DNA of 57,664 bases, filler included, from Dugesia japonica (taxonomy: Eukaryota), in the NCBI GenBank assembly GCA_001938525.1. It is 5 parts of 5 records of this genome, joined end to end, with 100 filler letters (N's around TTAATTAATTAA, not from the genome) between each part and the next. Parts side by side here need not be neighbours in the genome. Positions count along the whole stretch, not along the records: positions 47,575 to 57,664 come from MQRL01643612.1; 4 more parts are not named here. One strand, written 5' to 3'. Position numbers and translations under genes: made by a program. Below the pieces are notes generated by a model, which had not been told where the DNA came from, ran no database searches, and saw only the letters and a program-made list of their open reading frames with translations. The first letter of the stretch is position 1. Each line of letters opens with the position of its first letter. Shown here piece after piece: positions 1 through 57,664 of the stretch.

Positions 1-164
1 AATCAAAATAGTGACTTTTGCTTATTAATCTATGTCTAATGGGACAAATTAAGCATATTAAATGGATAAGGTGAATGTTTTGCTTAACTTGAACAAGTAG
101 ATTAAGATGAATGACAGCATTGAATACTATATATATATATATATATATTCATAGCATATTAATT

Positions 165-2899
165 TTTCTTCGTTTTCTTGAATTTGACTTAAAACTGCTC
201 CACTTGCAAAGTGACTAACATCTGTATCCAATTAGAAAGTATCATTCCTATTTGGAAACGATAAAACTGGTGCGCTTGTGAGATCATGTTTTAGGATGTT
301 GAAAGATTCTTTATGAAATTCTTCCTATGGTAAATCAACCCTTTTTCCGATTTTTGTGATGTTTGCATCTCTTAACAAATCTTCAAGAGGTTTAAAAGTT
401 TTGGCATATCCCCAAATAAATCTTCTGTAATAATTGCAAAATCCTAAAGACTTGATAATTCTTCATTCGTATACGGAATACTTCAATTTTATTCTGCAAT
501 AATTTTTTCTCGATCAGTTCTCACTTCTTCGCCTGATATTATGTGAAACAAATATTTTACTGAAGTTTTTAAACAAAATGCAATTCTTGGGAGATAACTT
601 AACTCCCGATTGACTTAACTGTTGGTTATCTATGCTGGTAATTTTCTATAGTCGATACATAACCTAATGTCTCCAGATTTCCTTTGAACAACCACAATAG
701 GTGAAGACCACAGACTTAAAATTTCGCGTATGATTCTGTTTTCTTCAAGCTCTTTGATCATCTCGTCGATTTTACTTTCCAGATGATGGGGTGCTCGTCG
801 TAATGGTTGAGAACTAGGTTTACGATCAATGACACGTATTTCGTATTTTAAAATTGTACAATGCCCGATATCATAATTTACTTTACTAAATATATCTTTA
901 AATTCTGTTATTATCTTTGTTACATTTTTTATCGATATAAGCTGAATGTATGTTGATAATTGTATCCATCAAACATTGAACATGCCCCATCCTAGTATTT
1001 TGATATATTCTATTAATATTTCAAATATTATCTTCTGTATCATCTATAATCTCAATATAACCTAATCTCCTATTTTAAAACATTGTAAAATCTTTATTTT
1101 TTAAGTTAATTATTCTTACTGGGATTTTTCCAGTTCCTTTAACATGAGACACACTATTCGCAGCTACAACTCCTTATATTTGCTAACTTATCTTTATAAG
1201 GACTAAATTAAACTTTCTTCAAACAAAAAATATCGCTATCTACACTCGCTAAAAAAGTTACTTCTTCTTTAGGTTACTTATTCTTTTCTCAAAATTGTAA
1301 CTTTACTGTCTAATATAATTCTTACTGAACACATCTGAATACCCTTCAAACTTATCGCACTATTATCTGGACCCTCGGATACAGTGCTCTTTAGTTTTCC
1401 GTTAACTCTCTTATTTTATAAATGAAAGGTACTTTTATTTCATTCGCAGTTACTCAGTCTAGTTTTGGTAAAATCGAAATGTTCATCTTTTTATTATTAT
1501 GACTATTATGACTTTTTGGAACAATTTATCTACAATAGTCATTCTAATTCTATTGGTTTGATTTCCTATAGTTACATTTATAAAAGAATATCCAATTACC
1601 TTAATCGGTAAGCCATTTTCACATGTCAACGTCTCGTTTGATCGAAACAGCTGGACTTTTCTTTTTCTCGGATCATTTGAAATAGATTAAAATCCATAAT
1701 GCTGGAATCTGCTCCAGAATCTATAAAAAATTTACCTTCTTCTTGTTTTACTTTGCCTTTGATTATTGGTTTGTTTGCTGCGGGTTCGCTTCTTGTATCT
1801 GATATCATTGTTCTTTGTTCTTTGTGAATTGGAAATTTGTGTCTTGAACATCGAATCTACTCATCCAACTTAATAATATCGTCTCGGTAATTGATATTTC
1901 ATTTTGTTTCTTTTTGTCTTTCAGTTTTTCTTTCTTTTTAAACAATTTTGAAAAATTCGTTATTATCTTCAGATTCCTTTTCATAATCAAAATTGGCTTC
2001 ATGATATACAATATTCGAATTGTCATTCCTTTCATCTAGTATTTGAAAAGCTTCTTTCTAAATATTAGATCTTTTTGCTGCTTGACAAAATCGAGATATA
2101 TGTCCGGATTTGTTACAGTTCCTGATTAGCAATGGTTTATTACAATTTCGAGCAATATGACCTTCCCCATTGCAATTATAACATTTTATTTCTTGTTTGA
2201 TCTTTTGAGCTGCATACTTTGAAGAATATGTTTCATGGTTTCTTTCTAAATATTTTATACGATTTTCAAGATCAATTTTTTTTTCGTTTTAATAATTCCA
2301 TTTCTAGTCATTTTCTGGGTTAACATCATTGTTAATAATTCGCAATTTATCATTATGTCAAGATTTATCTTCCTTTTTTATGCAATTAAAAGTTTCTTCC
2401 AGAGTGTTTGGTTTATTAATTTCCATGGCTCTGACTGCCAAACGATTATAAACCTCTTTCAAAAATATCGATAAGAGAGTATTTTCTCTATCAAATTCAT
2501 TATAATCTGGCATTTCTCGAATTCCAGCAATTCTGATGGCAGTTAGATACTGTCTAAGAGTCATATCTTCATGCTTTAAGGAGAAAATTTTAATTATTGG
2601 AGTAACCTTGGTTGACTTATCTGATATAATTTAATTAACTTTGTCTTCAGCCATCCATAATTTGATTTATTAGAATTAAAACTCTGGAATTGATTAGAGT
2701 TCCAAAAATGCTTCTTCTTCTAAACTTTTCAATAACTTCTCTGAGTGTTGTGTTGGATCCCCTATTTTTTGTTCTTCGGCAAATTTTCGAATTCAGTAAT
2801 ATGAAGATAAATATTTTCTCCGATTGCAAATTACTTGGAAAACATCTTTTTTTTCAGTTACCCAATCGATAAGTTCCTCCAGCAATTATCGTAACGCCA
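165..2899 (-). mobile_element. Degenerate Ty3/Gypsy LTR retrotransposon (gag-PR-RT-RH, truncated)
   Basis: Minus-strand motifs in Gypsy order: gag with CCHC knuckles (CYNCNGEGHIARNC, NCNKSGHISRFC, ~2090-2190), aspartic protease FFIDSGADSSI (1626-1808), RT WSSPIVVVQRKSGDIRLCIDYR (~645-715), RNase H LTSAPVLSFP..FLLDTDVSHFASGAVLSQI (~180-290). Many stops and frameshifts. PBS-like CA|TGGCG at ~2899. Confidence 0.9.
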
Positions 2900-4830
2900 T
2901 GTTATTGAAATTGAACAAAGAAACTTTGGTAACTAAAATTTATTTAAAATCTACACTAATTAATTAATATTATTCAAACACATATCGCAGTTTATATTTA
3001 AAAGTTTATATTTATATTGGTGCTCTAGACTCGATTATATGTGACCATAATGATCGATACCCGCTATTTAAACATTCGTTCAATCATCTAACGATGGCAG
3101 TTCTAGTAACTCTTGCTCTGTATTCAAGAGTACTTGAACATACCATCTGCGTCTTATTTGTGTACAATAAGTTATCAAATTCAATGTAAATAGCAAATAA
3201 GATTAATGATTCATAGGTTATCTGTCGTTCAGTTCAAAAATATGTTTCTTCTCTTGGTACTAATACACCTTTGTTTATCGACTTAGTATTGACATGGGAG
3301 TCCTGTATTTAGTTGGATGTACCAGAGATTCACATTCCTTGAAGTGTTGACTTTCCACTTATTGTTATTTACTTTGAGATTCTAAAATGTCGATTGACGT
3401 AGTGAAGTATTTTTCTATTAATGGTAGGATCTGTAGCTCATTAATGGAAATTAATTTTTAAGATAAAGTTAGAAAATTTCATCTTTAAGAAAAAATGATA
3501 GAACAACATTGTTACCTACCAAATTCATACCACACGCTTAGAAACTAACCTAGCATACAACTGTGAATTTATTTTGTTTCTTAATCTTTTGATTTTAAGA
3601 TGTATCTAACGATTTATGAACTAAATATTCATAGGACCGCTGAACCATAAATATTTCCCATTAGTATTTTTGGTAATTTGATTATTGGTCACTTTTTAAG
3701 TTATGAAATAAAGCATAAAATAATATTTTCAACTTAATTTGTTATACTATGTTAATTAAAGTGTATGGAAAACTGTATTCTAATAAATTTTGAAATATCA
3801 ACTAGTTAAAAGATAAAATTTACAAAAAATTAAATGAATCTTCAAATCGCAAATATCGATTTAAATAAATTTCACTGATTTAGAAATAACTTAACAATTT
3901 CTTTTACCATATTGTGTTGGATAATAAACGATTGCTGCAAAGCTGATAGATGAATTTGTGCGATTATTTTAGCATAATTCTTGGGGCAATAACCGTATAA
4001 ATACAATTAATTCTAACCACAAAGAAGTGTAAACATACTTGAAACTGACATAAATTCATCGATACTTTTTCGAAAATCAAACTTGAGAGATTTGATATTT
4101 GTTTTAGGGACTCTTATAGTTCCACATAGCGCACAAAATCAAATCTACATCTGGATGTCATCAACTGTGAGAAAAAAATTACAATCTACCTTTTGATTTC
4201 TATTTATCACTTCAATATAGACATTCATTTCCATTTATATAATATTTACTAGTAAATTAATTTCATGACTTCCATATGAATTCAAATTAATAAATTATTA
4301 ATTTAATTAATTATTTAATTAATAAATTATTAATTTAATTAATAAATTTTTAATTTAATTAAATAAATTTGTATCAAACAAAACACAAAATTTATAAAAT
4401 AAAATCAAATGTCACACTTCTTTGTTTTGTCAATTTTTATAATGAAAACTTAATAAAAAATCGCCAAAATATGAAAAATAGATAACAATCAATTTATAAG
4501 AACATTAATTATAATTAATTATATTGATCACTGAAGACCAAAATAAAAAATAAAGCAATAAAATTGATCAGCCAAAATGGATTTCTTAAATTAATCAATA
4601 TTTGTTTTCTTTTCAAGTGGGCAATTAAGTTTGGAGATCAAAATCCAAACACTGTCGAAGCAAAATAGAAATAAACCAATTGATTTAAAATAATAATTGA
4701 TAATATATTATAAAAACGGCAATAAATTTTATGGATTTGAAATAACAAAGAAATGAAAAATTTACCGACAAATTATATTAAATTGACAACAAGAAAAAAT
4801 AAGTATAACTATAAACAAAGAATAAATTAG

Positions 4831-5338
4831 CTAGATTTGTGAAACAAATCCCCCATTGTCAACAGATGTTGATGAGACTACTCGATGATTACCTGGACCG
4901 TTTTGAGGTTGAGCATGTAAATTTTTCATCAGAAACGATGTCACCTCATGACGTATTGGAGAAACATTTGGCTGTTGAATAACGGAATTGAAATGATTTG
5001 ATATGTTCTCATCATACGTTTTAACGCGTTTATGTTTTTCAAAATTTGTATAAACTTTATGGTTTCCGTCACTTTGTTGTGTCAGCAATTGAGGTTTATG
5101 TGATGCTGATCTGACTGGAGTATTTGGGATACCATACTCTGATGATATTAAGTTGAGATCAACGAGACTTGGACGTGCAAATACTGAGCCGATGAAAGTA
5201 GATGATTTTCTAACAGCTACAAGTTCTGGTTCATAATCAAAATAGAGATTTGAGCCGGTTCCCAATTTTTGTTCACGAATCAGACCTTTGTACAAAAGGT
5301 TTGGAAATAAAGAATTACGAATAGAACTTATTGTTAAT
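4831..5338 (-). CDS. ATP10: Terminal exon of phospholipid-transporting P4-ATPase (ATP10-like), cytoplasmic tail
   Basis: Acceptor ttttgcttag| at 5339 is phase-compatible with the exon ending at 9225 and gives ...AAILPR-LTISSIRNSLFP..., resembling the ATP10 post-TM10 sequence. Open 169-codon frame to the TAG stop. Confidence 0.7.
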
Positions 5339-5744
5339 CTAAGCAAAAGTAATTTGGTTATCGGATAATTAATTGATGATATATTATTATTTCAAATATC
5401 TCGTTAAAGAAAATGAAAACTATAATAATATGATTTAATTCATAGAGTCAAATATGTAATTGACAAATGAAACATAGTTATTGCCAGTACACAAATAAAT
5501 ATGGGATTTCCTTATCAATTTTTAATTCTTATTTGAATAACAAAATAATATCATCATTTGAAAAATTATTAGTCATTATTAATAGACAAAGAGTGTATAG
5601 AAAGTAATTTGTTTCGAAGATAATATCTGTTCCTGGACAAAAGAAAAGTGTTAACATCCTTCTCCATATTACGATTAATATTATGAATAATTTTTTGCTT
5701 TTTGATGCGATTTATTGATTTTAATTTAATTTAGTTTAATTTTA

Positions 5745-6142
5745 AAAAATAAATAACACAATTTTAAATAAAACTTTATTGTGATATATTTCATTATCAT
5801 CACACAAAATAAAAAATACTAGGTAGCTATAATAAAAATTCTAAATTTTTAAATTCTATTTAAATCTCATTACTAGAAAAGTTAAAAAAAATTTTTTAAA
5901 AATTTTGTTTTGTAAATTTTAAAATTTTAAGATTTTAATATTGGCGTAAATGTCATAAAATTTTATTAGAAAACAAATTTTAATTTTATTAATATTCAGT
6001 ATAATTGATGAAATATTTGTTGGAATAATACAAACTGATTAATCTCATATTTTCATTTTGTCTGATGATAATGATACCAGGTTAATCCGTTGGAAATATA
6101 TCACAATAAAGTTTTATTTTAAATATCGTTATCTATTTTTTA
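5745..6142. repeat. Long imperfect inverted repeat (foldback/MITE-like) in the P4-ATPase intron
   Basis: AAATAAAACTTTATTGTGATATATTTC (~5766-5792) has its reverse complement at ~6093-6119. CATTATCATCACACAAAAT pairs with ATTTTGTCTGATGATAATG (~6055-6073). Confidence 0.6.
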
Positions 6143-7810
6143 GCAAAAAAATTGCCATCGTAGTTTAAGTAAAGTATTATTTTATGACGACTTTTAAAAA
6201 TGATTCATAACTTTTGTTAATGGATATTTTGAAATGAATTATTTAACGAAGCCACATTTCATTGATGTATGCCTGATTTTAAGTTTCAGTTACACAACAT
6301 AGACAGCAAACAAAACAGGTAGGAAACTAAAATTAAAATTAATTCAGGCAAGAGTGAGAAAATGGTTTAAATTCTCAACCTACTAAAATTACTAATTTAG
6401 ATTTATTAGTAAACAATGATTTCAATTATAGAATAAACAAAAAAATTATAAACAAAATTTATTTTCATACAGTAATTGAATAAATAAAGATGCAAATCAA
6501 TAAAGAATCAAACCGGATTTGAAATCTTTATAGATTTTATATAAATTAGATTAAATGAAAATGAAAAGAAATTATTATACTTTCTGTATAAGCAAAATTG
6601 CAATTGTTAGGAAAATCGCTAATCAATGGATTTCAGTTAGAAATTGCAGTAGTAGGAAATGAGTAACAATAGGAGACAAAAAATCTTTATTAAGAGCACA
6701 AAAAATGATAAATCCAAGCAGTTACTGTGGGAAATAAAATCAATAATTTTTTTTAAAATTTTGCAATATTTTTTTAATAAATTTATCTTGAAACACGTCG
6801 AATATTCATGAAAATTTTTGAAAAGAAATTATCAAAGTATATTTTTATCTTTAAATATGTAATAGATATGAATGGGTTTGCCTTAAAATTAGAAACTTTG
6901 ATTTAACCCTCTAGAGAAATTCTTTTTTCAGTTTCAACGAATCAAACTATTGAGCAATCGTAAGCAAAACCGTTCGAGGGCCGGTATGAGCAGTCATACA
7001 CCCACCCCTGCATTAAAATGATTTGAATCATCAATCTAATAGTATACAAATTAATGTTCGCTATACACACAAGCTAGATATATTGTTTTCAAATTGACAA
7101 ATACAATTTTATTTTTAAGCTCATACAAGTCAAGATTTTTTCAAAGATTCAAAATTGTAAAAAGTAACTAATTTAACAATATCAATAAATTTATGATGAG
7201 AAAAAAAATAATCAACAAATAAAACTATAATCTATATCCGTTCTTCTTTAACGTGTTGACATGTAATGTCATATACATAGGAAAGGCAACTTGTAATCTT
7301 AGATCAAGAAGAGAAAAAACAGAATGAATAAAATAGTTACGCAAAATATTATTTGATATTCTCAAATTATTGATTATTAATTCAAAATTCCAAGCAAAAA
7401 CTTGAGATTGTTAGCAAATGGTGAAACGCTAAAGATTAGATTTCACAAATTACTAATTACTATGTAGACTTTCTCGAATTTTCTTAATTTATCTAGAGTT
7501 TTTAGTAGTTTTTCTAAAATAATTATGAAGACAAACAATTTGGGATAATATTTTCGGGATAAGGTCAATATATCCTTTACTTTCTAATTTAAATATTTCC
7601 CAACAACTTTTCATTTGCAAATTAATTTGAAATATTATATCAAATTCGCACATTTTAATCAATAATTGTTAAATATCCCAGTATTCGTAAAACATGCATT
7701 TCAAACCAAATTTATAGGGTATAAAGAAATAAAAAAAAGCATTTCTATGAAGCTAATAATAATAAGTAAATTGATTGTATTTATTTTTAAAATTCGAACC
7801 ACACCTGTCA

Positions 7811-8103
7811 TAAGGGTGGCCAACCGTTCCAAAATTATTGGGAAAATCTCGAATTGTTTAACTTAGTCTCGATGTGTCCGAATGTCTAATTGAAATACAA
7901 ATTATCCCAATTTATAGATTGTTGTTGATTTTAGCAATAACATATTTGAAATGTTATGTAAAATTGTTAAAAATTTTAATATAATGAACGTCGATTATGG
8001 CATATTATTTGAAGAAAGTATCAAAGACCAGGGCACGTCCAATGAATTTTTATAAATTTAATAATTTGTCCCGCTTTCAAACATAGAAAAGTTGACAACC
8101 CTA
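7811..8103. mobile_element. MITE with TAGGGT(T/G)GCCAAC-type termini (hAT-like)
   Basis: Left end (T)AAGGGTGGCCAAC, right end GTTGACAACCCTA, with internal GTCCC/GGGA-type subterminal motifs. No clear target-site duplication. Confidence 0.55.
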
Positions 8104-9165
8104 CATGTCGCTATTTTCATTAATATATATTAGAAAATTACAATTTATAATTTTACCGCATCATTCCTTAATAACTTAAATTAAAGTTGGAAAAAATTTG
8201 CAAGTATTTGTATTCTAAGTTTTAAAAGAATTGCAAANNNNNNNNNNNNNNNNNNNNNNNNNNNNNNNNNNNNNNNNNNNNNNAAAATTAGGTAAAAATC
8301 TATATATTGAACAAGTAAATTAAATCATGAAACATTTGGCAAATTATGGCATTTAAGAAAATATTTTTTGTACAAAAAACTATTTTATATCATTGAAAAT
8401 TCCAATTTCATAGAATCTTTCCAAGAAAAAAAGGATGTCATTTTATAAAGAATTTCAAAATTCAAAAAGAAATTAGCAAAAACAATTACTTCAATATTTT
8501 TAAAATTCCTCACGCATATGATAAATCAAACAGTCTTTAGTTTAACGAGAACAGCTTGGATAAAATAAATAAATAGATTGCTTGTTGAAAATTTAAAAGC
8601 AACATTTTAAATAGAATTGAAGCTTATTTGCAAAAATTTTGAAAACAAAACAAGCTTACTGTTACGAGCTAACTAATTCAAAAATAATAAAAATAAGGTA
8701 TTGTTTAGCTTCTTTTCATTCTTCATGATTTTTAATAAAATTATATTAACAAAATAAAATTAAAATAATATTATTTTCATTTCTACTTGATATTAAAAGA
8801 CCAGGACACGTCGAAATGAATTTTTAAAAAATTTAATAATTTGTCCCGCTTTCAAACATAGAAAAGTTGACAACCCTACATGTCGCTATTTTCATTAATA
8901 TATATTAGAAAATTACAATTTATAATTTTACCGCATCATTCCTTAATAACTTAANTTAAAGTTGGAAAAAATTTGCAAGTATTTGTATTCTAAGTTTTAA
9001 AAGAATTGCAAAAAATTCGAAACTTCCACAAATTTAGAGTATCTTTCTATAGTACTAGAAAATTAGGTAAAAAATCTAAATATTGAACAAGTCAATTAAA
9101 TCATGAAACATTTGGCAAATTATGACATTTAAGAAAATATTTTTTGTACAAAAAAACTATTTTAA
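8023..9165 (+). repeat. ~370-bp direct duplication (8023-8387 and ~8797-9165)
   Basis: Near-identical sequence AAAGACCAGG(G/A)CACGTC...GTTGACAACCCTACATGTC...TTTGTACAAAAAACTATTTTA occurs twice. The first copy contains an N gap. Confidence 0.8.
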
Positions 9166-9224
9166 NACTTTTTAAATATATAATCAATTATTAATAAAAA
9201 GAAAATTTTAAAATAAAAAATAAC

Positions 9225-9418
9225 CTGGGTAATATTGCAGCAAAGGGGGTGACTATACAAAGAAGCCAGAATGAATAACGTTGAATGTTTTGGAATATAA
9301 AATTATGTGGATTATCTCCACTACAAACAACATGACCACACACACTGTTGTAAATTAATGTAAAAACAAACCAAGCTAAAACAAAGCTAATAAATACTCC
9401 CAAAACATGAAACCAAGT
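9225..9418 (-). CDS. ATP10: P4-ATPase (ATP10-like) exon encoding TM9-TM10
   Basis: TWFHVLGVFISFVLAWFVFTLIYNSVC...DNP...FWLLCIVTPFAAILPR, bounded by tttttttcag| and |gtta splice sites; typical of the class-5 P4-ATPase C-terminal TM region. Confidence 0.8.
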
Positions 9419-11259
9419 CTGAAAAAAAATATACAAAAAATAATTATTAAATAATAATTTAAAAAGTACTGAAAATTTAATATTTCTTTAGTTTATCTTA
9501 ATTAGTTAGTTTGATTCCACGATGAACCTGGAGACTATTAGTGTGTTGCTAAACCAACACACCCCCACACAATCTTATGGGCTGGCCATATTCTCGAAAT
9601 TTTAGCGCTTATTTGTATGCAGCCCCATTTTCATCGGCAGTTAGGAATTCTTCTTTGTTAAATAATCTTTTCAATAACGGCAGATAACATACGATACATT
9701 CACAGAACTTGTACCGAAACTATATAAGTTAACTGCGTATCAGTTAGAAAGACTTGATAAGGCTTTAAAGAAAAGTGTACATAATGTATAGATATACAAG
9801 CACATTTCTAGTACTAGCGTGGTCCAGCTTTGGCAAGGAAGACTATATTATGCTATTACAAATGATTCTAGTTGACCATATAGACAAATTTATGAATTGC
9901 ACATAAAGTATATTGATTTTCAGATTATAAATAATTCATAAAAGCAGATCATTACTAAATATTAAAATACCATGCGAAAAATCCGTTAGCAAGTAAAAAC
10001 TACATAACAAAATAAACTTCATTCCCAGGGAAATTGACATTAAACACACCAAATTTAACAGAATATCTTGAGATAATCATGATTAGCTATCAAAGGTCTG
10101 AGTTAAAATAATCCATAAATTTTCATGGCCATAAAATGTCTAAAATAGTGGAACAAATACTGAAATACAGTAAAATAATTTGATAACTGATTTGGAGAAG
10201 CTGGAAAATTAAAGAAATACTAATTATGACTCAGAAATTTAACTACATCATGAAGGTTCTCCTTTCTGGAAATTTCTTCAATTTAAATTTTTACTATTCT
10301 CTTCTCTGATCAAATTCAGGCTAAACTTATCATGTGGATGATTTTATGATTTAAAAGAAGCATCATGTACTTCTCAGTCTAATAAATAATTGTTGATCAA
10401 TGTATATTAGATAAGGAAATATGAACAATTATGTCGAATGAAGTAAAATTATATAACCTTAAATATTTTATTAAAATAATTTATATTATTAGGAGATCTT
10501 AACTTTTTAAAATTTATTTAAGGGTATTTTTAAAAATTGAAATCCATAAAATGTTTCAATAAAAAGATTCAAAATAAAATAAATAAGAAAGGTAAATTTG
10601 TTAAAAAATAATTTTAATTTTTTTATCTTTTGTATTTGAAAATTTTTTAATAAGAATATACACTTAGTTATTATGATTTAAATACTCAAACAGTAACGAG
10701 TGTTCCCCATAAAATATATCACTAACTAATCTTGTAAAACTTTTATATTTCTGTAAAGTTAACTTTGTAAATTGAATACTCATTAAACTTAATCTTTCTT
10801 GGCCTCATCTTTCTTTGACTATATGGTTTTATTAGTAATAACATGTTTTTAAAGTAATAAGAACCGTTTTGATATCACTGTTTATATAAAAATGAGTTCG
10901 CAAATTTCAATAATACATGTCAATTGATCTATCAATTAAATGCTATATTTTAATAAAGATTTTTTATAAATCACTGTCTAAAAATCAATATATGTTGCAT
11001 AATTAACAGTTTATCCAAGTGAAAAACAAAATTTTACTCGAACTTCAACGAGTGATTTTTTTTAATTCGGAAAATAATTTAAATCATAATTGGCTATAAA
11101 TAAAGTTTTCAAGTATTAATTAATGATCTGTGGAATATTATTATTGAATAGGGCAGTCTGGTGGGAAAGTCAATTCTGTTTGTTTTAATAAATAAAATAA
11201 AATACGACTTATTCAATAAATATGCAAAAAACGATGGCAAATGTTTAATAAAAATAAAT

Positions 11260-11351
11260 CTATCTATCTATCAATCTATCTATCTATCTATCAATCTATC
11301 AATCTATCAATCTATCAATCTATCAATCTATCAATCTATCAATCTATCAAT
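11260..11351 (+). repeat. (TCTA)/(TATCAATC)n microsatellite at contig end
   Basis: Directly visible tandem repeat. Confidence 0.9.
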
Positions 11352-11451
11352 NNNNNNNNNNNNNNNNNNNNNNNNNNNNNNNNNNNNNNNNNNNNTTAAT
11401 TAATTAANNNNNNNNNNNNNNNNNNNNNNNNNNNNNNNNNNNNNNNNNNNN
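11352..11451. other. Artificial contig spacer N44-TTAATTAATTAA-N44
   Basis: Six-frame-stop linker; the identical 100-bp structure recurs four times. Confidence 0.95.
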
Positions 11452-11575
11452 CTATATATAGAATCGAAAAAATTTTAAAATCGAAAGGAACAAAAAAGAA
11501 TAAACAATATTATGTAAAATGGCATCGATATGAAAAACCTACTTGGATATTAGCATCACAGTTAGTTAATAATGA
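11452..11575 (+). pseudogene. Polinton family A integrase C-terminal chromodomain
   Basis: YRIEKILKSKGTKKNKQYYVKWHRYEKPTWILASQL matches the chromodomain pattern (IEKI...VKW..Y...TW) and lies directly upstream of the penton, as in Maverick gene order. Confidence 0.7.
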
Positions 11576-12606
11576 ACAACGTGAAAAATTTTCTGTACAC
11601 TTTTACCTAGTAATAGCTGTCCTCTTATTCATCCGAATAATAATGCTAGAAAATTCATTGTTGAGCTTCNNNNNNNNNNNNNNNNNNNNNNNNNNNNNNN
11701 NNNNNNNNNNNNNNNNNNNNNNNNNNNNNNNNNNNNNNNNNNNNNNNNNNNNNNNNNNNNNNNNNNNNNNNNNNNNNNNNNNNNNNNNNNNNNNNNNNNN
11801 NNNNNNNNNNNNNNNNNNNNNNNNNNNNNNNNNNNNNNNNNNNNNNNNNNNNNNNNNNNNNNNNNNNNNNNNNNNNNNNNNNNNNNNNNNNNNNNNNNNN
11901 NNNNNNNNNNNATATGTTGCCATATTTGAAAATGAAACAACTGCAATTAGATTTGGATTCTCATATAAGATTAACCACATGAAACCCGGATAATTTCGTA
12001 TTCTGTATACCGCATTTAAAGAAGATTTGCCAATAGAATATGTAAAATTTAAAATAGAATATTCTAAAATAAGTTATAATACTATACAGTTGAAAGATAA
12101 ATTATACATAACAGAAATTGAAGAATTAAGTAAATATTTAACAAAAAGAAGTTTTGAACTATTTTATACAGTTAGTCTCAAAGCAAATAATCTATTTCAA
12201 ATGTCACTAAGAAATTATATCATTACTGTTACATTTGATAAAGTCTTGACAAAAACTTTTGGATCAGAAAAACAACAATATTCACATGATGAATTGAAGG
12301 ATGGTATATTGCAAGGTATTAGAAATCCAAAAATAATTAAGCTACATCAATAAATGTTCATCTATAGTATTGTTGAACCTATAATTGTAGGAGATGTTAA
12401 AGTTCCTTTTTTGAAATCGGTATGGATAGAAAAACATAAAACTGATGAAGTAATGCAAATAATAGTTGATAATCTAATGTATTTACTAATTGCTACGTAT
12501 AAACAATATAGAAATAAACATTTGTGATGATAACGGTAAATTAATCAAGTTTGCAAAAGACTCTAAAACACGTTTAACTTTAAAGTTTCGAAAATTAAAT
12601 GAATAA
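11572..12606 (+). pseudogene. Polinton family A minor capsid protein (penton, PM), frameshifted, contains an N gap
   Basis: N-terminus LPSNSCPLIHPNNNARKFIVEL. C-terminus FIYSIVEPIIVGDVKVPFLK...INNIEINICDDNGKLIKF...LTLKFR, the conserved Polinton penton end. Confidence 0.8.
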
Positions 12607-13035
12607 TTCCGATATTGTGTCGTTGTATGGCAGTAGTCAAGCTGGTGGAGAATTATCTTATTTTGTAGGAAAACAGTATGGTTTCAGTTTTTTGCGCTCC
12701 TTATTCTTAGACAAATTGGTTCACTTGGTATGAAAACTGCTCAGGATGTACTGGCTAATAATGGGAAGCTATTACCGACACTAAAATCGAATGCATTGGA
12801 TGAAATTGGTAATTTAGTGTCTTCATTGCCTAGCGGATTGACTAACATGATACCAAAAGTAGGAAAAATATTACTGACAAGTATAACAAACAAAATACCA
12901 AGTAGTATAAGTAAAAAATATATTAAAAAAATAAGTAAAAAATAAAACCAACCAGTTAAAAGTGGTAAGCGTGAAAAATCAAGCACGTTGCGTATAAACA
13001 AACGAATGAAAGGACATGGAACTATATTTGAGTAA
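12599..13035 (+). pseudogene. Polinton PW-like basic core protein (frameshifted)
   Basis: YGSSQAGGELSYFVGKQYGFSFLRSL (Q-x-GG..F-x-G..Q-x-G motif), Lys-rich tail ending ...KGHGTIFE*, positioned between penton and major capsid. Confidence 0.65.
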
Positions 13036-13665
13036 TGATCTGTGGAAAAACTGAATTGTGGTTTTTTTATCGACCATCTTCCAAAGCGGTTATTGGGTAT
13101 GGTGCATTTGAGGATGTGTTTCCAATGAATACAATTTCAGAAAATAGAAATTATGTAGAGTTTTATATAAATGGATCCCAAACAGAATACTTAGACTTGA
13201 ATGTTACTTTATTGTACGTGCAAGTAAAAATAGTTGATAAAACTGGTAAAGATTTGGCTGACAATTCTGATGTGGTACCTAACAATTACATATTTCATTT
13301 GTTATTTAAAGATGCAATTATGTCATTTAATACTATTTTTTAAATTAAAAATTGAGGGTGGGAATGAAACTCATATTCAAAAAGCATTGATTGAAACAAT
13401 TTTAAATTATAAGGGAGATAGTAAAAATATATGTCTTGCAGCAATGGGGTATGGATTAGATGATGTTAGAAAAGCTTCTATTTTAAAAATCCAAATCATT
13501 GTCTCCATGTGGTTCATTGCAATTAGATTTTATGGATCAACCGAAATATCTTATTCCGGATGTCAATGTTCATATTCGAATGAAAAGATCCAATTCTAGA
13601 ATGCTTTTAGAATCAGCAAATGATGAACCAAAATATCAATAGTTGGATGCAAAATTAATGGTCAA
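13035..13665 (+). pseudogene. Polinton family A major capsid protein (PY, double jelly-roll), N-terminal half only
   Basis: CGKTELWFFYRP..VEFYINGSQTEYLDLNVTLLYVQVKIV..G..VVPNNYIFHLLF, then KALIETILNY, then GSLQLDFMDQPKYLIPDVNVHIRMKR: the PY N-terminal motifs. Confidence 0.85.
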
Positions 13666-13669
13666 AATT

Positions 13670-13900
13670 AATTGGACAAGCCTCCATACTTTCCAGTAAA
13701 TAAAGCTATAATTGTCAATACTCAAACATCTAATATCGGTAGAGAACATTGGATAGCAGTTTACAAAAAAACAGAAATATTGGTCTCACATCTCTCAAAA
13801 ATATCAAAGCCAATTGAGTAAAACAAAATAAGATTTCAAAACCCATTCACAACGATTTGTGGACGATATTGTTTAATATCGTTAAAAAAGCAACATTATA
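13670..13900 (+). pseudogene. Adenain-like cysteine protease fragment (family A)
   Basis: IIVNTQTSNIGREHWIAVY (His motif) and FQNPFTTICGRYCL (Gln/Cys motif); the FDS region is deleted. Confidence 0.75.
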
Positions 13901-14041
13901 TGTTAAATTTATGTGTCTATGTAACTAAATGTCAACATTGTAGTTGCAAATGTATTATGTTATATGTAATAAATGTATAAAATTAAAATATGTCTTTGTT
14001 TTTTGCTTTCCTATTGGTTGGTTAGTAAATCATTGAATAAA

Positions 14042-14673
14042 ATGGTATCACTTATTTATTTTTGTCACAATTTTAAAATTAATTTTCAACACAGGAACAA
14101 ATATTATCAAATTTTGTAAGTTTTATTTTTTAATTTATTTTAAATTTATTGTTATTCTATTTTAGTTACACTGAATTCAAATAATGCTAGTGAAGGATAA
14201 TAGAGTAAAAGATTATTTGAGAAACTAAATTTATTATAATATTAAGATTGTAAATTAAATATTTATTTTCAGATTATAAACGAAAACCAATATTCCAATG
14301 GAGCTCCGATTTCTAAAAATATAAAACAACCAGTAAATTGATTATTACTATTTTGATTATTATTATTATTTCTTTTCCTCAGTTATTAGAAATGCTGAAT
14401 GAAGAGAAAAGGAGAGAAATTTCAGTGGATCCGAGCCTCGTTCCTAATGATGTGGGCAGCATTTATGCTATGAATAATAAATGTAAGATTATGTATTGTT
14501 ATTATTACTTTTCTTTTCTTTTGAAGTTAAATTTATTTAAAAAGTTTTATTTATCCGAATAATAATAGTAATAATACATTATAGACTTTGCTTTTATATG
14601 ATTTTATATAAAAAGATGATTTTGAATTTATGTAGATTTGCTTTTTTTAAGTTATATTTATTTTAATATTATC

Positions 14674-14717
<44 letters not shown>

Positions 14718-16876
14718 ATTATAGACTATTGATTTCATTTATTTTGAAAACATGTTATATTGTAAATTATGTTGATTTACCGTTCTTTAAATTCAAAACT
14801 TGTATGTTAATTTTAAGACATGCATATAATTTCAATTGATATATTTAAATTATTTATTTTGTTATATTAATAAAAATTATATAAATAGGTATATAATTAA
14901 CATTAAAGTTTTAATATGCAATATGTATGCAAATTCAACAAAGAAAATTCACCATGGTTGCAAATTATAATCAATTTCAACAGTTTAAAATAATTATTCA
15001 TGTTAATGTAAAATGTCTAATAAACATATTAATATTTTCGAGACGGATGTAAATTTTCTCCCAAATACTGTACAAATACAGCTCATAATGACCATTACCA
15101 TGATATTATGGAGAAATATATAGAGGACGAAGATTGTGCGATTGTAGAGATTATGAAGGATGAAGATTGCCAAGTTGTAGAAAAGGATTGAAATAATTTT
15201 GAAATTGTGGATGAGTTCAACGCCGAAAATAATGTAATTAATGAAGAGGTTTTAGTTGGCGGCTCTGTAGATGTAGATTCTACACCAAATGTGGAAATTG
15301 AGTCTGATTTATGCAAATTCCATCAGATTTGGAAAATGGACATTTTAAACTGGGGAACAACGGAAATTGTACTGTCGAAAAAATTGATTGATAGATCATT
15401 TGCCAATAATAAAACATGTCAAAATACGATTTGGGGTAATGGTGGAATTTATTAAGGAAAACGAGACAAAAACTTGCAGATTATGGAATCGTGCAGTACC
15501 ACTTACAAATTATTTTTTCGAAGAGGACGTGAAACAATTTAATGAAAAAATAACCATCAAAAGCGAGCTGAGATCAAGTTGGATTCTCCGTCGTATATTA
15601 GAAATAAATTTCGAAATTACGAAAATTTCCAATATGCGTCGGCTGTCTGGAAGTGGATACATTGTAACACCAAAAAAATTAAATAAAATACCGGTTGTTG
15701 TAAACGTATTCAATAACGACAATAAGTGTTTCTTGCACAGCATACTTACCGTGCCCAAAAAGGATGAGGCCGATGAAAATCATATATACAGAGCCAGACA
15801 ATATGATAGATTCATGTCAGAATTGAAGTATGATGAGGCGGATTTGCCGATGAAATTAAAAGACATTAGAAAGTTTGACGAAATTCCGGGTTTATCTATA
15901 AGTGTGTTATCGTGGGACTCTCAATGCATTGAAGACGGTGACGATGATGGGGTGATAAAGCATCCGAACCTCGCTATTATACATCATTTGAACGTTGTTG
16001 GTGGAAAGAGGATTAATTTATTACTGCTGGAAGATCAAGATAAATTTCATTATACCGCAGTATTAAATTTAAATTGTCTCATGAATCGGGATTTGAAATC
16101 AAATGGTGTCATGACACAGACATTATGGTGTCCCAATTGTCTGAATGGATTTTGTTTGAGGGAAACATTCGAAAAACATCAACCNATATGCGATCGAATA
16201 TAAACGGGCACTACCATGTACACTATGCCAACAAAAACAAAATTAAAATTTGAGTATTTCGGAAAAACTGGCACTCTTAAGTCAGAAGCTGCCCTATGGG
16301 GATTTCGAGTGGGTTCACACAGGATTCGATAATGCTTTGGAGGAATGTATGACGGCGGACATTGAATCGTTGCCATACTGATACTCATTACAGGGCGGGA
16401 TTTGGTTATTAAAGCTGAAATACAGGAATATCTAAATGATCTCCCGGTAGCAGCAGAACACCAATGCGCTCCAGACAGTAAAGTGAAAAAATTGATGTTG
16501 ACACATTATCTGAAAAAAAACTACATCATTCACTGGAGGCTGCTACAGATGTATATAAAGTTGGGTGTACAGGTTACAAAGGTACACGTGGGGAGTTCGA
16601 TTTAGTCAAGGAACAATATTTAAGAAGTATATCGATATTAATAGGAAATTAAGATCAGAAGCGGATACAGAATTGGATAAAAACTACTACAAATTGCTCA
16701 ACAATAGCCTATATTGGAAAACAGTGGAGAACCTGAAAAAGAGAATAAATTTGCGCTTGTGTAATTCAGCCAAGAAGTTGATAACATACACTTCGAAAGC
16801 TGGATTTAAAAGAACAATCAAAATAGACGATGGTCTGATATCTGTCCTTCTCAATAAGAAAATTATATGTTTATAA
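14042..16876 (+). pseudogene. polB: Protein-primed family B DNA polymerase (family A) with OTU-like N-terminal domain and putative spliced 5' exons; internally deleted
   Basis: GSGYIVTPKKL..VNVFNNDNKCFLHSIL...FHYTAVLNL...CPNCLNGF..H..IC, then after a deletion NDLPVAAEH, KNYIIHWRLLQ, YYKLLNNSLY(W)KTVEN. Upstream micro-exons at 14042-14482 are inferred from GT-AG sites. Confidence 0.85.
14672..14716 (+). repeat. (AAT)n microsatellite
   Basis: Directly visible; lies in the inferred last 5' intron of polB. Confidence 0.9.
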
Positions 16877-17655
16877 GAACAATTCACAATATTCAAACGA
16901 ATAATCTGAGATATTTTAATAAAATATATTTTTAAAAAATGTCGATTTTCCTTTTAAAAGTATTTTATTTAAGATAATTTTATAAAACAATTTTTTATAA
17001 TTTCCCATAATAAAAAATATCGATTTTGATTTTAAAAAACTTTGATATCATAAAACAATTTTTATAATTTTATACTTTTACCTAATATAAAATATCTATT
17101 TTGATTTTAAAATAATTTAATTTCAAGAAAACACTTTATAATTCTTAAAAATTTATCTTCATTTTTTTCAATAATATTTGACAGTTTCAGAAAAAATTTT
17201 TAAATAATATATACGTAATATATATAAAACTTAAAAAATCTCAGACATTTGAAATCCATGAATCGACCTCACAATTACAAAATCAATAATTAAGAGTGAT
17301 TCAATTTAATTTATTAATTTTTCTCATTTAAATTTATTATGCATAAATTATTTAGATTTTGTTTAAAATAGCAAAATTTGAAAGAAACTATTAAAACACG
17401 GAACATGAACGGATGACATGATGGAATTTGTTTACTTTAAAGTGTTGATAAAACGATATTGTACAAAAATAGCAAATAATTTATTATAAATTGTATCAGC
17501 TTCAACANNNNNNNNNNNNNNNNNNNNNNNNNNNNNNTTTTCATTTTTCTAATTGTAAGTTTTCTTTCATTATTTTACTATTGGAAAATTAATTTAAAAT
17601 TTACAAGGTTTGCCTACCATTCAATTTAATAGAAAATTCTCAATGTGATTATCGA

Positions 17656-17898
17656 ATGAAAGATCTTCTCTTATTCATAAAAGATTTGGAAAATTTTGAT
17701 TATACAATCAATGATAATTGTGCTAATTTAATAGCTACACCAAAAAATATTTCTAAACATTCTTGTTTAAAACATTATAATATTAATTTTACCAAAAGTA
17801 ATGAAATTCCTCTCACTATAAAGGAGTTTTGTGATAAGAAATTTAATAATTCCGATTTTGGATGTAGTGAGGATTGTAGAACATTATTCATTAAATAA
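17656..17898 (+). CDS. Hypothetical 80-aa protein
   Basis: ATG-initiated open frame with protein-like composition in very AT-rich DNA; no motif recognised. Confidence 0.25.
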   Translation: MKDLLLFIKDLENFDYTINDNCANLIATPKNISKHSCLKHYNINFTKSNEIPLTIKEFCDKKFNNSDFGCSEDCRTLFIK

Positions 17899-18490
17899 AT
17901 AATTAAATGACTATTTCGAAATTTTATATTATTATTATTATTATTAATAATTGTAATTATGGGTTAGTTAACTATGGGAAAGATATTCCAATCCTTTCAC
18001 CGTAGCTAACCCATTTCGTTCCGCCAATAAGCTAGTAAAATAGTTGAAGTACCCGTTCCTTTGTGAAAATAATCTATTGATAAACTAAATTTTTATTCTT
18101 CTTTTTATTTCATTAAAATAAAGAAAAAGCAAAAAAGAAAAAAATAAAATGTATTTTTAAAGAAATTCAAATTTCAAATTTGTGATAGATTCAAAAACGA
18201 CAATAGATCTTTTCTACAAAATTCTTTATATTTTATCGAAATTTGTTGGTCTATGTAAATTATAATTTTGTTATTTTAAAATTAAATCTTAAAAAAATCT
18301 TTCGAAAAAAAACATTCAAAAGATTTGCAATTCAATTTGAATAGAAAAGATTTTAAGTGTTTAAATGCGACCCGCAATGTAAATTTTAGAGATAAGTAAA
18401 GATTCTAATTTTAAATGTGGGTCTAATTTAAAAATATTTTTCATTTTTATTTCATAATTATTTTTATTTCTCAATAAATTCAAAAAGTCA

Positions 18491-18523
18491 ATTCCTGACG
18501 AAGACAAAGTCGAAATATCGAAT
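18491..18523 (+). ncRNA. Minimal type I hammerhead ribozyme (Penelope-like/retrozyme type)
   Basis: ATTC-CTGACGA-A-GAC(AAA)GTC-GAAA-TATC-GAAT: CUGANGA and GAAA cores, 3-bp stem II, stem I ATTC/GAAT, palindromic ATAT stem III, AUC cleavage triplet. Confidence 0.6.
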
Positions 18524-18925
18524 CAATATCAAAAAACAATTTTTTGTTCGAAGCTTTTATTTTAAATGAATTCTGAAATACGATCAATAGATATGTCCAA
18601 CAACTATTCTCGCAATAATTGCAATTGTAAAAAATTCAAAATGACGAAATATTTTTTTTAAATACAGTAAATTTTAATAAATTCGTTTGTTATAATTATT
18701 TGAATCTCATATTTGCCACCTCCACTAATGACAACTATTTCAAATTTCTAATATTGTCAGAAGGTTTGGCTTATTTAAATTATGTAAGTCTTTAATATTT
18801 TTAATGTAAAGTTTTTCTTTGAAAATTTTTATTTAAATTATTTTCTTATTTAAAAAATTGTAAATATATAATAATTAAAATAAAAAATACATTTGCTTAA
18901 CATTTAATCAAAAAATTTAAAATAA

Positions 18926-18998
18926 TTTACTATAATAAAAACAATATGAATATATCTCATATATTCAGATATATTCATATTGTTTTTATTATAGTAAA
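18926..18998. repeat. Perfect 32-bp inverted repeat with 9-nt loop
   Basis: TTTACTATAATAAAAACAATATGAATATATCT (18926-18957) and its exact reverse complement (18967-18998); extends imperfectly to ~18910-19014. Confidence 0.9.
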
Positions 18999-19169
18999 CT
19001 ATTTTAATTTTTTTAAAATTTATTAGTCATTAAAGTTATTTATTGATAATAAGAATTATTATTATTATTAATAAGTATTAAAGTTATTAATTATTGTTAT
19101 ATTTTCGTTTAGAAGTTTTAATAATAGTTATTCAATGTTATTGCCAAAGAAGAGAAGGATTATTGATGA

Positions 19170-19375
19170 AAAACGTATTTTTCACCGAAGAACAGTTTGT
19201 AAAAGATTTTTTCCTGAAAGCCAGTGAAATTCTTTGTCCAGATAAAAGAAAGTTGTTTGATGGAATAAGTTTGTCTGCAAATACTGTTGCAAGTAGAATT
19301 ACCGAATTAACCATAAGTGTTCATCAGCAACTGGTTCATATTGCAAAAATGATTTGAAGCATGGTCAGTTGCTAT
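19170..19375 (+). mobile_element. hAT (GTF2IRD2/SPIN-like) transposase fragment
   Basis: FTEEQFVKDFFLKASEILCPDKRKLFDGISLSANTVASRITEL matches the F.dGefvK...lCP.k...f..iSLS..Tv.rRi motif. Confidence 0.75.
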
Positions 19376-19377
19376 TA

Positions 19378-19700
19378 GCAGGTAGATATGAGCGCAACAA
19401 ACCGGGCCCCTCAAGGTATGGGCCTACCCCACCTCCTGATTAGTCATAGACCCGCCTACTTTTGTACTCCGTCCCTTTTTCAGCCCTACCCACTTTTTAA
19501 ATTTTTAAAAAATTTTTGTTTTCCGATGAGTCATACTTTTTCTGAAAATTTTTCTGTCAGATAAAAGACATCATACGCCCTCCCCCTAACCCCTCCCTAC
19601 CCTCCACCATTTTTTCCCGATGAGTCATACTTTTCTTGAATTATTATTTTTTTCCTCGAGGTTGTGACTTATCAATGTCTTTGTTAAACTTGCATTCCAA
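19378..19700. mobile_element. Candidate Polinton terminal (TIR) region
   Basis: Abrupt GC-rich non-coding block with repeated CCGATGAGTCATACTTT (~19522, ~19617) and TGATTAGTCATA. It interrupts the hAT fragment and lies distal to the 3' end of a polB. The partner TIR is not visible. Confidence 0.4.
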
Positions 19701-19856
19701 CTGCAGGTCTTTTTTATATTATTATTTTTTTTCTACCACACACATGAAGCATAGTAACAAATTAAAGATGAACCAATGATAATATAATATGAATGATTAT
19801 ATATAATAATGATAAACAAATTCTCATTTCATTTTATTTCACGAATTAAAATAAAA

Positions 19857-20662
19857 ATGAATCCGGATCAATTTCAATCGAGGCACGCTGTCACGGTTAT
19901 GTTCAATAAGCAATCAATGGTAACATTTTTTTATTTTGTAATTAATTTATTTAGAATAATTTGAAGGAAAAAGGAACTATACATAATTCCTTCCCGTCAA
20001 AATACAAATCAAAACTTCCAACAATATGGAAATATACAAGGGGGATCTGTACATTGAACTATAAGAAGTATTTGAAAACATGCAAGGTTGCAAGAAAAAC
20101 GAAAATCGATAAAAGATACCCATTAAACAATTGGGTTAACCACATTGCAAAAATCTCCAATACCGAATTAATTTTGAAACGCTGGGAATTGGAGAAGAAA
20201 ATCCAAGATGGACTTATGGCTACAATTCAAGCCCAAATTTTGGACTCTCTCGCTATGAGTACAAANNNTAATGATGAGGAAGAAAAAATGTCATTCGACT
20301 CGGACAAATTAGAAAACATCAGCTTTCTTCTTGGTAAATTTACAAATTCGATTGAGATGGAGTTAGAAACAAAAGCAGTTTCGATATATAACGAAAAATA
20401 TTTACAATCAGTGAAGAAAGTGATCAATTTAAATGTCCCTGGAATTCCCCAACAAGTAAAAAATCAAATATTAGATGATTTAAACTTAATTGCTAAGGCG
20501 CAGGCATTAATTGAAATTCAAGGTTGTAAGTTGGATAAATATGCAAGTAAATTTGTTATTATTATATATATGCTTTAATAATTTATTTTAGATCCTGTTT
20601 GTTTTAAAAAAGGTCCGAAATTCATAAAAATAAAAAATTTTTTAAATAAATTTTTACTTTAA
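19857..20662 (+). CDS. Three-exon orphan gene, probably Polinton cargo
   Basis: Exons 19857-19919, 19955-20546 and 20592-20662, joined in frame by 35-nt and 45-nt GT-AG introns; contains a 3-N gap. Confidence 0.55.
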
Positions 20663-20957
20663 AAGTTCTTATTTATTTTAATTTTACTTTTTTATATTTA
20701 AGAAAACCATACATAGGTTGAAATAATAAATAAACCAATTAATAAATACGTTTTATTAAAATATTCTCATTTTTCTTTAGATTTTCTTTTGATTTTTTCT
20801 TTTACATTTGTTTGGTATAACTATACTAAAAACAAAATTTACAAAATAAAATAAATATATCATTTTGAACTTATAAATTTGACTAAAGTTAAAATTATAA
20901 ACATCATTAATTCTTATAAAAAAAATATACCAACTATCATTTCTTCATAATCCATCT

Positions 20958-21887
20958 GTTAGGAAGATACTACACTGTCCTCTATGCTACTTAATGTGTA
21001 ATGCCCATATGGTACTGATATGTTTTTGCTAGTCCACACTCGCTTATCATCGTTATTAGTGAGTGCGACTTTTTTTTTTCAAACTATATAGCTGGTGGTT
21101 TATCGAACCAATTTTAAATTGATTTAATGAGACCGGCAAATTATTTTCATAACAGTCAAGGAATGTCTGATGTTTTAAATTATTATTTCTTATTGTTATG
21201 CCTTTTGCTTTTATCGTTGTTTTATCACTCAAAAGGCTATAACACTTTGGTCTCAAGAAAATCCATTCTTTGTACTTAACCCTTTTACTTTCGTCCTTAA
21301 ATTTCCTAATGACTGAATTTAGATTGTTCCTGTAAAGCAGGTGGCTTGTTTTTTAATTGGATGTGTCCAATAACTGGTCCTCCACCATCAAACCGGTTAG
21401 TTTTTCTAAACTTATATCTACAACTTCAAGGAAAAAGCTATTTGTGTCGCCGGCTACAATATTTATTTTACAAATCTCTTCTATACGATACTTTTCCAAC
21501 TGAATGTACGGTAGTTGGTACATTCTTAACTTTGAGAGGTCAAGTGCCGTTTGTCCAATGTATCTTGGACGATCTAAACATACAATTTCCCTTTTGGAGA
21601 AGGACAGATATTAGATCATCATCTATTTTGATTGATCTTTGAAATCCAGCTTTTGATGTGTATTGTCATCAACTTCTTGGCTGAATTACACAAGCGCAAA
21701 TTTATTCGTTTCTTCAGGTTCTCCACTGTTTTCCTATAAAGACTATTGTTGATCAGCTAATAATAATTTTTTTCTAATTTCGTTTCTGATTCTGACCGCA
21801 GTTTGATGTTCATATCGATATATTTTTTGAAAATTGTCCCTTGACTAAATCAAACTCCCCACGTGTACCTTTGTAATCTGTACACCT
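20958..21887 (-). pseudogene. polB: pPolB C-terminal part (family A)
   Basis: INNSLYRKTVENLKKRINLRLC, DRPRYIGQ..LDLSKLRMY, VAGDTNSFF, GKFKDE, LRPKCYS, KAKG, NDDKR..VPYGHY; highly similar to 16565-16876. Confidence 0.9.
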
Positions 21888-21987
21888 NNNNNNNNNNNNN
21901 NNNNNNNNNNNNNNNNNNNNNNNNNNNNNNNTTAATTAATTAANNNNNNNNNNNNNNNNNNNNNNNNNNNNNNNNNNNNNNNNNNNN
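21888..21987. other. Artificial contig spacer
   Basis: N44-TTAATTAATTAA-N44. Confidence 0.95.
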
Positions 21988-22149
21988 ACTTTCAATGATA
22001 AATTTAAGTGGTTCAATGAGATTGTTATACCCTTACAAATAGCCTTTACAATAGTTAGGTGATGAAAGATAATATACAATTTCATACGCAGTTGTTGCCA
22101 GTGAACTATTTTAACTTGAACTCACTTGGTCGTAATTCACATGATTGTC

Positions 22150-22678
22150 ATACTGATTCATTCTGTGCGATGATGCGTCAATATTTGTGCGTCAATATTC
22201 ATAGTTGATAATGATTGAATACACATAATTGAATACTCGCATGTTATTTGAGTGCATGAAAGAGATATTTTAAAACTGACTGTGTGGTGTGACATTTTTT
22301 ATTGGCTCTTTCTTCGTTGTAGAGAAAATCATAACAGCTGCAAGTAATCAAGAAAATTTCGTCAAAAGCTTAAAAAAAATAACACTTTTATCCTTGGTTC
22401 GTAATTTCTTCAATAATCAGTTATTTGGAAGATTTATAGAAAATGGCGGCCCCATTGCTTGGTCACCACTTTCACTGGATACAACCCTATTGGAATTTTT
22501 TCTTTACAGTTATGCAAAAGATAGCTTGTATTTAAGTAAGATTAAAAATTTGAAAACTATGATTATGAATACCATTGCTACAGGTACTCCAGAAATGCTG
22601 CAAAACACTTCAAATGAGATTTAATACAGGCTTGATATGTTTCGCACAACAAATGGTTCCCATGTTGAAATTTATTGA
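22150..22678 (+). mobile_element. Tc1/mariner (DD37D-like) transposase remnant
   Basis: LVRNFFNNQLFGRFI..GGPIAWSPLSLDTTLLEFFLYSYAKDSLY is a degenerate WPPRSPDLTPLDFFLWGYLK..VY; ends ...TNGSHVEIY*. Confidence 0.8.
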
Positions 22679-23212
22679 CAATAATGAAGGTGCTACGAAT
22701 TTTAAACTTTCTGTTACGTTGTCATGTAAATAAATTAAGTAATTTGGTACTTTGATTAATTTTGTGCATTTTTATTTTTGAACGTTTATTTTATGAAAAA
22801 TAAAAATTATTAGAATCGTCTCAAAATCGTTTGGCGATCGACTTGGAGGGCATCTCTGCTGTAACAGTTTTACAATAAATAGTTTTTAGAAATATCTTAA
22901 ATTCTTGTACTTTTTATATTCTTAATTTAACTTTTGTTTAAATACTCTGATTAACTTAATTAATATTACTAATAGTTACTAAGTGATATTATTAATTTCT
23001 TCATAAGATTAATTGTTAAATTTTATATTATTTTACAATTATTTTCAATTATAAATACAGTAATTATATATATTTTTAATATTTACTAAATTTTAATTAT
23101 TTCAAAAATTTAGCATAAATTTACTTAAACATTTAAAGTTATTTAAGGATTTTTTGAGTTTTAAAGTTTTTATGTTATTGTTTATTGTAATTCAAAAAAA
23201 GATTTCAATCAA

Positions 23213-26200
23213 ATGAATATATTTTATCCATTTGCTCCTTATGAAGTAGGTAATGATTTTTCTTTATTAGAAGATTTGGACAACAGTGTTGAAGTAATAA
23301 TTGATACTATTTTCATTTAATACATACATTCATTTTAGAAACAAGCACATAGTATATCTTCGAATTCATATAATGTAAAATTCAAAGATTTACAGGATAA
23401 TAATATGAAATATGCAACGTATAGCAACACAAGATCAAAACATTTACCCAAAAACGTCCGATTACAAAAATATGTAAATTCTATTGGTTGTGAAGATTTA
23501 ACTGAAGTTACTTTAACTGACGCAATTACAGAACCTTCAGATTCTCCAAAATCTAATTATCCGATAAAGAATGCATTTAAAAATTTGGACTTTTTTTCGA
23601 AAACACCATTTTTAAACAACAAGAAAATTATGCTTTTAGCACCTGATGAATCATATCATAACGTGAAAAAATTTAATAATCAAATTAATCAAAAAAATTG
23701 TTCATACATTAATGGACAAAACTGTGGTTTAATTAAATTCCCATTATTACGAATAAACGATTCTAATTTTCAAAAGGAACAGGTTTTTCCGTCAATATTT
23801 CCAAAGTGTGATTTGAATATTAATCGAAATAAATTCGAGTTTTTGATCTCCTTGGACAAATTTAAAGATAAAGATAGTCATTTTCTTATAGACAGAATTG
23901 TTGAAAATAAAAATGAACACAAAAATATAATAAACAAACAAGACCTTGTAAATTTTAACGTCGACAAAAATGTTGAAAATAATCTTTTAAATCAATCAGA
24001 TGCTAAAATTATTGAATTTGAGAATATGACTAATTCTAATGGTAATAATTCTCCTCGCGATAAGTTCATTGATCTTATTGTTAATTCATCCGAACCAGAT
24101 ATTGTTTTACATAATGGTTACATTATAACAGCTGGTATTATTAAACTTTATATATTTTTTATTCATATATTTAGACAGTATAACATCCCAAAGAGATATT
24201 GATATTATTAGTAATGAAACTAATGATTTTAGTAAGACCAGAATTAGAAAAACTTTGCTTATATATTTTTAGGTAACATAAAAAGAATAAAAGGTGAGAT
24301 TAAAAGTGATAGAAACAATAAAGCAACGAGTTAAATTTTTTAAAAATCCATAGCATTTTGTAGTATTTGTAATAATTTTAGGTTCTGTGGAAGAAAATAA
24401 AAAGATATTTCAAGAAAATAAAGAAAAAAACCAATATGGAATGGAAACGGAAGGTTTTAATATAGTAGAAAATCTAAATAAAAGTTAGTTTATTAATTAC
24501 AAATATATTTCCTTTTTCCTAGATTGTTTTTAACTGCATCGACGTTCTAGTAAACAATTTCTTATTGTTTATTGGCATAATTTACAGTTTACCTTTCAAA
24601 ATGACAGATAGATTTTGTGGGAAGTTATTATAAGATAATTGTTGTTTCTCTACCTTTCGTCATTTGCTGTGGCTCATTGTCTTCCTTCTCGAATTTCGGG
24701 AGAAGGTCTGTATTCACAAGAAAAGCATACTTGCTATAATTTGGTTTGCTTTACATATTTCTCACTTGTTGATGAACGCACGTAGAAAGCACAAACTTGC
24801 TATAAAAGCAACTCTGGTATTAACAAAATCATCAGAAAATTCATTAAATTCACTGAGTTGCAATTCATCTTGTTTTAAATTGTCACGACTATCAAGGTTT
24901 ATATTGATATCTAATTATTTTACTCATCTTCTATTACTTCATAATAATTAATTATAACAATACTGCTTAGGCTATTTTTACTCTTCTAGGTTATCAGCGA
25001 TTATTTATTAATTAAATTAAGTAAAATATTTTATTAAGATTTCNNNNNNNNNNNNNNNNNNNNNNNNNNNNNNNNNNNNNNNNNNNNNNNNNNNNNNNNN
25101 NNNNNNNNNNNNNNNNNNNNNNNNNNNNNNNNNNNNNNNNNNNNNNNNNNNNNNNNNNNNNNNNNNNNNNNNNNNNNNNNNNNNNNNNNNNNNNNNNNNN
25201 NNNNNNNNNNNNNNNNNNNNNNNNNNNNNNNNNNAGAAAGGCCAAAGGAGTTTGTTTGTAGTTGCTTTCATAGATAAAGAACTGCGTGAAATCTATGAAA
25301 ATGAAAACGAATCATTGAGATTTGAAGAAAGATTCAGAAAGGCTTTCTTTAGACCATCAACAATGATTAAAGATACGGAGGAAGCTCTAAATTATCGAAG
25401 GAATGGAGAGCATATAAATATCTATAAGAAGAATATTGAAGGATTGGTATAAAAGTTAATGGCTCATAAATGGAACAAAGAGGACATAACAAAAGAGCTA
25501 ATAATGAATAGTTGCTTACTTATTACTTATAAATTTCATCAATACCTAATTTTTTTGTTTTCTTTCCCTTCCATATTATATTCCATATTATACTTCAACA
25601 TTTTTCGTTGGTTTCATTTTCGACATTCGTTCTTCATTTCTTTTCACTCTTTATCGATGTTATTCATATTTGATTCTTGATCTTCTTCTTGCATTTGCCT
25701 TTTTTGTTTTATGTTGTGATGCTTTACCAAACTTATCTGTGATTTATTTCAACATAAGTAAAGATTAATTCAATTAATTGATGCTATTTTATAAAATAAA
25801 TATTTGAACCTTCAAAATCAAGTTTTTTAATAAATAATTAATTTTTAAACAATATTTAAATTGTTATGACTTAATTTTTAAAAAATTTAGAAGTTGCAAT
25901 TAATTATGAATATCCTTCATTACAAGATATTCCAATATTGGCTCCCGATATTTTAGGGAAAATAAATTTACGAAATAATGAGGTTTAATAAATAAATAAT
26001 CATCGAAAATAATTTAATTATTTATAGAAAGTTAAACATTTCTTAGGGGTGAAAAGTATAGACGAAAATGGTTGGAATGAGATGATCTCGATTAATTTGG
26101 ACAACGTAAATGATAAGAGTAGTTCTGTAAATGAACTTGTGCTTGTTGATTCGGAAAATATTAATATCGATAAAGACAGTTATACTAATAAAATTATGGG

Positions 26201-29200
26201 TACAAATAAAAATCAAAAAAATTTAAGCCAAACAATTCAAAGTATGAACGAGAAAATTTCAGAAATGGAAAAAATCTCTTTATCATTAGATAAAGAGTTT
26301 TCGAATTCTAAGAAAGTTAAACAATTAATTTCTTTTCATTAATTCATTTTACTTCAAGGTTTTTTTGAATACGAATGAAACGAAAGTGGAAATAAATAAC
26401 AAACAAGTACTTCAATTTATTTTTAATTAAATTTATGTTTTTTAGTTTCCGGAAAAAATGAATGACAAGTATTAGTTTTTGTCTTTATGTGTAAATATAA
26501 TCCATTTATAATTTTTGGAATATTATCAAATTTTTTGAATTACTTTTCGTACTTTTTCTAAGTAACTCCAAATAAATCTTGACTTTTAAACCGTTATTTG
26601 CTTCACTTAGCATAAAATATTTGATTCGGTTCTAAATAAATTGTAATTTTTTATACCAAACTTTTCTAATGTAATAATTGTTCTCTTATTAAAATGAAAC
26701 TTTAATTTTTGGTATTTTAGAAAGAAACGTATTTAAATTATAAGGATAGTTCCTAGCAAAAATATCCGCACAGAAGTGCAGACCCATAAATATTTGCGAA
26801 TGGTAGATTCAATCTCAATTTCAATGACGGAATAATATCAAATATACACATTCATAAAATCTTTTTTTTGAAATTTTGTTATACCTAGAGGGTAAAGGGA
26901 AGAGGAGGAAATTAGGTTCCGGTATTTTTTTTACAAATATTGACATTTAAATTAATCATTATCAAAAACATTTAAACACTTTTTACAAATTCATAGGATT
27001 AAACTAAAAAAATAATTTTTTAAACGTATATTCTATCGTTCATTGCGTACAATTGAAAATTTATAAAAATGTTTGATGCGCATTATACGCTGAGTATAAA
27101 CAGTGAATATTTGAATCAAAATGTTAAGTATATTTATACTTCTTATACTCAGCGTATTTTTATAAATTTTCACCTGCTGAAGGTATGAACTATACGCCGG
27201 AAAAAAAATTACACTTTTAATTACAATAAAATATAAATTATAATACCATAGGGACCATCCATAAATGACGTCACACGATTAAGGGAGGGGGTCATACAAT
27301 TGTGACGATGCGTGATGAGGGGGGACTAAGATATGTTACGTCACATCAAAATAAATGAGAGTATTGAATTTTAACTATTTTAATATATTCCTGTAACTGA
27401 GCCACATAGTGTACTGTTGAGCATCAGGGAAGCATATCTGAGGCTGGAATACTGAACACCGCTATCTCTGTCTTTCAACGTGACAAATATTAATTCGGAA
27501 CCTTTAAATTTTCATTTTTAGAAATAAATGTTTAGTGGAGGGGATTAAATTTTGTGGCGTCATATTTGAGGGGGGTCTGACTAAGTGTGACAGGGGGAGG
27601 GGAGTGTAAAGAATCATCCAAAATCGTGTGACGTCATTTATGGATGACCCCATATGATAAAATGTGTTTATTGGTTTTAAAAAATCTATCAACGATTTTT
27701 TCAATATCTATTTTAATTTCCCTATNAAAATTTAATTAAGTTAATCCTGATAATCATTCGGTTTCTGTACTATTTAGTAAATAAGTTTTCATTCGTTTTA
27801 GTATTACTGAGCATTACTGAATTCTAAAGTGTTAAATTCCGATTTTTTAAAATATTTTCTTCCATTACTTTAGTTTTGAAATTTAATTTATCTTCATTAA
27901 ACTAATATAAATGATATAATTTTTATATTTTTTAAAACATTTTCTTAATACATAAATATTTCTGTGGTAATATCTTTTTGAATATACTAACTAGATTTCC
28001 ATTTTCAAAATTCTGAGAATTATTATTTTTATATCAAGTGAATTACACATTTTTTGAATATTGCCGAACAACTATTTCAAATTCATAATTTATCAAATAT
28101 TTTGTATAATAAACATTAATTTTTATTCATATAGTCCTTTATATCATGCGCTGCTACTATATTATATATTGTGCGATTTTGTTAGATTAGAAAAATCCTT
28201 GAACTTGATTACCAATTGCGAAGAAAAGAGCAGTTCTAGAGATGATATTTCTTTGCTTTACGATTTATCTGAATATTCAAGTGCTAATGAAGTATTGGAT
28301 ATTTCAGAAAGGTTATCTACAAATAGTATTCCACTAGTTGAATTGCTTAGTATTGATAATGCTTTCAACGAAAGTATTAAAGAATCTAAAGTTAAGAATA
28401 TGAAACCGATGTAAGTTATTTACTTTTAAAAATTAATATAAAAGGAGTTTAACATTTCGTTGGAATAAATATTTAATTAATTGGAATATTAAAATATTAT
28501 TTTAATTAAAATAAATTATAATTTTGAGAATCTAAAACACTTGATTTCACATCTGTTATCTTTTCATTACTTTAAGTTACTCTTAATCACCTGAGGTTAA
28601 ACTATTTGATTTCATGTATTAGAAAATTTTCTATTGGGTGCTGCTGGAATTTTTTTTATTTATTTCATGCCTCATTCAAAATAATCAATTAAATTAAATA
28701 AATTATTCCCAATCCACTGTTATTTATTTGGCTTCGATCCAATCGATGACAGGTGGAATAACTGCAAACTATCCAATGACTCAATTAGAAAGTTTTTCTC
28801 GAATAGTGGGAGAAATTAGTGCTCACCATTTTATTCAGTCATTTTTCTAGTAATTTTTGTAAGAAAAATTTTTATAAAAATATGCAATGATTTTGTCAAT
28901 CCTGAAAATCATCTTTTTACATTATTTTCAGAATGTTATAACACCATAATCTCGCAAACATTAAATTTTATTTTTATAATTTCGGTTAAAAAATTTTTAT
29001 TAAAGAAAATTTTATTAAAAAATTTTAAAATAATTTTCCGGCTGTGTCTGATTTCTTATTCTCTCAAAATTTTCTATTCGTTTCCACGAACTTTACAAAA
29101 CGCACAATTTGATAGTTCAAATTAAATTGTTAACTTAATAAATTTTGCTTTATTTTAGTTTATTACTATATAACATTTGAAACTTTTCATTGAAAGAATT

Positions 29201-32200
29201 ATATTAGTATATGATTTATTATAATTATTGGCTGCTTTATATATATATTTTGCTTTACTCAATTGTTTGTAAAATATTTCAAAATTTGAATTTTTAGAAG
29301 TTCACGAATATTAAAACCATCTGTGAAAATAAATAAAAATAAATTTCACAATGAATTGGAAAAAAACAATTATTTGCAAAGAAAAAGCCATGGAAAGTAT
29401 TTTGCAATGGAGGTAAATATTAATTTTTCCTTATCATTCTGTACTTATTAGATTCAATTTATTTATAAAAATAATCTATTTTTTATAAATTTTTATTTTC
29501 TTACTTAATCGAATTTATTTTTATTTTGTTCGTTTTATGTGTAATTTAAATTAAAAAAGAAAAACAATATTGTGACTGAAGCCTTTAATTTATTAAAATC
29601 TGAAATATGATCAATCGTTAAGTCCAACACATTCACGCTATAATTGTATTTGTAAAACTATTATGGCTGGCGCCATCAACCGTAAACTTATTGATTTATT
29701 AATAAATAATTTAGTTTTAAATTCAATTGCAACAAATTCATGCGATTCACTATTAGCCTTGTTTCTATTTTAATATTTTCTCGCTATTCTGGCCACTCAT
29801 TTACAAGTAACTTACCATTATAAGATAAAAGTTTTAATTATTGTCTATAGTTCGGCTTAAAACAGAAAAAGAATAAATTAATGATATCTTAAATAATTTG
29901 TGTTTAACTATGATGGAGTTAATATATTTTGTAAAATGTAACAGTTTAAACGAAACTTAATTTAACTTTAAATAAATTTTAGAGTACATTGTAATTGTAA
30001 TTGAGTGCTAATAAAAATTATCTTAGTATTTTTAAGAAACAAATATTGTGATTGTTAGGTGCATTTGAAAAACTCATCGAATCATTAACACCAGAATTCA
30101 ACTCCATAAATTTATTAAAATAAAAACTATTACAACACTAATTGTGTTTTTAAACAAATTGAATTCCTGTTTTAATTTGGTGATCGTTTCTTAAGATTTT
30201 TTAAAATCTATTTAAAGTCATTTGATTTTTTGAATCAGATTTTAAAATAAATTTTCAATTTATTTATTAAAATTTAATTTCAAAATTTAAAACAATTACT
30301 TATTCGTCATTTAATTTTTCATTTCAATTTAAATCTTTTTCAAAAAAGATTTCAAGAAAAATGATAACCAACCACATAAAAATTTCAACTCACTTAAAAC
30401 ATACTCACAGTGATGATTTAATATCGAAATTTGACAGTAAACCACATAAAAATTCACTTATGAAAACCATGACATTGATTATTTGGTTATACTTTTTCAA
30501 AAATTTATTATCCGAAATGAATGTGGACAAAATCTATATAAATAAAAATGTAAATGTCCGTTTGTTCAAAATCGATAAACTCTTAAAGTTTTTCATCGAT
30601 TGCCTTGAAAATTTGACACAACGTTGCATTCGAAGCCAGGCATGTCCATATATACTTATTTTGTTTGAATATTATTTAACATAACAATATTTTTTAATCT
30701 GATTTTAAAAAATACTTATTATATCAAAAGTTGATAGCAATAATTGTTGCTGGTTGCCAATTTATGTTCATTTAAAAAATTGGTTTCTCATTTGTCTTTC
30801 TCTGATTACTATATTCTACTTAGTACATGATTTAATACTCCAAATAATCTTTAAAAATTTGATATTCCTCTTATTAATATCTTAATTTCAACATGTAATC
30901 TTATCAATTTATTAATTATTAAATAATAAATTACAAAAAATTAATATCGCATTGTATCACTTTAAACATGATTTTTATCTTTCACAATTCATAATCTTTT
31001 CTGAATTCCTATGTCATGTAAATAATAAAATCTAATTCATACACACTGATTAGGAATAAGTGTAATTTATCTCCATAGATAAATACAATCAACTTTACAT
31101 GATTTGATTTATTCATAAAAAATAGTCACGACTAGTGATAAATTTCAACCTTTTAGACCTAAGACGAAAAATGTCTTCGGGGCCCTAAAATAAAGTTTTC
31201 CATTAGAATAAAAAATATTTTGAATTTACTGTCTTTTTTTAAAGTGTGAATTCAGTATAACTTTTTGTAAAAGAGATGTTTCATTTCCTATGGAACTACT
31301 TATGACTGTTCATCGGGATACGTGTAGAGGTTGTGGTTTTTCACAATATAAATTTCCCTTATAAATAAAAATATAAATTTTCGATTGTTCAAAATCGAAA
31401 AACTCCAAAAAAATTTCACCAATAGCGTTGAAATTTTGATGTAAGCTAGCATTCGACTCCAGGAAGTTCATATTTACATATTATATTTTAATATTCCTAC
31501 ATTATATAGATGTCTAACCTGTGGCAGTTAGAATACACTTTCACCATCAATAAAGCTGAAGGCCAATCTTTAGAATTATGCGGTTTAGATCTTGGTATGA
31601 ATTGTTTCTCACATGGACAATTGTATGTTGCGTGTTCTAAAGTTGGCAAACCAAGCAATCTTTAAATATACGTAAACAATGGAACAACGAAAAATATTGG
31701 ATGTCCGTAAGCATTGTAAAATTAAATATATTAGAAATGTATTCATTCTCTTTTCTTTTCTGTTTCATTAAACCAGACTGAGCGTGGCCGGGTATGGTTA
31801 GTAGTACAATAAATCAAAATTTATCAGTTTTAAAATATTTTTAATGTTAATTTTTTTTGAATTCGATTCTTAATCTTCGTAGTTACAAATATGTATTTAA
31901 AATTCTTTGTAATTAACTCCGTCTATGCCAAATGGATTCAATGAATAATTTTTTTGTTGAAGAATACATGTTCTTTTTTACTTGTGATGTAATTACTGTA
32001 ATATAGCCTGATGTCTTACTTATTCTCGGTTTAAAACCTGATATAATTTAGAAAATAATTAATTTAATGAATCTTATTTGGTAATGATAGGGTAATAACG
32101 TAATTAAGTTTCCAAAAAGTATGGGGTGCCGTGCACCCTTTTTTTTATTTTATATCTACCTACTGAAAATTATTTTTAATAAGTATACAAGCTTCCTTGA

Positions 32201-35200
32201 AGTGAAATTAAACTTTATTAATATTAATTTCTTTCTGTAAAATAACATATATTTTGTGATTTCATTTAGATGCTTAACCAACTTGGACTGCCACGTACTA
32301 AATCATTCGATATTCCTATAACAATAATGACAAATCCATCGCCAAATGAAATGATGCTTTCAGAAATGAAGAGGAATGATCAATTAAATCTACTTAATTC
32401 AATGAATAATGTAAGTTATGTAATTTGTTTTTAAAGATTTTCACTTATTTGAAGCTATAGGAAACAATTAATTTCTGCATTAATCGATTATTTTAAAAAT
32501 GTCTTTTCCGTCCTTTCATCTATTTTTATGAACCACATTTATCCATACATAACTTCAAAATGTCTCGCCGTCCCTAATCTCATTTTTTGTCCGTAGTTCA
32601 TACTTTACATTTCTTTTAAATATGTTGATTTAACTGTCTACCCAAATTTTTATTTCGCATATATTCTAGTGTCTTTTCCACTACTGAGTGACATAATATA
32701 TTAATCTATTTAATTATCTATTATATTAATCTATATTGGTAAAATTGAAAGTAAGAGATTTCGCTCTATATAGCAAAAATAAGGAAACTATACATCTTTT
32801 CTTACAAGCGAGCCATGTTTTTTTAAGTTACTGTTTATAATTTCAAATAATATTACTATACTATTACTGTTAGATGTAATATTTAAACATGTTAGTTTAT
32901 TTTTTTTGGATTTATGTTTATTTAAATATACTTTATTGGTTATGTTAAGTTGTGAAATCAATAAACGTATTAAAAATTTAACTAATGACCACGTAGAATT
33001 GGGTGCCATTACAAGGCAAAGGAAAAAAACGACTTCAAAAATGTTTTTTAAAAATCTTTCACAATTTATTCAAAAAATGTTGATTCATAAACCAACACTT
33101 TTTACGGTTCTTCAGATATTGCAAAGGATATTAATCACCAAGGAATTTGCCACATTTAATCAAATGGGAATCGTGGCAAAAAGCCAGCACAAGACTTTAA
33201 ATCAAATGAAAACCATTAGTTAAAAAAATTCTGACTTAATGGAAAATATCATTATTTTGAAATAAGTATTAAAAACACTGACACAAGAGAGTTTTGAAAG
33301 CAAACGTTCACCAGCTTAAATACCAAAAGTTTCTATTCTAAATGGATTAAGAAGTGAAGAGTTAAAATAATCTTTAGCTCTCCAATCAAAGTTAAATGAT
33401 AGAAAACTTTGAGAATCAGCTGCAAATTTTGATAAATTTATAACAAAAGTAATGTTAATGCTGTCATTGAAATGCAGTTTAAAAATCAGCTTTAGAACTG
33501 AAATATAATAAAATTAGAAGGAAAATTTTTTCAACACAAAGAGAATACTACCAAATATTCTACTGCATAGGTGTCTAAACTTTGACTGTTTGTTGGCTAC
33601 ATTGCAAAGAAAAAAATTTCTCGGCCACACATAAAATTTATTAGGAAAAAATAAAAAAAGGATTTGTGTATTTCTATTAAAATTAAAGAGTTTTTATTTC
33701 TTCATCAGAAATGTAAAAATCCCTAAAAAAACATAGTCAAATAAAGTATTTCCAACTATATAAATATTTTTAATATAATATGACATACTTAGACGNNNNN
33801 NNNNNNNNNNNNNNNNNNNNNNNNNNNNNNNNNNNNNNNNNNNNNNNNNNNNNNNNNNNNNNNNNNNNNNNNNNNNNNNNNNNNNNNNNNNNNNNNNNNN
33901 NNNNNNNNNNNNNNNNNNNNNNNNNNNNNNNNNNNNNNNNNGCCGCACTTTAGACACCCATGTTCTACTGTATCTAGAAATCCAAAAATCGATTCAAGGA
34001 ATAGTAATAAAAATCTACAGCTGAGAGATAAGATAAGAGATTTTCCAAAACATTCTCTGAAATTTGTAGCAATTAAAATTTATAATAGATGTCCTAATAA
34101 TGCACCTCCAATAATAGAATGCCTACATCATGGTGCTTGTTTTTGCAGTAGTTGACTTAATAAATTACATTCAACAAGAATTTTGTCACTGGGGAGTTTG
34201 AATTTATTGGCCTCATTGAACTTATTTTAGCCAGATAGGTTTAGAACAATTTAACGCGAATTTAAAAAATGATTGATTTGCAAACAACGGCAAATATACA
34301 AACAAGTAAAAGAGTTATCACAACCTCTTCAATATGACATGATCCAGAACTGTTGCAGGCCTTCTAAGGTTTATATTAAACATATATTTTGCCTGATCGA
34401 AAATGTGCGAACTAACGTTGGGCCGTCCATTTATAAACTTCATCTTCTCCGTAAACTTTTATAATATTCCGAACTGCTACTGTCGCATTATTTCCGAGAA
34501 GATTTTTGTATTAAGATATTATTCGCATTTCTTCATTATTCATGTTTTCACAAGATTTTAAAAATGAAGTGCTGATAATTTATTAAAAAAAATTGCAAGC
34601 ATGCCTATTTAACTTTTAATAAATAAATTTTAATTTAAGTCAAACAGTATTTCTTTAAAAAAAAGTGATTATAAAATGCATTAAAATATCCGAAATTTCA
34701 TTTGCAACATCCTAATATTATATTTAAATATACTATATTTTTATATTTTTCTGTTATAATTTTGCAACGGAATTTAGTTGAAATGCACCTCCTCTTCATT
34801 GCAACCGAGCAAGAAAAAGATTCATAAGCCATTTCAAGAAAGTGTTCGACTACAAAGACCTGAAATTACTCGACGACAAAATCTTAATAAACCTTTTGCA
34901 TATACAGAAAGTTTGTTAGCCTTAAAATCAAAAAAACGTATATTTAATTTTTATTTCTTTATAATTAATAAAATTTTAAGGTATTCATAGAAATCATAAA
35001 GTATATAAAAATAATACAAAACTTCTCCAACCTTTATCTGAAATATCTATTTCCCAAGGTTATGAAAATGATACTTTAATATATTTTAATGTTATTTAGA
35101 TACTGATATAATCAGTGTTTCTAGCGATTGGTCAGTTCCACAAAAAATTCATGAGATTTTGTACAATAAGTCCCAAAATAATTCAGAATACAATGTTAGT

Positions 35201-36176
35201 GTATATTTATTAATATTTCACTAAAAGTCGATATTTCTCAAGTTGAAATATAAATTTCTGAAACTTTAAATCAAAACAATGAAATTTATCTAAATACATG
35301 GAAACGAAAGTGGAAATTTCCAAAATTAATATGAAGTTTCAATCTAAATAATGATTTAAGTTTTCATAAAAATACATATTAACATTTAAAACGTTCAAAA
35401 TAAACTGAAATTATTTCTTAATTTTGATGTATCTTTGTATATCTTGTGTTCTTTGTGTAAAACTGGAGTTTTACGTTTACTGGTGATAATTTCATATAAT
35501 TTGACAAGATATAGAAGAATTTAAGTATTGAATAAGAAACAAAAATAAGTTTTTCTACGTTAAAAAATGTGGTGTTAATGGATTTCTTCCTTTAAACAAT
35601 ACGCCAATATATTCGATAGTTTCGTTTCATAAGCAATGTTTGTACACTCTTAAAGTTACTAAAACTCAGATCTGGATCATTATTTTGCATTCTCAATAAT
35701 TTCTTTATTATTTACTTAATATTAATTTAGCAGTATCTTCACATAATTCATAACAATTTTAAAAATTATTGACATACTTCATTGCCCAATTACATTTCGT
35801 AATCCATTGTAAATAAAAAATTGATCTGGTTGGTTTGGTTCTAGCTTAGCACTCATATTTATGTCCAATTGAATTGAAATAAGAAGTTTGATTTTATGAT
35901 CAGATTAACCTGTTTATAATTTCATTAAAATTATTTTATATTTTATTGAGTGAATTTTATGAAAATATATTGCTGTAGCCAAATATTTATCAATAGCCAA
36001 AAGTTTAACTTTTTATTATTGATTTTTCGTTATATTTTTATTATATTAATCAATCAATTATTTTTTTTATTTACGCTCAGGCTGATGATGTTAGTCAAGT
36101 CATGTCCATTCAAAGCACCAGTTTCATCGATTGGGATCAAGTATCGGAAATGTTAAAGTCCCTTAGTGTAAATTAA
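23213..36176 (+). CDS. Multi-exon host gene, low-complexity, with CPLANE1 (C5orf42)-like C-terminal motifs
   Basis: Phase-consistent GT-AG exon chain including 23213-23293, 23339-24134, 24175-24231, 24273-24329, ~28186-28410, ~29298-29412, 32270-32410, ~34778-34937, 34981-35058, 35100-35194 and 36081-36176. The last exons encode SDWSVPQKIHEILY and SIQSTSFIDWDQVSEML. The middle exons were not all phase-checked. Confidence 0.6.
25235..25520 (+). mobile_element. Possible retrotransposon gag-like fragment in intron
   Basis: Charged helical frame read through one stop (…EIYENENESLRFEERFRKAFF…LMAHKWNKEDITKEL); no diagnostic motif. Confidence 0.25.
27251..27651. mobile_element. PIF/Harbinger-type MITE
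   Basis: ~30-bp TIRs GGGACCATCCATAAATGACGTCACACGATT / AATCGTGTGACGTCATTTATGGATGACCCC, flanked on both sides by a 3-bp ATA duplication. Confidence 0.85.
30533..30650 (+). mobile_element. Helitron 5'-end fragment
   Basis: TCTATATAAATAAAAATGTAAATGTCCGTTTGTTCAAAATCG..., homologous to the start of the element at 31355. Confidence 0.55.
31355..31802 (+). mobile_element. Non-autonomous Helitron retaining Pif1 helicase C-terminus
   Basis: TINKAEGQSLELCGLDLGMNCFSHGQLYVACSKV (helicase motifs V/VI), TC 5' end, and GC-rich 3' end GCGTGGCCGGGTATGGTTAG|T (degenerate CTAG). Confidence 0.85.
33566..33962. mobile_element. hAT-type MITE
   Basis: TIRs CATAGGTGTCTAAAC / CTTTAGACACCCATG with a perfect 8-bp target-site duplication TTCTACTG (33558-33565, 33963-33970). 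Confidence 0.85.
34090..34543 (-). mobile_element. Mariner transposase remnant (N-terminal HTH)
   Basis: MNNEEMRIIS*YKNLLGNNATVAVRNIIKVYGEDEVYKWTAQR*FAHFRSG matches the mariner N-terminal HTH pattern. Confidence 0.7.
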
Positions 36177-36640
36177 TATCTGAATATTCTATTTTTGAAA
36201 ATATTTTGTTTCAATTTAGTAATTAAATAATTTTCAAATTTCTTTTTAATATAAAATTAAATTTTTAAAATTATAAATATACTTTATATTACTTGAGTTT
36301 GAAATTTGTAACCGATCTCAGTAGTATCCATGTCATTGATAAGTTCATATAAGTCTTAAATTTTGGAAGAAAATTTAAAGAAAATAATCATAATAATTAC
36401 ATGGAAATAAAAACGAAAATGAAAAATTAATTGAATTAATTAAAGAATTAATTAACTTGACCTTTGAGTATTTAACAATTTAGAATTTTCAAAATGAAAA
36501 ATCTTGGTATCGTGCCGTCTTGTAAATGTTCAACCAAGGATGGGTGTAGGCAGGAGATAATGTGGCCTCTTCTAGTATTTTTCTATTATTAATAATATTA
36601 CTTATCAACACAATAACAACAATAGCCTTTTACAATTCAT

Positions 36641-36740
36641 NNNNNNNNNNNNNNNNNNNNNNNNNNNNNNNNNNNNNNNNNNNNTTAATTAATTAANNNN
36701 NNNNNNNNNNNNNNNNNNNNNNNNNNNNNNNNNNNNNNNN
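36641..36740. other. Artificial contig spacer
   Basis: N44-TTAATTAATTAA-N44. Confidence 0.95.
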
Positions 36741-36949
36741 CCGTAGAAAACTTTTCGAACACTAACTATTTACTCCGAGTTTTGTTGTACACCCGAAAAC
36801 TAAAATTATTATAAACTTTTGTCGTTTTTATGGCATATGTTGATATAAAATTTAACACTTGTAGCGTGACATACATATTACTCTACTTTCATTACTTTTA
36901 TAAACTTAAAGAAAGTAAAACAAATTCTGACACATAGAACATTTATTGG

Positions 36950-37682
36950 TACTTCACTGACATGGATTCCACCTTCACAATCAAGGGAAGTTGTACATTC
37001 TCCAGTTCGACGACCATCTCAGGCGTCAATAACAGAAGCTGGCTTTCTAATCGCTCCAGAGTCTCTCTTCTCTCCATCTATTGTACGACTAACTTATTAG
37101 CGTTCTCCTTCATCTCCGTGAGTCCCATCCTAAGTCGTTCAGTCCCCTGGCGGCTGAGCTGCAAAGCAGCCTGAGTATTCAACAATTCTTGTTTCATGAT
37201 TCTGAATTTCTCCACCAGCTTCCCTCCATTACCGAGAAGATCAATTTTCTTCTTTTCGTATTTTGTCCGCTGCTCAGTCAACAGCTCCACCGTATTTCTC
37301 CAGGGAACCCAGAACGTTCCCTCATCTCCGTAGTTAGTGGGCACCAATGGTATATGCGGTTGAAAGAATTCAGTCATTCTTTCTAGCAAATAAATTCATC
37401 AAAATTTTCATTGCAAAATTAAATATTATCTAAATAAATAAACAAAATGTTAATGCATACAACGTATCTTCGGCCTGTGGCCTATCTGCTTTAGTTCCCC
37501 ACTCCTAGCATACGAACCGGAGAAGTTGACGATCTGAAACCACCACCTTGCAAACAATACCAAAAATGTGAATCTGACCTTGTCGACATTTCAGATATCT
37601 TAATCAATTCCTCACCTCCATCACCGTGATATTTGAATCCTAAATCATGACTGTTCATCACCTTGTGGTTCATCCAATTCAC
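36950..37682 (-). pseudogene. Unknown coiled-coil protein, possibly spliced, with in-frame stops
   Basis: GC-richer frames at 37491-37682 and 37078-37389 (reads through a stop to ~36950), with acceptor-like tttatttgctag at ~37383; no family recognised. Confidence 0.3.
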
Positions 37683-38445
37683 CTATTATACTCTTTAATG
37701 TATTAGCAATTTAAATTAATCGCAATTTTAATAAATTCATTACTCAAATAAATCATAAATCATTAATGCATAATTACTAATCGTTTTATATATTTTACTT
37801 TTAAATAAATTGGTTATTAAGCAAACGATAATCAATCAAATTAAAGAACTGAAGTTGTGTTATAGTTTAATAAAATTTTTATTTCATTTCTCAGCCAACA
37901 ATGATACACCATAAATAAACAAAATTTGACATTCAAGTTAAGAAAGACCAGTACTCCAAAAGATAACAGCATTCAAGCTTCCAGTAGCCACAACCATCTC
38001 TCGAGTTTCCACTACTGTCTTANNNNNNNNNNNNNNNNNNNNNNNNNNNNNNNNNNNNNNNNNNNNNNNNNNACTGTTCATCACCCTGTAGTTCATCCAA
38101 TTCACCTACTATACTCTTCAATGTATTAGCAATTTAAATTAATCGCCATTTTTAATAAATTCATTACTCAAATAAATCATAAATCATTAATGCATAATTA
38201 CTAGTCCTTTTATATATTTTAATATTAAATAAATTGGTGATTAAGCAAACGATAATCAATCAAATTAAATAACTGAAGTTGTGTTATAGTTAAATAAAAT
38301 TTTATTTCATTTCTCAGCCAACAATGATACACCGTAAATAAATAAAATTTGACACTCAAGCTAAGAAAGACCAGTACTTCAAAAGATAACAGTATTCGAG
38401 CTTCCAGTAGCCACAACCATCTCTCGAGTTTCCATTACTGTCTTA
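37650..38445 (+). repeat. ~370-bp direct duplication around an N gap
   Basis: ACTGTTCATCACC...CCATCTCTCGAGTTTCCA(C/T)TACTGTCTTA at 37650-38022 and 38073-38444. Confidence 0.8.
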
Positions 38446-38554
38446 TTCATCTCGGTCCTTTACCAACTTTCGATATTTCTTCTCTGCTTACTCGTATGAT
38501 AGTCAGCTAATTTTGGTCATTCACTTTTCCAAATCTTCCAACTATTTTTCACTG

Positions 38555-39068
38555 CATTTAGATTTCACTTTCTANCAACATCTCAATTTCAATTTCTCTG
38601 CATATTCTTTCATTTTCTTTGCATTCAAATCTCAACTTTCTAACAACATATTAATTTCGAATTCTCTGCATATTCTTTTCATTTACTCGGCATTTAAATT
38701 CCAACTTGCTGCCAACATATTAATTTCGAATCCTCTCATATTCCTTTATTTCTCTGCATTTAAATTTCAACTTGCTGCCAACATAGTAACTTCGAATTCT
38801 CATATTCTTTTCATTTCTCTGTATTTACATTTCAACTTGCTACCAACATATTAATTTCGATTTCTCTGCATATTCTTTTCATTTTCTCTGCATATAAATC
38901 TCAACTTGCTACCAACATTTTAATTTCGATTTCTCTGCTTATTTTCTCTGCATTTAAATTTCAACTTGCTGCCAACATATTAATTTCGAATTCTCTGCAT
39001 ATTTTCTCTGCATTTAAATTTCAACTTGCTGCCAACATAGTAACTTCGAATTCTCTCATATTCTTTTC
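38555..39068 (+). repeat. Minisatellite, ~60-70-bp units, about 8 copies
   Basis: Unit TTCTCTGCATTTAAATTTCAACTTGCTGCCAACATATTAATTTCGAATTCTCTGCATATTCTTTTCA with variants. Confidence 0.85.
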
Positions 39069-40671
39069 GGAAGCACGACAGGATCAGGCACTCGGCATGT
39101 AATTTAATGAACTTAACACTAGTGATTTAAATGAAAAATTAAGGAAATTACTTTCGTTGAGGTTGTCCTTGTCCACAGATTGAAATCGGTTTGATAATAA
39201 CTTCGTTCAATAAAACAGCAAAAAATTGTATCTAAAAAATTCTCAAAAATTAATCTTTTACTCTTCACAAATTAATCTCAAAATAAAAATCGCAAAAATT
39301 TTATTTCTAACTCTTAATTTTTCTCTTGTGCAAACGAGATTTATTCCTCGTTTGCACCACAGCGTTCATTCAGTTATTTGCTGGCCAATCAAGATCTGTT
39401 TTTTCTCCATCTGGGTTCCTGGTTGGTTGGTGTGTTGTTATCCTTTAGTGTGCATCTCTTCATTTTCATTGCAGCGAGAGATTTTGCACACCAACTTGAT
39501 TTATTTCAAAATTATTCAGCAGGTCACCTCATATGACCTCTTAATAATCGGATGTTGTTGTTACAAAGTCCTTGTCTAGCACGAAATGATTCTGCTAATC
39601 TGCTGATGATTTTTCGTCAGCTAGACAAGGCATGATGACTGGACCAGCATTAATTAATTATAATAATTAATATTAAACGCGATACAGCGTTATTATAATA
39701 ATGAAATTGGGTCGCAGAGACCCCTTTAATAAATTATTATATTATCGTATATTATTTTTATTATTTAATTTATCATAACCTTTCTTTACATATACTTTTT
39801 ATTTTTGTAACACCATAATTGGGTCTTCTACGCCCAATTTGCATTTTTCTATATTTTCTACATATAATCCAGAATGATTATAATAATAATAGCTACATAA
39901 TAATAATGATTTTCTTGTACATAATACTCAATTCTCTGGTCCAGACCATCAATTTTTTGACTATTTTTCTCTATTTTCGGCAACCATTGCCCATCTTTGC
40001 CTCTTCTATTAATTCACCATTTTGGTGTTCCAGCCCAACAAAATTAACTATAACTAACTAAAACAAAATAAAACCACGAAATCTTAATTAAAACTAGCTA
40101 AAAATAAAAACTGATTAAATAAAAATACACTGAAACTTAATGAAAATTAACTAAAATTGAACAAATAAATAAAAACTAATAAATAATATTAATAAAAAAC
40201 AAAACATATCCAAACAAGGATTCTCAATAAGCAACTGTAGCCCTAAAGAGGGCTGGTATTCGTTCACAATTTTCTTTTCTTAAATATCTTCCTCTTCATA
40301 ACTTCTTATTTCTTTTATTTTCTTGTTGATTGAAAATATACTACAATGAAAAATTGTTTAATGAAATTTTCAATAAAATAATTCATTACCGATACGGATC
40401 AGTTTTCTTTAGGTAGAAGTGGAATGAGCAGCAAAATAAACTGTAATATGAAATTGTACTTAATATTTATAAATAATAAAAGTTTACTAATACGGATCAA
40501 CTTGATTTGTAGCAGCAGAAGTAAAATATCTGGATCAGCAGCAACAATTTATATACTAAAGAAAAATCTTAAATATTTACTACATAAAAATAAATACTTA
40601 CCATCTTGACACAAACTTCTGTTTCATTGTGATCACTTTGACAACACGAGAAAAAGTACTACATATTTTTT

Positions 40672-52917: not shown

Positions 52918-53806
52918 ATGATTAAAAATAATAATAAATTTATTTGTGAATATTGTAATAAAATATTACTTAGAAAAAATAAAGCTAGACATTTACGTAT
53001 TTGTTTAAAGAAAGGTGGTGACTTACAATCTTCTAAATTAACTTCAACAATTTTAAAACCATTTACTTGGGAAAAATATCCAGGTGAAAGACACTTATTT
53101 AAACATAATTACAACGGACTTGGAACTAGATTAGATTTAAGATTAGATGAAAATAATCTCAATGGGCCCATTCCAAAACCAGGAGAAGAACCAATTAATA
53201 GGGTTGATGAAGCTGCTTTAAAACACGATTTATTATATAAATCTGAAAATATTAGAGATAGACATTTAGCCGATGTTAATTTAATTCATGATTTAAATAA
53301 TATTCCTAATCCTAGTATTTCTGAAAAATTACAAAGAAATTTAGAAAAATTAGCAATCAAAGGTAAAATCGTTATTGGCGCTGGAGTAAGTTCAAATAAT
53401 GATAATATTAAAAACAAAGAAATATTAGCAGAAGAATTACATAAAGAATACAGAAAACCAAAACATTTCTTAAAAGTAATAATAAAAGAAAAAGATAATA
53501 ATTGGGGTTGTGATATTATTGATATGGTCAAAAAATCAAGTGAAGGATTTAGATATATTTTAGTTTGTATTGATTTATACTCTAAATTTGGTTTATGTAT
53601 TCCTATGAAAAATAAAAATCATTAAAATAAGCTTATAAAAATATTTGAAGATAATAATAGATTTCCTGATTATAGCTGGTTTGATAAGGAATCAGCTATT
53701 AGATCAAAGGATCTTGATAAATTTCTTAAAGAAAATTATATTTAATTATTTCACACTGAAAACGAAGGTAAATCAGTTTTTGCTGAAAAATTTATTAGAA
53801 CTCTTT
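52918..53806 (+). CDS. Zn-finger-PLA2X-RVE integrase fusion (Polinton family B); frameshift near 53620
   Basis: CEYC..RHLRIC; NYNGLGT; INRVDEAALKHDLLY; IVIGAG; then in the same frame LAEELHKEYRK...WGCDIIDM...YILVCIDLYSKF; after the frameshift WFDKES and KSVFAEKFIRTL (DDE triad). Confidence 0.85.
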
Positions 53807-53908
53807 CACATTACATCATTGTTTGTATTTCTCCTTTTGCATGTTCAATTTAATTACTACTTCAATACACTGCTTACATGCTGATCTTTCAATATCAGTC
53901 TTATCTCT

Positions 53909-56900
53909 TTACATTTGTAAAGACACCGGATTAATCTCTCTATCCACATGTACAATTTTATCTTGTATCATTCTCAAACATTGGTAACACATCTTTAGTA
54001 ATTGACTTTTTATCACAGGCACCGTTTCTGTTCTCGTTTCGTTACAGGTTTTACACCGATTAAATTCTTTATTTGGTTCCACAACCCACAAAATTCCTCT
54101 CTCTTTATTTGATTCTGGAGTTCCCGAAATTCCTACTTCGTTACTTGATTCTTGAGCCACCAAAATTCTTTCTATCGATTTTGTGGCTGATATCATCCTT
54201 ACACGATCTCTTGATCTGATCAGATATCTCTGCTCCTCCTCTGGTGTGTCTAATTTAAATCGAACTCGTTTTACTCGACTCGTTTCTGACTTCGCTTTTA
54301 CTAGATTCTCTTTATTGTTTTCTGTCTTTTTGGCTGCCAATATTCATCTTGGCACATGCACAATACTTGGTTTCTTTAACGGTTTTCTCAATTCTTTCAA
54401 TTTCAGATTTGTTGCTGTGGTTTCGATTACCATATATGGGCCTTTGTTGGGTCTCTTCAATTTCTCTGTTTTTCCAATATCGATTGTCAGTGTGTTAACT
54501 AGCACTAGATCTCCTTTTTTTAAATGTATGATCTTCGGCTTTACGATAATGTAATTCCTTGTAACTCTCTTGACTAAATCTTGCGTTTGCTTCTGCCAAT
54601 TTCCACATTTCTTTCATACGTTCTTTCATACCTGTCACATAATTATCTTTATCCATGTATTGTGAAATTGGTGGTTGATATTCCAAATCAATAGGCATGT
54701 TACACTCTCTGCCATACATTAAACTGAATGGCGTTGCTCTTGTTGTCGGATGTACTCCCATCCTGTATGCAAATAAACATAGATTCAAATATTTGTCCCA
54801 TTCTCTTGCATCGTTTCATGCATAACTCAACAACATTCTTGTTAACGTTTGATTGAATCTCTCGATCATTCCGTCCGTCTGCGGATGATATGCTGATGTC
54901 CGTAATTTGTAAATATTAAAGAAACTCGTAACTTCTTTCATCAATTTGCTCATAAAATATTTTCCTTGATCAGTTAAAATTTTCTTTGGAGGTCCATAAC
55001 GACTTAATACTTCATTCACTAATACCTTGGCAATTGTCGCTGCTTTTTGATCTCTTAACACAAACGCTTCCGGAAATTTTGATAAATAATCTACCACTGT
55101 CAGAATATATATCATTCCACTGATTGTTGGTGGTAGTGGCCCAATTATATCCATTGCTATTATATCCATCAGTGCTGCTGGCACTAGAATTGGTTGTAAA
55201 AGAATTTTAAATTTTTTTCCTGTTCTCCTTCTTGCTTCACATACCTGATATTGTTCAACCTATGTCTTCTCACTTGTCGTTATATGTGGCCAATAATATT
55301 TTGCTCTCAATTTCGATTCTGTCTTTTTAGCTGACATATGACATCATAATACTCCATTATGATATTGCTCCAAAATCTTTGCTCGTCTATTTTTAGGAAT
55401 TACCAACAACATGTTGTCGCTCTCTTTCATCATCAACCATCCATTTACTATAGCATATCACCCTCGTCGTTTCTTTAGATGTTCTTTATTGCTTTTATTA
55501 CACTTGACTTTACTCAAATCATAATATTTTAGATAATCTAGAATTATTTTAATCTCTTCGTCTTCATCTTGATCCTTTTTGAGGCCCGTGAAATCTTTTT
55601 TGTCGGCTAATATCATGCATAAAGTTCGCATTTCTCGATTCCTTAACTGCTAAATATTAATCACTTCATTATCCAGTATTTTAATATTCGTCTCTCCCTC
55701 TATTCGTCCGTAAATCTAGCTCTGGACATATAATCTGCATTTGCATTTGCTTTAACCGACTTGTATTTCACTAAGGGCTCGTATTCTTGTAGCTTCATTG
55801 CCCATCTTGCTATTCGATTTATCTGTAACGGTTTTTGTTCGATCATTGTAAGCGGTTGATGATCTGTATAAACTACTAATTCGTGTCCAAGTATCAATTT
55901 ATTGAAATGTTTTACTGCTTTGACAATTTCTAAAATTTCTCGTTCTGTTGTACTATAATTTTTCTCAGCACCTTGAAATGTTTTACTGAAATATCCGATT
56001 ACTCGTTCTCGACCTTCTTCGTCTAGCTGACTCAATACAGCTCCCATAGCATATCCACTTGCATCTATTGCTAATATAAACGGTTTATTAAAATCTGGTT
56101 GTACTAATATTGGTGCCGTCATTAACTTTTCTCGTATTATTTCGAATGCCTTTTGATGCTCGTCTGTCAAAATGAATTTAACATCTTGTCTCACTAATGA
56201 TTGAATTGGTTTAGCTATCGTTGTAAATCCTTTGATAAATTTTTTTTAATTGTTTTTCCACACCTAAAAACACTTGCACATCATTTACAGTTTTCGGTAC
56301 TGGTAATTTCTTAAGCTTTTCAATATTTGCTGGATCTGGTTGTTTTCCTTGATCTGATATTAGGTGACCTAAATATGTCACTTGATTTTTTGCCCATTCA
56401 CATTTTTTAGGTTTTACTCTGAGATTCCGCATTTTTAATAGTACAAATACATTACGTAAATCTTTCAAATGCTCCTCAAATGTTGTTGAAAATATTAATA
56501 AATCAATATATACCATACACTGTGGTATTTCATGTGTCACAAAATTCATAAGCCGTTGAAAAGATGCAGGTGCATTGGTCAATCTAAATGGTATCCTCAC
56601 AAATTGATATAAATCTTTCCTTGCTGAAAAGCTGTTTTCTCTTTATCTGCTTCCTCTATTTGAATTTGCCAATATCTACTCCGCAAATCCAATGTCGTAA
56701 ATATCTTTGCATTGTATAATAACATTAATATCTCGTTTATATCTGGTAACGAATAGGTGTCTTTCTTTGTCTTTGCATTTAAATCTCGATAATCAATACA
56801 AAATCTCGTTGATCCATCTTTCTTTTTAATCAATACTTCTGGAAATTGCCATGGTTAACAACTCGTTTCTATTACTTCATTTACAAGCATATCGACAATT

Positions 56901-57664
56901 TTCTCGTTACATATTGCTTTATCCACTTCTGCTTGTTTATAAATCATCTTTTTGATTGGAGATTCATCTGTTAAAATAATTCCATGCTTTATTACCGAAC
57001 AGGTTCAAAATTCACTATCTGTTCCCGCGAAAATATCTATGAATTCTTCCAGTAGCTCTAATAATTGTAATTTCTCCTTTATCGTTAATATTGGTGATTA
57101 AATTTTAAATGTCTGATCCACTTCTTCTCCTTTTGTAATTATTTTAGTCTCCATCCATTTCGCCATCTCGCTTTTATGTACGTCCATTAATTTCTCTTTA
57201 TTTTCATCAATTGTCTCGTCTAATTCATCCATTGGTGGCAATGCTCAAGTCTTTGAATTTGGATGTATCGTAATATCTTTTTCTGTCATATTAAACACAT
57301 TTACAGGTACCCTGCCAACTTCTAATATTTTACTTCTTCATTTGTCGCTAGTAAATTATATCTTTTAGAGAATCCCTCATGCGGTTCAAACATCATCTGT
57401 CCTTCACAATTTGATTCTGTTTTCGCCAAACAGAATACTTGACTCCTACTTAGTATTACTATCTTTTTTCCAATATACACTTCATTATTTCTTGTAAGTA
57501 AATTTTCTCTTGATCCCGTAATATGCAATGTTGTTATATTAAATACCGCTTTTTTCATTATTAATGGCATCAGATCCGTGCCGATAACACATTTCTCACT
57601 CATTTGTTATATCGCCATTTCATGTTCTACTTTTGTACCTTGAAATTCCACTTCGCATCTCAGT
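53909..57664 (-). mobile_element. Degenerate Ty3/Gypsy pol (PR-RT-RH-INT), continues beyond the window
   Basis: VIGTD (protease), KKKDGSTRFCIDYRDLN, LDLRSRYWQ, PFRLTNAPASFQ, DASGYAMGAVLSQ, TDHQPL, AMDIIGPLP, TDQG, TSAYHPQTDGMIERFN, GPY motif. Confidence 0.95.

Follow-up and report, generated by a model that had tools for sequence, protein, structure and literature searches.

In retroviruses, the integrase is made within the Gag-Pol precursor and released by the viral protease. The fusion that we describe here would follow the same working logic, an integrase freed from a precursor by a viral protease, but it belongs to a DNA virus, with a cysteine protease mostly in trans, a phospholipase partner and no frameshift.

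That Polintons carry phospholipase A2 (PLA2) genes, with a proposed role in entry, is already known from PMC4642659, PMC3671162 and PMC5803895. The adintovirus PLA2X of Starrett et al. (PMC8502044) is, like ours, a parvovirus VP1-like PLA2 in a Polinton-type element and a proposed membrane-active virion protein. However, PLA2X has a gene of its own and a pX-like domain at its C-terminus, whereas the PLA2 of our element precedes an integrase. No fused PLA2-integrase is described in the text of that paper, section 3.2 included, or in its supplement text, though one could sit unremarked in sequence compilations. The Spodoptera Mavericks likewise encode a PLA2 protein ('CAP') and an integrase, but in the account of PMC5803895 these are separate ORFs and the integrase carries a chromodomain.

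As to proteolysis, the virion data of Born et al. (PMC6048507) show four cuts by the mavirus protease in the capsid protein, three of the form GG|X and one GY|G. The integrase was also present in the virions, together with a predicted hydrolase (MV13) that has a GK|G site and occurred as two fragments. Mavirus and our element share a clan CE protease and GG|X or GX|G sites, but the mavirus integrase and hydrolase are separate products and the hydrolase is of the alpha/beta type, not a PLA2. The Polinton pPolB (TP-vOTU-polymerase) is also a multi-domain protein with proposed proteolytic processing, but it has other domains and another, built-in protease, as sections of PMC11161782 describe. No Polinton virion has been observed so far, as stated in the text of bioRxiv 10.64898/2026.06.19.733378, and no substrate of the Polinton protease is reported in the open literature that we searched.

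That literature, made up of open-access papers and preprint main texts and not of Repbase entries, describes neither a PLA2-integrase nor a protease-integrase precursor. This holds for the accessible text of PMC11161782, PMC11071296, bioRxiv 10.1101/2023.08.22.554363, bioRxiv 10.64898/2026.10.13.758929, PMC8097293, PMC11296320 and PMC12220804. The PLA2-integrase architecture is already visible in automated Pfam annotation, as an automatic cluster name, and the fusion is apparently an undescribed variant of Polinton gene organisation.

The window, the whole stretch of 57,664 nucleotides from Dugesia japonica analysed here, holds two decayed copies. Copy 1 has an ATG at 52918, and its zinc finger, PLA2 and integrase start share one plus-strand frame of 235 aa (52918..53625) that is unbroken at both domain borders and ended by an in-frame stop. 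Its basic leader carries a C-x2-C-x11-H-x3-C zinc finger, apparent from the sequence and modelled with a pLDDT of about 90 (residues 10-29, 52945..53004). The border 1 motif KKGG|D (residues 31-35, 53008..53022), a predicted cut site, stands before a parvovirus VP1u-type PLA2 domain (PF08398, 53020..53376) with HD..Y at residues 103-107. The border 2 motif VIGA|G (residues 152-156, 53371..53385), likewise a predicted cut site, lies at the end of the last PLA2 helix. The N-terminal and catalytic part of an RVE integrase (53422..53805) begins 14 residues past this Gly motif and has D199, D256 and E290.

The copy 1 PLA2 matches PF08398 with E=2e-4 and its integrase start matches PF00665 with E=2e-5, both slightly short of the family cut-offs. 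The PF08398 features, HD..Y, second Asp and calcium loop, are all present, with the calcium-binding loop one position off the usual family pattern. Sequence and Pfam thus confirm the C2HC finger, HD..Y PLA2 and integrase start in one frame, and both Gly motifs, as the first-pass annotation had them. Its further claim of one uninterrupted frame over 52918-53806 stands for the continuity over both borders but not for the length, as stops interrupt the integrase at 53623-53625 and 53743-53745.

The last third of the integrase is missing from this frame and sits inverted at 52659-52265, a piece that had been overlooked earlier. This C-terminal third (52265..52659, minus strand) is frameshifted, has no chromodomain and was found by tblastn with P0001 and P0010 at 62-73% identity. 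Two occurrences of a 15-bp word, at 53799-53813 and, inverted, at 52651-52665, mark the two breakpoints; the word is found nowhere else in the window. LTR-retrotransposon sequence follows the word at 53799..53813. Read from the sequence, the segment 52651-53813, with the word at both ends, lies inverted with respect to the remaining element, as a local inversion (about 1.15 kb) or a mis-assembly would leave it. Both copies are decayed relics and copy 1 is dead.

Copy 2 (47068..47474, plus strand) has a C2HC leader, three GG motifs (47161-47223) and a PLA2 that matches PF08398 above the cut-off (E=3e-7). The three motifs at its first border, LLGG|I, RIGG|V and VVGG|D, are as previously annotated. 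An N gap at 47475 precedes any integrase, so this copy gives no test of the fusion. The two copies are 70% identical, and over 86 PLA2 codons dN is 0.117 and dS is 0.76; hence the PLA2 was under purifying selection during their divergence. Upstream of copy 2 lies the C-terminal fragment of a probable major capsid protein (46678..46989, plus strand), and a broken protein-primed DNA polymerase B is nearby (42578..44461, plus strand; PF03175 E=3e-4 on one fragment). Beside this polymerase, a small broken ORF with a Gly-rich hydrophobic stretch (44600-45200, minus strand; no significant Pfam match) may be a membrane-active accessory gene.

Directly upstream of the copy 1 fusion gene there is again the C-terminal fragment of a probable major capsid protein (52647..52916, plus strand; DJR-like_dom E=0.016, below the cut-off). 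It is 49% identical over 78 aa to 46762-46995, and such a fragment stands upstream of both copies. The minus strand then carries, in order, the integrase end, a broken ORF without a significant Pfam match (51800..52236), a probable packaging ATPase, a probable minor capsid gene and the protease. The broken ATPase candidate (51170..51800) is presumed from a Walker A-like motif near 51650, its position and resemblance, and the broken minor capsid candidate (50575..51180) is assumed from position and resemblance; neither has a Pfam match.

The protease gene at 50100..50572, annotated in the first pass, is confirmed on the minus strand. It is frameshifted, keeps the His, Asp, Gln and Cys motifs of the adenain-like (clan CE) proteases and matches, as 50572-50100, the adenain-like part of P0047 (tblastn E=2e-8). 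The fragment alone has no PDB sequence match and no Pfam family. To the right of copy 1 there are retrotransposon reverse transcriptase, RNase H and integrase fragments. Copy 1 is part of a decayed Polinton, and the surrounding eukaryotic DNA is AT-rich and full of repeats.

Two Polinton/Maverick (Polintoviricetes) features are present here, the RVE integrase (PF00665, with D, D and E) and the adenain-like cysteine protease, though its gene is frameshifted. The best PDB match of an intact relative's integrase is the foamy-virus integrase. No protein-primed DNA polymerase B is seen in the copy 1 fragment, which retrotransposon sequence bounds, and no inverted pair flanks either copy in a self-BLAST of the window for terminal inverted repeats; the element ends appear lost.

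Adintoviruses are defined by an integrase with a C-terminal chromodomain, in the definition given by PMC11071296, but the window integrase ends at 52265 without one. A chromo-like tail occurs in 6 of 55 fusions, none of them in the window's clade. Adintoviruses are also marked by a PolB with an N-terminal OTU domain and a hexon that BLASTP recognises; the window's fragments lack the polymerase N-terminus and most of the capsid gene. The element thus lacks the adintovirus chromodomain, and its PLA2 is not a PLA2X, since an integrase and not a pX-like C-terminal domain follows the PLA2. We therefore file the element as a Polinton, probably of group 2.

The window holds other relics. A different decayed Polinton (11400-13900, plus strand) has an integrase end with a chromodomain (PF00385), followed by what we take, by resemblance, to be fragments of a minor capsid gene, a small conserved ORF, a major capsid gene and a protease. 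There are at least four broken protein-primed polymerase B copies (15388-16876, 20968-21886, 40657-41850 and 42578-44461), several of them with 68-84% DNA identity. LTR-retrotransposon integrase, RNase H and reverse transcriptase fragments lie in or beside the Polinton relics (45282-46501, plus strand; 53816-57664, minus strand), and another LTR-retrotransposon fragment is recognised by resemblance only (630-968, minus strand). At 37650-38445, 8023-9164 and 38546-39068 there are direct duplications, roughly 370 bp long and with identities of 94% and 85%, and also a tandem array; the duplication at 37650-38445 borders an N gap and could be an artefact of assembly. Three frames (4831-5391, 19955-20578 and 23339-24202) are open over 186-287 aa without a Pfam match and are possible host exons or repeats.

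The AlphaFold model of the window's 235 aa, built with 66 sequences, has a mean pLDDT of 85, and the finger, the PLA2 and the integrase start are confident units. Both Gly motifs lie in low-confidence linkers, the border 1 linker block having a pLDDT of 59. The last PLA2 helix spans residues 134-154, with G154 at its end, and residues 156-161 are below 50. For the PLA2 part, this fold replaced an earlier full-length one from 13 sequences, in which residues 37-87 were below 50.

The best solved-structure match of the PLA2 model is rice PLA2, a modest one (Z 6.9, rmsd 3.8, 89 aligned); matches to helical bundles scored below it and were disregarded. The best viral match is densovirus VP1 (BFVD, E=5e-4). 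With a mean moment of 0.23 and a net charge of +3.4, the last PLA2 helix lacks a strongly amphipathic character, and we therefore dropped the idea of a separate lytic helix.

The PLA2-integrase fusion is real, and it is conserved. Of 20 matches obtained when we looked for longer relatives, 14 are proteins of 429-473 aa with both PF08398 and PF00665, and all 14 are open through the junction, in line with the single frame first annotated. A profile from 13 fusions was then run against 1.84 billion representatives at 50% identity. Among the best 150, 31 have both domains and 28 are clean PLA2-then-integrase fusions, a list rich in fusions because the profile was built from fusions. In the ESM Atlas, clusters of 184, 111 and 72 members have PF08398 in 78-99% and PF00665 in 93-100%, with cluster scores of 0.82-0.84 that make them leads only. 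The same junction is found in 3 of 22 Lottia gigantea gene models. The host range is based on the Lottia names and sparse Atlas taxa.

Both enzymes keep their catalytic residues in the intact relatives. Of the 45 clean fusions, 44 have the PLA2 His-Asp and all have the second Asp; the integrase D, D and E are found in all 42 of sufficient length. The count of 45 leaves out P0024, P0032 and P0044, where the integrase start is missing, and P0129, where the order is reversed. As the counted proteins are related, these and the following counts are of non-independent events.

The zinc finger is less constant than the Zn-finger-PLA2-integrase architecture of the first-pass annotation implied. By our pattern it occurs in 11 of 50 fusions, always as C2H2, and the other leaders are simply basic; the C2HC version is found in the window's two copies only. 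We thus rejected the finger as a fixed part of the precursor; it is an accessory, variable leader. Scanned with the fusion alignment, genome contigs of bacteria and archaea gave 600 pattern matches, none of them confirmed.

Some other arrangements were seen. P0129 has an integrase with a chromo-like tail and then a PLA2, with G-D-G just before the PLA2. P0049, P0178 and P0205 are PLA2 proteins with a DUF5679 cysteine motif leader instead of a C2H2 finger, and GG stands before the PLA2 in P0049 and P0178 but not in P0205. Among the 22 Lottia gigantea proteins (P0015-P0020 and P0181-P0206), many PLA2 exons are nearly identical and have G-A/S-G ahead of the first Asp, which suggests a multi-copy family of the PLA2-integrase element in this mollusc.

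The Gly motifs are conserved at both borders, as the first-pass annotation would have it. At border 2, between PLA2 and integrase, GG or GxG is present in 39 of 45 fusions and absent from 6, against a background of 69 in 10,073 equally sized windows from integrase bodies (0.7%). The pattern is K-x-x-(L/F/V)-G-x-G or -G-G, with the second Gly at +2 in 29 and at +1 in 13 of the 39. Border 1 could be scored for 39 of 50 fusions. Where the leader has at least 12 aa, GG directly precedes the PLA2-starting Asp in 20 of 24, versus 2 of 15 with shorter leaders (Fisher p=3e-5, among related proteins). The background is 0 of 600 Asp preceded by GG in integrase bodies.

The motifs also coincide with the ends of stand-alone proteins. 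Leaderless relatives have their N-terminus 1-3 residues ahead of the PLA2-starting Asp, so the predicted cut at border 1 reproduces a natural N-terminus. The integrase model starts at most 14 residues from motif 2 in 30 of 45 fusions; the N-terminus is similarly short, at most 15 residues, in 59 of 109 stand-alone integrases. Among stand-alone PLA2 relatives, 8 of 12 keep motif 2, and in 5 of 12 the protein stops no more than 10 residues from it, so that a cut would remove little. This fits a mature C-terminus and also a structural helix cap. Dozens of intact relatives thus lend strong support to a leader-PLA2-integrase precursor that has Gly motifs at its two borders.

The sites are not of the adenain type that was first annotated. 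Like the proposed precursor, adenovirus precursors are matured at Gly-containing sites by a related protease, with the consensus (M/I/L)XGG|X or (M/I/L)XGX|G and P4 relaxed in some real sites, as sections of PMC4246237 report. However, adenovirus has no integrase, and its P4 rule (M/I/L) is obeyed by only 6 of 45 fusion sites at border 2. Neither of the two copy 1 sites, KKGG|D and VIGA|G, and one of the three in copy 2 agree with the strict consensus, which we rejected. A site of mavirus type, with GG|X or GX|G exposed in a linker, is found at both copy 1 borders and in 39 of 45 relatives. By their residues, the border sites fit this Gly-Gly or Gly-x-Gly mavirus type and not the adenain consensus.

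Integrases are also fused to the protease. P0034, P0047 and P0075 have an adenain-like protease joined to the integrase N-terminus (Peptidase_C5 E=0.014-0.09), with Gly-x-Gly or Gly-Gly at the junction; P0075 has an N-terminal C2H2 finger in addition. An Atlas cluster of 60 members and 466 aa scores 0.99 to P0047 and is possibly P0047's own. A Gly junction is missing from P0046, an integrase that carries a different extension at its N-terminus.

In an integrase tree of 167 rows, the window falls in a clade of 27 with support 1.0, of which 24 are fused and 3 start inside the integrase. The other fusions are scattered over this unrooted tree, fused and unfused rows interleaving with at least 17 state changes. 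A single origin of the fusion is rejected by an AU test against a single clade of PLA2 fusions (p=6e-63), in which the choice of 38 rows after the first tree is biased and some 'stand-alone' rows may be fragments. The scatter and the rejection together mean that fusion and fission recurred, in a direction that is readable only with a root.

We consider it probable that the element makes a virion-packaged precursor, which its clan CE protease cuts at both Gly motifs to free the PLA2 and the integrase. In this Polinton/Maverick lineage, probably of group 2, the integrase would be made as the C-terminal part of a precursor in the order of basic leader (often a zinc finger), GG, PLA2, GxG or GG, and integrase. 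The precursor would be packaged in the particle, where the basic leader may bind the genome and the PLA2 part may bind the capsid interior. During maturation the protease would cut it at the Gly motifs. The freed PLA2 would then breach the endosomal membrane, as in parvoviruses, and the freed, full-size integrase would travel with the genome. Cleavage by the element's protease and packaging in virions are what we infer, helped by the mavirus data in PMC6048507. The protease gene and the fusion in one element are known here from the decayed window copy alone.

Three other explanations can account for part of these observations. One is that the fusion works uncut as a two-enzyme protein made for co-packaging or co-expression, the Gly motifs being a helix cap and hinges. 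The parvovirus PLA2 is known to act while tethered to VP1, G154 does end the last PLA2 helix, and motif 2 is kept in most stand-alone PLA2s and absent from the 6 fusions noted above. But a helix cap accounts for one Gly and not for the second at +2 or +1, and an uncut protein explains neither why GG|D tracks the leaders nor why Gly junctions follow an unrelated protease domain, so that we think it unlikely. Another is that the precursor is cut at the Gly motifs by a different enzyme, either the vOTU domain of the polymerase or a deubiquitinase or SUMO protease of the host, and perhaps not inside a virion. In its favour, ubiquitin-like proteases are generally known to cleave after GG, and P4 of the Gly motifs does not fit adenain. 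Moreover, Polinton pPolBs carry a vOTU protease proposed to cut the polyprotein, in the account of PMC11161782. Yet the GX|G forms, a majority at border 2, agree better with the clan CE rule of virophages than with a GG end of the ubiquitin type, and the element has its own clan CE protease gene, which leaves this cut quite improbable.

The last is that decay or gene calling produced the fusion, from adjacent genes that had lost a stop codon. The decayed and rearranged window copy, the interleaving of fused and unfused integrases on the tree and the machine prediction of most relatives would agree with it. It is largely refuted and hardly credible. Against it stand the window's support-1.0 clade, with 24 fused proteins among 27 and the remaining 3 starting within the integrase, the short, in-register linkers, the intact active sites of both enzymes and the recurrence of the junction in the 3 Lottia gene models.

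Under the packaged and cleaved precursor, a broader reading is that Polintons repeatedly and independently evolved a retrovirus-like polyprotein, a Gly site joining the integrase to an upstream virion-core protein from which it is released at maturation. The upstream partner would be the PLA2 in many lineages and the maturation protease itself in others. We hold this reading to be evenly balanced. The protease-integrase fusions suggest that the Gly-junction rule is general.

For annotation, the 'integrases' of 430-470 aa in the window's group are probably precursors. The fusion also gives exact, testable predictions of the Polinton protease cut sites. A conserved fusion of an integrase with a membrane-penetration enzyme, with Gly sites at the ends of the stand-alone proteins, makes most sense if the integrase is packaged. 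If true, the repeated polyprotein would provide the first named substrates of the Polinton protease, and genetic evidence that the integrase is a virion component and that animal Polintons have an extracellular infectious stage.
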